A stretch of DNA of 64,000 nt from Lama guanicoe (taxonomy: Eukaryota): assembly GCA_013239625.1 (NCBI GenBank), contig MU053559.1, positions 3,722,607 to 3,786,606 of the forward strand, in the 5' to 3' direction. The translations under genes were made by a program, and so were the position numbers. The notes beneath the pieces were generated by a model, which did not search any database, was not told the DNA's origin, and worked only from the letters and a program-made list of their open reading frames with translations. Positions within the stretch are counted from its first letter, which is position 1. Every line of letters begins with the position of its first letter. Of the stretch, positions 1-64,000 are shown one piece after another.

Positions 1-1780
1 TGTCACACAGCATTAGGTGGCTATTTAAGTTCCAGTACAGACAGGCAAAGTTTGGTTTCCTTCAAGGAGCTGTTCATACTACAGATCAATAAAGATAAAG
101 GAAAGGCAGAACTTGAAGTCTCAAGACTATTGTCCACCTGTCTGTCTCTCTGTGTCTAGTCCAAGCTCCTCATTCCAGACATGAGGAGGCTGAGACTCAG
201 AGCACTGAAGAGACTGGTTCAACATCACTCAGCTAATTAATGGCACGGCTGAGGGCTTGTTCTCCTGAGCATCCTGCCTGTACTAAGTGCTCAACACAAT
301 TGATTGAATCAAAATCCATCCTCAATCTAGTATGGTACCCTCTTTCCTACTCTATGATGAGTTAGATGACTGAGTCTCACCTACTTCACATGAGTGTTAC
401 AAGAAATAATTCTGACATTTGGAGTCACTTAGAAAACAAAAGTATTGACATCATCTTCTGAAGAGCCTAATCATTATTAAATGTTTAACTTATTTTTGGT
501 ACATGTAATAAAATCTTTATTAATATAGAGTGAAACTTAAAATCTTATCAACCTACAATGTAGTTCAGCCTTGGAAAAATATATTTTCCAAACACTCTTT
601 TGATTTTGATGCAGTTGGTTCTGGGAACCATTGCTTCAGTCAATGACATTCAGAGTTCTAAGGGTTTTGACTTATAAAAATTTTTGAGTTCAGCCACTAT
701 GTGGAATCATAACCCAAATGTCTACATCCATGCTGGTATTTATTTTGCTATTAATAAGGAGGGAAAGCAGGAAATCCAAAAGAAAATGTCAAGCTTAGGG
801 TGGCATAATGAAAAAAAGGACCCATTAGATACTATTCTTGACTTTGTGACAAGCTGGTTGTGGAGCCTTGGACAAATCATTTCCCATCACTGGACCCCAA
901 ATTCTTCCTCTGTTGAGGGAATGGGTGGACACTAAAATAGTTCCCTTCCTGACATCAAATTTCATGCTTGCTTGAATAAAGAAATCCGTCTGCAAATGTG
1001 GGAACTTCTGCGGCATTTCCCTGACTTGCAAAGTCATCAAAGTAACTTTCAAAGAAAGAGCTGCTAGTGGATTTGCTGCTTAATTTTTAAATTAAATGCA
1101 GACAGAAATATACATTTGTGTGTGTGTTGGCCCTTTTCAAAAGCTGACAAAAGATTTAGGGCCACCTGAAAGAAGGGAAGACCAGAAATCTCCAGAGGCA
1201 GTTCCCCAATAGCCTAATGAGTGTTTCCAGATAAGAGTTTATTTGAACCAAGGATTCCAAGGCAAAACAAATACAACAAGACAGAAAGAGAAAAGGGAGA
1301 AAGAAGAAAGCCATTGTCCTGAGATAATTGTTTTATACTAGGAAGCTCTTGGGAGAAGCGAACATCAGAGCTGTGTCCTAGACAATCAAGTTGGAACACT
1401 TATGTATAGATTTGCTTTTTAGAAAAAGTACATCAGAGAACCCTGGAAAAGGGATAATGGTCTCGCAAAGTGATTGGGACTTGGCCTCTAAAGCTTCTTC
1501 TCACAGCTAACGTTTTGTATGGTTTTTCTCCATCCATCTCACTGGGAAACCCTGCCTCTCAACTACTGTAAAATGAACACAAATACATAAAACTAAATTC
1601 CTATAAGCACATGAGCAAGCACTGAGTCAAGGGGGCATAGAAGAATACAAAAAAGATGATCTGTTGGAATTTTGAGGATATTAATTAATTACTGCGTTTT
1701 TCATAACGCTATTATACGGTTGTTAGGGCAACAAGTTCAGTACAAAGCTAACCCTTTACGTTTCAGATGTAAATTCTTAC

Positions 1781-1834
1781 CGTATTTCTTTATGGACTTT
1801 AGCAAGGCGGTCAGCTTTTCGAGCAAGTATGAAG
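1781..1834 (-). CDS. MAOA: MAOA exon 10 (FILARKADRLAKVHKEIR)
   Basis: 54 nt; acceptor CTCCAG, donor GTAAGA. The gene continues beyond the left edge of the window. Confidence 0.95.
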
Positions 1835-2149
1835 CTGGAGAGAGAGGTGACATTTGAATGATTAGGTGACAATGGTTAATCTGAAGAGTTGCCTCTTCTT
1901 TTTCAAGCATTCTTGCCTCCACCTACTCGGCATTAATAAACGCTCCCACACTCGCCCACTATTCCCCTCTAGCAGAGCAAATGCCATGCTGTCTTCAGCT
2001 GCCCGTATGTCCAAAAGCCCTGCTAGGCTGTGGGCTCCTAAATGACAGGTCACCTCCTACTCAATATTTTACCCCCAACGTTTAGCCCAGTTCTTGGCAT
2101 CCAGTAGGAAATCGAGCGTTAGATGAATTAATGTTGCATTAAATGATTA

Positions 2150-2280
2150 GAATACAGACTTGTGGTTACCAGGGGGGTGGAGGGTGGGAAGGGATAGACT
2201 GGGATTTCAAAATTGTTGAAGAACACTGGTATTTGACACAACATTGTAAAATGATTATAAATCAATAAAAATGTTAAAAA
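2150..2280 (+). mobile_element. Short L1 3'-UTR fragment with an internal deletion
   Basis: Nearly identical to parts of the L1 at 10575-11100; TSD aaatgatta at 2141 and 2281. Confidence 0.8.
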
Positions 2281-2359
2281 AAATGATTATCCTGGTAATG
2301 ACTGTTGCCTTCGGCCAAGTACTTGCTAAAAGTTGGAAAAACAAATATCAGTCCATGCC

Positions 2360-2740
2360 TGTAGTGGATGCCATGCTGAGCCATCCAGATCCCTCTTCAG
2401 GACCAAACACTCATTACCCTCAGCTCACAGCTGAACCCTTCCCTAGCAAGTGCACTCTGTCGCAGAGAACCTCCTGGCTCAAGGTCCCACCCCTTCCCAG
2501 AATGGCTGGCTCCAGAGGGCAGTGGGTACCGAGACCCACTCCCTGGCCTCAGTGCAGGCTCCCTCTGAAGGGCCATTCCAGCTCCAGAGCTTCCCATGGG
2601 ATGGCTGAGGCCTCCCTCTCTGCCCAACCCTGATTCTTTCCCTTCCCCATGGGTAGTGCTCCCTAGAGCACTGCGCGATGAACTTCCTGCACCCGCATCT
2701 CCATCTCCAAGGTGGCTTCCCGGGAAACTGGCCTAGCACA
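2360..2740. mobile_element. Old ERVL-type LTR (LTR16-like)
   Basis: tgtagtggatgcc..cagatccctcttcagg...catctcca..ggcttcccgggaa; recognised by resemblance only. Confidence 0.5.
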
Positions 2741-5165
2741 GCCCTCAAATTCAGTGACTCAGTCAAACTCAGTTATAATCTGTCTGCTTCCCTTTAATCA
2801 AATAGATTCTATTTATTATGTTGATATTACGAATTGCATGTATATTTTAAAGAATTGAATTGTGACAAGAAATCCTTAGTTAAGCTATTATTAGGAAGCT
2901 TTCAAAAATCCAAATGAGATAAAGGACAATGAAATTATTTCTCCATCTAAAAGAAGTTTTAAAAGTGTATTTTGTTGTTATTGCTCTAGATCAAAAAGAC
3001 AAGTAGATCAGGACTGAAAATCCAAGGGCTGAAAACAGATATTTTGTCCTCTCCTTCAGTCCCCCCAGTTAAACTGTCCCTCACTTTGATTGGCAATTCC
3101 TATAGAATTGTTATTCGAGATCATTCTGGGAAGCAAAGATACAAACTGTATCTGTGTTAACCCAGAGAATAGTATTTCAGAGGAAGTTGTGGACTATTCA
3201 AGAAATTTGAACTACTGAACTTTACGGGATAGAGTCATAATTTTGCTTGATTTAACTAACACTTTATGTTGTGGCTTGCTAATAATGATTTTAGTTAAAT
3301 TTTAGGTTTGTACACCTAAAACACTGTAAATCGATTTACTTCAATAAAAAATAAAAATCAAAAAATTTGGGGGTTTATGCAAGAATCAATTATTTTAGAC
3401 TTTTGCAGTATTTCAATGAAAATCACCAATATGCGATGAACGACAATCATTTATCTGAAAAGCTTTTCAGATCTGTGCTTTCTACAGTTCCTTTTTTAAA
3501 GGGCAGTTGCTCTTGGCTATTTCTGTCAAATCTCAAGTTGAGAATGAAATAACCTCTTTGATCTAATTCTAACTATGGATAACTCTCTTTTAACTTCCTT
3601 TGGTGTTTTATTGAGGAAATCAAACACCCTGTTTTGGGTTGGGAACATTTCGCAGCTTTAAAGTACAAGGTCCTTTCTAGTTTCCAAAAGGCACTAGTTA
3701 TAAACAAACAGTGCTGGGCAATTATACCACCCCTATCTTCAAGATTTTCATTGCCCAGAGCAAAGAGCAGGGTGAAGGCAATATAGCTGCAAGGCAAGAA
3801 CAGGGCGGAAGCAACTGTCCAGATAAAACAGATTAGAATATCACTTTTTAGGAACTAGCTAAATAACTCCATTACCATCTAGGAGGCTTCAGTGATACAT
3901 GTCCTTGTTAATAAAGCTGGGTAAAGCCCAGAAGAGCAGATGCCACAAAATTGAACTCCCAGGGCAAGAAGAATGTCAATGTTCTTTCATCTGCAGTTGG
4001 ATTGGTCTTGACTGACAGTCTCCTGAAACCTCAACCTCAATCTCTTGCTTTTCTTTGGCACATAGAAAGTGATGACAAACTGCCCAAACAATCTCTGTCT
4101 CTTCTTGCCCAGTGGGGTTAGAGGTGAAGAGGGCGCCATGTTCCTGTAGTCATTACGTCATGAACCCCTGCCCTTTCCTGTGAGGCTGGTGTTATTTCTT
4201 ATATTTTTCAGCCAGAGGACTGGTTACAAAATGTCCCGTTGGCAGGCCAGTAGCACAGCCTGCTTTCTAAGTCCCTAGGGCCATGGGTCTGCTCCTTCTG
4301 ATTTTGTCATTTCCCTTCAGTGGTGCAATGCACACGAGCTCAACACTCCTACGGGTGAAGGGGAAAGGCACTGGTCTCCAAAAGTCACTCAACTGCTATG
4401 GACCCTGTGCTCTTTTATTGCAAATGTGGTAGAATAAATATCTCTTTTGTTTGTACAGCTTTGAAGAAGACTAAAAGGCATGGCAACTGGGAGGCTACGG
4501 CACTCCTTGGCAATTCCTTCATGGGAGCCCTGCTCCCCTCTCTGGACTCCTTGTCCCCAGAAAGCAGAGCAGCTGTGTGAGGGGATGGGAGGAGAAGGAA
4601 AGAGCTCTTCTCTTCCAGACACAGAACCATGCCCTGGGCCATCCTTGGTGAAGGCTAGCTTGGAGTGACCTATTGGAAAAAGGGCCCCACACTCAAGGCC
4701 TGGCTCCACTTTGAACTGCACTTCCCGATGGTCATCCATCTTACATCCCAGGGTAACAATGAACATATTAATGTTTGCTATGTGGTGATGTCTTGAATGG
4801 AGAAAAGAATAAAGCCCAGAAACCCTAACTTTGGAAGGTTTTACAGGATAAAACCATTCTCATTCCAGAATGGCTGTCAACCTTCTGCCCTAGGGGAGGT
4901 TGTCCACCACACTGCCTGTCTCGCTGCTTTCTTCACTCTGTCCTCAACATGTAAGTTTTATGGGGGAAAGAAATGTATGAGCATGAGTTCAAAGTGGTGT
5001 GAACTTAGTAAGGTTTCCCAGTGTTCAGCACATGGAGACATGATAGATTGTCTGTAGGGTTACTTATCATTGCTTGAGTTCAACTCCAAAACAACATGCT
5101 CTGCCAGCAAGCACACCAACACACCAGCAGAGTCTGGAAAATGCAGAACACCTGGTTCTAACTTA

Positions 5166-5264
<99 letters not shown>

Positions 5265-6112
5265 TTAACCAGAAGAAAATCAACAGAAAAGTGAGGCTGA
5301 CCTCATCAGAGATTTAGGGGAGACATTTTTATGTATATAGAAAACTATTTTGCTAAGAGAAAGGCAAACTTTAGACTATTGGTCTTTGCCACAGCCCTAG
5401 AAGTTATTTTCTATTAAATATACACACTGACAATATAAGGATGTCTATTCACCCAGACACATTCAAAAATGACCTTCTGCATAAAGGTCAGGTATGATCA
5501 ATGCATAACTAAAATTGTAAGATGGCTCTGGAGTCCTGGAATCCATGGGGAAAGAGAGAGGTGTGTTAGAGGGAATCACCCCTGTGAAACCTGGAAGAAG
5601 TGATGGGAAGTGGTCCTTTGAGTATGAGCGGAAGACATGTCAACCACAGCCACCCTCTCCGCCCAGACCCTGCCTCACTGAATCCTCACAACTCCCCGAC
5701 AGTAGGTCTCATTGTTCCCATTTTACACAGAGGCTGATGCTGAGAGAAGTGAAGTGTCACACCTGAGGCCACACAGCTAGTAAGCAAGTGAAGCCCAGGC
5801 ACATGTGACTTGGAAGCAGCGCTCTTTCCATAGTGCTCCTTTGCCTCACTCTGCTCGTGCAGGAGCCAGGGCCATAGCGGCCCCTCAACTGGAGGGACCT
5901 CTTCCTTATCTCTCACTGCTAGCACGTGCTCTTGGTGTCATTTTGTGTGGCTAGGGGGTATCAGGAGATGGACAAATTGAGACTTCTGATCCTTTCTCTA
6001 TCAATTTGAAACACTTATCTTTTTTTCCTGTTCAGGATGGAGTAGATAATGTTCTTAAAAGAGTGTGGTCCTGTCACTTAACACAATTTAAACATGAGTG
6101 TGTGCAACCTAC

Positions 6113-6272
6113 CCTTCTTCTTCCAAAAGGCTTCCCTGTAATACATCATGCACTTAATGATAGCTCCCATTGGAAGGCGCTGAATTAACTGGTTTCTCTC
6201 TGATGGAAGTTGTGGTCTGAAGTGTATCTTGGCAGTCAAAGTTGGAGGGATGGCACTAATTACGTATCGGCA
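6113..6272 (-). CDS. MAOA: MAOA exon 8 ([53 protein letters not shown])
   Basis: 160 nt; acceptor TTTTAG, donor GTAGGT; hand translation. Confidence 0.97.
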
Positions 6273-6561
6273 CTAAAACACACAGACACAAAATACCGTC
6301 TCAAATGTGAGTTACAATCTTTACAGACGGCATGAAACATCACATCATTTTCAATGACACTGAGCAAGAACAATGTACAAAATGAGGCCACCGTGAGGCA
6401 ACCAAACAGAACAAGGGAGATCAATCAAGGCTGAAATTTGGAAGACTGAGTCAGAAACATGGCAGCATTCATTACACCACTGCTTAGATTATATTTGGTT
6501 AGAAGCTGCAGGAGACACAAGACCTATTTAATATACGCTCCTTTGGACTAAACTGAATTAC

Positions 6562-6711
6562 CTCATAAAGTTCATGATTCAGCGTCCGTATGGTGATATT
6601 GTCACCTGACTGGTCAACAAAGGTGACAGGACACCTTAGCTTCACTCTGTCCCCGAGCAGTTGCATTATCCGTTCGCTTACTTGACCAGATCCACCCACA
6701 AACTTCCGTTC
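6562..6711 (-). CDS. MAOA: MAOA exon 7 ([50 protein letters not shown])
   Basis: 150 nt; acceptor TGGTAG, donor GTAATT. Confidence 0.97.
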
Positions 6712-7147
6712 CTACCAGAAAAGGCAGGCGGGAAAGGAAATGTTATAAAAGCTCAAGGAAAGAAAATCATATTTGCCACTGATTAGAAAACCTCCAGAAA
6801 GTCACAGGCTATCCCTCCACCCTCCGCACCCTTAAATGCTGGAAGAACTCATCAGAGGCAAAGACTACCAAGACACCTCGAGCATCTTGTTCTGCACAGC
6901 TTCTGGTGATGACGAGCTGTTACTAGTTCATAAAATCACAGAATCAGAATAAAGGTTCTCCTGTACCCGAGGCACCCTGACTGAATGCAAACATCAGCGA
7001 GTCCATGGGTTTCAAATGCCCAAGAACGCAGTGCATCAAGAGAGCCCCGGGACAGGGAGGGCGCTGTACTTCTCCCAGGGGATTTTTTAAAATTACTTTT
7101 TCTTGTTTTATTGAGATGTTTCTAACTCTTCTTGGTTTCTTTGCTTC

Positions 7148-7560
<413 letters not shown>

Positions 7561-7580
7561 CAGAGTCCTCTTGGTTTCTT

Positions 7581-7749
7581 TCTTTCTTTTTCTTTTTCTT
7601 TCTTTCTTTTTTTTTTTTTGTGGGGGAAGGTAATTAGGTTTACTTATTTATTTACTTATTTTTTCAGAGGAGGTACTGGGGATTGAACCCAGGACCTTGT
7701 GGATGCTAGGAAAGCACTTTATCACCTGAGCTATACCCTCCCCACTGCC
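7581..7749 (-). mobile_element. tRNA-derived SINE (Vic-1-like)
   Basis: GGGGAGGGTATAGCTCAGG (A box)...GGTTCAATCCC (B box) and an A-rich tail. 21-bp TSD acagagt(c/t)ctcttggtttctt at 7560 and 7750. Confidence 0.88.
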
Positions 7750-9580
7750 ACAGAGTTCTCTTGGTTTCTTAAAGCCCCAGCAAAGGGTTGTCTAGGCAGA
7801 ACAGGCTCATGATGTCCTTAAGGCTCATCTGGTCATCACCAAATGATGTTCTAAGAATCTAAATCTAAGATGTTGAGAACATTTTGCAAAAATGTCTGGA
7901 AGTTTCACTGTGAGGGCAGAAGGGTGAAGGCTGAGCGCCTGCCTGTCCCTGCGGACACTGTAAACAGTTCCCTTGAGCAGCCCTCTAAGACCACGAGTGC
8001 TTGGCCCTACTGCGATCTGCTACACTCACCATGGAAATGGGTCCTGCTTGATCTAACATCAGGCCTTAATACAGTGCATTTTGTAAGAACCAAGGGGAAT
8101 ATTTTTAGCCTGTTGTAGAAGATTCTTTGAATGGTTAGAAATACATGTAGGCCGACTGAGGCACAGCCGACATTTGACAATTAGGTACCTCACTCACATT
8201 CCTCCAGAAAACCTGCATCAACAGCCACATAGTGATTTTTGAACTTTAATAACAGGTTATTATTCAAATGGCACCACCAAAGTTCTTTATAAAAATATTC
8301 CCATAGTAATTTAGACCTTAATTCATGATCTGTCCTTCCTCCTGAAACTGGGATCATTTAATCATTTGACCTGTCTTCCAAGAGTCATTCTGAATTTTAG
8401 TATAGTGGAAAGATCATGAACTATTTCCATCTTGTTCACTGTCCACTCCTTCATGTCTAATATTTGTTGAACTAAACAATTAAAGGATAAATCTAAGTTC
8501 TTTATAAAAATATTGTGATAAAGGTTGAGATTCATAATCTGAACTGTGCCCTCCAAAAGGTCATGTGGAGTTTGCCTACAAGTATCTTGGCTCCTCTGAA
8601 TGAGAGATATAAATATAAAATATGAGTCAAGATATCTTGAAAAGTAAAACAGAGGTTAAAAGGAGTAATGTGGGATTTCTAAGTGTAAAGACACTTAAAA
8701 ATGCAACTGCCTTGCATTTGCTAAAGTTAAGGGTCAAATGGACAATAGCTCTTGGGACCACAGGAACAACTTGGGGACTTCCGGAGATCTCCCAAGAAGA
8801 ATAATTCACTTTGTGGACAAAGATTCTACACCTCATACTATGAAACATGAAACAGAGGGTAAATTAGAAGTAAACTGCTCCTAATTAAGCCTCATCCCAT
8901 CAAGGTATACCATTACTAGAAAAGAGATACCCATTATCTTTTGATAAGGGAAAACCTTGAAACAAAGAATCTCAGAGTCTGGAAATTCAGGGAATTAAGG
9001 ATTCTGGCTTCATCACTAGTTTGCTGTGTGTCCAACCAATGAGCCAAATGAGTTCATTCATCAGTAATGGAGGTGGTATAGAAGCTGGGCAAACGCTAAT
9101 GGGCAGCAGAAATTTAGAAGCCAAAGTGTAGAATTTACTACTGAAAAAGTGACAATCACTTGAATTAGAAAAAAGAAGTCACTTCCATTCTATAATGGTT
9201 AACATAAAATAATAACTCTGAGACACAGAACAGGACCAAAAAAAGTCTCACACCTGGAACAGAGATGATTTTAAGTACAATAATTTTACAAGTACTAGAA
9301 TTTTTTGGAAATTAGTTGATTTTAGTAATTTAGCTCCTCCTACATAGTCTAATTTTATGTACCTCCAACAGGAAGGAACTGAATTCTCCACACCCAATTC
9401 ATTTAAAATGAAACATTCTTTAGCTGTGAACTTACTTTCAGGAATGACAAAAGTAAAGGAGAAATTTGGTTTTCAGCAAAGTTTTTTGTGATCATTTCAA
9501 AAATTCATGTTGCAAATTCACTTATGTTGCAAAATACAGAAGCAATTACTAAGATACTGTATTGGGTGAGGGTGAAATCA

Positions 9581-9805
<225 letters not shown>

Positions 9806-10479
9806 TCACAGCACATTATCTTTTTAAAACATAATTTCGTATGGTTAGAAAGCATTTCTATTGCTTTTGGGGAAAAAAAAACACTCATGGACTCAATTTC
9901 GGAAGGAATGCACATTTTAACTCTTGGGGAAAATAAACGTTTCCTTTGCTTTTAGGAAATGATGAGTTAGCTCCAAACATGCTAATCCCAGTGCAGTCTA
10001 AAGGGTAAATATACTTGTCAGGTATATTAAGGATATTGTTTTCATTTATTTGAACAAACTTCCTCTCCTTTCCACCTCCACTGCTCCCATCCTGGTCCAG
10101 GCCACCACTGTCCCTTACTCAGGTTAAAACAATGGTGGCTGCTCCTGGTCATCCCTACCTCTCATATTGACTATATCCCCTTATGATCCTTCTCTACGTT
10201 ACAATCAAGTAAGTCTTTTAACAGTGCAAAATGAAAAAAAACCCCCAAACACTCTGCTTAAAATCCTTCAATGGTGTTTATGGCAAAAGGCAAAAATTCT
10301 GAATACAGCCAATATATCTTGCACCATCAGACTCGCAACAAATTCTCCAAGCTCCCATTGCATCACTTCCTCATGGCATCTTTATGGATCAGGCATACTG
10401 TCCACTCTTTGCTAAAATATGCCAATCTCCCCATCTCAGAGTCTTCATAAGCTGTTCCCTGTTCTCCATACTAGAAAAA

Positions 10480-13400
10480 AAAGATATTTCCCACCCACAC
10501 TATCCTTCACATCCTCTAACATTATTTGTGGCTAATTACTGGAAGATATCATGCCTCAACTATTCATCCTTCCATGGAAACAGCCTAAATGTCCATCAAC
10601 AGATGATTGGATAAAGAAGCTGTGGTATATTTATACAATGGAATACTACTCAGCCATAAAAACCAACAACATAACGCCATTTGCAGCAACATGGATGCTC
10701 CTGGAGAATGTTATTCTAAGTAAGCCAGAAAGAGAAAGAAAAATACCATATGAGATCACTCATATGTGGAATCTTAAAAAAAACACAAACAAAGCATAAA
10801 TACAAAACAGAAATAGACTCATAGACATAGAATACAAACTTGTGGTTGCCAAGGAGGTGGAGGGTGGGAAGGGATAGACTGGGATTTCAAAATTGTAGAA
10901 TAGATAAACAAGATTATACTGCATAGCACAGGGAAATATATATAAGATCTTATGGTAGCTCACAGAGAAAAAAAATGTGACAATGAATATATATATGTTC
11001 ATGTATAACTGAAAAATTGTGCTCTACACTGGAATTCCACACAACATTGTAAAATGATTATAAATCAATAAAAATGTTAAAAAAAAAAGTAAAAAGAAAA
11101 AACTATTCATCCTTCCAGTCTGTCCCCATCCACTGTAACTCATTCTTGAAAGAAACCACTCCCCACATCCTCCCCCTTCATCCTTTCCCCCCATCTACTG
11201 TGGCTCATTACTGGAACGTATCACCGTCCTCACCAACCATATCTCCTATCTCCTCCATACACTATGGCTCATTCCTGAAAGATACCATTCACCAAATCAT
11301 CCATCCTTCCTGTCTCCCCTGACTCCAACACTGCGGCTCATTCCTGTAAGATACCAACCAATCCCATACCATCCATTGGTCCTGTTTTATACAATTCATT
11401 GCGATTCACTCCTGGGACATATATCCTCCCCCTATTCACATGTCTGATCTCCACTCATCCACTGTCCTCATTTGTGGAAGATATATCATCCCTCAATACC
11501 ATCCATCAGTCCTGTATCTCCCATCAACTGGCTCATTCCTTTAAGATACCATCCACTCTTCCTGTCTCTCCCAACAACCAGTTCATCCTTGGATGATAAC
11601 AATCGCCCCCCAATCCCTCCTGTGGCTTATTCCTTCAAGATACCACCCCCCAAATCACTCATCTATCCCATGCATACAGCCCATCAGATGTGGCTCATTT
11701 CTTCATGATACCTTGCACCCACATCATTCACCCTACCTGTCTCCTCTCACAATCACTGTAGTTCATTCCTGATGATACCACCCCTTCACACCATCCATTC
11801 TTCCTGTAATTCCCCCACTCCAAGCACTATGGTTCCTTCCTGGAAGATATCATCACACCAATGGCTTCCTGTCTCCTCCTAACCACAGTATCTCATCCTG
11901 GAAGCTACCATTCCCTCACTGTATACTGCTATACCCCCATCACTGTGGCTCATTCCTGGAAGATACCACCCACCCCTTCCTGTCTCCCCTACCCACTGTG
12001 GCTAATTCCTGGAAGATACCATATCCTCACACCATCCACTATTTCTGTCTCTCCCAACAAGTGGCTCATCCTCAGAAGATATCATCTTAACATACAATCA
12101 ACCCTTCATCTCCCCACTTTTTACTATGGTTCATTCCTGGGCCACACCATCTCCTCACATCATCACTCTTCCTGTCTCCCCTACATACTATGGCTCATTC
12201 CTGGCACATACCATTCCCTCACATCATCCATCCTTTCTGTCTTCCCCATTCCTAGAAAATATCATCCCACCATAACACTCATCCTTCCTGTTTCCCCCAT
12301 CCACCGTGGCTTATTCCTGGAGGATGTGGTGAGGGGTATCTTCCAGGAATGAGCCACAGTGATGGGGAGGAGACAAGATAGGTGGAAAGATAGAAGATGT
12401 TGGAGGATGGTATGTAGTGCATGGGGGTGGGGGAGGTGGGGAGACAGGAAGAGTATGAGGAAACGGTATCATCCAGGAATAAGCTACAGTGACTGTGAGG
12501 GGAGATAAGCAGGGTGGAAGATACTCATTTGGCTTTATTCCTGGGAGATATCATTCCTTATTATATTTACTATTTCTATATCCCCCATCAACTGCAGTAT
12601 TCCTGCTAGATACCACCTCCTGCCACAGTTCATTTTTCTGCTTTCCCCCATCCACAATGGTTCATACCTGGAAGATACCATATTCCCACAACATCCATTT
12701 TCCCCTATCTACCACCATCCACTGTGACTCATTCCTGGAAGATGGCATCTCATATCATCCATCACTCCTGTCTGGAAAATACCATGCCCCTACATCATCC
12801 ACCCTTCCTCTCCACCCCCTCCCCAGTCACTATGGCTCATTCCTGGATGATACCATTCCCTTACAGCATCCACTCTTCCTGTCTTTCCCATTCACAATGG
12901 CTCATATGTGGAAGACACCGTATTCCCACACCATCCATCCTTTTTGTCTCCTCCCCATCGACTATGGCTAACTCCTGGAACCTACTCTCCTCCCATACCA
13001 TCCATCTTCCTGTCTCCCACATCCACAGTGGGACATTCCTGGTAAATACCATCCTCCCACAACATCCATCCTTCCTGTCACCTACCATCCACTATGGTTT
13101 AATCCTGAAATATACCATCTCCTCACACCATTTACTCTTCTTGCATCCCCTGATCTACTGTGGTTCATTGCTTAAGGATACCATCCCACCACACATATCC
13201 TGTCTCCCCCAGGGCACTGTGGTTCATTCCAGGTAGATACCAATCCAGGAAAACATCCATCCTCACTGTCTCCCCCTACACACTGTGGTTCATCCCTGGA
13301 AGATATCATCCTCCCACACCATCCATTTTCCCATACACCACCATCCACTACGGCTTATTCATGGAAGATAATATCTCTCACACCATGCATCATTCCTGTC

Positions 13401-14920
13401 TCCCCCAAACACTTGTCTATTCCTAGAAGATACCTTGCACCCACATCATCCACCTTTCCTGTCTCCCCCTATAGTCTCTGTAGCTCATTCCTAGAAGATA
13501 TCCTCCTCTCAAACCATCCATCTTTCCTGTTGGCCCCTCCCTACAAGTCACTCTCCTTTATTGCTAGAAGATTCCATTCAAACTTCTAGTCTGCTCCCAA
13601 AACTGACTCATTACTGGAAGATAACATCCCTTCACACCACCCATCCTTGCTGTCTGCCCCTATTAACTGCATCTCATTCCAGGAACATAAATCCCCCTAC
13701 ATCATCCATCATTCCTATTTCCCCCATCCACTGTGGCTCATTCCTGGAATATACCATTTCTGCACACCAGGCACCCTATCTCTCCCACCCCATCGACTCT
13801 GTCTGACTCTGGAACAACTATCTATCTTTCCTGTCTCCCTCATCCACAGTGGCTGGTTCCTGGTAGATACCATACACTCTTCATGTCCCCCATCATCAGC
13901 TATGAGTTAACCCTTGAACATACCACCCCCCACACCATACACCTTTCATGTCTCCCCCATGCACTGTGGCTCATTCTTGGAAGATATCATCCCTTCACAA
14001 CTTCCACCCTCTCCTTCATCTACTATGGCCCATACCTAAAACATAACATCATGATCCATCCTTCCTGTCTCTCTTTTGTACTGTGACTCTTTCCTGGAAG
14101 ATATCATTCCATCATTACCATTCCCCATCTATCCCCATCCATTGTGGCTCATTCCTGGAAGATACCACCCCCTCATACCATACTCATCCTGTTTCCCCAT
14201 CAACTGACTTACTCTTGGAAGATACCATCTCTTCACATCATCCACTCTTCTTGTCTTCTCCATCAACTGACTCATTCTTAGAAGATAACTTACACACATA
14301 CCATCCCTCTTTCCTCTCTCTCCCCATCCACTGTGGCTCACTCCCCATCATTTCACTACATTACTCTTATATCCTCCATCAACTGGCACATTTCTTAAAG
14401 ATACTATCCCCACATCACACATCCTCCCCACCTCCCCTCATCCACTGTGGCTTATCCTGGAAGACCACCACATCACCCATGCTTCCTGTCTCTACCTGTG
14501 CACTATGGCTCATTCCTGGCACATACTATCCTCCCACACCATCACCTTTCCTGTTTCCCCTGTCAATAGTGGCTCATTCCAGGAAGATACCATTCGGCTA
14601 CACCATCCACTATTCCTGTCCCCCACATACATATGGTTTACTCCTGAACATACCAACCCCACACACCTGATCCATGGTTTATGGCTCACTCCTGGAAGTT
14701 ACCATCCCACCACACCATATATCCTTTGTGTCCCCTCTCGTGCACTGTAGCTCATTCCTGGAAAATACCATCTCGCCTATCCACCTTCCTGACTCCTCAT
14801 CCACTGTGGCTAATTCCTGAAGATACCATCACCTCACACCATCCAATCTTCCTTCCTCCCCCATCAAATGGCTCATTCCTGGCAGATACCATCTACACAC
14901 CCCACCCATCTTTCTTGCAA
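10480..14920. repeat. Degenerate minisatellite, unit ~60-65 bp, in MAOA intron 5
   Basis: Dozens of diverged copies of ccatccactgtggctcattcctggaagataccatcccctcacaccatccatccttcctgtctccc. Interrupted by an L1 and by an inverted block at about 12325-12516. Confidence 0.92.
10575..11100 (+). mobile_element. 5'-truncated young L1 (end of ORF2 plus 3' UTR) inside the minisatellite
   Basis: WKQPKCPSTDDWIKKLWYIYTMEYYSAIK is the L1 ORF2 C-terminus. Poly(A) tail; exact 17-bp TSD aactattcatccttcca at 10558 and 11101. Confidence 0.93.
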
Positions 14921-15172
14921 ATCATACAACCTTTTCATTAAAAAATGTTCAACTTCATTCACCTACTTTTCTTCTTACGTTTTAGATTCATTTTATGTTC
15001 ACCTCTGCTCTTAGTGTCTAAAGTGTCCTCAAAGTTGCTACTGATGGAAAGGTCAGTAAGTTTCCTCTTAACTTTTTTCCTATAACTTATTAAGAAAAAC
15101 ATTGCAGTTCAAGATAGGATAGGGAAGATCTGAAGGGAAGATAAAAAATACATTTTAAACAGTCAAGATTAC

Positions 15173-15264
15173 TTTGTCCAGCAGATTTTATCAATAAGAT
15201 CTTTCATGGTCATCTTATCCCATTCCTCCGCATGTGGAGCCTCCCATGGGGCATCAGCTGGGAT
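15173..15264 (-). CDS. MAOA: MAOA exon 5 ([31 protein letters not shown])
   Basis: 92 nt; acceptor CTGCAG, donor GTAATC. Confidence 0.97.
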
Positions 15265-15506
15265 CTGCAGAGATGAGAAGGGCCCATATTCAGGTATGAT
15301 GGTTACTGCCCACTTCCCTGCCAAGATGTCCTCAGGAGAACTCTGAAAACTGGTTTCTCTGTCTATGTTGGAATGTGTGATTGGCATAGAATCCTATGTA
15401 TAGAAAGTGGTAGAGTTGGGATGGATAGCTCTTTGGATTCTATGCCTTAATGCTGCTGTCAAAATAATAATAATAATAATAATACACATATGTGTAAATT
15501 AATATG

Positions 15507-16232
15507 AACCCTCCTACACTGCTGGTGGGAATGCAGTTTGGTGCTGCCACTGTGGAAAACAGTATGGAGATTGCTCAAAAGACTAGGAATAGACTTACCA
15601 TGTGACCCAGGAATCCTGCTCTTGGGTACATACCCAGAAGGTACCCTACTTCAAAAAGACACTTGTACCCCAATGTTCATAGCAGCACTATTTACAATAG
15701 CCAAGACATAGAAACAGCCTAAGTGTCCATCAACAGATGACTGGATAAAGAAGATGTGGTATTGTATTTATACAATGGAATATTATTCAGCCATAAAAAC
15801 CAACAACATAACGCCATTTGCAGCAACATGGATGCTCCTGGAGAATGTCATTCTAAGTGAAGTAAGCCAGAAAGAGAAAGAAAAATACCATATGAGATCG
15901 CTCATATATGGAATCTAAAGAAAACAAAACATAAATACAAAACAGAAACAGACTCAGACATAGAATACAAACTTGTGGTTGCCAAGCGGGCAGGGAGTGG
16001 GAAGGAACAGAATGGGATTTCAAAATGTAGAATAGATAAAAAAGATTATACTGTATAGCACAGGGAAATATATACAAGATCTTATGGTAGCTCACAGTGA
16101 AAAAAATGTGACAATGAATATATATACGTTCACGTATAACTGAAAAATTGTGCTCTACACTGGAATTTGACACAACATTGTAAAACGACTATAACTCAAT
16201 TAAAAATGTCAAAAAATATAATTCTGAAAAAA
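15507..16232 (+). mobile_element. 5'-truncated young L1 in intron 4
   Basis: ORF2 3' end plus a 3' UTR highly similar to 10575-11100; long TSD at 15481-15506 and 16245-16270. Confidence 0.93.
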
Positions 16233-16745
16233 CAAAATAATAACAATACACATATGTGTAAATTAATATGTAATTATGATGCTTGCCATTGTATTTATTA
16301 TTGAAAGCTAATAGCCATTTTAAGTCCTCAACTTATGTTTGAGAGAGTGATGTTACAAAGCCTGATACTAAGTAAAAAGAAAAACTTTGGGGAAACAAAT
16401 CCTTCTCTCCTTTACTATCTGAAGTGGTATGACATATGCATAAGGTAACTATAAGTAGGATATCCGGCAAAAAATATGTCACATAAATTCCCAGTGGCAT
16501 AGAGTTGAAAACACACAGGCACACACATTAGTATCAGAGACATGTGGGTTTGAATCCTGGTTCCTTTGTTGTGTGGTCTTGGGGAAATTATGTAACCCCT
16601 TGGCACTGATTTTCTTCCTTCGTAAAGTAGAAATACTAGCAACCTGGCAGAGTTGTTGGGGACATTAGAAATGATATCCACCAATGTCCAGAGCGATGTT
16701 CCCCGCACTGTGGCAGGATACTAACCATTTGCGATTGACATTTCA

Positions 16746-16886
<141 letters not shown>

Positions 16887-19800
16887 CTATAACATAAAAG
16901 CAAAGGACAATACCTCAAATTAGGATGACATTCTAAAAGTCCAAAACCAGTTTCAAAGAAACAGGATCCTCCACTGTGTCAAAAGCATTACCTTGGACAG
17001 ACAGTAAATATATTTTACCTATATAGGCCCCAAATTTCAATTAGATTAGCAAAATTTGCAGGGTGTCATATTAGTCATTTTTAACTTATAGGAAATAATA
17101 GCCTTGAATGTATTTCTACTTACAGAGAATAAATAAATAAATAAAGGTAGCTCATCCCAGTATCTAATGTTGATGCTACAATATTCTCAGCTCTTGACTT
17201 CCTATCTAATCTCTTTGGAAGGATGTTCCCACTAAGATGAGAGCAGGATGATGACATGGAAGACTGTCTTTGGACTACATACAGGACTGGAATAACAAAG
17301 TGGAATATCTCAAACTATGTATTAAGCTTCACACAAGCTAAATAAAGACTGGCTAGACTACAGATCATGCCCAAAGTCAAGAATCAAAATATTAGAAACT
17401 TGGAATAGTAGGCATTAGCCATTTTTGGTTTTCTAGCATCCGTTCCCCTTTCCTAGGAGCACTTTGGTTTCTTCTAGGGGAAACAGTGGCTTCTCCTCTG
17501 TGGATATGTGTCCTGGGTACCATCTCCCATTACAGAAGGCAATGGGTTAGAGCCCATCCACCACCCTCAGCCAGGCTGTGAGCCTGTGATATGAGTTTAG
17601 CCAATCACACACTCTGACCCTGGAATGGGTCACCCAAGGACAGAAGAAAGTTGACTCTGGGTTCTCCTTCGCCGTGGTAGCACACCAAGCAGATGCTTCC
17701 TGCTATAAAGACCATGGTGGTGGTTCCTGCCCCTACCCTGCCAGAGTTCCTCTGATCTTTGCTCATTCTCAAGTGAGGCCCTTCTATCCTCCCACTGATT
17801 TTGTGGGCCCTCTGATATCCTTTCAGTAAATCCTCTCTTATTAGCCGAGTTGGTTTCTATTGCTTGGTACTAAGACCTCTAACAAAGACAGCTAATTACC
17901 AGCCACTATTTACTTCATTTCAATGGTGTGACAGGCACTGTGCTACTGTAAGGGGAGGAAAATCCTGAGGAAAAGAGAGTGGCTCTAGATTAGCTTCTAA
18001 GGTCTTATTTCCTGATTTAATTCCTTTTTCTTTAAAACATCTTGTAAATCTCCATAAGGTCGAAACATTGTCTGTTAATACAATTTTGCATGAGATTTTG
18101 ATTTTATCGAAGAGAAACATACTCAAGATTTGTAGAAAGCCTACTGTGTGCACTGAATGATATTAAGAGCTGTGTTGATTTTTTTTAAAGGGCTAAAGCA
18201 AAACTCCTGACCATCAAGGCAGGGACACAAGACAGCATTTGCATTCATGTGCGCACACTTACAAACTCCAACTGAGAAAGAATATATGGCAGCGATTAAG
18301 TGACAATGAAGTAATTTTCCCTTCCATAGTAGCAACTTCAAATAACCTTGGCAGATTATGTGATCTGATTTCTTACCTGAAAAGGCTATGTTGTAATGCT
18401 GCAATACAACTTTCTAAGACTCCAAATCCTTTATCATCACCACCACCACCGTCACCACCATTGTTACTAACATTTATTAAGATCTCTTTCCATGCTGGCA
18501 GTGGCCTAAACTCTTCATATGCGTTAGCTCATGTAATGCTCCCCCCCAATCCTGTGGAGGCAAGACTATTAATATTCCCATTTTATAAACAAGGAAACTA
18601 AAGCCTAAGGATATGAGCTAGAAAACAGCAGACCAGAAATTTCCTGTTCCTGAAGCCTTTGTTCATAAACATTAAGCTTTCAGGCCTCCTATATGGTCGA
18701 GGGAGTGTTGAGACAGTTTCATTCTAGAGACATCTTAAACTTCCCAACTAAAAGAGAATTTTGAAATGTGAAACTTCTAAATCTTCCACACATCTTCTAT
18801 GTTTCTAAGGAATAAACACGGAGACTAAGAAGCTCTGGGGTATGTATGATGATTGCTGAGGAAATAGGGTCAACTTTGGAAAATGCTGAAGCATGTTCTG
18901 AGAGAAATTGCTATGGACACAAAAATAAGCTATCAAGAGGAGAGAGACTGGGGTCAAGTAATAGCTCACAGGCAGCCTTCAGAACAGCTGGCTCTTGTTA
19001 TAATCCTTCCCTTAATTGAAATCAGGAAAAAAAATCTCCATTTTCCTCTGTAGGATGCACTTATACTCAAGTAATAGTCTCATACAAAACTGTTCTTCTC
19101 TTTGAAAAAATATATTTAAAAAAACTTAAATATGCCCAATGATCTGGGGACATGAAATATTATAAATATAATTCGACAAAATATGTCCCAGATTCCTAAC
19201 AAAGTTCTTTATAGGATGATGCCAACCAGAGTATGATTTCACACAACGTCCTAAAGACGCCATGGTCTGAGCCTTGATAAACACACAGAACTGGCAGGAG
19301 AGGTGACCAGTTCAGGGAGAGAGACGTGTCTAGCCTGGCAATCTTTTCTAGGAGTGGGAACCATGGAATATTTTAAAAGACAATCACAAAGGCCCACCAT
19401 GACCTAAATTTTTATCCTGTTGACAGAGGCACCCAGGAATAAAGGGATTTCATTAGTTTCACTCTTAGCAGTTTGGGGATTCTCTGCTCTTATTGCACAG
19501 AAAATCTAAATTTGCTAAAGAAATGCATATATGTGGGAACAGGCACCTACCTCCTCCATTCCCACAAGCCCCCAGAAGGCTTATTTCCTCCATGGCCTGT
19601 ATCTCAACTAGACGACTCAACGTGTGAATCCTAAATTAGGGCAGTGGGAGGGCCTGGAGCTGGTTCTTGGCTGACTGAGAAGTGCTTGCCCACGGACCTT
19701 CTCAGTCTCTTAAATGTGATTCTATAGTTTTCTCACAAAAGTGTCAGCTTGTTCTCAATCCGGAACCACTTCTCAGCAAGAAATGCTTTTATGACCTAAG

Positions 19801-21955
19801 GGTGTGTGGCAGGATCTCTGGGAATACTTCTAAACGGCTGTCGCTCTTTGAAAATAAAAATAAAAATAAATCTGGAGTAAAGGTCAAGTTCATTTTGTGC
19901 CTATACTGTGAAACCTTCCTACCCTTCCAAACTGGCCTTTAATCTCTAAAGGAGAGCGTGTTTGACACAGAAGTTGTTGATGTCAAGTAGAACACAATGT
20001 CCCTGGAATTGGGCCCAGAATACTTAAGAATTGAGAAACCACATCCTCCATCTACCAGTGTTCATAATAAAGGGAAACTATCGCCAGGAGAGAACAGTTT
20101 TCTTTTTTAATTTATATATATTTTTTAATTTTTAAATTTCCTTGGATACCTGCCCAATTAGGGCAGGGAGATTGTGTTCTCAACACACTGATGTTACTGA
20201 ACAAGCTAGTTTATTTTATTAAAATTTTGTTATGAAATATATCATTTATGATAAAAAATATATGTATAGTTCAAAGAGGAATAATAGAAATGAACAACCA
20301 TGTGCACACCATCCAGGTTGAGAAGAGTGATATCATCATAAATTTACAAGTATGCCATGTGCTTCTCCCCAAGCATGTCCCGCTCCTCCCTTTGCACGAG
20401 AGGGAGCCACTAATGAATTTTGTGTTTACCATTCCTTTCCTTTTCTTCCATCACCCACGTATACATACCTAAACACACATTGTTTTGTTCTTCCTATTTC
20501 TGAGCCTTATATAAACAGACTAAAACACACCCTAGTGTCCACTCTGAAGCAGTGGAAACAAATAAACCATGAACACCACCAATCAACATGGATGTATTTT
20601 TAAAATGTGTTGGTGAAAAAAGCAAGTCAAAAAATACACACAGTATGAGTCCATTTATATAAAGCTTGGAAATTGGAGAGGACAGTTTACAGCGCCCACA
20701 TCATTCCTTATTGTTGGTCCTATAAGATAAGCCAGCAAGTAGCACTTACTGTTTGGGATGTTGGAGACTTTCACCTCCCTGTACTTTTATATTTTAGTTA
20801 AACAAAAGGAAATGAGTGTTTATTAAAGAGTATCATAGGCCATCGAGGAAAGCTGCCAAACATTTTTCTTTAATCATCTTGAAAATAAACAGATATGTTC
20901 TGGATTGATTTAGAAATATGTCTGCCCAACCCATACGAATTCCTTGGCACCCTTCTAGTCCCATTGTTTTGTAACAGGCCTCTAAAAGAAATCTTTTGGT
21001 GGTTTATTTTCTATAGTTCATAATAGTGCTTTAAATAAAGAAATTATCTAAAAAGAGATCCATTAAATAGGATCGTGTTGTATTAGTAATTTAAAAAAAT
21101 CATTTTCTTCTTCTTTCCATGTGCCAAGCATTATACGGACTGCTACTCAGAAAAAGTTATCATAATCAATATGGAGACATCTATCCTATCTTAATGTATT
21201 GGTTTTCCCAAGTGTCCACCTAGTTCCTCTGTTCTTTGAAAGACCCTCCCTTCTCTCACCTACTGACTCCCTCAGGGTCCAATCTTCAGCCTTCCTCTGC
21301 CCACCCATTTCCCTGGGGAACTCACCCATCATCTGGATTTATTATTATTATATTTGCACAGTGTCATGCTTTGCATTTTTCATGCCTCTGCTCCCTCTAC
21401 CTCTCATACAACTTCAAGAGCTGGCAGCACATTCAAGTTCATGACCTGATATTTCATCTTATTCTCGGTCCCCCCTCTCCTCTGGAAAAAGAACCATTAA
21501 ACTAAGGTATAAACGATGCCATAAAAACAAGAATGAAAGGTTTCAAATGAATAATTACATCATCTTTCCCAGGGACTCTAGTTATGTACAGAAGTTACAA
21601 ACAAGGTAATTAAGATAGAAACAATATGAGTTCTTCAGGAGGCTCTTGGGTAAGTACAGATGAAGGACAGGGCATTGAAAAAAATATTTTTCCTCTTTCA
21701 CAAATGCCATTAACTCAGGAGAAATAGGCAGTTAGAAAAAAAAGATGAAAATATTATACTGTGAGGATGGGTGGCTGCTTTTCCTTAACAGCTTTAATAA
21801 GACATCATTCACATATTACATAATCCATCCATTTGAAGTGTACAATTCAATGCTTTCTGGTATATTTACAGAGTTGTGAAACCATCACTACAGCTAATTT
21901 TAGAACATTTTCATTACCACGAGAAGAAACTCTTTACTCATTAATAGTCACTCTC

Positions 21956-22115
21956 GGGGTAGAGGGTATAGCTCAAGAGGTACAGCTCATGCATAGCATA
22001 CACAAAGTCCTGGGTTCAATCCCCAGTACCTCCTCCAAAAATAAATAAATCAATAAATAAACCTAACTACCTCTCCCCCCAAAAAATAAAATTAAAAAAT
22101 CAGATGTATAAAAAA
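21956..22115 (+). mobile_element. tRNA-derived SINE (Vic-1-like), inserted in an old L1 fragment
   Basis: A/B boxes and A-rich tail; TSD agtcactctc at 21946 and 22116. Confidence 0.88.
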
Positions 22116-22339
22116 AGTCACTCTCCATTCTCTCCCACCCCATTTTGAAGAACTGCCAAACTATTTTTCAAAGCAGCTGTCACCATTTTACATTCCCACC
22201 TGCAACATATGAGGGTTCCAGTATCTCCACATCCTTGCTAACACTCACTATTGTCTGTCTTTTTGATTATAGTCATCCTGGTGGATGCAAAGTGGTCTCC
22301 CATTGTGGTTTGAACTTGCATTTCCCGGATGACTAATGA

Positions 22340-25300
22340 CAGCCTAAGTCAAATCAGGCTTGGTGAGTGGAAGGTCAGATTGTTGAGCCCATACATTGTC
22401 TCCATCCTTGGTGCCATGGCCACTTTGTATGTGGGCCCACTGAGCAAGTGCTAGTGGAAAGAGATGGTGTGATGGCTTTGTGCTGTGTCAACTTGTTCAG
22501 GCTGAACTGGATTTCCCAGAGTTTTCTTTCCTATGTATTTCTTGTTAGGGCACTTCACAAGAGGAATTCTTAAGGGAAATTTAGAGAGTAAAAGTGAAAC
22601 AGCACTCATTTTGTAGTTCACACACATTGTTGCTGATTCTCATTACACAAGATAGGGGCTGGGCCTGCAACTACTCCACCCTCTGGAATCCTCCTCTAGC
22701 CTCTTCAACTCCTAGGCCAGGTGTATGTATTTAGCTCTGTGATGAAGGGTCCTTGCTTCTGCAAGACACTCACAGTGTCAAGATCAGAGGCAACAATGAC
22801 TGACATGGGCTCCAGCTCATGCTTGTGGGTTCCAGCTTGTTCTTGCTTTCCCCCATCTTACATCTATCTTCCCTTCCTGACTGCCTGCACTTCAAGCTCC
22901 AGCATCAGATGCAAAGACAAGAGCCTTACAACAACTCCCACAATTAGTAAGGCCAAATCCTTATAATAAATCCTTTAGCAGTTTTGCTTATCTCACTGAA
23001 CCTTGACTGATATAGGCTGATAATCCAAAGGATGGATCACCTTGTACCTGATTATTAAAGCTTCTCTGCAGCAGATGCCCAATGGTCAGCATTCACATGG
23101 GACCCAGGGGCAACTCCAGCCAATAAGGGACATGGATAAATTATCTCAGCTTCTCTGTTCTTGGAGGGCGATTCTTTGGCACTTTCCACACAGTTTCTCA
23201 GGGAAAACTCAGAGTAACTGAGCTTCAGTTGCCCACAGCTGTGACAACTCATTAATATACCCTTTATTAGCATTTATTCCCTTCCCTGCAGGTAGTTTAT
23301 TTGGGAAGTGATGTCAGGTCTACTTTGGGGGCACAATCAACATTCTCAAGTCTGTTTTGGGGACAAAACAAGACAACAATCCATCTTTCCTTCTGCACGA
23401 CAAGGACAGCTAGATGTGCTGCCTGAAGTACTGTCTCTGGGATGATATGCCTTCATCACTGTCTGTAGGGGTCCCACGGAGGGGTACTGAAATGCAGTAG
23501 CCATCCACTTCCAGTTGACAACTGCAGAAGGTATATATCCTTCTGTAAACCAGGCCTGTGTTTTCATCATCTCCCATTAACTACTTAGAGGGTACTGTCC
23601 TTGAGTTGTATGTATGAGTTGAGGGACAGGAACCAAAGCAGTAGAAGCAGTTATCTTTGGAGCCTGAACTACCTCTTGTTCATGCAGTTTATTTTTGCCT
23701 GCTGGACCTGCTCAGGCCTGGGCTCATCAATTTCATAATGCCATGCATGTCTAATTCGATACTTTGGCAGAGCAGATATTACCTCCATTCATGATGTGTG
23801 GTTTGAATCTATGACCACTTGGTGTTCCATGGTCAGTTATTCAGTTCCTACCAGGACACAGCTACAGGTCAGGAACGGCTTTCCAAATGAAGAGTGATTG
23901 TCAGCAGAACAGGACATGCATGGCTTCACTCAAATCCTAAGAGGTTTGCTGCTCCAATTCTCCTACTTGAAGTTACCAAAAGCTGCAGACACCATCTCAG
24001 TCTGCCATATTTCCAATATCACTGACTCTCCTGGATCATCAAGGCCAAATGGCAAAGCAGCTTACACTGGAGCCATAACCTGCTGTATACTCTCCTTACT
24101 CTAAGCCTCATTCAAAACTGGTAGCTTTATGAATTAATAGGCAAATGTATTGGAGCAGTGGGCCTTGGTATGGTCACGTTGCTTCTGAAATCCAAAGAAG
24201 TCGACTGTACTTTGTGACTCTTTCTAGCAGCTGGCCTGTACTTTGAACCAGGTCTTACCCATCTCCATCTAACTTACATTGGGATCTAATTCCCATGAGT
24301 CTGAAGATGGTGAGGAGTGGTACAAGTAGATTCTGTGAGCGAATCAGCCTCATCTTGGGAGGTAACTACCCCAGGTACAGACAATGAAAGGCTTGTATGC
24401 AGGAAATGGCTGGTTCTGTCATCTAAAGGGGGGATTTAGGGACTCAAAGTTCTCAGTCTTATCTGTACCTACCCAAATGTCCTAAATTCCAGGTTTCAAG
24501 TTTCTGTTCCATTGCCTCTGATTTAGCACAAGAAACCTAGCAGGGGAGAACTTTTAATTGGTATTCCAACTCTGCAACCTTTACACTCAGGTCCTAGGTT
24601 TGAATCCTCATCCATTTCTATTCCTTGACCCATTCAAGCTGCCACGGAGGCACTCTGATTTTCCAGAGGGAAGAGTGTAGACATTCCAACCTTACACTAC
24701 TACCAGTGTTCTTAACGGGATAGTCACAATTTTCAATTTCTCTTTTTCTCTGTTTATGCTCCCTAGGACCATCAGTAGACATCAAGCGATTCAATAATCC
24801 TTATAATGACTATTTTTGCCATAGCAACCAAATGTCAAAGCTCCTTGATTTTCCAATGCTTTGCCCTACCCCTATACTTCAACCTACGTCATTGACAATG
24901 ATAATTTATGAGATTATAAAGCAACCATATACCATGCCTTGCCCATGCCCCATTTCCTCCTAGAAAGGAAGTTGTCCTTGTGTTCCTCATATAGGTGAGC
25001 AACCCAATCACAGAATTCCTGGGTTTTCTGGGACTGCTCTGGTACTAATTACTGTATCAGTTAGGATTCTAGCAAGAAATAGATGGCACATTCAAATTGG
25101 TAATTTAAGGGCTATTTAATAAAGGGACCACTTTCAAAAATATAGGCAACGTACAGGAGGACTACAAGTGACAGTGCAGGACTCCAGAACCACTAACAAT
25201 GGGGCTGCTACATCTAGGCCTCAAGGGGAGAGGAGGCAAGACAGGAGATATGGTTATTAAACCTGTAGACAGAAAAAGTTATGGGGAAAGGGCTACCCAG

Positions 25301-25550
25301 TGGGAGCAGTGACCTTCAGTTGAGGGACATAGGTAGATGGTGGTACATTACATGGACAGAGGCAAGAGAATAGACATTCCAACCTTACACTACTACCAGT
25401 GCTCCATGTCCAAAACCAAACCAAAGCCATTGAACATGTGAGCCTGTTGCTTCCATCTACCCAGGTCAACTTCCCTGGGTACAGAGTAGGGTGGAGAAGA
25501 CTGGAGAGTGGATCTGAAGGTGCCAGTTCGAAGACTAAAAACACACTGCT
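22340..25550. mobile_element. Ancient ERVL internal and LTR remnants
   Basis: ORF 23346-23570 (-) contains AWFTEG...KWMATAFQ, resembling ERVL RNase H (AWFTDG...KWTAAALQP). LTR-like blocks at about 22470-23010 and 25054-25540. Confidence 0.65.
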
Positions 25551-26054
25551 GTCTTAAATGACACAAAGATGAAAACTAGCAATTCACTTCATTTTGCTCT
25601 GAATCCATCATATTGGCTGCCTAGACTCTATCAATTCTCATTTATATGCTTATTATTAGTATCTTAACTTTAAGATTTGTTACCAAAATTGGTATGCTCT
25701 TATCATAACATAGAGACTCAAAATGCACCAGGGGTCTTCAGGTTCTACATCTGGAGGCTAGTAAAGTGCTATATTGAGATCCCTTGGATATTTTGAGCAA
25801 TACAAACTCCTATAGAGAGTTTGGAGGAAAATGCACCTTATACCAAAGTCTATATATGTCGATATTGGTGTCTAATGTGTCTAATACATGAGTGGAATAG
25901 CTGAGACATTAGAGGATAGGTGGACAGACCCTTTTAAGAACTTTTTCTTTGGGGACCTAGAGTTCTTAGGGAAAGGTACTGTTAACAGATTTGATCTAGA
26001 AACATCAGTATCACTATCTCTAGTCAGACTGAAGGGGCTTTGGTTCCTGTAGAG

Positions 26055-26238
26055 TAGGGGTTCTCAACCAAGAGTGATTTTGCTCTACAGGTTATATTTA
26101 GCCATGTCTGGAGACAGTTTTGAATGTCACAACTGGGTGGGGGCTGCTGGTAGATATCCCACAATGTGCAGGACAGCCCCCGACAACAAAGAATTATTCA
26201 GTTCTAAAAGTCAGTAGTGCCTGGGTTGAGAAACCTTG
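26055..26238 (+). mobile_element. MER20-like hAT DNA transposon
   Basis: Terminal inverted repeats ggttctcaacc / ggttgagaaacc; exact 8-bp TSD ctgtagag at 26047 and 26239. Confidence 0.85.
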
Positions 26239-26924
26239 CTGTAGAGTAATACACAAATGTGAGTGAATATCATCAACTTTTCTGGAACCCAACACTTTCC
26301 ATTTGCAAGATTCCTGGATTTGTAGCAGAGTTGCCTCGGAATGACTCAGGGTGTAGAGTATAGGGATCCCGCCATTAGACCTACTAAATCAGGCGGTGTG
26401 GCCAGGCTATCTATATTTTTAACAAATCTTGGGTAATTCTAATGTTCACTAAAGCTTGGGTATTATCCCATTACAGTGTTTGTGTAAAATTTCTAATTAA
26501 TTTAGCTATGCATATTGTCAAATTATATGAATGAAGTAAAAATAATTTTAAAATACCTAATCTCATAAACCATTTCTTTTCAATCCTTATTTTTATTAAA
26601 CTTAAAAAAATACTAAAGGTAATGATGATTTCTGTTATGGTTGTCCATTTACTTCATTAAGATTTATTTCCTCTTAAACTTTTTTCTTAAAAAATCATTT
26701 AGTCACTTTAGTCTCCTTCCTTATATCTTTGGTTTTATGATGCCTGGATTCCATGTCTGATTTCTCTTGCTTTTCACTGCTTTAAGGTAAAAATCTTGTG
26801 ATCGTAAGTGAGATGCATTGTAAGGTAATAAATCTGGGCTGCTTTTGATAAATTTAGCAAGTTCACTATGTCTCTGAAGATATTCAGAGGTCCATATTAC
26901 ATGTGTAATTAAATTTCTAACATA

Positions 26925-27247
26925 TATGCAGACCTTGTTTTATTGTGATTCACTTTACTGCACATCACAGATACTGTTTTTTTTTTTTTACAAACAGAAG
27001 GTTTGTGGCAAACCTGGGTTGTCAGATGATGGTTAGCATTTTAGACAAAAAAATAGTATTTCTAAATTAAGGTATATATGTTGTTTTTTTTAAGACATAA
27101 TGCTCTTGCACATTTAAGACTACAACATAGTGTAACCATAACTTTTATGTGCACTGGGAAACAAACTCGTGTGATTCTCTTTATTGTGATATTCGCTTTA
27201 TGGCAGTGGTCTAGAATCGAACCCACAATATCTCCGAGGTACGTCTG
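26925..27247 (+). mobile_element. Tigger1-derived internally deleted element
   Basis: Ends resemble Tigger1 termini (..accttgttttattg.. and ..atatctccgaggtacgtctg). Confidence 0.8.
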
Positions 27248-29831
27248 TGTATGTGTTCGTGTGCGTATGTGTGTGCGTGTCAAATTTGTTTAAACCCAGC
27301 TGGTAGCTGGCAGAGACAGAACCAGAGTTCATGTCTCCATGCTTTTGGTTCAGACTCCCCTGGTCCCTACCTCTGTGCCTCAGTCTCCCTGTCAGAAAGA
27401 TTGGACCCACAGTGCCACTGAGCTGGGGCCTCCATTGAGAGTCTATTAGGATGTGCTTCTCGGCCCGGAGGCTGTAGGCATGAGTGAACACTGATCTGAG
27501 AGACACATGGACCCAAAGATCTCACCCCGCTGCCTAGGCTGGAAAGCACTTCAGCTTGCCCTGACAGACTAGAGCACTTTGTTCATTGCTTTTGGCACTT
27601 TTCCATTTTCCATGATGTATTAGACTGAATTAAGTACATGTCTTACCTTCCGGACTAGTCTCAACGCACCTGAGAGGAAGGACTATACCTCACACGTGTT
27701 TATATCTCCTACACTGCCTTGTAAATAGCAAGGTTCTAAGAAATGCTTGTTAAATGAAGGAATAAAGGGGGGAGTGGAATTCTTGCTTTCTTAAAGCCCA
27801 TCTCCCATCACATCTAGCTCTCCCAGGCCCCAGAAAGTGTCCAGTCTCTTTCCACACAAGTGACTCCCTCTTTTCCCACCTCAGACAAGACCTTGTAGTG
27901 AATGTCAATTTTGCACTGATTTTTAATTATCAATTCCAAACGCATACCCTGTCTAAAATAGCCACAATCAATCTTACCATCAAATTTACTAGAACTGACT
28001 TAGTATAAGGTGCTAAAGGGAAGAGGAAGATGGGAGACTCACTTTCTTAGGGAACCTAAATCCCTAAAAACATTTCCTATGTTAGCATTTCTCATGCTGA
28101 TCTTTATGGATATGATACGAAAACAAAGTCCATGGTCATAAATCTGGGGAATCCTGACTTACAGTTAAACAACTTTTGTTTTAACTGCCTGTCCTCATAA
28201 GACTCCTAATTTGCTAATGGACATCTTGGCTCTCAAAGATAGAATATGGAGCACTTCCAAAATTTATCTAAGCAACAAATCACCTATTTTGCAAAGCACT
28301 GTGGGGATTAATATTGCTTGGAAAATATTCCCTTAGGCATGCTTTCTTCGTTTTCTGGCTGGCACTGGTAGGGCCCTGAGAGAACACGGGAAAACACAGG
28401 CTACAAAGAAGACCTACAATAACCAGAATATTTATTTTCCAAATGCTACAGATGGGAATATATTCGCATGCATACCTCTCCTGCACAAAAGGGGACAGCA
28501 TCCCACAACACTGAGCCGAATAGGAGAAATAAAGTGAAACCACTTGTACATCTAGTTAAAACTGCAAGTGCTCTGTGCTGAGTCTTGGGTCTGGGCCTCT
28601 GCCCCTTGGAAGAGAGCAGTATAGAGAGAAAGTACATCAGAGCAGGTTGAGAGGGTCAAGGGCAAAGCAGAGCTTCTTGCCAGACAGGCTGTTAACTGAG
28701 AGCGTTCACTTTGCATATCCCAGTGACCAAGTAGATGCAGCCCTGCCCCTCTACCGGATGGAGTGACCTCAGTGATGGCTCCGGTGAGCATGATGGGAGA
28801 GATGTGACGAGGGCTTTCAGTGGGAGGGAAGGTGGACCAGGAGCCATCAGATTCTTAGCACAATCTTCCCAACATTTGGACATCAGAAAAGTATTTTTTT
28901 TTAAATCTACAGATTAGAGGAACGTCACAGAAACTCAGGACTTCTTTGGTGGGTGTCCAAATAATTATGTAAATGAGTGAGTGACTGCACCCACGTCTGT
29001 GCCCAGGGTCTACGTTTATCACCTGCTGCTGGTCAGCCAGTGTAAGCCAATAGTGATTTCTTCCCATGTCTCTAAAGCCTGATTTTTTTTTCAGAGACGT
29101 TTATCTGCTGGAAACTAGGCCACTGGGTACTTTGGCAAACACACAAAATTAAATCTCAGCCTGAGGTTCTCTGTGTATCATTCGAGTCTGACAAATTACA
29201 GGAGAGCCATGGGAATGAAAGGAAATGGACTAAAAGTTTGGTCATTGTTTTCTTTGTTTGAAAAACCTGAGATGAGAAAAGTCTTTTAAATGAAAAGGAC
29301 TCAGTTCAGCAGCTTTTGGGATCGAAGTGTTCATTATATTTAACTATAATTAACACTTAAATTTTCTGTGATTCTACCTAGAATTTTCTTCTTCTAGTTG
29401 CACTAAACCCAAGCAGGAGGCAAAAAACCAAAATGAAGTGCTATGAAAACAATACTGGGCTGTTTAAACATAAAGTGGCAACATTAGCATTATTTGTCTC
29501 TTTTCAGTTCCAAGTTCTGTTTGCTCAGGTTAATTATCAACTAGGCTTTCACAGGTCTGTCTCTCTCTCACTTCCGTAGCACCTTGAACCAAATACTTGC
29601 ACTCTTACAACTTTCTCCTGTCTCTAAAGTGAGGATACCTGTCACTTACTAAAACTCTAAGACTCATTGAGTTTTCACAAGGGAAACTGCTTGAGTCCAC
29701 ACTTGAGACAAAGGGCTATAAGCAGCATCAATCCTGTTAAGTAGCAGAACAAGGCAATGACAGAAAAGACTCAGTGGGTCAGTGGGACAGTAGAACTTCC
29801 CTTCTTCAGGAGATTCAGAATGGACAAGATA

Positions 29832-30420
29832 TGGGCACTGAAACCCAGCAGGACCCTGTGGGGCCCTCCCGGGTACAAATCCTTTCCATCCCCCCCCCCC
29901 AGTTTCTTGTTTGTAGGAAATGGGCTTCATTCAGCCTCCTAGACCTTCCCCGAGTTCCAAAGGGCAGATTCAAACAGTTGCTAACCAGGGAGGGGAAGGA
30001 ACGCAGAAACAAGGGAGGAGCAGTGAAGAAACAATAGTGCAGCCTTGGGGCAGGGTCCTGGTTCCTCCTCCAGGACTATGCACAACAATATCTTTGAGTT
30101 CTGCTCAGAAACTATGGCTCCACCCAGGTGGAGGATGGTAACTTCAGGCTGAGCCCAAGATTCCTGGAGAACCGCCCTGTGACCTCCCCATCAACCAATC
30201 AGAAGAAAGTCACACACCCCGCTGGCCTCACCCCAAATTTTGCCTTGAAAAACTTCTCCCAGAAAACCATCAGAGAATTCAAGTGTTTTTTCTGAGAACG
30301 AGCCACCCACCTGTTCTCCTTGCTTGGCCCTGTAATAAACCTTTCTCTGCTCCAAATTCTGATGTTTTGGTTTGTTTGGCCTCACTGTGCCTCGGGCACA
30401 TGAACTTGAGTCTAGTAACA
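29832..30420 (+). mobile_element. Solo ERV LTR (ERV1-like)
   Basis: TG...CA termini, 4-bp near-TSD gata/gatt, CCAAT near 30196 and AATAAA near 30334. Confidence 0.7.
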
Positions 30421-33400
30421 GATTCATAGAACATCAGAGGGTTTTTAAGGTTTCAACTATTAGAAGACCACTCTGCAAAAGTTTCAAAATTCAGGAGCAG
30501 TGATTAAGCCTTTGGGTTGGGGTATTTGGGTGTGTGCTCTGGGGTGGCAGTAGGGGCTATAAGAGTGGGGGCAATGGGGAGGAAATAGAAAGCAAGGAGA
30601 GGGGAGGGAAGGGGAGATATGACCCTCAAACTGGCAACTACATTCTAACCTGAAAGTTCTGAACTTCCAGGAGTTGGGTTATCACAGAGACCAGAGCAGT
30701 TTTTCTTGAGGAAGCTGCTTACTGTAATATTTCACTCAATTCACAAGGTTCTTTTTGCCATTAACCAAAAGGCCAAGGCCCCACTTGAGGAGGTGATAGA
30801 AAAGTTTCACAGCCTTAGTGATAGAAATCCTTTGTGTCTGATCTAACCCCTTTTCTGTGTTGCCATGGAAGGCCAGTCCAAGACAGGAGGCATCTCTAGA
30901 GTACTTCTCAATGAATGGCCAGAAAATGATTTCTATCGTGAATTGCTTTCTATTAAAAATGAAAGAAAGGAAGATAAAAGGAGTTCCGTGGATGTACCAT
31001 GGGACAATGTGAATGTACTTAATGTCACTGAACTGTACACCTAAGTCTGGTTAAGAGGGTAAATTTTATGTTATGTGTATTTTATCACAATTCAAAAAAA
31101 AATAAGTGAAAGGAAAAAAATCTAATAATTAACCTGACTTTGTTATATATTGGGCTGCCACTTCAACTGACTAGAAACTTTAATCTCTAAAAATTAAATC
31201 TGAGATTTAGCCCTAAAAGTTTACAGGGAGAAAAAAGGAGCCTTTGAGAGAAAAAGGCTAATTCTGACCTAGCTTTCTAAGCAGTACAAGGTTTGAAGAG
31301 TAATTTCTGTCATTAAGCTTTCCTTACACCCACAAGAAGTAAATTCAGTCTTTTACACCTGGAGAGGATGAAAGAGAATGGAAGTTACTAATAACTATTT
31401 TTTACAAGTTATGTCCATGTATCTTTATACTGAACACTGGATAGATCCAAGTGAAAATATGTAAACATTTTTAGTCTCTCTACTTTTAAAATCCTATGTA
31501 TAATTGTAACTTAGAGAAGAAAGTAAATAATCCTTCTGCCTTACTTCATTTCTATGACCAAGACAGAATTTCTTATCATGAACACACACCCATTATCACT
31601 TGCCTGCCGACCATTTTTTTTCATCTACTTTGATTTATACAAATTACTTTCAATCCTCTTTTTACCTTTTTTAAATCAGGTAGAGTATAATGGTATAAAA
31701 TAAAATACTCTTATCTCAATCATACGTTGACTAATAAGTCTACATAAGTCACTTTTGAAAAAGAACATAGAACCAACAATACCAAACCATGCCCCAGACC
31801 TCTAGCCTTCGTATTTTAACACACAATAATAGAACCCATCTTCTTCATCCTGCTGAGCCTAACTCGGGGGACCTGGGGGTTTCTTAGGAGTCAGGTGGTC
31901 ACTGAAGGCCAGAGGGGGAACAGATCTATAGCTCAGGGTACAAGAGAAGAGGCCACCTTGGTGAACAGTGCCACATATGACTACTAGGCACACCCACTCC
32001 CCACCAACCCTTGGAGTCCACAGGAGCCCTTACTACCAAACTGGCATCTTAGGACTCCAAAGCCTGTTAGGGTAAGGTGATTTTTGTCTATCTTGAAGCA
32101 GCTTATTAATGGGGTTCACAAGTTAACTCTTTGCCCATGGAATAAGGAAACATGTGATGTAACCCGCAGAACCTGGGCTCAAGAGCTGGAAAGCCTCACT
32201 TTGGCTCCTAAACTCTCTGAGCCTCAGTTTTCTCATCTGTAAGCTGGGAAAATAATGCACATTACCTCACAGGATCATTGAGAAGCACAAATGAGGTAAC
32301 ACAGGTACTGATACATTACAGATGGAAGGCAACACTGATGGCTGGCGTCAGGAGGGATGAACTTTGGTGATTAAAAGAAAGGAGGCAAGACAGGACAATC
32401 AACGTCCCTACAAGAGCTGAACGTCTCTGGCTTCCCGAGTTTCCTGACAAGGGTTGAAAGTGAAAGTAACTTCCTTTGAAGACAAAAGAAAATACTCCTG
32501 TGAGCTGGTATGGAAAAGCATTAGAAGCAGCTTAAAAATATATGTCCCTAATCCAAAAGAAACACCCTATTATGAGCACAGGGTCAAAGACACAGTTTTA
32601 TCTGGCAAGTATTAAGACCAACTAACAAAAATACCTCCTGTGCTTTCAACACAGCCTACCGGCTAAAACAAAGTTCACCTCTTAGCAGTAACAACAAAAA
32701 AAATTACTTAGTATTCCAGAACACACACGTTCTGAAAAACCTTTGATTTCAGTCGTTGGCATAGAAACCTGGAGTAAGTGGCTGTGGGAAGAACAGAACC
32801 AATACCAGGAAAAATTGCTTGCGAAGCTGTTACTATCAGGAAAGCCTACGTTGTTTTAAATAACTCTTTATCACACTATTCTCTAAAAACAAATGTGTGG
32901 TATATATTTATAGTCTCTGTTTTTATTTAGAGAGAATGTGAAAAGCAGGGAGAAAGTGAGAATGCATGAAAATGTCAATTTCTGCTTTAAAGCAGAATGC
33001 AAAATGCCTTGCTCCATCTCTGGGCTCGTTCTCCCTCTTGACACCCTACCTGCATTATTGTGATCTGGAGGAACCCAGGGAAGGCAAAAAAAAAAAAAGA
33101 ATCAAGCACTTCTTCCTTCATCTCTAAGACCTGGCACTGCAAAATTTAACAGAAAAGCCTCCACAACTCATTGAAATTAATTCATAAAACAATCGTAATG
33201 ACGGTGCGTCTTCTTGACGAATGCAAGTAATCAATCAACCCCAGAAGCATTCAAATCCACCTGCTTCCTTTATATCCTCCAAAAGAAAAGAATCGATAAA
33301 GAGAACGTTTTAAACATACCTAGCTGATACCACTTCAAAGCCACCTTTCAGGTTAAAGACAACATGATTAATTTATATTAATTTCACAAATCAGATATGA

Positions 33401-34254
33401 TCTCCCAAATAAACCTGTATCAAATTCACAACATTCATAAAACCTGTTCACTATAGGAACCTATTATATGAGAATCAGGATCTACTAAACCAGAATTAGA
33501 ATAGAGATGCTATTCACAAGAGCCATGAAGGACACAGGCAGAAATGTTCACTAGTGTTATTTATTTACCATTATTGCTTACTTATCTCTTCCCTTTAGAT
33601 GGCAGTCTCCATGTGAGCAGATCATGTAGCCACCACTGCATTTCCATCCAAGAACAATATCTGGTACAGAGTAGACAGCCTACTATTTACTTATTGAACC
33701 AATAAATAAGTTTGGCATAACCATGGGAACCTTCTAAAAGTGAAGCAGATAGACTTAGTCTCTTGGGGAAGAAAAGGGGTAGAAAACACCACTGAACCCA
33801 GTGCTCAGCTTGGAGGCTCAGGCTTAGAACTTCACATTTTCACGTCAAAATTTGCCGTGTAAACACAATCTAGTGAAGGTCAAGAATAGATCTTTGGTGA
33901 ATACTGGAAAACCACCCTAGAGTAGGTTGAAGCTGGACAGAAAAAACAACTGAGGCGTTCTTTAAGGCTGCACATTGGGAAAATGTAAGAGCTGAAGCAG
34001 TCTGGATCATAGAGAATATGGCTTGGTGTAACTAGACGGCCGCAATCTTCCAGTGACTCATTTCACTTCCACTTCATTTCACTGTTATTTACCGAAAAGA
34101 ATACACTGCATTAGATTGTCAAAGCTGGGGCTGTCATGAGAGCTGATGCAGAGTGTCACAAAGACAATTTGCATTATTTACCCAATACACTATCATGCTG
34201 GGAAAAAGTTCATTTTTCCCCCTAGAAGTGAACAGAACAGTGAGAGTTGGGATC

Positions 34255-34362
34255 TTTTCTTTTTTTAAGTTTCAACTTTTTTAATGGAGGTACCGGGGAT
34301 TGAACCTGAGACCTCGTGAGTGCTAAGCACATGCTCTACCACTGAGCTATACTCCTACCCCC
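34255..34362 (-). mobile_element. tRNA-derived SINE (short Vic-1-like copy)
   Basis: GTATAGCTCAGTGGTAGAGCATGTGCTTAGCA...GGTTCAATCCCCGGTACCTCC followed by an A-rich tail. Confidence 0.85.
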
Positions 34363-36056
34363 AAGATATTCTTAAATCAGCGGAATTATTTGTTGCTATA
34401 CAGTTTACTACTAATCTTACCTGGAATAGTTAAATGAACATCTTCCTGCTTTTCCCCTAATCTGGCCTCCTCACTTTATAGTTTCCTGCTCATTATAAAA
34501 ACATCCACTACACTGAGTATTTCTCTTTGCAGAAATGACATGATTTATTAGAAACACTAGCAGAAAGGCACTCACTCAGATAAAGTAAATTAACCTCTAA
34601 CTGACTCACTACTTTTTTACCTTAACGTTGCTATCTACCTTGAGTGAAAATATGTGTTCTTTGGCAGGTTAAAGTATGTGAGAGGATGATTTAATGGTAT
34701 TTCTAGTCTCCATCTTTTCTTCAGATGAGATTGTCTTAAATGAAAAGAACAGCGTTTAGCATCTTAAATATACTGTTTATTTGTAAGTAAGTCCAAAAGT
34801 TCACGAAGAGCATGCATGTGGGGTTAGGCAGACCGTTACAGCTTTGTTAAATCACTTTACCTCTCAACCTCAGTTTCCTCATCTATAAAATGGGAATAAT
34901 CGTGCCTGCCTAGCAAGGTAGGTATAAGGATTTAATGAGTTCATGCATAAAAAGTACTTAGTTGTATATTGTGAGCCTGCAGGGAAAATAAAAATATCTC
35001 AGAACCTGAATGTTAGGAAGGAGGAGATTATAAGCATAAGTCAGCTCAGAATCCAGGATAATCATCAGACTCACTTGTTTCCCAGAGGGACTAAAGAGTG
35101 AATTTACACGACTATTTAATTAGCAGTTGAGTGCAAAGGATTTGGTATCTCTCCCTACATTAAATATGCTAATATCTGTAAAAGTACTCAACAAATGATA
35201 GTTGCTATTATTCTTACCATTGTTATTACTTACTAGTCCAGGTAAACACCACGCCGTGCAGAGAAGAGAAAGTGGGGAGGCAAAGGAGTTTTTTCCCTTT
35301 TGATCATGGCCTATTGAAGCCAGCATTCATAAACACTGTATACTTTTGTATACTTTCTTCATTCCTCCCTTGATCTCTGAACCCAGTTTTTCTAAAGGCT
35401 ACTTACTGGTTTGTTTTTTCATGTATCTCACTGCCAGACTGTCCCAAGCATCCCAAACCATCCCAAACTGTCTATCAGAGGTTCCCAAGAATCCTGATCT
35501 CCCTGATTGGGCACTGGTGTGCATATGCCTCAAATATCCTTAATTCCATCTCTGAAAGGCCCTGACGATGCCAGAGCCATATGATTGCTGGGGTAGAGTG
35601 CGGGTGAGATGTCTGTTGAGAAGTGATGTGGTTACTGGGATGGGAATCCTGGCATTAGAATGAGTAAAGGAGCCCTGCCCTATCGACACTAGTTCCAGGA
35701 AGTGGGCTGCAGGGTCAGATCAGAAACTTGATTTCTCAAGGCCCATTTCCAGATTCCAGCTGCTCCATGTTTGGCTTCAGTAAGAAAGAATAACACTGGC
35801 AACAGCTGCTGTTTTTTTGAGTGGGTATCAGCACTCAGAGTTTAAACAATCTCTTGTTTAAACAGTAGGAAACTGCATCACCGAGCTAGACTTCCCAAGA
35901 GTCATGGCTAGGTTACAGAAGAAATTACCAAAGTGTGCAAAGAAATGTCAGTTAAGAATGGGGATGAAAAACCCATTCCGAGTCTTAAGAAGTGACCTCA
36001 AACTACTGTGGTCCTCGGGGCCTTGGAATGGCCTTACAGGTGCCTCCTGCCTGGGC

Positions 36057-36089
36057 TGTGTGTGTGTGTGTGTGTGTGTGTTTGTGTGT
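36057..36089. repeat. (TG)n microsatellite, intron 3
   Basis: Directly visible. Confidence 0.95.
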
Positions 36090-36442
36090 ATCACAGGTGC
36101 CTCCTGCCCTCAGAGGGAGTAGGGGTAGGAGCTAAGAACTCTTAGTTACCCTACCCCACTTAGACTAGGGGTGAGGGTATAGCCTTCACGGACCGCAGTA
36201 GGTGATATAAAGGAGGACCAAGCAGAAACATGACCATTTGCACTGATTCCAGGAGTCCACAGGGAATGTTTTTTAAAAAGAAGAAGGAAAAAAAAAAGAC
36301 AAGAAAGGTAGAATACCACTTGAAAGCAGAGTCTGCTTTTCTGATTGCTTTGGGAAAAAAAAACCCAACTAAAACCAAAAGCAAATGTTTTCCCAAATAA
36401 AATGCTCCCCCACCGGTCACTTGAGTAAAACCTCAGGCTTAC

Positions 36443-36580
36443 CTTGACATATTGAACAAGACGCTCATTTACATTAATCTTGTAAGTTTCTAAACCCAGT
36501 TCCTTAGATAACCGTAAGATTCTGTTCTGGGTCGGTCCCACATAAGCCCCGCCAACATCTACGTAATCAACGTTTTCATT
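36443..36580 (-). CDS. MAOA: MAOA exon 3 ([46 protein letters not shown])
   Basis: 138 nt; acceptor CTACAG, donor GTAAGC; in phase with exons 2 and 4. Confidence 0.97.
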
Positions 36581-36919
36581 CTGTAGAAAGAGAAAAGGTA
36601 GCCGGAAGACTTTAGTTAGAACTTGAAAAAAAATGTTTCTATGTCTTATTAAAAATAACCTTTTTTTTCACAATTTAAATGTGCCTTCTCTCATATATAC
36701 AGTACAACTGAAAATAGCAATCCTCTCTTCTCCACTCAAGAACTGGGCACAACCCTGTATCACTTGTCTAGATCCTTTTCAAAGCATTTAGGTTATTATC
36801 TATGCTTTTCTTTGGAGTTGTTGCTGGAGGAGCCACCCAGAGATTTATTAAGCCTAACTCTGATTTCCAGCAGATGACATCTTCAATCAGCCCACACTGG
36901 TGGGCTCCCGATGCTATTT

Positions 36920-37025
36920 CATTATTTTTTTATTGAAGTATAGTCAGTTTACAATGTTGTGTCAATTTCTGGTGTACAGCACAATGCTTGTCATACATGA
37001 ATGTACATACATTCATTTTCATACT
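36920..37025 (-). mobile_element. L1 3'-end fragment
   Basis: Reverse complement of the L1 3' tail seen at 42073-42612; TSD gatgctattt at 36910 and 37026. Confidence 0.8.
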
Positions 37026-37840
37026 GATGCTATTTTAAAAACACTTGCAGGGGAGAATACATTAAAGGAAAAGAGTAGAAAAAGGTCTAAAAAGATTCAG
37101 ATACCTAAAAAAATTATACATATGCAAACCTTCTTTCATAAACTGAAATTGACTTTCCCCTTCTTAAATACAGTTTACATTTCCCCCGGCTTTTTCGGTA
37201 ACACGTTTCCCATGATTTAATCAATAAATTGAATACTGATGATTCTTCTCTGTGTATGTAATAATTTCTTATGGGTCTGTTTTTACTTTGCTATTTATAC
37301 CAGTTCTAACTCATGTTGCCTTTTCTCCTTGTTTGACTGATTATTTTTTATTGTGTGCCACTCATTGAATTTGAGTACTTTAAAGTACAGAAATAATCTG
37401 AATCTGGGAGGATTATATGTTTCTCAGAGAGGATTTATGTCTGCTTCTTCCCAGCACCTGGGACGCTAACAATACTAGATATCTTTATTGCATTTTCTGT
37501 GCCTGAGATAATTTGAAGCTGGGTTGACATGCAAACGTGGCCTCGACCTTTCGCTGTTCACCCCTAGTGCTGGGACACGGTACAAAACACTCAAAGCACA
37601 AGGAGTTTACCACCACCTCCCTCCATATCCACACACTTTGGTGAGCTCTGGACTTGACCTTCAGTTGCCCAAGCTTTGTTAAGAGTTTTGAAAGTACTAC
37701 TCAGCCTCTCACTTGCTTTAGTGGTCAGCAAACTCCCACCTCCCCAGCCCTGGAGGAAAAGCAGGTCAGTCTTTTTGAGATGTTGCCTCAGTCTTGATTC
37801 TTCACTACTTCAATTATGAGCTCTCAGATGCTTTGGAGGG

Positions 37841-37842
<2 letters not shown>

Positions 37843-37875
<33 letters not shown>
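37843..37875. repeat. (TG)n microsatellite, intron 2
   Basis: Directly visible. Confidence 0.95.
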
Positions 37876-37877
<2 letters not shown>

Positions 37878-37899
37878 GGTTGATTGTCTAGAATTATAC

Positions 37900-40800
37900 A
37901 GCCTTGACTTTGTGGGGTAATCTAACCTGATACTATTTTTCTACTGCAGGATATGCCTTGCTAACATTTTGTTTAGGATTTTTGCATCTGTGTTCATAAG
38001 TGAGACTGAGATTGGACTGTGATTCTCCTTTCTTCTACAGCCCTTGTCTGTTTTTTTTAATACCAAAGTATTGCTAATCTCATGACTTAGTGATCACTTT
38101 CCTCTATTCTCTAGAAGAGTTCATATATTAACAACATGATCTATTCTTTGAGCATTCCATAGAACACACCTGTAGAGCCATCTAAGGCTTAGTACTATCG
38201 TTGTCGGAAAATTTTAAAGTACAGATTCAATTTCTTTTAAGGCTAAAGTGATACTCATATTTTCTATTTCTTCTTAAATCAGTGTTAATTGATAAATTAT
38301 ATAATTTTTGGTAATACACATATTTCATGTTTCAAAACTATTGTTTTAAAGTTCATGACGTCTTTTCATTTACTTATTCTTTATTGTATCAGTAGTTACA
38401 TCTCCATGTTCATCCCTTATATTTTTATTTTTTATTGTTTGAGATGTTTTTTTTCCTTGAAAAATCTTATCAGAAACTTGTTTATTTTTAAAAGTCTCTT
38501 CAAAGAATCATTGTTTCATTGATATCCTTTATTGAGCATTTATTCTCTGTATCATTGATTTACGATCTTTTTTTCTTCTCTTTGGATTTATTACACTCAA
38601 TTTTCTAATTCCTTGAAGGCTTCGCTTATCCATATTAAGCTTTTTTGTTCTTTTCTAATAGAAAAATTTAGGCTATAAATCTTCTTCTAGTATGATTTTA
38701 GCTACATCCAAGACTTTATTTTAGTACTTCCATTATTGTGCAGTTTTAAGTATTTTCAAATTTCCATTACAATTTCTGTCTAAATCCCATGTTTCTAAAA
38801 GTTTTGTTGTGTTTTAATTTCTACAACTGGACTTTTTTAAAGTTATCTTTCTGATAACTGCACTGTGGTCAAAGAATATGGATTATATGATATGAATCCT
38901 TGAGGGTCACTTATGACCTAGTACATGGTTGATTTTTCAAAGATTTTCCATTTCTGCTTGAAAAGAACATGTAGTCTTATGTTAAGTAATATGCATGTTT
39001 TATACATGTCTATCAGAAAAAGATCAATTGTGCTCAGCCTTTTTGTTTGCTTCATTTATTATTAACTTAGTAAAGTATGTTAAAAACTCCCTATTCTACT
39101 GGGCACTTATCTTTGATTCCCATCAATTTTTGCTTTATATTTTGAGGCTACATTATTTAGTTCATACAAGTTTAGAATTGTTCTAAACAATTTTAGAATT
39201 GTACAATTCTAAACCAGAGTTGACCCAGTTTCTGGGTCCTTTATCATTGTGTATGAATACTTACTTCAATGAAACATTTTTTTATTTAAAGTTTATTTTG
39301 TCTGATATTAATATAATTAAAACAGCTTAGGTTATTATTTGTTTTCTATCTTTCAGTTAGAATTTTCTTTATTCTGACATTTCCCCCTCTTTTAATTGAC
39401 AAGTTTAGCCCACTTATATTTATTATTTCATTTAAAATGTCTTAACTTTACTTATTTTATTGTGGCTTTCCATTTGCCCCACTTTAACAGTTTCCTCTCT
39501 GATTTCTTTCCTTCTTTTGGATTAAGGTTTTCTTCTTTTTGTTTTCTTTTTAATTAAGTTTTTTCTTCCACTTGTTTGGAAGTCATACAGTCATATCTTT
39601 ATTTTTAGACATCTTCTTAGCTGTATTAACATGCATACTTAGTACAGTCTAAAGTTTATCAATATCTTATCTTTCTACTGAAAAATACAAAATCCTTCAC
39701 GCATCAACTGTGATCATCCTTCTAATCTGTAAACCATAAAAGTACTTTGTTTTAGGTTCATTTGTCTCCCTACAAATTTGACATTATTTTGTTTTATTCT
39801 GTTCAGGTTGAATTTTATTTAAATATTTACCAATATCTTTGCTCACTGTCCCCTCTTGAATCTCAGACTTTTATTTGTTATCACTTTCCTTCTTCTTAAA
39901 ACACATCCTTTGTAATTTCCTCCAATCTGAGTCCTAAACTCTTTATTTTTGTCAGTCTGATAAAAAGATAGTTCTAGCAAGTAACAAATTCTAGTTACTT
40001 TCTCTCTCGCAGAACAGTGATATTATTTATTTCCCTAGCTTCTGGCATCTATTTTTTACTGTTGAAAAGTCACTCATAAGTCTAATTGTTGATTTTTTTC
40101 TGAGTATTTACGATTTGCTTTTTTTCATTTCTAAAAAAAATTTGCTTTTGAGATCTCTTTTCTTTGGTAAACTGCAGCTTCTCTGTGTCTGGGTGAGAAA
40201 TTCTTTTCATTTATCATGCTGTGGACCTGTTAGACTTCCTGGTGTCTTCCAACAATGCCAGAAAATCCTCAGCCATTATTTTCTTTACACCATCATAACA
40301 CTACCTTCTATGTCTTAGCTGCCCCTGCCCTTGCCCCCTACAACGTTATTTTCCAATCTTTATCTCTGAACAGCGTTCTACATACTTTCTTCACATCTAG
40401 TTCACTCACTCACTTCATCTGTGTTAAAGATACTGTTTAACCCACCCCTGAGTTTTTTCATTTTAACTAGTACATTTTCATTTCTAGAAATTAGTTTTCA
40501 AACTATCTGATTATTTCTTTAGTTTCGTTTCCCTGCTCCGAGTTTCAAGCACTACTTTTCTTTAAAACATGCTAAACAGTAATTTTTTATTCCATGTATA
40601 ATTCAACTGTTACAAAATCTTCCTGGGTCATTTTTTTCTGCTTATCCTCTTTTGGTGCCTTATTTCTTTGTATGCTGTCATTTTTGACTGTGAGTTGTTT
40701 ATTTCCCTTAGAACTTTCTCTGTGTAAGTTATTTGAGGCCTGGGTGGAAAATATTTGAGTCTGTTTCTGCCAGCCACCTTGGCACTGTAAACTAAATATT

Positions 40801-41100
40801 CTGCCTAAGGTTTTTCATACATATAGGTAGTGTAAATTTAGGCAGAAGCCATGGATGAAGACAAATTTTATTTTTCTCTCTTTCTGAATGGTAAGGTTTA
40901 TTTCTCTTTCACTGTCATGTACAGGGTATAGCACTAGGGATTCCAATTTGGAGTACTTCTTATTAAAATTCCCTACCTTCATCAGGTTCTGGATTTTATC
41001 TCCTATTCCTTGCATGCCATACAGCCATTACATTGGCATGGCAAAGTCTTTGGGGTTCAGCAGGCATTCAAGGCGAAAGTCAAATTTTGAGTTCATTTAA
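37900..41100. mobile_element. Ancient, decayed L1M-type remnant
   Basis: Long T-rich stretch with old-L1 phrases such as tttaggatttttgcatctgtgttcataagtgaga and gcactgtggtcaaagaatatgg. Confidence 0.55.
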
Positions 41101-41134
41101 TTCCTAGGCTTCCTGTTGTTACTTTGCTTTGGGG

Positions 41135-42072
41135 ACTCATTTGTTCATTCAACGTCTATATTTTCAGCTGCTAGAAGGTACCAGGTACTGTTCAAGGACC
41201 TTCTGCTATATCAGTGGACAAAACAGAGAATCCTGCTCTCAAGGAGCTTTCATGCAACAGGAAGCAACAGAAAATGAATCACAAACATAATAAATATCTT
41301 AGAAGTTGATAACAATGAAAAAGAAAAAAACTAGAGTGGGACAAGGCAGATTGCAGAGGACAGAAGGAAAGATTTCAACTTAAAAGACAAGGGACATGCA
41401 GGCCTCCTTGAAAAGGTGGTATTTGCGTCAAGACTTGAAGGAAGTGAGGGAGTTATCCATATGCATATTTGAGACAAGAGCATTCCTGGCAGAAAGAAGA
41501 ACCAGTGCAAAGATTCTAAGGCAGAAGTGTGCATGGTGTGTTCAAGAAACACGGGCCAGCATGGCTAGAACTGAGTAAGCAAGGAAAAGAGAATTGGAGA
41601 TGAGGTTAGAGAAGTCACGAGGTTGGGGGGTGGGGTGCAGATCATGGAAAGTCTCACAAGGCATTGTAAGGACACTGGCTTTTACCCTGAGTGAGAAGGG
41701 GAGCCTTTGGAAGGTTTTGAGCAGAGAAGTGCCAAGATCTGATTGAATTTGAAAGGCTCATTCTGGCTGCTGCATTAGACTAGATTATAGGGGGCAAGGG
41801 TGATAGCAGAAAAATTAGTTAAGAGGCTATTGCAATAATCTGCCCTAGGGATGATGGTGGCTCCCACCAGGTGGTAGCCGTGGAAGTGGAGGGAAGGGTT
41901 CAATTCTGGATATATTTTGAAGGCAGAGCCAAAAGAATTTCCTGACAAAATGCATGTGGTGCCTCACAGTGTTGGACATGACTCAGATTTTTTGGGAGTT
42001 GCCGTCCTTCCTTATGGGGAAGGCTGGTGGAACGGCATTCCTGATGAAGAAGATAAGAAATTCAGTTTGAGT
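41135..42072. mobile_element. L2 LINE remnant
   Basis: cattcattc-type terminus and purine-rich L2 phrases such as gagcctttggaaggttttgagcagagaagtg. Confidence 0.7.
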
Positions 42073-42612
42073 GAACAAGTTTCTACTGTAGAGCACAGGG
42101 AACTATATTCAATATCTTGTAATAACCTATAATGAAAAGAATATGAAAAGGAATATATGTATGTGCATGTATGACTGAAACATTATGCTGTACACCAGAA
42201 ACTGACACAACATTGTAAACTGACTATACCTCAATAAAAAAAAATTTTGACTTCTGCTATTCAAAAGACAATATTAGAAGAAGAACACAAATGAACTTAT
42301 CTACAAAACAGAAACAGACTCACAGACATAGAGAACAAATGTATGGTTACCAGGGGGAAAGGAGGTAGGAAGGAATAAATTGGGAGTTCGAGATTTGCAG
42401 ATACTAACTACTATTTATAAAATAGATAAACAACATGGTCCTGCTGTATAGCACAGGGAACTATATTCAATATCTTTCAGTAACCTATAATGAAAAATAT
42501 GAAAAGAATATGTGTATGTACATGTATGATTGAAGCATTATGCTGTACACCAGAAATTGACACAACATTGTAGACTGGCTATGCTTCAATAAAAAGAAAA
42601 GAAAGAAAGAAA
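42073..42612 (+). mobile_element. Two tandem L1 3'-UTR fragments inserted in an L2 remnant
   Basis: Two copies of gcacagggaactatattcaatatc...gacacaacattgta..ctg.ctat..ctcaataaaa. Confidence 0.82.
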
Positions 42613-44288
42613 AAGAAATTTGGTTTGGATGTGTTCAGTTTGAGATGTCTGTTCAACACCCAGGAGATCTGCACATTTCAACTTCCATGACAGGGCAGCA
42701 CAGTATGTTTTATTCAGCATTTTACTTATTTCAAGAGGGAGAGTCTATCAGGGTTTCCATTCTGCCACAATGCCAGAAATGAAATGTTCCTTTGACTTTT
42801 TTACTCTGTCCCTCATATAATCTTAACGTTCCCTTTTACAAATTACTGGTGCTGTCCTCCAAAACTTCTCTAGTCTCCAACATCCTTTTTAAGATATGAA
42901 GAACAAGGCTGGAGTCAGTACTCCAACAAATTCAACTAAGATGACAAGAGAACTCTTGGGAGTTTCCAAACATGATGCCTTTAGAACACTGACATTAAAG
43001 TAAATAATCCTGAGTGAAGTAATAAAAAGCCCGAGGCATTTTACAGAATGTTTCTTTATAAAGTCGAAACATTTGAAAGGAAGTGCCCCATGTTCACCAT
43101 GAAGATACTAGGAACTGTAACATCACATTTTGCTATGTTGCCCCTCAGTCTTTAGGATCTTGATTTTGATCTCATGACAGCCTTGGAAGAGGCCACAAAC
43201 ACGCAACTATATTAGGAAAAAAAATACACCATCCCTTTGGTAGCCTTGCAGGCATTTCAACTTCATTACTTTGGTCCCGAAGAATTATGGAGGAATCACA
43301 CTAGGAAAAATTGGGAAGTTCTGAACCAGTAGAAGATCTGTCTTAACAGCTGCCAAGCAACAATATCAAATTTGTCATTTTTGTACTTAAAGATCCAGAG
43401 TGATTTCTATGGCATCTCCTCCCCAAATTATCCTAATTGATTATGCCAGTGAAAGGACTGTAACAATATTCAATTCAGTTTCTGATTAAATACAATTTCT
43501 GGCCCTGCTTTGTAGAGCCCCCCACCCCGTTTTTCTCCTTCTATTCATTTGAAATCTTACAGATGTCAAGTCCTAGTTTCTAAGCATTTCAGAGTTCCTT
43601 TCTCACATACCTAGAGGAAATTTTAATATTATGCTTAATACACAATACTTCCTGTATGGTGCTGATATATATAAATGATGCAGCATGAACAAGCAGCCTG
43701 GGGTAAGAACATAGATGGGGGTAAGCATGTTGGAATTCTCATTTCCCTTATACAAAGAAATGTGTTCTTAACTGAAAAATCTGTAACATGACTGATGCTC
43801 CTATTTAATAATCAAAAAGTTTGAGAGATAAGAAAAGGAGGGCTAAGGGACAACTTAATAACTATCTCCAAAATGAAGGAATATTTTTCAGAAACTGACA
43901 GGAGAATTATATCTAATAAGGTCAAACAAGCAGAATATGCAATCCTTCTTTTGCACTATAACACACTGCTTTCAATTAGAACTTGAAGGGAGGGAGCTTC
44001 AAGTACATTTAGATTATATCTCACCACCCAGATGAGAAAACTGAGATGTAAAGCACTAAAAGTACTTACCCAGGGTAAGAAAGTGTGGCAAGCCAGAAAA
44101 GGGGCCCGAATCCCAGTCTCCTTACTCCCAAACCAACAGCCTCCCAGCGGACAACATCTGAGGCAATGCTCAGAAATCCTCCAAATGCATTAATCTGGAT
44201 TTACATTAATTTAAAGCAAGCAAGCAAACATACACCAAAGAGCAGCACTTATGTAGTGTCCTCAAGGGATCGTGTCAAAATGTAGTAT

Positions 44289-44435
44289 GGTGAGGGGTGG
44301 GGGGTGCGGAGAGAGGACAGCTCAGTAGAAGAGTGTGTGTTTAGCATGCACGAAGTCCTGGGTTCAATCCTCAGTACCGCCATTAAAAAATGAAATAAAT
44401 AAATAAACCTAATTACGTCTCCCCCAAACAAAACA
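44289..44435 (+). mobile_element. tRNA-derived SINE (Vic-1-like), inserted in a MER5-like hAT remnant
   Basis: AGCTCAGTAG...GGTTCAATCC and the same 3' tail as the other copies; imperfect TSD aaaatg(t/c)ag(t/c)at. Confidence 0.8.
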
Positions 44436-46215
44436 AAAATGCAGCATCAGATTCAGCAGGTCTGGGACAGGGCCTGAGATTCTGCATTTCTATCAAGCTC
44501 CAGGGTGATTCTGAGGCTGCTGGCCCACTGGACACTTAGAGCTGAGCAAAGTGACAACAGGCCTATGATACAACCCTGTATTAACTAAAAAGGCAGGAAG
44601 TGAATGACAGAAGGGGAGCCTGGTTTGGTGTGACTGAAAGAGCAGGTGCAATATCCTAGTTCAGATGTTGCTGGATGGCTACTTCGTATCCATTTGTATT
44701 CCCTTTCCCATGCCTGCTTCTTTTATGCCGCCTGGAGATGTTAAATACTTGCTTTCTCAGGCTCCCAAGGAGCCAAGGGTAGCTATGTGCCCCAATTCTG
44801 GCCAAGGAGACTAAAGCAAATGTCTGCTGGGGTCTTCTGGTAAAGGAAAAGCTTTGTTGCAGGTAAGACTTGGGCCGCCTCTTCACGCTCTTTCCTGCCA
44901 TGAATGAGGACTTGATGCTGAGGGATGCTGCAACCATCTGGTTACCACTAGGCAATAAGCCAACAGGCAAAGAATGGTGGAGCAGAGAGACAGAAAGAGC
45001 CTAAAGCCTTGATGACAAAGCTGAATCCTTGCACCAACTTAAACTACTTCCCCCAGGCTGCTTCTTATGTAAAATAATTAAGTGTTTGTACTGCTTAAGC
45101 CATTGTTATTGTCACCGAATAAGGCATTCTGTTCTAAGTCTGATGCATCTCCTAATTAGCCAGATGCTTCCTCTCCCTCCAGTCACTTCAACAGTCTGGT
45201 TTTGTCCTTACTGCCAATCCCCAGCCTCTGACACTCTATTTGTGTGCTCCAGCAAAGGGTCTCATTAGTGACCTTCTAACTGCCAAACACAAGGGCCTCT
45301 TCTCAGCCTTCATCCTGTTAGATGTCCCTGGCATTTGATTTTATTTAGACTCCCTTCCTCTCCTCTGCTGATTTTCATGTCACTGCTCTAATCTGGTCTT
45401 CTTCCTCTGCCTCCACTGCTTCTCTCTGGCTCCTCTGCCTCTGCCTGCCCCTCCCCCTAAATTTGCATGTTCCCCAAACTTCCATCTTTGTCCCTATTTC
45501 CTTCCCACCCTACATCTCCCTATGTACTCTCATCAGTTCCCACAGATTCAACAACCTGCACCCATTTCTTTAAGTAGCAGTAAAGTACTAGTTAGCCTGT
45601 ATTTTTCCAGAATGGTGATGTAAGCCTTAGTATGAAAAGGCAGTGATGGAGCAAGAACTGGGCTTCCTTCTCATGTCTCATTGACCTTATGTGAGCAAAG
45701 AGGCTCTCTGGCAGCAGCACACCTCTTAGGGAACAAGGAATAAGGAAAAAGTTACCCAGAAATATGTTACATTTGCTTCTGCTTACTGTAGTCACACTTC
45801 TTTTAAGTTGTGTATCCTTGGATAAATAAACAACGAATGTGTACTAAGCATGTATGAATTAAATGTGTGTGTGTGTTGTGAGTATATAGTCACTTAAAGT
45901 CCAGCCAAACTATAATCCCAACTGAGACACTACGTACTCTTATTTAGGTCTTTAGTATGGAAATTATGACACCGTGTTGCAGTTATCTGTTCATGTTTTT
46001 TTCCTTCATTAGAATGTAAGCTACTGAAGGTCAGAGGCTGTCACTCTTTGGTGGGTGTTTGTTGAAAAGAATAGCCATTTAATGCAGGAGTTTAGGGCTA
46101 TGGGGGACAAATGGCTTAACTACATGAACTCTTGAGATTCCCTCTAGCTCTGTGACCTCCAATGACCCCACTTCTAGTTCATGAGATTTTATACGCAAGT
46201 ATTAAAATTATTTAC

Positions 46216-46310
46216 CCTCACTGTATATGTTCTTCCTCCAACTCTGTCCCGAGCTTCTAAAACCAAAACATTAACTCCATGTTCATTTAAGAGTTTGGCA
46301 GCAGACAATC
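46216..46310 (-). CDS. MAOA: MAOA exon 2 ([31 protein letters not shown])
   Basis: Hand translation; 95 nt; acceptor TTTTAG, donor GTAAAT. Not in the ORF track. Confidence 0.97.
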
Positions 46311-47410
46311 CTAAAAGGAAAAAATAGGAGAACAAAATCGAGGAACATATTAATATCTAAATGTGAAACAGCCACGATTTAACCAAAGCCTGCATATAAT
46401 ATAAATGCAGGGCATCATACACAATTCATTGATTTTGCTGTCTATCTAGTAAATTCTGACCACACTGTGATTCACTGAGCCACCAATTGTATAGTCTATC
46501 GTATATTACATTGTCTATCATAATTTTATTTTCTATCATAAGGTTGGCTGAAAAAAAAGTGATAATTATTAAAATATAGATTTTTGGTTTACTGATAATC
46601 AAATCATATTTAAGAGAATTTGTTGAACACCTAATCAGTCCTTATTATGCCCGTCTTCAAGAAATCCTGATTGTATGAACAGAAGTATGTTTTCTTGGAA
46701 TCTTCTCCCAGCTACTTCAGCTCCCAGTATACCTGTCCTTTTCTTAATTTAAACCCCTCGCCATCATAATTGCCTATTATTTATATCTGGATTACATGCT
46801 TGCTTGATCTTGTTTTCCCCACTAGATTCAAAGTTATCAAAGGCAAGAACCATGTTTCATACTTTATTTATTGGCTCATAGCTGAGTACAGGCTTTCACC
46901 CATGAATAAAAACTTTCATAAAAGTTAAACCCAGCTTAGTAACACCAGAAAGTAGAGGAAAATGTTGTGGATTAACATTATATCAAGGGTGCATGCTGTC
47001 AGCATGACTTATCACTGATGTTAATCTTGATCACCTGGTAGAGGTAGTCTTTGGCAGGTCTCTCCACCGAAAAGTTACTCTTTTCTTCCCCCTTCCATGC
47101 TACACTCTTTGGAAGGAAGTCTGTGCACAGCCTGCACTTAAAGAGTAGGGAGTTATGTCCTACTTCCCTGAGGGTGGAGGATCGACATAAATTATTTGAA
47201 ATTCTTCTGCCCAGATTTGTCTCTTCTCTCCCATTAATTTTTTTAGTCAATCATTTATTTATATTTTATGGACACATAGATAGTTGTTTTATACTTCGGA
47301 TTATAATCCAATACCATGTTATTCATTCTGTTGTTTGAATTATTACACCTTTGGTCAATGGAAGCTCTTTCAGTTGGCTTCCATGTCCCTTTGACATGCT
47401 TTCATCATTT

Positions 47411-47414
<4 letters not shown>

Positions 47415-47453
<39 letters not shown>
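47415..47453. repeat. (TG)n microsatellite, intron 1
   Basis: Directly visible. Confidence 0.95.
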
Positions 47454-47456
<3 letters not shown>

Positions 47457-50400
47457 AGCACTTCCTTACTTTCTGGTATTATAAGATGTTCCAGGCTTAT
47501 CTTGTCTTTCTCTGCCCAGCCCTAGAATCAGCTATTTCTCTAGGGAGCCTTGGTTATTTTATTGGAGAACAGTATTAGCAACCAAGATCTGGGCTCTATG
47601 TGTGCCCATTTTGAGGTATCATTGATTGTACGATTTCTCAGCTCACAGAGTAAGAAAATGGATGAAGATACACACTTATTTTTAAATCTACACTTTTTAA
47701 CTTAAATTGCTATCTTATACCTAGTTACCTTTACACTATTACAAAAAATATGAAGCTGACTACAGAGATAAATATATTTCGAGGAGAAATAAAAAAGAGA
47801 ATATTAAGGTGAAAGAGAAATAAGACTGACACCAGGGATAAGATTAGTAAAATGATACAAATGATACCCAAATATGTATACAAGTGGTTGAGAAGAGGAA
47901 CTATTGTAAGTGACTTTAAAACCCAGTAACTTGACGGTTCACTTATAATGATATAGATCCTAAAGGCAAAAAGGAACTAGAAACATTATGTTCAGTAATC
48001 ATTTTGTTGGTGCTAGTATCAGTACTGTTATTTTGAGGCCATAATGTATGTAGTATGGAATAAAGCAAATGAGTAATCAGGCTGGTGTCACTGAGATCCA
48101 AGATTTTTGGCATGGGGATAAGGAAATTCAGAAGTAGAAATCTGGGACAGGAAACGTACAAGATGGGTCTGGAACATCAAGTCATACCAGAAAGCTACTA
48201 GGATGGTTACAAAAAGGCTCAGGAACCTACCTACATAAACTCCCACTGGCCAAAGATGGAACAATTTGAGTATCAGATAAAAATAACAACTGTAGTGGCT
48301 TAAATCAATTCATAATAATACTAAACAAACAAATAAAAACTCTTATTGGTCACCTTTGGAGAATGCTAAGGAACCAACTTATCATTAAAAAAAAAAAAGA
48401 ATTTGACATTCATCCTCCCTTCCCTATTTGCACCAAACCTCGAAGCAACCAAATAGCTAACAAAGGGAGGTTTCCCTGTATAAAAGCATGCTAGCTAATA
48501 AATGAAGACAGAATAGAATATCAGCATTTTACAACCCCTAATGAATTAACAGATTCAGTGCAATGACTGTCAACAGCTGCTAACATGACGGGAAAAAAAG
48601 AGAAAGAGATAACCAGATGTTACCTGCCTCCTAATGAAAGCAGATACCACCATGTATGAAGTAGTGAGGAAGGAAGAAAGGGGAGAAAGGGAAGGAGCAA
48701 ATAAACTAAATGCTAATGTGATCAAGCCTCTAGATCTGATACTTAGGGGCCAGAGAAACATGTTAATACCACTGGGATGCAATCAATAAAACCAGATTGT
48801 AAGAAATTATACAAGAGTACTCTGGGGTTTTTTTTTCTTCAAACAACTTGCCTACTCCTGCTCCTGCTCTCTCCTCTTTATACTTCACCAGCTTTTCCTA
48901 TAATAAACCGCTTACACCACTAGTTCTGTCTTGATGTCTGCTCTCAGAGGACACAGACTGACACAGTATTTTGTTCATATACAGAATGGCATGAAATATA
49001 TGTAGCCAGAATCAAAAATGAGTTTGTGTCTATCAGATTTAAAACACAGGGAGGCTAAACCATAATAGCCAGCACTGCTATCTGCTAATGTTTGTAATGC
49101 ACTTTTGACTCCTTCAAGTACAGTGTGCCCTTATATTGATGATACCCATCCAAGATTTAGCTATGCAATAAATCTTTGCAATCTGCTCACAAAGAAAGGC
49201 ATCCCATGACAGTTTAAATAAATGCAAAGCAGTGTCTGCAAACCTTGGCGCAATGTGTTTTCTGGGCCAGGGCCAAAGGCTTCTTATGCTGACCATCATT
49301 TTTAAAAAAGGATGGTGTGATGAAAAACATATTTGTACATAAATCTCTGTTCTCATGTCTGACTATTTCCGTAGGATCAAGTCCTAGAAAGGAGATTATT
49401 TGGTCAAAAGATATGAATGTCTTTTAGGCTCAAAGTACCACTCTACATTTAAAAGCAGAGAAGCTCAGATGCAAAAAGTTTAATTTCTTCCCAGTTCCTC
49501 TTAATCAATCTAACCATAAACCAATTAGATAGATAGAAACACCCTTGGTTTTTACTGGAGTTACTCGGGTGGCTCCTCTTCCAAGGAAGGAGAAACTTGC
49601 CCTCTGCCGAAGTAGAAGCAGAAGTGGCTTTGAATTCCAGCAGCAGTGGGACCTGCAGCGATCCTGCCCCCAGAGGACGCCTCACAGTTTGTTTAGGGCT
49701 TCACATCCTGCAGATCAGCTTCAGATGCCTTTCCTGTTGCCTCTCACAACCATCCTGCGGGATAGATTTCACTATCCCCATATTCCAGATAAGAAAACCA
49801 AGAGCCCGATATGACCACAACAGAGTCTCCCAAAAAGTGAAAAATTTTACTTCTGACACCCTCACTTATAAGGCTGCAGCCTTAATCAAATCGAATGTAA
49901 TGTGTAATTCTAAACAAGTTTGGTGAGTGGGGTTCAGTGCCAATAGTAAATAAACACTAGTCTGGAGGCTAAAGGAGGGGGGAGGTAGGCTAGCTGAGCC
50001 AGGACAAATGACCACACCGATGACAAAGGTCATTTTGCACTTTGGCATTTAAGGATATAAACAAAATTAAAAAGCTGACAAAAATGGTTGTTTCTGCATT
50101 ACAGGAAAATGACTGACCCTATCTCAGCAAAGCAAGTTTAAGCTCTTTGAGAAATACGGAAGATGTTTAAAACATTCAAAAGGGGGTTTGAGAAAAATGG
50201 TTTCAAAAAGGTCTTGGAATTTGAAGGGGGAAGATTTAAGTCATTTAGAAAAATACTTCTCCTAAGATGCTGAATAAATGGGGGGGGGCGGATAATGTTT
50301 TAGTTTGCATGTTTATTGTGAAGAAGACTCTGATAAGGAACTTCCATGGTAATTTAAAGTTAGAAAATGCAGAACATGGAAACGCAATCAAGATGCCATT

Positions 50401-53135
50401 AGAAAAGTTATTTTTGCATAATAACTAATAACTAATTTAGAATAAATAACTCAGTAAGTCATAATCAAAGCACAAGAAAACATGTGCGGTCCAGAAAAGC
50501 TTTTCTAATATATCAACGGTGGCTGTCGGTTGATTCGAATGGAAAAAAAAATAAGATAATGCCTGCATCAAGATGGAAGTCTTGAATTATACTTCTTAAT
50601 TCTATTTATTCTAATTCTATGTATCATTATGCATTCTACCCTCCCCTCCTACTACAAAATCCAATAATCACTTATGGAAAAAAGAACCCTATCTCAAACA
50701 TCAACTCCACAGATTAGTTTAAGGGTTGTTGACATATATTTCAAAATAAATAAATAAAAGACTTTTTTTCTTGGTAAATGGGATAAAATTGTTAGAAAAG
50801 GTTTTTAAGTCTGAAGGTAAGTTACCAAATACAATGTAGCTACTAAACAACAGATTTTATAATCAAATATTTTTTCTTTACATATTTATGAAAAGAGAAA
50901 ATCTCATATTAAACCTCTTTCATCTTGTTCCAAAGAAATATAGATTAGCCAAAGCTAAGAGCATTGTGCATTATAGCTCTTGCTGTCATTCATTTAATGG
51001 CCTCATGAAATCTAGGGCAATAGAAGAATCTAGAGCTCCCACCTACCTCTCTTGGCACCCCACCCCACCCCCAAGATAGGGAAAGGGTTTAACATAGCGG
51101 TATGACGGTAAATGGTTAACAACCATCCCTGGCCTTGGGGGATGGAGAAGACATCCGATTTGCAGTGTTTGGATTTCCATGGTGTATATACATACACTCT
51201 CATCACGGCAGATTTAAACTATCAGTGTGATTACAAGCTACCAATGTGATATTATGAACCTAAAACTGGGAAGAGATGTGTTCAATCAGGATCAGTTCTT
51301 TTAAAATAGTAGAAGCTGGCTCCAACACTGTTAGACCCAGAGACTCTTGGCCTCAGGTCAGAGAGGGGAAGGATAAACAAGTCTGGGAGAGACAGAGTCT
51401 ATGAAATAGGCAAGTGTTTGAGATTTATTGGTTGTAGGGGATGAAAGGCCATCTTGGAAAGGTGTCTAGACTCTCAACTGTCCTTGTGTCTAGTCTTTGA
51501 ATCTCCCAAGGGCATTTGGGAGGAAGAGGTCTAAGAGGGCACTGACAAAATCTCCCTGCCCCTGCTCTGACCAAGAGCTCTCTCTCTCCCAAATCATGGC
51601 TCATTCGGAGGAAAAGAGCCCAGGACTCCCAAATGTCCTATGGTTTTCTGTGACAATAGAGAGTCAGTAGGAGGGAGAAGCTACATTCACAAACAGTTTG
51701 TTAAAGCCCTATTGTGTAAACAAGTATCTGGTCACTTTCAAAATGCAAAAACCTGAAAAAGGGAAAAGAGCAGATCATGGCACAAGCAAATCTTTAATCA
51801 CTTTGCAATTAAGTATTTTAAATAGGGATGATGAGTTTAAAACAATATAATCCTTCTTCTGGTTTTTCTCTCTCTTCAATCATTTGGGTTTTATAGAAAC
51901 CAAAATAAAATAGGTTAATGGCTTTATTAGAGAGGCCTTTAAAAAAAAAGCAAGTCTGCTAAAAGCACACCTCATATGAGAGTTCAGACAATTGTTAATC
52001 CTGGTTATTAGATCAGGAGAGCCTGGGTGAGATGATGTATGCAGCTAGCATCAGTGTTGCCATGGCAACTGCAAACCAAGCTCCAGCTTCTTAAAGCCAC
52101 TGCCCATGGAAACTGTATTTCCACAGATTGCAGGGTTTTCAATGTCCTGAGATGGATACATCCCCATAGAAATAGGAAAGGAAATGATTTAAGCCACATA
52201 GAGCACCTGGAAAAGGAATTAATATCTGCAATGAAGCCCTTGAGGACATGGTCCTTCGCTTCCTGGGCTACAAATTTGTTACCATAGGACCTAGCTTCAC
52301 ACTTACCCCTGCCTTCTCTACCCTGCCAAGGGCCCTTTCCTTTATCTTACTTCTTCAAGGAAGTATAGGAAAATATAGAAATTTGTCCATTTGACTTTTG
52401 CTACCCTTTCCAGTTCAATTTCTGATTCTTCTTCTACAACAAATGATTTGGTGTCTCCACTTCCTTATTAGAACAAACCTTGAAATGTAGTGTATTCCTC
52501 ACAAAAAATGTCCAGTGACCCCACTGTCAATACAAACAAATAATATATAATCATCTTTCACAGTGTGTCTGTCACCCTGCTGTATTTTCTTTCTTAGAAC
52601 ACATCACCACGTGGCACTCTCTATGTATCTGCTGCTTCCCGCCACTGTTACCATAGCCACTCTTGTCCAAACTATTGTGGCCTTTTGCCTTTGTCCAAGG
52701 CAACATGATCTCTTGCCCAGAGATCTGCCTCTTCATGTGTTAGGACCTTCTTGAAAACAGAGGTGTGTTATATACATCGTTGCAACCCTAGAAGAGGGCC
52801 TGCCATGTTACAGGTGCTCAAATGCTTGTTGCAATGAACAGAGGAACTACAACTAAGAAAACAAAACCATGCTCACCTGGGTGAGGGCAATGGGTAAGTT
52901 TCTATGCTACTTAGATTATATCTATTTCAAGCAACTAAGAAAGATTTGGAAGGATAGGGTGTCTAGTCATTTAAATCTTTATGCCCAAGTAAGTTAGCAG
53001 ATTCTAAATACTATTAGTACCTTTTCTGGTCTTTGAATCAGTATTGTGCTTTTTTAGCAAAAGAGAACAGAGAATATCAATGTGCACACAAACTTGTTCC
53101 TGATGCATAGATATATACAATATAACCATTCCTAG

Positions 53136-53200
53136 CTACCTACCTGTCTGTCTACCTATCTATCTACCTACCTACCTACCTATCTATCTATTTACATACC
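53136..53200. repeat. Compound (CTAC/CTGT/CTAT)n tetranucleotide repeat
   Basis: Directly visible. Confidence 0.85.
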
Positions 53201-56200
53201 TGTATTTTGTGCTTCCTTTCAGACAAATATCTGCTTTTGAAAATGCCAAATCTTCAAGTCCCTCTGATAAGCTAAAAAGACAGTACTGTCTCAAATGATA
53301 AATAGATGAAAGCTAACAATTAACTTCAATTTGCCCTGAATTCGACAGACTGGCTGTCTAGACAGTCCCAATTTATTTGATTATTGTTCAGCATTCATCT
53401 TCACTTTAGATAAATGGATCTCACCCAAGTCAGGGAATGCAATTACCCCTTAATTCATTATTTGCCCCATTCTTTCACTGAAAATGAAAACACACCAAGG
53501 GCACTCCACATTGCTGCCCTCGGATTCTGCACACTAGGATGCACTGCGGTTAGGAAGTAATTTCCAAAATATTTTATGTAACCCTAGTCCTCAAGATGCT
53601 CTTGAGGGAAGTATAATGCTCATGAAAGTTGAGGCATATGCTGTTTCTCCTTCTGGGAAATGTATGGTGTACATTGGCATGTTAAAGGCTCTGATAAGTC
53701 CTGCAGTGAAGAGTGTTGTTTAACTTAGCATTTCTCCACCTTTTACCTTTAAAAAAAAACTGTATCTCAAAAAATACACTTTGGGAAAACTAGTTTCATC
53801 TCTTAAAAGACTGTTCAAATATTTACAGTAATAAACTCACCAGGGCAGGGTCCCAAGTGAACAATACCCAGAGGACAAGCTAAGTGTTGAAGCAAAGCTT
53901 TAGTGTAGCTATGGCTTATACTCTGTTGGCTCTCCTAGTTCTTCCTGTTTATTTCTTAAAGTGGCATTTTTTTTCAACTCTGACATCAATTCAACACCAC
54001 CTATGAATGTGTATAGTGTACATCACAGATTAAATATTTTAAGTTAATTTTCTATTATTCAGTGAAGTGATCTCTGGCCGACAGAATTCTTACATAACTG
54101 CACACTTGGACTCTTGGACTGAATACTTTGAGGAAAATAAAAAGTACAGTCAAACATCAATTCATACTGAAGTTTTAGAAGCAATGTTCCCAAAGCAGGA
54201 AAACAACAAAAACCATAAATTTTGCTCAAAGCACATGGTGAGCACCCAATCACCAAGTATTTATTGAATGAATAAATAAATGAATGAATGAAGAATATGT
54301 GTAGACATGCAAGAAAAAGATCTTTAACTTAAGCCACAGCTCACAGCCAACTCATTTAATCTGTAAAAAAGTCACCTTAAAGGTCATCTTTGTTACACAC
54401 TGGAATTTATCCAAAATCTATAGTATTTCTGTCCAGCATTATTTCCTCTATGAAATCTTTCCTGTCTGTCACTTTCCTTTTTCCTTCTCTGTGCCACCAC
54501 TGAACCCTGAACCAACTTCAAACACCAAGAGCAGGTAGGTTCATAACCCCCACTACATAGGGGGCCCTATGCCTTACACAGTCACTGGAGAGACAAATGG
54601 ACTAACAGATAAACTGGAGAACTTAACTCTTCCATTTGGGCCTGAATTTTGTCAGATGCCTTCAGTGACCTTTATAAGTTATTACAAATGCATATTAAAT
54701 CAGAAATGTATATTTATCATCAATGGCTTCACTCCAATATGTAAAATCTGTAAACACCAATCTTAGAAAACAATTTAAAAATCACATTGACCCCCACAGC
54801 CTTCCATTTTCTTCATCAATGTTGTCTCCCCAAATTTTTTCTTTTCAAAACATGGCGGGTTCACTGTTCTATTTATCATGGCCTTAGTGCAGGAAATTCT
54901 GGTCCCTTATTTTTAAGCCTAGATGTCTTGACTGTTTCTATTATTGTCTATTTACATATTCATTACTGGCAACTGTCTAATGACCTAAGGAATCCTTTGA
55001 ATTCTTATTTTTCAGTACTTCTGTGAAATCTCAGTATCAGCCCCAAGTCTTTACAGTGACAATGAAGAGGTTTCCATAACATTAGTTGCTGGCCTGCTGC
55101 AGGGAAAAAAAAAGTCTATGTGCAAACACATTCCTTTTTTTTTTTTTTTTGGATTCATCAGATATTCAAAGGGACACTTGCTCCAAAAGGTTAAGAACAA
55201 CTGATCTAAACTATTTAAACAAGGAAATAAATTCAAAAAGGAAATAAATTCTTCATATGAAAGGCATCTGACCTAATAAGATGCTTAAGATTTTTAAATT
55301 TAAATGTTCATGAAGCAGTAACATGCCATGTAATACATTCTAAAATATAAATTACTGTGAAAAAACAATCACTAGGTTTTAGATATTAACCTCAAAGTAA
55401 AGCAATAATAAAGTTTACTACAGTTCTCTGAACAAGCCTATTAAGCAAGTCTACTGGGGGGCGGGGTACGATCCAAGGTCAAGTTATGCCACTGAGAATT
55501 TTGTAGCGTTAGGTTATTCACTTGACCCTCCCGAGCCTCTATTTTGGTCCCTTTGAGCTCTAACAGGTTGCAATTCTGTGACCCTTGAACATGGTGAATA
55601 TGTAATTAACTCAACTCTCAAAGCTTATCATCTGGTTTTAAAATTCTTATTGACATTGTTACCTAATAAATCAATTAAATATTGCTATAAAGTGGGGTTT
55701 GTTTACTTTGGCCTAGCACCTACTAGAACAGGGCTTTTAAACTAAGGCTCCTCTGAATCATAGACAAGGTGTGAATGAGCACTTGTAAGAGAGACCCAGA
55801 TTCTGATTTAAGTTAGTATAGGATGTCAGTATGCGAGGTGATGCAAGCCACTTTAAGAATACTACATGGAAGGAAAAAAAGTGTTGAGGAGGGGGTCCAA
55901 AAAAAAAAGCTGAAGAGACAGACCTTTAGGAAGCCGATTACTTAAAAAGATACTCGAAGATTATCACGTATATCTTAATCCAACCTCTGATTTTACAGAC
56001 GACAGAACTGTGGTTCAAAGATCTTCAGCTGCCCTAGTCCATAACATAATCAAGAATAGAGCATCCAAAGGAAAATACAAATTGCTGGTCAAACTGTAAA
56101 ATATTTTTCAAACAAAAGGATACAGCAGTCCTAACAAACACCTTGTCTCAAATGCTTCCAACATTTAAAAATGTAACTAGACTTCTTCTGATTCACTCTG

Positions 56201-58139
56201 TGCAGTTCTAATCAGTCATATTTTAAATGAGAAGTAACTGTCATGAAATCTATCTCATACACGCAAGTGTAGTCATCAAACCGGCGCTGATTGGATGTCC
56301 ACAATCTTGCAAGCCCCTGTATGTGATATGAAACTACAATATTACATCAGTCTTTTTGGGTACACCTGCATCCAAATACTGGTAAGATTTGTCATAGGTA
56401 AAATACATATATGTCACACCTGCACAAAGATTGTATGACCTAATATTTGTCAATAACAGGCTTCCACATTTCTTTTTCTCAATTATTGATCTCTGTGATC
56501 TAATTATACTATAGTTATACTATACTTGTATAATTATACTATACTTAGAGTGATTGTTAAGTATATTTTTCACATTAGCTGAGGATCATGTCTAGATTCA
56601 TGTCAATTGGCATTGGCCAAATGCTAAAACTGACCACCAAATATTAGATAAACCCCAAAGCTCATTCAACCACGAAGATATCAAAACATCAGAACCCAAA
56701 TAAATGCAACTTTTGTATTCTTCGTTCACCCAAAAAAGTTAATAAATGAGTCCTAGCTTATTTTTGAGAAAGAAATGAGGGCAAAGAAGTGTCCTGAAAG
56801 GCAGAAAATTAATGTTCAGCCTGCAGTGAACCTCAGAGTATCTAAATAACCAAGGCACTGAAACTAAGTGGCATAATTTTTAATGTAAGCTTTTCTTTAT
56901 CGCTACAAAACCATAACAGTATGTGCTGCCAAGTTCTGGGTTAAAATGCCTACAACGCTTCTAGCAGAAATGATTCTTCAGGGTGATGTATTTCAGCAAA
57001 AAGGGAAATTGTGGCATGCTGTGGACTCAACTGGCAGAATTCTGAATATTAGTCTTCTTGCAAAATGGCTTTTCTGTTTCGGATGATGAGAAAGATTCAG
57101 TCCCTGCTATTCTCACATAGCATAGCGTTCTGGGTGGCTAGGGATCTCAGTTCTTTTAGTGGAGCTCAACTCGTGGATAAAAACACAGGGGGAGTATTAT
57201 TTGGAAATATCTCTTTCTACTTGATACTTGGAATTTAATCTCAAAACACATGGAAAAACTGTAACCGTCCAGTGTTCTGATAAAAGTATTGTCACTGTGC
57301 CCTGGCTAACTGTTGGGCAGAAGTGACACACTGGGGTTATCCCAGTAACAACCAGGATCACATCGACAGAGGTACACTAGGCAGCTATTTCCCTTCCCTG
57401 GAACTCTTGTCATGGGTTTAAATTCAACACTGCTCATGTAAGGCTTAGGGCCTCCTGACTCCATACCTGTGCTTCTCCAGTCTCTCCTGCTTTGTTTGTC
57501 TTTTTTCCATCTTCTTATCTTCCTGTTAAAATCCTACTTATCTCTCAAGGTCCCAGAATTTCATTCAGATTCATGATATTAACATTTCTCTCATTGTATG
57601 AATGTCAATTATTTTCTCCCTTGATTACTTCTTGCAAGAGGATGGGGCACCTTGTGGGCAGGGACACTACTTCCTCCTCTTCATATACCTCTTTCCTGGT
57701 GATCTGGCTACTGCCTGGCATATGGTAGAAGCTCCCAAAATGCTTGAATGAGTCCAGGCACCAGAGCCACCTCTGCACATAATGAGATGCTTTGAGGGGT
57801 ACAGCATTCCTTTTCCCTAGATGTGTTCAAAGCTACAACCAGATAATTACTCAGGAGATGCTGTCGAGAAGATTAAAGTCTTAGGTGATTGGACTAGACT
57901 GCCATTCAAAAAGTTCTTTGGCCCAAAGACTCTGAAGGATGCATTGTCCCCTGGAGTTGGGCTTTTTTTCCCTGTTTTCCTTTTTCTCTCTCCCTAAAGA
58001 GAGTCAATTCAGAAATTCTCAGGGGCAGATTTTAAAATCTTCCGCCACTGGGTTTCTGTCATTTGTTGTCTGTGTCAGCTCGTGAGTAAGAACTAACATG
58101 TCAAGTCAGCAACTGAACTGCCATACTTAAAATAACATC

Positions 58140-59230
58140 AAGAAACAGAGACAGAAGATAAGTTCAAATTGTCAGATATAGATTATAAGCTCTACAGGAG
58201 AGAAAAATCAAGCAGAGCCAGAATGATCAAGGAGAACAGATTTAATCAGGTATTGAAGAAAGGATAGGCTGGAAATGTTCAGAGAAGCACTTCCGTGTTA
58301 AGGAAAAAACTAAAACAGGGAAGGAATAGAGGGACAAAATAAACATGGTGTAGCACTGAGGACAAGAGAGCAGTGTGACTACAGCCATGTTGGGGATGGT
58401 AGGAAATGCTGCTTGTCCAACAAAGGGGATGCTAGATAAGTGGGGTGTGGAGAGGGGAGCTTAAGAAGCGGACAATAAATCATTGAACGTCCTGAACAGA
58501 ACAAGGTGATAAAAGAAGTGTTTAAAAAAATCAAATCTGGGAGAACACTGCAGGATGGACATGAAGGGAGAGCCCAAAGTGAAGGGTGGCCACTGGGAAG
58601 ATGGTCATAACCTGGTGAGCTGAAGGGGCTAAGAGTCTGTCCTGGGGATGGGGGAAGAGTTACTGGGAAAGAAAGAGAGGAACAGCCCAAAGAAGGAGTT
58701 AGAAGGATCTGCTGACTGGGTGTAGAAGATAAAACAAAAGGATGTGTCCAAAATGATGGAAAGGATGGTGGTGCCAAGAACAGAGTCAATGAAATGAGGA
58801 AGAGAAGCTGGGTTGGAGGGCAAGGAGGCTTTTGGACTTGTTGAATATGAAGTAAGAACAAGACTTTCAAGCGTGAAATATGCAAGAGCAGATAAGCTAT
58901 AGGACAGGAGTCCAGAGAAAGTGAAGGACTCAAACTAGAGATTTGAGAGCTCTCTGTAGATGAGGAAAAGTTGACATCTTGGAAGAAGAGAGGGAGAGAG
59001 TGCATATGAGCCCCAAAGTGATGAAGAGCTGAACCTCGAGGCCTTTTCAAAACTAGAAGAATGGGCACAAGAATATGGGCACAATGACAGGAACAGAAAA
59101 AGGAGCAATTGGTGTGGGATAAAAATTCAGGATCCAATAGGGTCGCAGGAAGCATGAAAGAAGTTTCAAAAAGGACTTGATGACAGATGATGGATGATGG
59201 ATAAGAGCCACAGCATGTTGAAGATACCAC
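58140..59230. mobile_element. L2 LINE remnant
   Basis: Purine-rich, decayed L2-like sequence; accounts for the spurious 283-aa minus-strand ORF. Confidence 0.55.
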
Positions 59231-61900
59231 TGTACTACTTACAAATGAGTAGGGCTTTTTCCTTTCTCAACTACCGAGTGTCTAAGATTATTTAATTGGT
59301 GAGTGGGCAGAAAAAGGGATTTTGTGGCTGAAATACATGCTCTGTTTTATGATTTTTAATTAAGATGTTGCTATTCTTTGTGCAGACAGAGATAGTTATA
59401 AAACGTTACTTTGGATTGCTTTTGAGGAACATTTAGTCAGAATTTGTAGTCTTCTGGGAGCTATTTTGTTATACAATAGGAATAATCCTGCATATACTAA
59501 GTATTGGCCATATATTTTAAGTATGTGGGTATCATATTAAAATGTGCAAGTCCTGACAAAAGTTATAAGAAATATCCAGAAGCGTTTAAAACTGATATAG
59601 GGGCTATTAAGTAACTCATGGGATACTGCTAAGCACACACAAAGATGATGTGTTTCTAAGTTCTCAAGAACCCTTAGGAAGTAATACCTCTCACCTGCTC
59701 ATGAAACGCCAGTCTGTGTGCTGGGTTTATCCTGAGCCAGACTTGCATCTACTTTTATTTTAGTTGTGAACCATCTGGCAAGACATCACAGCCAGAAAGC
59801 AAGGTTTCTGGTCAGTTTTGGTGTTCAGATCAAATCTGACTGATAAGAAATGATATTAAAGGAAGCCCAGTGTCTTCCACTGTCACTGATGAAATGGAAG
59901 CTGGGTTCTGGAATAGAAGTGTGAACTACCGTGCAAGAAATGCCCTCTTCTTCCCCCAAATGGAAATGAACAAATTAGTCATTGGTAGTGACCATAGAAA
60001 GATTCAGGTTGAGGAGCCTGAAGCTTATATAATTGGGGTGCCCTCTCTAGGAAAAAAAAGAAGGCAAAATTTCAAAGACAAGATTCAGTATGAAACTGGT
60101 TATTTAGAATGAGAACCCAGAAAGACCTGCAGTTGTAAGGTCATAAAGCATAAGCATCATCAGCTACACTGTAAATCCAGCTCTGCTCACGACCAACTAC
60201 TTGGAGTAAAGTGTAGAAAAGGAGAAAAAGAGCCAATAATCAGGCAGAGGGAAAAATGAAAGACAAAATGCCCCTTAAGGAATACTGGAGCACAGAACAA
60301 AAAAAGACAAGAATAAAAATCCCAGAAAGAACCCTGAATTGTGAAATATGGCTGGTATGGAGGTGGGAATGGAGACAGAACTCCCAATCAATTTACACGT
60401 CATCACCATATTTATTTTCCCATGATCAATAATCATGTTGCTTCTAGGAGGCTTAAACAGGTTTTTAGAAACACCAGTCCACTTTATTGCAAGCACTTAA
60501 CAAGTGTTTGTTGACTGAATGAATCAAAGTTAACCAATGAATGAAGAGGAAACAAGGGAGACACTTCTTTTTTCGTACTCTCCACCAGGATCTGCTTTCC
60601 TGATGCTCCAAAATACATGCATGTTTTTGCTGGCACTGGCTAGAGTTGTCAAAGCAACAGCTCATGCCAATCTCTTCTCTGGTGACTAAGACTGTTATCC
60701 TAAACAGGCCAAGTTAAAAGCTATCTCCACTCAAAATTAATTTGTAAGCAGTTTCTCAAAAGGATTGTACATAAAAATGGCTACTTTGGGACACCCTATT
60801 TACTCCCTCCCACCTTATTTCTCCCTCTTACTAAATCAGATCCTTCAGGTTTATTTCAGAAATTAACCTCCTCCCATGTCTTGGACAGATTAGTGTGGGA
60901 CTCTAGCTAGAGCTGAAACACAATCCCTAAATTTCAAACATTTTACCAATGATGACAACATAAGTAACAATTTAATATATCAGTCAGTATGAGATTTCCA
61001 GGAAGATTCAGAAAAACCTCATGCACCACTCAGTTGGTCAGCTACAAACTCAAACCAGGACCAGGGGAACCCAGGATTGCCAGCTGCTCATCACAGGACA
61101 AGATTCAGGCCCTTGGGGAAGGACACAAACATACCATTCCTCTGCCCCTGCTTCTCACAGAGGGATTCCATTTGAGCAACAAATGCCCTGCACTTTCCTG
61201 CAAGTTCTTAAAAAAGAAAAAAAAACCAAAAACGGCTAGAGTAGGTTAAAACTAAGAGCTCTCTCCTCCCCGCCTATTTTAAAAACCTTTTCCTAAATGA
61301 TTCTTCCTCCTTCCTGTTCAGTTACTAAATTTTCTAAGGAAAAGCGCTTTAAGAAGAGCAGGACCTGAAAAACACGATTACTACCTCAATATTACAAAAA
61401 TCCATATACTGTTGTTCTGTTTAGGGCAAAGGATGTGAAACCAAGTGAGGCAAACCAGCCACCTTGGGAATTAGGAGTGAGGGTCTTAAATGGGAGAAAA
61501 TCACTGTCACTTCCCGGCCAGGCGGTCTGACCTCTGGATTGTTACCTCAGTTTCTTGGTTTTGTAAAACAGTGACAAATATACTGCCCGCCTCACGGGAC
61601 CGCTGAGGACTGAGAAAATCCACGTAAAGTGCTAAATATAACCGTACGGCAAGAGCTCCTTAAATGTTAGTATTTAATAGTAGGAGTAAAATGATTGTTC
61701 CTGCCTCCTGCAGTTCACACCACCAGCAAAACCCGCTCAACCCCACTCTCTCCTCGCGGGATCAGGGGCCCGACCGCTGTTGCGCTCTGTCATGCACAAG
61801 GGAGACCCCCCCCCAAAACGCCACCTAGCTAGTGCAAGTCCCTCCCCCGCCCCCCGGGCCGGCCAGGGTCCCTCAGGCTACCGCTACCGTCCACACTGAC

Positions 61901-61973
61901 CTGAGATGCCGCCTCCTATCACGACTACGTCGAACACTTGGCCCGCGTTGTCAGCCTTGTCCTGATTCTCCAT
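61901..61973 (-). CDS. MAOA: MAOA exon 1, canonical coding part (MENQDKADNAGQVFDVVVIGGGISG; FAD-binding GxGxxG)
   Basis: ATG at 61973 in strong Kozak context (AGC ATG G). 73 coding nt end at the donor CAG|GTCAGT. Matches the MAO-A N-terminus. Confidence 0.97.
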
Positions 61974-63197
61974 GCTCTGGTTGAGACTCTCCCGGGGCGT
62001 GGGTACAGGAGTGGGGCTGGCCAAGGGCGGAGCGGACTTTTCTACCGACTCTCGGGGGGAGTCCGAGGGCGGAGCCGATTCTTCCACCGATACCCGGGCG
62101 GAGCCGGGCGCTGAGGGCGGAGCGGACCCTTGGACTGGTACTCTGGGGGAACCCGGGGGTGGAGCCGATCCTTCTACCGATGTTCGGGGACTACCTAACT
62201 CAGAGAGTTCGGTGGACAGTTGAGTCGACACTGGGGAGTTCATGGGCGTACGAGGTCCCTGTATCAAACTCCAGGGGCTCCTGAGCACTCGGGGCGGGGG
62301 AGGGCCTTGTATCGACGCTTGGGAGGAGTCCGACAGGACGACAGATTCTTGTCCTGAACTCCCAGGGAGGCTGAGGTCTGAGGGCGGGTAGGACCCTTGT
62401 ATCGACTCTAGGGAGGAGTCCAAGAGCCGGGGGAAGTCGGGTATTGAGAACTGGCTGGACTCTTGTACTGGCAGTCGCGGGGGGTTGTTGAGGGTAGGAG
62501 GTACTTCTACCGAACTCTGGGAGGAGATGGATAGTGAGGACGGGACGAGCCCAAGTAGTGACATTTGCGGAATATTACGGGATAGAGGAGGTGACATTAT
62601 TCTGATGGAGTCAGGCATCGAGGGCGAGATGGATTCTTGTACCGCCGCTCTGAGGAACTTTCTGGGTATAGGAGTCCCTGCTACCCGGGGGAACCCAGGT
62701 ACTGAGGATGGGCCGGACTCATGGAGGGGCAACCTGGAGGAGCCTGAGGGCGAGACAGATCCCTGTTCGGATACCCGGGGGATGCTGGTGTCCGGGTTAG
62801 AGGCTGGGACGGCCCCCTCAGAGTTGGGAGAACGGGTGACAGACATGGGGATCTGGTCGCTAAGGCGGAGGGCGCCAAAGTCCCAGAGGCCAACCTTGGT
62901 GTTCGGGTCAGTTGTCAGGTCAAAATCCGTGCTTATTTGGGCGGACGCGCTGGCGCTTTGGGAGTATGTCACGTCTGGTGTGGACTCGTTCGACAGGGAG
63001 CTGGAAAACAGTCCGGAGACGGTCCGCCACTCAGATTGCATGCTCCACTCGGGAGTGGAGGGCAAGGCCGTGCCCAAGGTGGAGGCCGGGTCCGGGATCT
63101 GGGCAGTGGTGTCCCCGGCTCTGGGTGGACGCTCGGCCTCGTGCCGTCTCTCGCCGCTGTTGTTGCTGGGGGAGGCCTCTGAGTTGTGGGCGCTCAT
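61974..63197 (-). CDS. Putative 408-aa Ser/Pro-rich N-terminal extension, in frame with MAOA exon 1
   Basis: ORF 63197->61884 has no stop. ATG 63197 is 1224 nt (408 codons) upstream of the canonical ATG. An in-frame TGA at 63249-63251 closes the frame upstream. Translation is not demonstrated. Confidence 0.5.
62020..62170 (-). promoter_or_regulatory. Proximal MAOA core promoter: tandem GC boxes (Sp1/KLF) in a 42/48-bp (90-bp) repeat
   Basis: GGGCGGAGC at 62025, 62067, 62096 and 62115; GGGTGGAGC at 62157. The human MAOA core promoter is known to have two 90-bp Sp1-site repeats. Confidence 0.8.
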
Positions 63198-63199
63198 TG

Positions 63200-63720
63200 T
63201 TCCGGAGTGCGCGCGGGCGGCGGTGCTGGGGGCAACTTTCAGCTCTCCTCAGGCCCTCCCTCTCACAGGCGCTCGCCTCTCCCGCCCAAGCTGTTCCCGA
63301 TCCGCCCTCTCGGAGACCTGCCTCGGGAGCCCCGCCCACTTTGAGGGGGCGACGCGGCGCTGAAGCGGCCTGGCCCCGCCCTTCCCGCCTGTACGCGGCG
63401 CGCGCGCGCGTTGGGGGCGCACTCCCGCCCGGTAAGGCCGGACGACGCCACCGAAGTGGGGGTGTGGCTGGATGAAGGTGTGGGCGGGGACACGTGGGGG
63501 TTTCAACCTGGTGCTTTTATTCTTACACTTTAACTAAAATAGGACTGGGCGGAGGGCGTCGGGGGTGGGTTTAGGGAAGCCGGTACTGAAGAAAGCGGAC
63601 CCGGACCGCGAACTCGCAAGGCGCCCCCCCTCACACACCTGGTCTGGCCCCTTTGTGACGTCACAAGGGGCCGGTGAGGTCTGCGCAGTCGCGCGCCCTC
63701 CTTGTGGGGGGAGGGGTGAA
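63200..63720 (-). promoter_or_regulatory. Distal CpG-island promoter-like region
   Basis: Dense CpG with several GC boxes, a (CG)n run near 63398-63410, an E-box CACGTG at 63491 and a full CRE TGACGTCA at 63656-63663. Confidence 0.7.
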
Positions 63721-64000
63721 GTGAGAAATGTCCCTAGGGGGAGGCTTGGCAGTTATTGGTTTTCTATACGGTTTTTCAAGCTGAAGTTCTTAAAATTGAA
63801 GCAAGTAGGCGAGAAAATTAAGAACTCAGCTATCACAAATTAAGTGGGACCTGCAATTTAAAAGCGAAGGTCAAAGGATGGCTAAGTTGCAGAACCAAAT
63901 TAAAAAAGATGTGTTTCCCCATCCTACTGAAAAGAGGAATATTTACTATGTATATTTTATTGTGCATCAGCCCTTGTCTTGCTAGTTTTATCCCTTCCTT

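Follow-up and report, generated by a model that had tools for sequence, protein, structure and literature searches.

Few genes have been studied as much as MAOA in behavioural genetics and pharmacology, and the region upstream of it has always been read as promoter. The question raised by the locus described here is whether that region is also coding DNA, joined in frame to the enzyme MAO-A, a protein of ~60 kDa. The window, that is, the whole stretch of 64,000 nucleotides of Lama guanicoe contig MU053559.1 that was analysed, carries the gene on its minus strand. On this strand, ATG 63197-63195 (context ACAATGA) opens 408 stop-free codons (1224 nt), with which the canonical MAOA start ATG at 61973 (MENQDKADNAGQVFDVVVIGGGIS) is in frame, and exon 1 ends at base 61901, followed by GT at 61900-61899. 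An in-frame TGA is located at 63251-63249, exactly 17 codons 5' of ATG 63197, and the frame measures 454 codons from stop to stop (61884..63248). An earlier note on this DNA had described both the stop-free run into the exon-1 donor and the bounding TGA, and reading of the minus strand confirmed the two. The assignment of the gene to MAO-A (Pfam family PF01593) is based on VVVIGGGIS at the end of the exon and on the exon series on the same strand; intron 1 spans ~15.6 kb, and exons 2-9 matched the Camelus model in tblastn at 89-100% identity, except for a 76.7% match at the position of exon 5. Precomputed Pfam amine-oxidase domains are present in the long relatives discussed below. The features are collected in Table 1.

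Table 1. Features at the 5' end of MAOA, in window coordinates.
Feature	Position	Strand	Remark
CpG island over both GC-box clusters, the whole extension ORF and exon 1	61800..63700	.	binned GC/CpG
TGACGTCA, CRE-type octamer in a near-palindrome, candidate distal-promoter element	63656..63663	-	motif match only
Five GGGCGG boxes in sense orientation, candidate distal TATA-less promoter	63282..63430	-	
In-frame TGA bounding the frame	63249..63251	-	17 codons upstream of ATG
Upstream start codon, ACAATGA, first sense-strand ATG for 724 nt	63195..63197	-	
408-codon Ser/Pro-rich extension ORF, in frame with MAOA	61974..63197	-	
Degenerate direct repeats: 75-nt family (6 copies) and 26-nt family	62024..62779	.	
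Four CCGCCC (GC/Sp1-type) boxes, candidate proximal core promoter inside the ORF	62025..62120	-	57-147 nt upstream of canonical ATG
Canonical MAOA exon-1 coding part, MENQDK...VVVIGGGIS, FAD-binding GxGxxG motif	61901..61973	-	
GT donor of intron 1	61899..61900	-	tblastn match of P0002 stops here
MAOA exon 2, limits approximate	46201..46311	-	tblastn of Camelus model
Further MAOA exons	36586-36443, 16886-16779, 15267-15139, 9763-9617, 6711-6562, 6272-6114, 5264-5151	-	tblastn, Camelus model

After dinucleotide-preserving shuffling of the upstream 1275 nt, none of 5000 sequences was stop-free, and the longest open frame in the six frames of 61701-63700 has 454 codons, whereas 2000 shuffles averaged 191 and never exceeded 390. 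In the two remaining sense frames, stops occupy 17 of 449 and 12 of 448 codons, and the longest open runs are 77 and 124 codons; from this stop density, the probability of 425 open codons by chance can be inferred to be ~1e-6, a value that agrees with the figure of 1e-5 or less suggested earlier. Within the window, an intronic frame of 295 codons is likewise open. On one alternative reading, the segment is promoter and 5' leader only, no long protein is made, and the open frame is a by-product of C-rich, Ser/Pro-like composition, of repeat units that are multiples of three, and of annotation that picks the longest ORF. This account is possible but in our judgement unlikely, and a first argument against it comes from the 12-17 stops in the remaining two sense frames of this DNA. 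A plus-strand gene as the cause of the conservation was rejected because the plus frames carry 11, 16, and 3 stops.

The peptide is indeed Ser/Pro-rich, as the earlier note had remarked (Ser 21.3%, Pro 15.4%; 11 SP and 6 TP), but the many SPR motifs claimed for it were overstated, with only three occurrences of SP[RK]. It is predicted to be disordered and to lack a fold, the AlphaFold2 mean pLDDT of the extension being 36.7, a prediction in keeping with the disordered look first attributed to it. Nine of its 14 K/R/H-bounded segments score >5 in a PEST-like analysis, which used an approximate re-implementation of the score and serves as a hint only. Pfam searches returned no family for the extension ORF or for the antisense and intronic open frames in the window, and Rfam gave only a sub-threshold mir-276 match (19.8 bits versus a gathering score of 62), which was taken as chance. 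The lack of a Pfam family and of a predicted fold counts against a long protein product, as does the known size of MAO-A of ~60 kDa. The sole match of the segment in the animal's own genome (2.05 Gb) was the locus itself, with no paralogue or retrocopy; a processed copy that might have preserved a long mRNA is accordingly absent.

The extension frame is already in databases as the current automated RefSeq CDS for alpaca MAOA. The 432 translated residues of the window are identical to the N-terminus of the Vicugna pacos model XP_006213459.2 (MAOA, 935 aa), in which extension codons 1-408 form residues 1-408, and the ~935-aa product envisaged in the earlier note thus equals an existing model in size. 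The isoform had also been called uncharacterised; this holds for the literature, in which a search for a long MAO-A form found no description or test, but not for annotation, where the CDS is an automated entry and dozens of mammals are annotated likewise. Each of the 18 similarity matches above 756 aa is an MAOA model (806-1126 aa) with a homologous extension; among them are those of Camelus (93% identity at 100% coverage), pig (58%), whales (55%), and carnivores (43-46%) as well as bats, moles, mouse lemur, and marmoset. Rodent models with the extension come from rat (874 and 892 aa), Apodemus, Peromyscus, Onychomys, Microtus, Dipodomys, Thomomys, and Perognathus, and no mouse, Afrotheria, Xenarthra, or marsupial sequence was among the matches. 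Orthologous accessions include XP_010966353.1 (Camelus), UniProt G3V9Z3 and A0A8I6AT92 (rat), and A0A8D0SNI5 (pig). The N, middle, and C parts of the alpaca extension lie in one frame in 28 of 41 hand-picked sequences from five orders, and the frame preservation that had been proposed as a check was accordingly found in these tabulated sequences, in all 18 long matches, and in six rodent models.

A homologous Met starts the camelid, pig, whale, canid, panda, felid, meerkat, Rousettus, lemur, and callitrichid models, the orthologous models beginning with MSAHNS, MSAPYS, MSSHSS, MSAYNS, or MNTNYS, and in the window this conserved start has a usable context, with A at -3 and no earlier ATG for 724 nt. 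Lengths are identical within clades: 1007 aa in six canid entries, 922 aa in four delphinids, and 935 aa in alpaca and Camelus. Such clade-wide agreement argues against chance survival picked out by annotation, and thereby against a promoter with an accidental open frame. A search of 1.84 billion representatives gave only seven matches; the six inspected by sequence were MAOA-upstream ORFs, and the seventh (P0121) was judged by its contig only, so no unrelated repeat family was seen. A scan of metagenome data with a four-species alignment matched 158 patterns, none of them a relative.

All of the long models are automated computational predictions, and annotation tends toward the longest ORF. 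Among the cluster members read, the full extension is joined to the catalytic body in genome annotation only, and no assembled spliced contig contains it in full: in the assembled public-run contigs with the catalytic body, the part before the canonical Met is never longer than 93 residues (P0095, 620 aa; P0023, 617 aa), and the ORF-only contigs read on into intron 1. These observations favour a segment that is promoter and leader only. The sequencing-run index lists 19 entries that share part of 61901-63260, five, from one organism, at 0.97 of the sampled words and the remaining 14 at exactly 0.45 each, with the part covered unspecified; 13 of the 14 are labelled as a second organism and one as a metagenome, and four of the 14 are recorded as RNA. 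By calculation, a Camelus-like relative spanning the whole stretch would share at most 0.56 of 31-mers, which fits either reading.

The identity of the extension to the window in other orders is 0.39-0.64, compared with 0.87-0.93 for the catalytic body, and its amino-acid divergence is ~6 times faster. Alpaca and Camelus differ by 29 replacements, with no stop and no indel in 408 codons, and the stops or frameshifts in close relatives that the earlier note had named as grounds for abandoning the idea were thus absent from this pair. These replacements show no significant bias toward conservative changes (mean BLOSUM62 -0.24, null -0.64 +/- 0.29, P = 0.095), and we estimate that the residues of the extension change near the neutral rate, as would be expected of a promoter without a protein. 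The frame itself, on the other hand, looks selected, because neutral simulation at the observed divergence predicts 6-12 in-frame stops and, of 3000 runs each, left only 3 open at an identity of 0.62 and none at 0.52 or below. Random mutation of the ORF gives a nonsense-to-missense ratio of 0.041. That the frame is nevertheless open in 28 of 41 sequences and in rodents speaks against a by-product, as does the phase of the N-terminal 135 codons, which are non-repetitive and include the conserved start and motifs. In 13 aligned sequences, S55, E56, and T59 are invariant, and W105 is nearly so.

A frame that is kept while its residues are free could also mean that the frame is translated but matters only negatively, being held open so that the first AUG of distal transcripts forms no blocking uORF or decay trigger, with a functionless arm that may degrade quickly. 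ATG 63197 is the first AUG, the composition is PEST-like by the approximate score, and frame loss is tolerated in catarrhine-type sequences, as is loss of the N part in ruminants, all of which would suit such a role. However, the cross-order motifs (S55, E56, T59, and W105) hint at something beyond openness, although DNA-level constraint could also explain them, and we regard a purely negative role as improbable.

The segment also has the anatomy of a promoter. A CpG-island Sp1-type promoter was defined by GC boxes near the start, a CpG observed/expected ratio >0.6, and the lack of a TATA box, and the window appears to contain two regions of this kind, one around each GC-box cluster. The 100-nt bins from 63697 down to 61798 have a GC content of 0.51-0.76 and a CpG observed/expected ratio of 0.53-1.22, those upstream of 63698 have a GC content of 0.28-0.46 with 0-2 CpG, and no TATAAA was found across the island. 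The distal GGGCGG boxes begin at 63430, 63381, 63337, 63307, and 63287, which is 90-233 nt upstream of ATG 63197; the sense strand contains no ATG between 63921 and 63198 and 19 ATGs in 64661-63922. The four CCGCCC boxes translate in frame to a repeated S-A-P-P motif, the GC-box columns A359-S362 and S374-P377 are the most conserved of the extension, and zero differences separate alpaca from Camelus in its last 72 codons. Because the best-conserved part of the extension coincides with the core-promoter GC boxes, DNA-level constraint of these boxes could account for its conservation, and this overlap is a further point in favour of a promoter function alone.

The direct repeats inside the ORF are only degenerate (60-85%). 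At least four of the five spacings of the 75-nt family (90, 177, 90, 66, and 258) and those given here for the 26-nt family (42, 48, and 42) are multiples of three, and Tandem Repeats Finder detected no array inside the ORF, which therefore does not qualify as a VNTR or minisatellite. Gain or loss of degenerate 42-, 48-, and 90-nt units would keep the phase without any coding function, and ~30-aa units are duplicated in a lineage-specific manner in the canid, panda, and seal models; both facts suit the by-product account. A '90-bp repeat' organisation of the MAOA promoter was reportedly described by Zhu and Shih in 1992-94. In the literature, the human core promoter contains four Sp1/KLF sites (PMC5671571, a review), and VNTRs are described upstream of MAOA (PMC5671571, PMC12776774). 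The window resembles this promoter in its four CCGCCC boxes, its 90-nt repeat spacings, and its TATA-less CpG island. In contrast, its boxes are placed in a conserved reading frame, whereas the literature regards them as non-coding.

A further parallel is the human distal-start transcript. According to Manca et al. (2018, PMC5874270), transcription of human MAOA can also begin at a second site ~1.3 kb upstream, which accounts for 5-8% of the mRNA in HAP1 cells; the transcript is Ensembl isoform 204 (cDNA AK293926), with the uVNTR in its ~1.3-kb '5' UTR' and an extra exon that carries a stop. The likeness is in the distance of the distal start and in the inclusion of the repeat region in the mRNA, ATG 63197 being 1224 nt upstream of the canonical start. 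The differences are that the human region is treated as untranslated, the term 'open reading frame' being absent from the text (PMC5874270), that the human isoform has the stop-containing exon, and that the conserved frame appears shifted in the human entry.

Twelve of the 41 sequences lack the N part (hippo, ruminants, Talpa, Crocuta, Pteropus, sciurids, and human). In the human entry EAW59382.1, homology to tamarin begins only near residue 250, and the repeat reads RHRHQYPHQY, not TGTGTSTRTS; a frameshift uncouples the old frame in this entry and in one primate-type ORF. Given the missing N parts and the frameshift in the human entry, the extension is dispensable in some lineages. Non-homologous frames are open for ~150-200 codons in human and primate-type sequences, and together with the 295-codon intronic frame they indicate that long open frames can arise here by composition, as the promoter-only account requires. 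EAW59382.1 and several ORF-only products terminate within a few residues of entering intron 1, and older annotations treat the region as a separate gene ('TPRXL' in Rhinolophus sinicus, 'WIPF1-like' in Pteropus). The ORF could accordingly be a separate short protein of extension plus exon 1, made from unspliced or alternatively spliced transcripts. The human isoform that includes exon IIA exemplifies such splicing, and the extra exon of human isoform 204, with its stop, would be compatible with this (PMC5874270). Yet the conserved feature is the phase with the MAOA start, which a stand-alone product would not need, and genomic DNA also reads into the intron, so that such entries say nothing on RNA; a separate protein is thus very improbable.

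The suggestion of the earlier note that a distal-promoter transcript could give a ~935-aa isoform is partly supported by these comparisons. Based on them, we consider it rather probable that a real MAO-A extension is translated from a distal promoter, and the following scheme is proposed. The segment would form the 5' portion of a long first MAOA coding exon. Transcription from a distal promoter driven by GC boxes (about 63290-63700) may yield mRNAs whose first AUG is ATG 63197, and translation from this codon would pass through 408 codons of a disordered, Ser/Pro-rich, PEST-like arm before it reaches the canonical Met and FAD-binding fold, so that the product would be a MAO-A of 935 aa. The ordinary 527-aa form may come from the proximal GC-box core promoter, which shares its DNA with the extension, and the two promoters at the MAOA locus would thus generate two proteoforms. 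Selection could act mainly on openness and phase, and additionally on short motifs (the start, SEWRT, GLWGF, and the GC-box 'SAPP'), leaving most residues free. We infer the use of the distal start in the species of the window as well as the translation, stability, and function of the arm. The RefSeq and orthologous models, which are computational predictions, have the same architecture of extension plus 527-aa enzyme, and the rat proteomics papers that list G3V9Z3 give, in main texts and supplements, protein-level rows only and no peptides. PTEN-L, an N-terminally extended proteoform from an upstream in-frame start, is comparable in that a disordered arm is added to a known enzyme; unlike PTEN-L-type proteoforms, the arm here is much longer (408 aa), begins at an AUG, overlaps the gene's own core promoter, and is predicted only.

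A broader reading, to which we give even chances, is that the classical MAOA 'promoter' is the first coding exon of an ancestral long MAO-A (~800-1150 aa) that is open in most boreoeutherians, including rat, pig, dog, cat, camelids, whales, bats, lemur, and New World monkeys, and that a frameshift uncoupled in catarrhines, humans among them; in that case, the 30-bp uVNTR of humans could be a relic of an in-frame coding repeat with 10 residues per unit. The ancestral exon would cover the site of the behaviour-associated uVNTR of primates.

Without a long protein product, the locus would still be of importance for annotation, because ~400 residues would be spurious in dozens of RefSeq, Ensembl, and UniProt entries, some of which bear names such as 'mucin-19-like'. 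If the protein is made, promoter-reporter and polymorphism work on pig, dog, cat, cattle, and rodents would be altering a protein as well, and MAO-A regulation would gain a large phosphorylatable and possibly degron-rich domain. The locus would then be a clear case of one DNA stretch serving as both core promoter and coding sequence, and a proteoform difference would separate rat from human, a point of importance for drug and behaviour models. Should the ancestral exon be real, laboratory and farm animals would make MAO-A with a regulatory arm of 350-600 residues, and humans would make it without one.

Upstream of MAOA exon 1, the minus strand carries 408 stop-free codons that begin at ATG 63197 and continue through the canonical Met to the exon-1 donor, as the earlier note had described, and the in-frame TGA by which it bounded this frame 17 codons upstream is present. 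Its view that such a frame would be improbable by chance was borne out: of 5000 shuffles of the upstream 1275 nt that preserved dinucleotides, not one was free of stops, and the stop-to-stop frame of 454 codons compares with a mean longest frame of 191 and a maximum of 390 in 2000 shuffles of a 2-kb region. The remaining sense frames contain 17 and 12 stops scattered over their full length, with longest stop-free runs of 77 and 124 codons. The extension frame is well beyond chance, and base composition does not account for it. A 16-nt unit (CAGGCCCTCCCTCTCA on the plus strand, 1.9 copies, 63250-63281) overlaps the bounding TGA.

Features of the MAOA upstream region and of other open frames in the window
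Feature	Position	Strand	Remark
Extension start codon	ATG 63197	minus	context ACAATGA
In-frame TGA	63251-63249	minus	17 codons 5' of ATG 63197
Canonical MAOA start	61973	minus	in frame with extension; MENQDKADNAGQVFDVVVIGGGIS
MAOA exon-1 end and donor	61901; GT 61900-61899	minus	
MAOA exon 2	46311-46201	minus	downstream exons share MAOA strand
CpG island	61800-63700		~1.9 kb; encloses ORF
CRE-type octamer TGACGTCA	63663-63656		motif match, candidate element
Intron-1 open frame	58382-59266	minus	295 codons; pyrimidine-rich strand; rich in Ser, Leu, Pro, Phe
Antisense open frames within the extension region	62527-63363; 62966-63475	plus	278 aa; 169 aa
Intronic open frames	9407-9955; 11810-12352; 12610-13236; 14047-14670	plus	180-208 codons; opposite MAOA

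The 432 translated residues of the extension plus exon 1 are 100% identical to the N-terminus of Vicugna pacos XP_006213459.2 (RefSeq, 935 aa), which makes the window alpaca-type and the "candidate isoform" the automated CDS now in use; the position of exon 2 gives an intron 1 of ~15.6 kb. Long MAO-A is not new as a gene model, an automated CDS existing already in many species. The proposal of an uncharacterised ~935-aa isoform accordingly stands as regards the full-text literature, where no description was found on the basis of titles and abstracts (subscription journals being outside coverage), but not as regards annotation, the alpaca CDS having 935 aa. In a passage of PMC12776774, the MAOA repeats are termed non-coding VNTRs. 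Unrelated pipeline names have been given to the upstream ORF: "mucin-19-like" in Prionailurus and Panthera onca, "putative protein TPRXL" once in Rhinolophus sinicus, and "WAS/WASL-interacting protein family member 1-like" in Pteropus. Newer annotation versions supersede shorter ones, the R. sinicus model having lengthened from 573 to 813 aa. The pig protein P0030 (UniProt A0A480TPN3, 832 aa) joins the extension and MAOA body to a differing C-terminal tail, which we take to resemble MAOB, and is probably a chimeric model.

When the extension alone was searched against proteins longer than 756 aa, all 18 matches were MAOA models, 806-1126 aa long, whose N-terminal arm is homologous: Camelus (93% identity, complete coverage), pig (58%), baleen and toothed whales (55%), hippo, fox, panda, elephant seal, cats (one entry named "mucin-19-like"), meerkat, two bats, desman, mole, mouse lemur and marmoset. 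Further matches in the similar-length class were reindeer, a tamarin ORF, ground squirrel, Rousettus and two products of contigs assembled from public runs, and a muroid-like ORF used as query retrieved arms in rat (G3V9Z3, 874 aa; A0A8I6AT92, 892 aa), Apodemus, Peromyscus, Onychomys, Microtus, Dipodomys, Thomomys and Perognathus. Lengths in the cluster listings are constant within clades (six canid entries of 1007 aa, four delphinids of 922 aa, alpaca and Camelus of 935 aa). The frame preservation across mammals for which the earlier note had called was found in most of a hand-picked set of 41 sequences, with one or a few from each genus, aligned to the alpaca extension in three parts: the N (residues 1-135), middle and C parts lie in a single frame in 28. 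The N part is absent in 12 (hippo, sheep, reindeer, yak, a Bos-like contig, hyena, Pteropus, Talpa, two sciurid sequences, a weakly similar muroid-like ORF and the human entry), and a primate-type ORF has the N part alone. A scan of 1.84 billion protein representatives, made without a word index, returned seven matches: P0020, a partial MAOA model; P0116, P0118, P0119 and P0120, which terminate in the MAOA exon-1 motif; P0117, the N part alone; and P0121, an upstream-only Pteropus prediction placed by its contig, which equals in length the one bearing the MAOA model of that species, the other six being placed by sequence. No other protein family with the arm was among these seven, and therefore the arm is confined to the MAOA locus; the extension is single-copy, with no retrocopy found in its own genome. 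That the ORF yields a separate short protein is very improbable.

Extension identity to the window is 0.93 in Camelus, 0.60-0.64 in pig, whales and hippo, 0.39-0.55 in carnivores, 0.45-0.48 in bats and moles and 0.40 in marmoset, against 0.87-0.99 for the catalytic 527 residues, so that the arm changes ~6 times faster, a rate judged close to neutral with typical enzyme constraint as the benchmark. The 1224 nt of the extension in the window were subjected to random substitution (transition:transversion 2:1, with and without a five-fold CpG boost) up to matched amino-acid identity. Under this neutral simulation 6.4-12 in-frame stops are expected, and the number of runs out of 3000 in which the frame survived was 3 at 0.62 identity, 1 each at 0.60 and 0.55, and 0 at 0.52 or below; of random single-base changes in the ORF, 30% leave the residue unchanged, 67% replace it and 2.8% create a stop. 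Annotation that shows open frames only cannot save neutrality, because the frame is open in most sampled families and throughout entire clades. Between alpaca and Camelus, the arm differs by 29 replacements, each one base change away and not significantly conservative (P = 0.095), with no stops or indels and no replacement in the final 72 codons. Conserved islands comprise the start, S55-E56-x-x-T59 (SEWRT), W105 (GLWGF) and repeated S-A-P-P units. The picture suggested by these sequences is one of conserved frame and phase with mostly unconstrained residues, and the conservation pattern is striking. It is doubtful that openness alone matters, rather than the arm itself.

In primates, marmoset and tamarin models carry a (TG)n repeat at ORF codons ~12-35, right after the conserved start, and the primate-type ORF P0117 reads TGTGTSTRTS three times at this position. 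P0117 aligns in frame to tamarin residues 39-239 and continues in a non-homologous frame. In human EAW59382.1 ("MAOA isoform CRA_b, partial", 386 aa), the MAOA frame is open for 361 codons upstream, with homology to tamarin only from ~residue 250, clear from 307; its repeat, RHRHQYPHQY, is the same 30-nt unit with a two-base shift. We infer that a frameshift, placed between tamarin residues ~240 and ~306, has uncoupled the old N part from MAOA in catarrhine-type sequences. The primate uVNTR-type repeat sits within the conserved ORF just past its start (P0019, P0022, P0117 and P0120). A human start site ~1.3 kb upstream was documented by Manca et al., whose paper gives 5-8% of MAOA mRNA in HAP1 cells as distal-start transcripts, places the uVNTR in the part of them that it labels 5' UTR and does not contain the phrase "open reading frame" (PMC5874270).

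The region also has promoter-like anatomy. Four CCGCCC boxes, translated as S-A-P-P, occupy the last 150 nt of the ORF, 57-147 nt 5' of the canonical ATG, in agreement with the four Sp1/KLF sites described in the human core promoter (PMC5671571), and five GGGCGG boxes lie at -90 to -233 relative to ATG 63197. Degenerate direct repeats make up the middle of the ORF. Most of their spacings are divisible by three (one family, 42, 48 and 42 nt; the other, 90, 177, 90, 66 and 258 nt), and Tandem Repeats Finder reported no tandem array over them. A near-palindrome (63648-63670) is centred on TGACGTCA at the island's upstream edge. Long frames do arise at the MAOA locus without conservation (~150-200 codons in primate entries, 295 in intron 1). 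The 295-codon intronic frame has no Pfam family or tandem repeat and looks compositional, showing that length alone is weak evidence; the antisense frames, the longer without a Pfam family, are taken as an effect of CpG-island composition, and no Pfam family was found in any of the four plus-strand intronic frames. Products of assembled public-run contigs that hold the catalytic body extend no more than 93 residues 5' of the canonical Met (P0095, P0023), ORF-only contigs of rat, Peromyscus and Microtus type run into intron 1, as expected of genomic DNA, and rat proteomics papers cite G3V9Z3 at the protein level only. A non-coding promoter and leader, with the open frame as a by-product, is a possible if less probable explanation.

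The peptide had been described as Ser/Pro-rich and disordered in appearance. The composition holds (Ser 21.3%, Pro 15.4%; 11 SP, 6 TP and 3 SP[RK] motifs), and the disorder is one of two readings, since AlphaFold2, run on 432 residues with a 13-sequence alignment, gave a mean pLDDT of 36.7 with 395 residues below 50, which fits intrinsic disorder or a non-protein alike. No Pfam family was found for the extension peptide, and nine of 14 K/R/H-bounded segments are PEST-like by an approximate score of our own. No sense-strand ATG occurs over the 724 nt before ATG 63197, with 19 in the next 740 nt upstream, so any start in the island's distal half would reach ATG 63197 first. On balance, translation of the extension from distal-promoter transcripts is favoured, and it would give a MAO-A lengthened by a disordered arm.

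What the first reader, a model, noticed from the sequence alone, without database searches (positions are those of the whole stretch)
63030..63210. Start of the extension appears homologous to the human MAOA-uVNTR site, which would place the 30-bp VNTR in a reading frame
Established: the human uVNTR is a 30-bp (10-codon) repeat about 1.2 kb upstream of the MAOA ATG; the ATG here is at -1224. From memory, and unverified: the human uVNTR amplicon reads ...CCAGAAAC ATG AGC ACA AAC...[repeat]...GCC GGG GGC ACA ACT GCC CAG GTC CCG AAC CCG...TCC GAA TGG AGC. Seen here: ...CCGGAACA ATG AGC GCC CAC...GCC GGG GAC ACC ACT GCC CAG ATC CCG GAC CCG...CCC GAG TGG AGC. These align codon for codon (AGGTTAQVPNP..SEWS vs AGDTTAQIPDP..PEWS) with a shared ATG. 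There is no VNTR at that position in this window. Inference: the human polymorphism may be an in-frame expansion inside an ancestral coding sequence or upstream ORF.
Basis: partly seen in the sequence, partly recalled or inferred. Interest (0 to 1): 0.8.

Follow-up and report, generated by a model that had tools for sequence, protein, structure and literature searches.

The report
MAOA repeat lies in ancestral frame
The flagged bases start a long open reading frame that runs into the MAOA enzyme gene, and they match the spot where primates carry the well-known MAOA "promoter" repeat, so that repeat grew inside a frame most mammals still keep open.

Summary
Observation confirmed and interpretation supported; translation is not shown. 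On the minus strand an ATG at 63197 opens 408 stop-free codons that run in frame into the canonical MAOA ATG at 61973. None of 5000 dinucleotide shuffles was stop-free. These 408 residues equal the N-terminus of the alpaca RefSeq MAOA model. Extended MAOA models or ORFs with at least 277 in-frame upstream codons exist for 47 named mammals in six orders.

The start aligns codon for codon with a hominid-like ORF (E 1.8e-14). Both share the Met, then a low-complexity patch, then conserved flanks. In the hominid-like record the patch is (TGTGTSTRTS)x3.5, which is the published 30-bp uVNTR unit read in frame. In marmoset and tamarin the patch is a Thr-Gly run in frame with MAOA. Alpaca has no repeat there. 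A published human uVNTR reverse primer hits the window once, at 63095-63112, in the same codon phase.

In the hominid-like record one frame change 251 codons after the ATG uncouples the frame from MAOA. That leaves a 402-codon upstream ORF.

The extension is Ser/Pro-rich, predicted disordered and weakly constrained. Its proximal third is the Sp1-box core promoter. The extension already exists in databases. I found the link to the uVNTR in no paper.

The parts
63195..63197 (-). Upstream ATG. It is the first ATG on this strand below 63922. Context: A at -3 and A at +4.
61974..63197 (-). 408-codon open frame (Ser 21%, Pro 15%) in phase with MAOA. Identical to residues 1-408 of the Vicugna pacos RefSeq MAOA model.
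63030..63210 (-). The flagged stretch: the last 13 nt of the leader plus codons 1-56 of the extension.
63141..63170 (-). Approximate homologue of the uVNTR position (codons 10-19, PSNNSGERRH). It is single copy here, Gly/Ser-rich in most Laurasiatheria, a Thr-Gly run in marmoset and tamarin, and (TGTGTSTRTS)x3.5 in the hominid-like record.
   Evidence: alignment
63095..63112 (+). The only window match (15 of 18 bases) to the published human uVNTR reverse primer. It lies in the same codon phase relative to the ATG as in the hominid-like ORF.
63042..63119 (-). Conserved block AGDTTAQIPDPASTLG..PEWS (codons 27-52), followed by SEWRTVS. It aligns with AGGTTAQVPNP..SEWS of the hominid-like ORF.
62023..62779 (-). 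Decayed 90-bp repeat family inside the frame. Copy spacings are 90, 177, 90, 66, 258 and 240, all multiples of 3. Each unit encodes an S-A-P-P type motif.
62025..62120 (-). Four CCGCCC (Sp1-type) boxes within 150 nt of the canonical ATG. This is the proximal core-promoter part of the frame.
   Evidence: for positions; passage on four Sp1 sites at -239/-14 in human
63198..63750 (-). CpG-island leader and candidate distal promoter. It is ATG-free, has five GGGCGG boxes (63287-63430) and a TGACGTCA palindrome starting at 63663.
61901..61973 (-). Canonical MAOA exon 1 coding part (MENQDKADNAGQVFDVVVIGGGIS, then the split Gly codon). The GT donor is at 61899-61900.

Best explanation
The flagged bases are the first 56 codons of a 408-codon N-terminal leader of MAOA. 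Shown: the frame runs from an ATG at 63197 into the canonical start at 61973 without a stop, and it is the extension already written into the alpaca RefSeq model and into models for 46 other named mammals. Also shown: its start is orthologous to the primate uVNTR site. A conserved Met is followed by a short low-complexity patch that is single copy in alpaca, Gly/Ser-rich in most Laurasiatheria, a Thr-Gly run in New World monkeys, and the 30-bp, 10-codon uVNTR in the hominid-like record. Inferred mechanism: transcripts from a distal CpG-island promoter carry this ATG as their first AUG. Ribosomes read a disordered Ser/Pro-rich leader in frame into the enzyme. Selection keeps the frame free of stops and frameshifts, so that long transcripts still yield enzyme instead of ending in a long upstream ORF, while the residues themselves drift. 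The proximal third of the same DNA also serves as the Sp1-box core promoter of the abundant short mRNA. In the hominid-like record a single frame change 251 codons after the ATG has uncoupled the frame from MAOA. There the uVNTR now sits in a 402-codon upstream ORF of the minor long transcript.
For: Open frame.
- 408 codons have 0 stops, while the other two sense frames have 13 and 11.
- Dinucleotide shuffles average 10.0 stops, and 0 of 5000 have none.
- The sequence is identical (408 of 408) to Vicugna pacos XP_006213459.2.

Frame conservation.
- 47 named species have at least 277 in-frame codons upstream of the canonical Met. They span Artiodactyla including whales, Perissodactyla, Carnivora, Chiroptera, Eulipotyphla and Primates. 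Names come, and lengths.
- Four unnamed Logan ORFs add 309-456 codons each. One has a rodent-like MAOA start.
- 3.1% of single-base changes in this frame would create a stop. That gives about 7.7-11.5 new stops expected at 0.2-0.3 substitutions per site. Those divergences are my assumption for between-order distances.

uVNTR homology: as set out in the observation check.
- P0004 is consistent with the same DNA as the Homo-labelled P0007. Three segments of 86, 77 and 85 codons have 1, 0 and 1 inconsistent positions.
- P0004 is collinear with the Nasalis ORF, which is in frame with MAOA, apart from one frame change. 124 residues align in frame 0 and 152 at offset 2, with no gaps.

First AUG.
- There is no ATG in the 724 nt upstream. 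Shuffles average 3.1 ATGs, and 2.65% of shuffles have none.
- 7 of 8 ATGs inside the leader are in frame (binomial P 0.0026).

Long transcript in human. A second TSS about 1.3 kb upstream places the uVNTR in a transcribed leader that makes up 5-8% of MAOA mRNA in HAP1 cells (PMC5874270, passages).

No fold. There is no Pfam family. AlphaFold2 with 25 aligned sequences gives mean pLDDT 39 and no secondary structure.
Against: - No translation evidence of any kind was available.
- I have no laid RNA evidence for this species.
- All 18 long hits come from genome annotation (sources ncbi, uniref, nr). None comes from a transcript assembly.
- Spliced or transcript-type ORFs in the same clusters carry only 46-93 upstream codons (P0011, P0126, P0131-P0133). 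That is what the canonical start site would give.
- Residue-level constraint is weak. Alpaca and camel differ at 29 of 408 extension residues but only 6 of 527 enzyme residues.
- Differences among the internal repeat copies show no third-position excess: 160, 147 and 163 at codon positions 1, 2 and 3.
- The scarcity of out-of-frame ATGs is explained by codon composition. Codon-order shuffles give P 0.49.
- Part of the conservation can be DNA-level, because the proximal part is the Sp1 promoter.
- Ascertainment is biased. Databases list open frames only, and many species carry 527-residue models that say nothing about the upstream frame.
- Broken or partial cases exist: P0004, the Pteropus 206-residue fragment, and Rousettus with 67 upstream codons.
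- From memory: purified MAOA is about 60 kDa and starts at the canonical Met, so any extended form must be minor.
Confidence: 0.7

Rival explanations
1. The frame is never translated. It is promoter and CpG-island DNA built from 3n-period repeats, and the long MAOA models are a product of annotation pipelines choosing the longest open frame.
For: - Repeat spacings are all multiples of 3, so unit-sized indels keep the frame without selection.
- There is no third-position bias among repeat copies.
- Residue conservation is weak.
- There is no fold or family.
- All long hits are annotation-derived.
- The proximal part is the known Sp1 core promoter.
Against: - Composition and dinucleotides predict about 10 stops in this frame. 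The observed count is 0, while the two other sense frames carry 13 and 11.
- The distal 420 nt, which includes the uVNTR homologue, lies outside the repeat family yet is also open and aligns across orders.
- The frame is open in 47 named species of six orders at 35-60% residue identity. Repeat-unit indels cannot explain that, because point mutations would still create stops.
Confidence: 0.2
2. The upstream frame is or was a separate gene for a Ser/Pro-rich protein lying head-to-tail before MAOA. Gene models fuse the two by accident.
For: Some pipelines model it alone. Examples are the Pteropus 'WAS/WASL-interacting protein family member 1-like' and the Rhinolophus sinicus 'putative protein TPRXL'. 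Felid models are named 'mucin-19-like'.
Against: - In every intact case the frame is in phase with the MAOA ATG and has no stop before it. A separate gene would not need that.
- The stand-alone models are fragments.
- There is no family or fold.
Confidence: 0.04

Closest known systems
Human MAOA uVNTR and the long transcript that carries it (isoform 204; PMC5874270, passages read)
   Same: - Same locus and same distance from the MAOA ATG (1224 nt here; about 1.2 kb according to the finding text).
- Same start codon just 5' of the repeat position, same flanks and the same primer site.
- A second, upstream start site is described for human.
   Different: - The window has no tandem repeat at the site.
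- Here the frame continues into MAOA. In the hominid-like record it shifts after 251 codons and stops about 23 codons before the MAOA ATG.
- The literature treats the repeat as non-coding promoter or 5'UTR sequence.
Extended MAOA gene models in RefSeq, Ensembl and UniProt (for example Vicugna pacos XP_006213459.2 at 935 aa, Felis catus isoform X1 at 1126 aa, Callithrix jacchus at 930 aa)
   Same: The window's 408 residues are identical to the alpaca model. The start motif MS.H.S.AS is shared by 19 of the 25 aligned sequences.
   Different: These are computed models with no experimental support that I could find. No paper in the library describes them.
In-frame coding minisatellites such as the DRD4 exon III 48-bp repeat and the PER3 54-bp repeat (recalled, not checked here)
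   Same: The unit length is a multiple of 3 (30 bp in human, 18 bp in macaque). Alleles differ by whole codons. The repeat lies in a low-complexity, disordered segment.
   Different: Translation of the MAOA repeat is unproven. In the hominid-like record the ORF that holds it is no longer joined to the enzyme.
N-terminally extended isoforms made from upstream start codons or alternative promoters, for example PTEN-L (recalled)
   Same: There is an upstream in-frame start, a disordered extension, and a canonical shorter form that dominates.
   Different: Here the start is an AUG and the extension is far longer (277-630 codons). The same DNA is also the promoter of the short form.

Membership tests
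Orthologue of the primate MAOA uVNTR site | Lies about 1.2 kb upstream of the MAOA start codon on the gene strand. | tested here: met
   The ATG is at 63197 and the MAOA ATG at 61973, 1224 nt apart.
Orthologue of the primate MAOA uVNTR site | Flanks align with the sequence on both sides of the repeat. | tested here: met
   Window residues 11-141 align to P0004 residues 116-246 at E 1.8e-14. The multiple alignment agrees. The human reverse primer has one hit, at 63095-63112. A reverse primer recalled from memory and the macaque forward primer gave no ungapped match at 3 mismatches or fewer.
Orthologue of the primate MAOA uVNTR site | A tandem repeat is present at the site. | tested here: not met
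   Tandem Repeats Finder reports nothing in 63030-63210. The site is single copy in this species.
In-frame (coding-type) minisatellite | Unit and allele lengths are multiples of 3. | tested here: met
   The human unit is 30 bp plus a 15-bp half unit (PMC6390082, Fig. 1 legend). Human PCR products are 209, 239 and 269 bp (PMC3885205, Table 1). The macaque unit is 18 bp x 5-7 (PMC10395878, passage).
In-frame (coding-type) minisatellite | The repeat lies inside an open frame that starts at an ATG. | tested here: met
   In P0004 the Met at residue 75 opens a 402-codon frame that reads the repeat as TGTGTSTRTS. In Saguinus and Callithrix the Thr-Gly run is in frame with MAOA.
In-frame (coding-type) minisatellite | The frame is translated. 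| not testable with these tools
   No Ribo-seq or proteome data are on hand.
N-terminally extended MAOA isoform | An upstream ATG is in phase with the canonical ATG, with no stop between them. | tested here: met
   The sequence is identical to the RefSeq model.
N-terminally extended MAOA isoform | An mRNA starts upstream of that ATG and is spliced to exon 2. | tested here: inconclusive
Human has such a start site.
N-terminally extended MAOA isoform | A protein of about 100 kDa is detected. | not testable with these tools
   None.
Any Pfam domain family (for the extension) | A significant profile match. | tested here: not met
   P0001 matches 0 families. The enzyme part of P0013 matches Amino_oxidase at 431-868.

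The most novel reading that the evidence does not exclude
Many mammals really make a second, roughly 100-kDa MAOA carrying a 280-630-residue disordered N-terminal leader, translated from distal-promoter transcripts. The primate uVNTR began as a coding Thr-Gly-type repeat in that leader. In humans its alleles change the length of a translated 402-codon upstream ORF. Part of the uVNTR effect would then act through translation or stability of the long transcript, and not only through transcription.
Probability: 0.25. Interest if true: 0.85.

Novelty: new member of a known kind. Interest (0 to 1): 0.66.

Why it matters
The MAOA uVNTR is one of the most cited behavioural-genetics polymorphisms, and it is treated as a non-coding promoter repeat. 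A 2025 review still calls it an ncVNTR (PMC12776774, passage).

This work places it inside a reading frame that is kept open and joined to the enzyme in most sampled mammals. That has three consequences.
- It explains why the repeat's period is a whole number of codons.
- It dates the loss of the frame to the lineage of the hominid-like record, after the split from Old World monkeys.
- It gives a concrete, testable alternative route for allele effects, through translation of the long transcript.

It also raises an unanswered question about a drug-target enzyme: do the extended MAOA proteins written into dozens of reference annotations actually exist?

Tried and rejected
- Laying RNA reads. The shares of 0.32-0.38 for RNA or RNA-guessed runs were therefore never laid, and I do not use them as evidence.
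- Primer matches. A uVNTR reverse primer recalled from memory gave no match at 3 mismatches or fewer. The macaque forward primer gave none either, because the window has one extra codon after ATG-AGC.
- Third-position test. Among the internal 75-nt repeat copies the differences were 160, 147 and 163 by codon position, so there is no bias. The copies are only 60-76% alike, so the test has little power.
- Out-of-frame ATG depletion. It looked significant against dinucleotide shuffles (P 0.03) but not against codon-order shuffles (P 0.49). I rejected it as independent evidence.
- Earlier notes of this scan: nothing found.
- The whole genome is held, but no relatives are, so no DNA-level dN/dS was possible.
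- Pfam and AlphaFold2 gave no family and no fold.
- Literature. Searches for an N-terminal extension, an open reading frame or a uORF of MAOA found nothing relevant. One search was badly framed and useless.
- The Homo-labelled P0007 is not a contiguous translation. Relative to P0004 it skips 41 nt and about 143 codons. I used it only as a witness of the DNA, not as a transcript.

Full report
**What is in the window**

MAOA lies on the minus strand. tblastn with a bat MAOA places exons 1-9 between 61899 and 5151. Exon 1 ends at a GT donor at 61899-61900. The canonical start codon is at 61973.

An ATG at 63197 lies 1224 nt upstream and in the same frame, and all 408 codons between the two are open. 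An in-frame TGA closes the frame 17 codons above that ATG. The other two sense frames of the same 1224 nt carry 13 and 11 stops. Dinucleotide-preserving shuffles carry 10.0 stops on average, and 0 of 5000 have none.

**Anatomy**

The leader is 62% G+C, 21% Ser and 15% Pro. The stretch from 61974 to 63750 behaves as a CpG island, with observed/expected CpG of 0.66-0.84.

The proximal 750 nt (62023-62779) is a decayed 90-bp repeat family. Its copy spacings are 90, 177, 90, 66, 258 and 240, all multiples of 3. Four CCGCCC boxes lie within 150 nt of the canonical ATG. A passage in PMC6390082 describes four Sp1 sites at -239/-14 in the human core promoter. This part of the frame is therefore also the promoter of the ordinary short mRNA.

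Upstream of 63197 there is no ATG on this strand for 724 nt. Shuffles average 3.1 ATGs, and 2.65% of shuffles have none. The same stretch holds five GGGCGG boxes and a TGACGTCA palindrome. Inside the leader, 7 of 8 ATGs are in frame. Codon-order shuffles show that this follows from codon composition, so I do not count it as separate evidence.

The extension matches no Pfam family. AlphaFold2 with 25 aligned sequences gives mean pLDDT 39 and no secondary structure. I read it as disordered.

**It is an annotated extension, and it is widespread**

A search of 1.84 billion representative proteins gave 7 hits. Word-indexed searches gave 5 hits of similar length and 18 longer ones. Cluster look-ups added more members.

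The 408 residues are identical to the N-terminus of Vicugna pacos XP_006213459.2, which is 935 aa long. Camel models are 93% identical.

By my count from the names and the lengths, 47 named species have at least 277 in-frame codons upstream of the canonical Met:
- 14 artiodactyls including whales
- 3 equids
- 23 carnivores
- 2 horseshoe bats
- 1 mole
- 4 primates (Microcebus, Callithrix, Saguinus, Nasalis)

Four unnamed Logan ORFs add 309-456 codons each. One of them has a rodent-like MAOA N-terminus, an assignment I make from memory.

Of the 25 sequences in alignment A1, 19 begin at the homologous Met with a shared motif MS.H.S.AS. One model (Mirounga) starts 14 codons further upstream. Five start at a conserved internal Met or lower.

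Many species have 527-residue models. Those say nothing about the upstream frame. This sample is also not unbiased, because databases list open frames only.

**The link to the uVNTR**

P0004 is a 476-residue ORF from an unnamed chromosome-scale NCBI record. It contains a Met at residue 75, then STNASASFPGG, then TGTGTSTRTS three and a half times, then ERKAEGPPEAGGTTAQVPNP..SLSEWS.

The 30-bp unit printed in PMC6390082 (Fig. 1 legend) translates to TGTGTSTRTS, PAPAPVPAPV and RHRHQYPHQY in its three frames. P0007 is labelled Homo sapiens (EAW59382.1) and shows the RHRHQYPHQY reading.

A two-frame consistency check shows that P0004 and P0007 can come from the same DNA. Three segments of 86, 77 and 85 codons have 1, 0 and 1 inconsistent positions.

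phmmer aligns window residues 11-141 to P0004 residues 116-246 at 44% identity and E 1.8e-14. In the multiple alignment the start Met coincides. The repeat falls where alpaca has SPSNNSGERRH, where whales, carnivores, horse and bats have Gly/Ser runs, and where marmoset and tamarin have a Thr-Gly run.

The published human reverse primer has its only window match at 63095-63112. That match starts 85 nt after the A of the ATG. By my count on P0004 the same site starts 175 nt after the ATG. Both are 1 modulo 3, so the codon phase is the same.

A macaque primer printed in PMC10395878 contains the ATG followed by Ser-Thr-Asn codons. The macaque repeat unit is 18 bp. Human alleles are 30n+15 bp. All of these are whole codons.

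**How far the frame stays open in primates**

Microcebus isoform X1 (393 upstream codons), Callithrix (403) and Saguinus (414) are open from the conserved Met into MAOA. Nasalis is open for at least 300 codons.

P0004 is collinear with Nasalis without gaps, but it changes frame once near residue 325. From the Met it therefore has 251 codons in the conserved frame and then about 150 in another frame. It stops about 23 codons before the MAOA ATG.

I could not see a human-labelled sequence across the shift site itself, so whether human has the shift is inferred. P0007 skips 41 nt and about 143 codons relative to P0004. I regard it as a frame-patched model.

**Coding or not**

The argument for translation is the frame. 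Translation is the only known process that distinguishes one reading frame from the other two.

In this frame 3.1% of single-base changes would create a stop. At between-order divergences of 0.2-0.3 substitutions per site, which is my assumption, that predicts 7.7-11.5 new stops per lineage. Frameshifts would add to that. Yet residue identity between orders is only 35-60%.

Repeat-unit indels could preserve the phase without selection in the proximal part. They cannot prevent stops, and the distal 420 nt lies outside the repeat family.

Several points speak against a functional protein. Alpaca and camel differ at 29 of 408 extension residues against 6 of 527 enzyme residues. Repeat copies show no third-position bias. 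All long hits come from annotation. Transcript-type ORFs carry only 46-93 upstream codons. The known enzyme starts at the canonical Met (recalled).

My reading is that the leader is translated from minor distal-promoter transcripts. Such transcripts are documented for human, where they make up 5-8% of MAOA mRNA in HAP1 cells (PMC5874270). Selection acts on keeping the frame joined to the enzyme, and not on the residues. I give this 0.7, with 0.2 for an untranslated by-product.

**Literature**

I read passages of PMC5874270, PMC6390082, PMC10395878, PMC12776774, PMC3885205 and PMC12025284. I read no whole papers and no supplements.

Searches for 'monoamine oxidase A' with 'N-terminal extension' (12 papers, none relevant by title or abstract), 'MAOA' with 'uVNTR' and 'open reading frame' (1 paper, a review on panic disorder), and 'MAOA' with 'uORF' (7 papers, none relevant) found no description of this frame. 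Subscription journals are not covered.

**Verdict**

The homology is secure. The inference that the uVNTR expanded in frame inside an ancestral MAOA leader ORF is supported. The extension itself is already in reference annotations. The connection to the uVNTR appears unreported. Translation remains to be shown.

Noticed in passing
62023-62779: A decayed 90-bp repeat family lies inside the frame, and every copy spacing is a multiple of 3. The units encode ..S-A-P-P.. where the DNA reads CCGCCC (Sp1-type box), so the same bases would serve as promoter element and codons.
   Followed up: partly
related proteins P0023/P0096, P0110/P0093/P0025: Extension length differs between close relatives by about one repeat unit. 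Equus has 395 vs 425 codons, and felids have 556, 599-600 and 630. This suggests copy-number change of the ~30-residue unit inside the extension in other mammals. Some felid models are named 'mucin-19-like'.
   Followed up: no
63640-63680: A TGACGTCA (CRE-like) palindrome starts at 63663 and sits inside a longer inverted repeat. Five GGGCGG boxes follow at 63287-63430. This is a candidate distal promoter.
   Followed up: no
63250-63281: A 16-bp unit is repeated 1.9 times (score 48) just upstream of the ATG. It is the only tandem repeat TRF reports in 61500-64000.
   Followed up: no
62485-63363 (+ strand): A 292-residue antisense open frame overlaps the extension. That antisense frame has only 2 stops over the 1224 nt. 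It is probably a by-product of the codon composition of the sense frame.
   Followed up: no
P0007 (Homo sapiens EAW59382.1): This deposited human model reaches MAOA in frame only by skipping 41 nt and about 143 codons relative to the contiguous hominid-like ORF. It also joins an AT-rich upstream exon just before the ATG. It looks like a frame-patched computational model.
   Followed up: partly
window codon 117 (Met, 62847-62849): A second conserved in-frame Met (..IPMSATR..) is where the hippopotamus, reindeer, sheep, mole and Microcebus X2 models start. It may be an alternative start, or the limit of an open frame in those species.
   Followed up: no
61602-61642: A short stretch of intron 1 tripped the read-laying filter. 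The tool states that this is no evidence of anything.
   Followed up: no

Follow-up and report, generated by a model that had tools for sequence, protein, structure and literature searches.

COMT, a catecholamine enzyme, is the nearest analogue of the locus described here. It occurs in membrane-bound and soluble forms: a distal promoter serves the extended form, and the proximal promoter overlaps the coding sequence of the extension, which is ~50 aa long and forms the membrane anchor. LRP5L offers another likeness, its upstream coding sequence having been disrupted in the human lineage but kept by other mammals (PMC9789052); MAOA was not found in the main text of that survey of upstream extensions or in the supplements searched.

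MAO-A is a major drug target, and the uVNTR of its gene is among the most studied behavioural polymorphisms (the 'warrior gene'). Its mechanism is disputed: deletion of the uVNTR left total MAOA mRNA unchanged (PMC5874270), and results from uVNTR reporters conflict (PMC6390082). The human core promoter consists of two 90-bp repeats with four Sp1 sites (PMC7892552; PMC5671571), for which Sp1/KLF binding and promoter activity have been reported in human (PMC5671571; PMC7892552), and the human promoter is called bidirectional in the title of a reference (PMC7892552). In human cells, RT-PCR shows a minor MAOA mRNA, 5–8% of the total, that arises from a start site ~1.3 kb upstream (PMC5874270). This mRNA contains the uVNTR, in a region called 5′ UTR (PMC5874270; PMC6617726), and the uVNTR counts as non-coding in a 2025 review (PMC12776774). 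Where these papers deal with the isoform (PMC5874270, PMC6617726, PMC12776774), its leader is described as 5′ UTR or non-coding VNTR and its protein is predicted to be N-terminally shorter.

Here, we describe the MAOA locus of the guanaco, most of which is contained, on the minus strand, in the 64-kb stretch of DNA analysed (the window). Immediately before the canonical ATG, its promoter has the human 42/48/42 layout of four GC/GT boxes. In contrast to the human core promoter, which is treated as non-coding in the relevant parts of PMC7892552 and PMC5671571, the four guanaco units form the end of an array of ~15 units and belong, as codons, to an ORF fused to the enzyme. The human upstream-TSS isoform (Ensembl 204) is an mRNA that spans the whole region, like the predicted placental long mRNA, whereas the same leader reads as an open frame in other placentals and predicts a longer protein. 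Compared with COMT, the MAO-A extension is longer (~400 aa), repetitive and variable in length, and has no hydrophobic stretch. The observation is real, conserved and surprising; the long protein itself is a predicted one.

In kind, such an arrangement is already known, both as extended isoforms from alternative promoters and as coding VNTRs. What appears to be new is the size of the extension, its dual use across placentals and the link to the uVNTR, although an earlier description is possible. Searches of the open full-text literature turned up no account of a long MAO-A, of a promoter that also serves as coding sequence or of a coding uVNTR. Unreviewed RefSeq and UniProt models of the same predicted protein exist (alpaca XP_006213459.2, rat G3V9Z3, marmoset XP_054107473.1 and the cat 'mucin-19-like' models); no paper was found that treats such automated models as one conserved isoform or ties them to the promoter or the uVNTR.

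A long open reading frame fused to MAO-A

The gene is identified as MAO-A by exon 1, with its GxGxxG start, and by nine further exon matches leftward. The canonical ATG (at 61973) and the 73 coding bases of exon 1, where the GxGxxG motif begins, occupy 61901–61973 on the minus strand and are followed by the exon 1 donor GT (61900–61899, minus strand). Exon 2 (46207–46311, minus strand) lies 15.6 kb downstream, and exons up to the tenth lie further left. Two features were noted within introns: a purine-skewed patch in intron 1 (58379–59266) with a 295-aa minus-strand stop-free frame, possibly a repeat remnant, and a C-rich tandem repeat (12821–14620; 63–68-bp units, about 11 copies and further blocks) between the exon matches at 15267–15139 and 9763–9617.

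Upstream of the canonical ATG and in frame with it are 408 stop-free codons that begin with an ATG at 63197 (extension ORF, 61974–63197, minus strand). They lie in the minus-strand open frame 63248–61884, which holds the repeat peptides quoted in the original prediction. Together with exon 1, the long ORF is identical at 433/433 positions to residues 1–433 of Vicugna pacos XP_006213459.2 (935 aa), and thus already exists as an automated annotation in the alpaca. The extension is Ser/Pro-rich (37% S+P), with 14 S/T-P sites. Its start codon (63195–63197, minus strand; context ACAATGA, with A at −3) holds a position common to mammals from armadillo through camelid. Codons 10–15 (63153–63170, minus strand) form the slot that carries a Gly-x tract in other mammals and the Thr-Gly uVNTR tract in simians; it is unexpanded in the guanaco genome. 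Further downstream on the same strand, the multi-species alignment shows a conserved SEWRT motif (residues 55–59; 63021–63035) and a conserved G-x-W-x-F-x-A motif (residues 103–109; 62871–62891), followed by a second in-frame Met at residue 118 (62844–62846), the annotated start in the hippo and reindeer models.

Over these 408 codons, the long frame has 0 stops, against 13, 11, 15, 2 and 11 in the other five frames, and stop-free Markov shuffles of orders 1–5 numbered 0, 0, 1, 4 and 0 of 4000. Seven ATGs inside the extension are in frame and one is out of frame. The frame with 2 stops is an antisense one that is also nearly open; a 323-aa antisense stop-free frame over the extension (62392–63363, plus strand) was rejected as a gene and is probably a shadow of the sense frame. 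A Pfam search of the extension returned 0 families, and the ESM atlas gave no usable match to it. A structure predicted with AlphaFold for the 935-aa protein carries no usable information (mean pLDDT 33.3), being poor even over the known enzyme domain. Some cat models carry a mucin name; identity as a mucin was rejected on the 0 Pfam families, the polar and charged N-terminus and the full MAO-A domain at the end.

Promoter boxes as codons of a tandem array

The original prediction placed four GC boxes at 62025, 62067, 62115 and 62157, and these positions and their 42/48/42 spacing were confirmed: the first three are GGGCGG and the fourth is GGGTGG, a GT-type box. An additional GGGCGG at 62096 had gone unlisted. 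The four Sp1/KLF-type boxes (62025–62162, plus strand) form two 90-bp repeats, the core promoter layout of the MAOA type. In each boxed unit, the box is the codon pair CCR CCC (Pro-Pro) of SAPP on the coding strand, so the same bases are box and codons. The boxed units encode SPRTSVEGSAPP, SPRVPVQGSAPP, SARVSVEESAPP and SPRESVEKSAPP, and the consensus peptide of the array is roughly xPRxSVQxSAPP.

The tandem array comprises about 15 units of 42/48 bp with a higher-order unit of 90 bp (62019–62783, minus strand). The more degenerate upstream copies that had been predicted were found where they had been placed, CTTGTATCGAC at 62306 and 62396 and GAGGGCGAGA at 62620 and 62746, and each of these sequences occurs nowhere else in the 64 kb. 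A DNA profile built from the four boxed units found 15 positive-scoring units from 62783 to 62019, ten of which, including the four that trained the profile, beat the best background score of 8.2. All 15 lie in the phase of the ORF, in agreement with the earlier claim that no unit breaks the frame. Their spacings are 42, 84, 84, 48, 42, 66, 48, 42, 48, 39, 48, 42, 48 and 42, and those that depart from 42/48/90 are still multiples of 3. Self-similarity diagonals scoring at least 30 had offsets divisible by 3 in 16 of 16 cases (the diagonals are not independent), the best being at offset 90; the peak diagonal score in 20 codon shuffles was 22–30. The Sp1 repeat thus belongs, as proposed, to a longer in-frame array in a conserved ORF fused to MAO-A, and it has these features of a coding VNTR or minisatellite: units that are multiples of 3, a position inside an ORF, and in-frame copy-number variation among relatives.

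The further suggestion that the boxed units are the youngest part of the array was rejected. The four-box stretch aligns across all orders with a column conservation of 0.56–0.68, against 0.35–0.55 upstream. No other part of the array is as well conserved as these boxed 3′ units, which xenarthrans have too; the units are therefore old and constrained. Recent expansions are found mid-array.

Long MAO-A models across placental mammals

A search seeded with the extension returned 20 long MAO-A models, and a census of any MAO protein of 636 aa or more returned 49 rows. Forty of these are mammalian MAO-A with an extension of 30–41% S+P, and the remaining nine are non-mammalian or unnamed proteins without such an extension. 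The 40 span 11 orders: Cingulata, Pilosa, Primates (mouse lemur, marmoset, squirrel monkey), Scandentia, Lagomorpha, Rodentia (including rat), Eulipotyphla, Chiroptera, Perissodactyla, Carnivora and Artiodactyla. At this length threshold, the census held zero catarrhine, afrotherian, marsupial or house-mouse rows. The long proteins are automated predictions, and the census sees only species annotated with a long form and is blind to those with a broken frame. Models of 527 aa share clusters with long ones in monk seal, beaked whale, lynx, puma, lion and horse.

The long models carry 167–630 extra residues, and the extension measures 272–599 aa among the full-length forms compared. The alpaca and armadillo extensions can be aligned from Met1 onward, at 35% identity across 288 columns (E 5e-16). 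Among 34 proteins hand-chosen for alignment as the long form of each taxon, 28 start in the column of the alpaca Met, although three of these shared starts (tree shrew and two geomyoid rodents, with the first 30–45 residues missing) are probably non-homologous. All 28 orthologues tested score above their own shuffles (171–1924 vs −14 to 78). Met1 and the short motifs SEWRT, GxWxFxA and PPTPxN persist across orders. After the upstream Met, Glires (pika and rodents; P0112, P0117, P0135, P0173) have an Arg-Gly (RG/RGG-like) repeat and simians a Thr-Gly repeat, and in other mammals the same slot is filled by Gly-Gly, Gly-Ser or Gly-Arg tracts that vary in length. In a metagenome pattern scan for orthologous DNA, the 600 matches listed contained one locus, an unrelated FAD-binding gene.

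Several records deserve mention for their annotation. Cat long MAO-A models P0010 and P0068 are misnamed 'mucin-19-like', and in a fruit bat (P0102), a piece of the extension is annotated as a separate 'WAS/WASL-interacting protein-like' gene. In reindeer, a single contig carries two accessions (P0096, P0131) whose extension is the same; in guinea pig, two long models of MAO-A, each of 869 aa (P0173, P0174), lie on different contigs. Both cases may reflect a duplication of MAOA.

Spliced contigs and a candidate distal promoter

Spliced contigs from two other mammals carry the extension joined to the enzyme. In the guinea-pig cluster, a 1542-nt Logan contig (P0179) starts at the upstream Met, spans exon 1 and continues into exon 2, and cannot be contiguous genomic DNA if intron 1 is long, as it is in the guanaco. 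A 4003-nt Logan contig (P0120) holds a whole spliced MAO-A with an extension of ~292 aa, which gave a local score of 144 against a shuffled maximum of 108. Since short-read contigs can fuse overlapping molecules, both attest to RNA-type continuity rather than to single full-length mRNAs. Part of the stretch was present in 20 of the 24 sequencing runs listed, five of which were recorded as RNA; these five carry another organism label and shares of 0.38–0.41, at which partial coverage and whole-length coverage in a relative look the same.

Upstream of the long ORF, a CpG-island peak (63200–63700; CpG o/e 0.91, GC 0.69) contains GC boxes at 63482 and 63547 and is likely to be a candidate distal promoter. 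Within it, a perfect 14-bp palindrome (63653–63666) surrounds the consensus CRE TGACGTCA (63656–63663), the only consensus CRE in the window, ~460 bp upstream of the ATG at 63197. This palindrome is a candidate CREB/CREM site for the putative distal promoter; with one bulge, it extends further (63646–63672).

What selection appears to maintain

Residue identity to the alpaca extension is 49–62% in pig, whales, horse and fox, and 32–40% in rodents. These levels are about those that decay of neutral DNA would give, while the frame stays unbroken. When neutral evolution was simulated to 56% residue identity, one of 1500 runs stayed stop-free with indels uncounted. Adding indels at an assumed rate of one per 14 substitutions lowers this chance by about seven orders of magnitude. 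All non-camel orthologues but one have 1–6 gaps in the non-repeat first 150 residues, and every gap is in frame.

Of 13 species pairs, 5 (Przewalski's horse/donkey, three cat pairs and fox/panda) differ in the array by whole blocks of 30 residues gained or lost, a sixth pair differs by 29 residues, and the clouded-leopard tail has a 30-residue period. Units of 90 bp or 6 bp keep the frame without any selection, and because 90 is a multiple of 3, in-frame block changes alone show none. The in-frame gaps of 1–8 residues outside the array carry more weight. Orthologues thus largely bore out the indel phase that had been predicted, with whole 30-residue blocks and small in-frame indels, the exception being one frameshifted human-type record.

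Within the units, the codon-position bias expected of coding repeats ran in the expected direction without reaching significance: mismatches by codon position were 141/123/147 of 379 (chi-square p=0.17), a fixed-register permutation gave p=0.19, and dN/dS among units was 0.70 (from non-independent pairs). Constraint on residues being weak, selection would act mainly on the frame.

The uVNTR slot and the human frame

In the marmoset long model, a Thr-Gly tract begins about 12 codons after Met1. The 30-bp unit of the human uVNTR (sequence from PMC6390082) translates in one frame to TGTGTSTRTS, a peptide of which the NCBI record P0098 holds three copies plus a half, immediately following a Met that is homologous to the start of the marmoset model. 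The 18-bp core of the papionin repeat (PMC4901440) translates to T-G-T-G-(I/M/T)-T. Length differences among the reported human alleles are 15 or 30 bp, so that all of these alleles preserve the frame; published uVNTR coordinates agree poorly with the offsets of our analysis.

One DNA read in shifted frames could give both P0098 and the human protein EAW59382.1, with unbroken compatible runs of 83, 77 and 82 codons, and P0098 is therefore termed human-type. It matches marmoset through codon 251 and is shifted in frame from codon 252, after which 68 of 89 marmoset residues are compatible with the shifted frame of P0098 (background 27 ± 5). Its ORF of 402 codons is an orphan and, by offset arithmetic, ends about 70 nt before the canonical ATG. 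On the basis of this one protein record, in which an assembly error is possible, human looks to have lost the fusion by frameshift. The missing catarrhine long models fit a real loss. A marmoset-seeded search, in which 8000 candidates were scored, listed marmoset and squirrel monkey alone.

From these comparisons, a broader scenario can be drawn, to which we give a little less than even odds. Placentals would make a second MAO-A of ~90–125 kDa with a promoter-encoded tail, in which the uVNTR would be a coding Thr-Gly repeat. A one-base frameshift would have removed this form in human and left a uORF of ~400 codons, whose length the uVNTR allele would set; in this way, the allele could act on translation and decay of the long mRNA and not on transcription. 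With the repeat coding at the start of the tail, alleles would change the protein in primates with an intact frame.

A proposed mechanism and its alternatives

The reading that we favour, with a probability of about 0.7, is that an upstream promoter makes a minor mRNA for an N-terminally extended MAO-A, and that the DNA coding for the extension doubles as the proximal promoter. MAOA would have two promoters, of which the distal, CpG-island one would yield the minor long mRNA. The first AUG of this mRNA would open a frame of ~300–630 codons running into the canonical enzyme (935 aa in the guanaco), and the short mRNA, which is the abundant one, would have its Sp1/KLF core promoter in the last ~90 codons of the tail. 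The product would be an intact MAO-A with its C-terminal membrane anchor, preceded by a Ser/Pro-rich and probably disordered tail. MAO-A is anchored by its C terminus with the catalytic part toward the cytosol, so that an N-terminal tail need not disturb targeting or catalysis, and the extended enzyme may well be active. Composition and the 14 S/T-P sites point to a disordered tail that is controlled through phosphorylation or turnover; it would most likely serve as a phosphorylatable, PEST-like cytosolic handle that alters enzyme turnover or partners in a restricted cell type. Selection would hold the frame and the start codon while tolerating most residue change, and with the frame kept and the residues free, the 90-bp units and the Gly-x tract (the simian uVNTR) could expand and contract in frame.

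The near-neutral divergence of residues, the lengths of 272–599 aa and the weak codon-position bias would also suit an inert spacer, a translated tail that is merely tolerated or clipped. With its frame open, mRNAs made from the distal promoter would not stall on upstream ORFs but could give active MAO-A or avoid nonsense-mediated decay, in keeping with the 1 out-of-frame ATG against 7 in frame. Yet loss of the upstream ATGs would presumably have sufficed for this without 400 open codons, and SEWRT, GxWxFxA, PPTPxN and Met1 are conserved across orders; we consider a mere spacer unlikely. The long protein might instead be a by-product of a regulatory mRNA that acts like a long undecoded transcript, with read-through tuning the proximal promoter. 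Deletion of the distal VNTR in HAP1 cells does raise long and lower total MAOA mRNA (PMC5874270), and the upstream ORF of the human-type P0098 stops shortly before the canonical ATG. However, a terminating upstream ORF, as in a LUTI, was found in P0098 only; in the guanaco and in the 40 long mammalian models of the census, the ORF is fused to the enzyme, and regulation of this kind seems improbable as the main explanation.

That the extension is not translated at all appears highly improbable to us. A GC-rich promoter built of 3n repeats could be open by composition, with gene predictors extending the CDS to the first ATG. Unit lengths are multiples of 3 by construction, the region is a CpG island, the boxes account for the most conserved residues, and neither a Pfam family nor a usable ESM atlas match was obtained. 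Set against this, no more than 4 in 4000 shuffles of matched composition stay open, all but one of the five other frames contain 11–15 stops, and the non-repeat first 150 codons are open as well, with a Met shared from xenarthrans to rodents.

Implications for MAO-A biology

Should the region prove to be ancestral coding sequence, a form of MAO-A that is missing in humans may be present in the rat, dog, pig and marmoset used as models, and uVNTR alleles may act post-transcriptionally. Promoter deletions and reporter constructs over the region would also change an ORF. The locus would then illustrate clearly how the same bases can serve as core promoter and as coding repeat across placental mammals.
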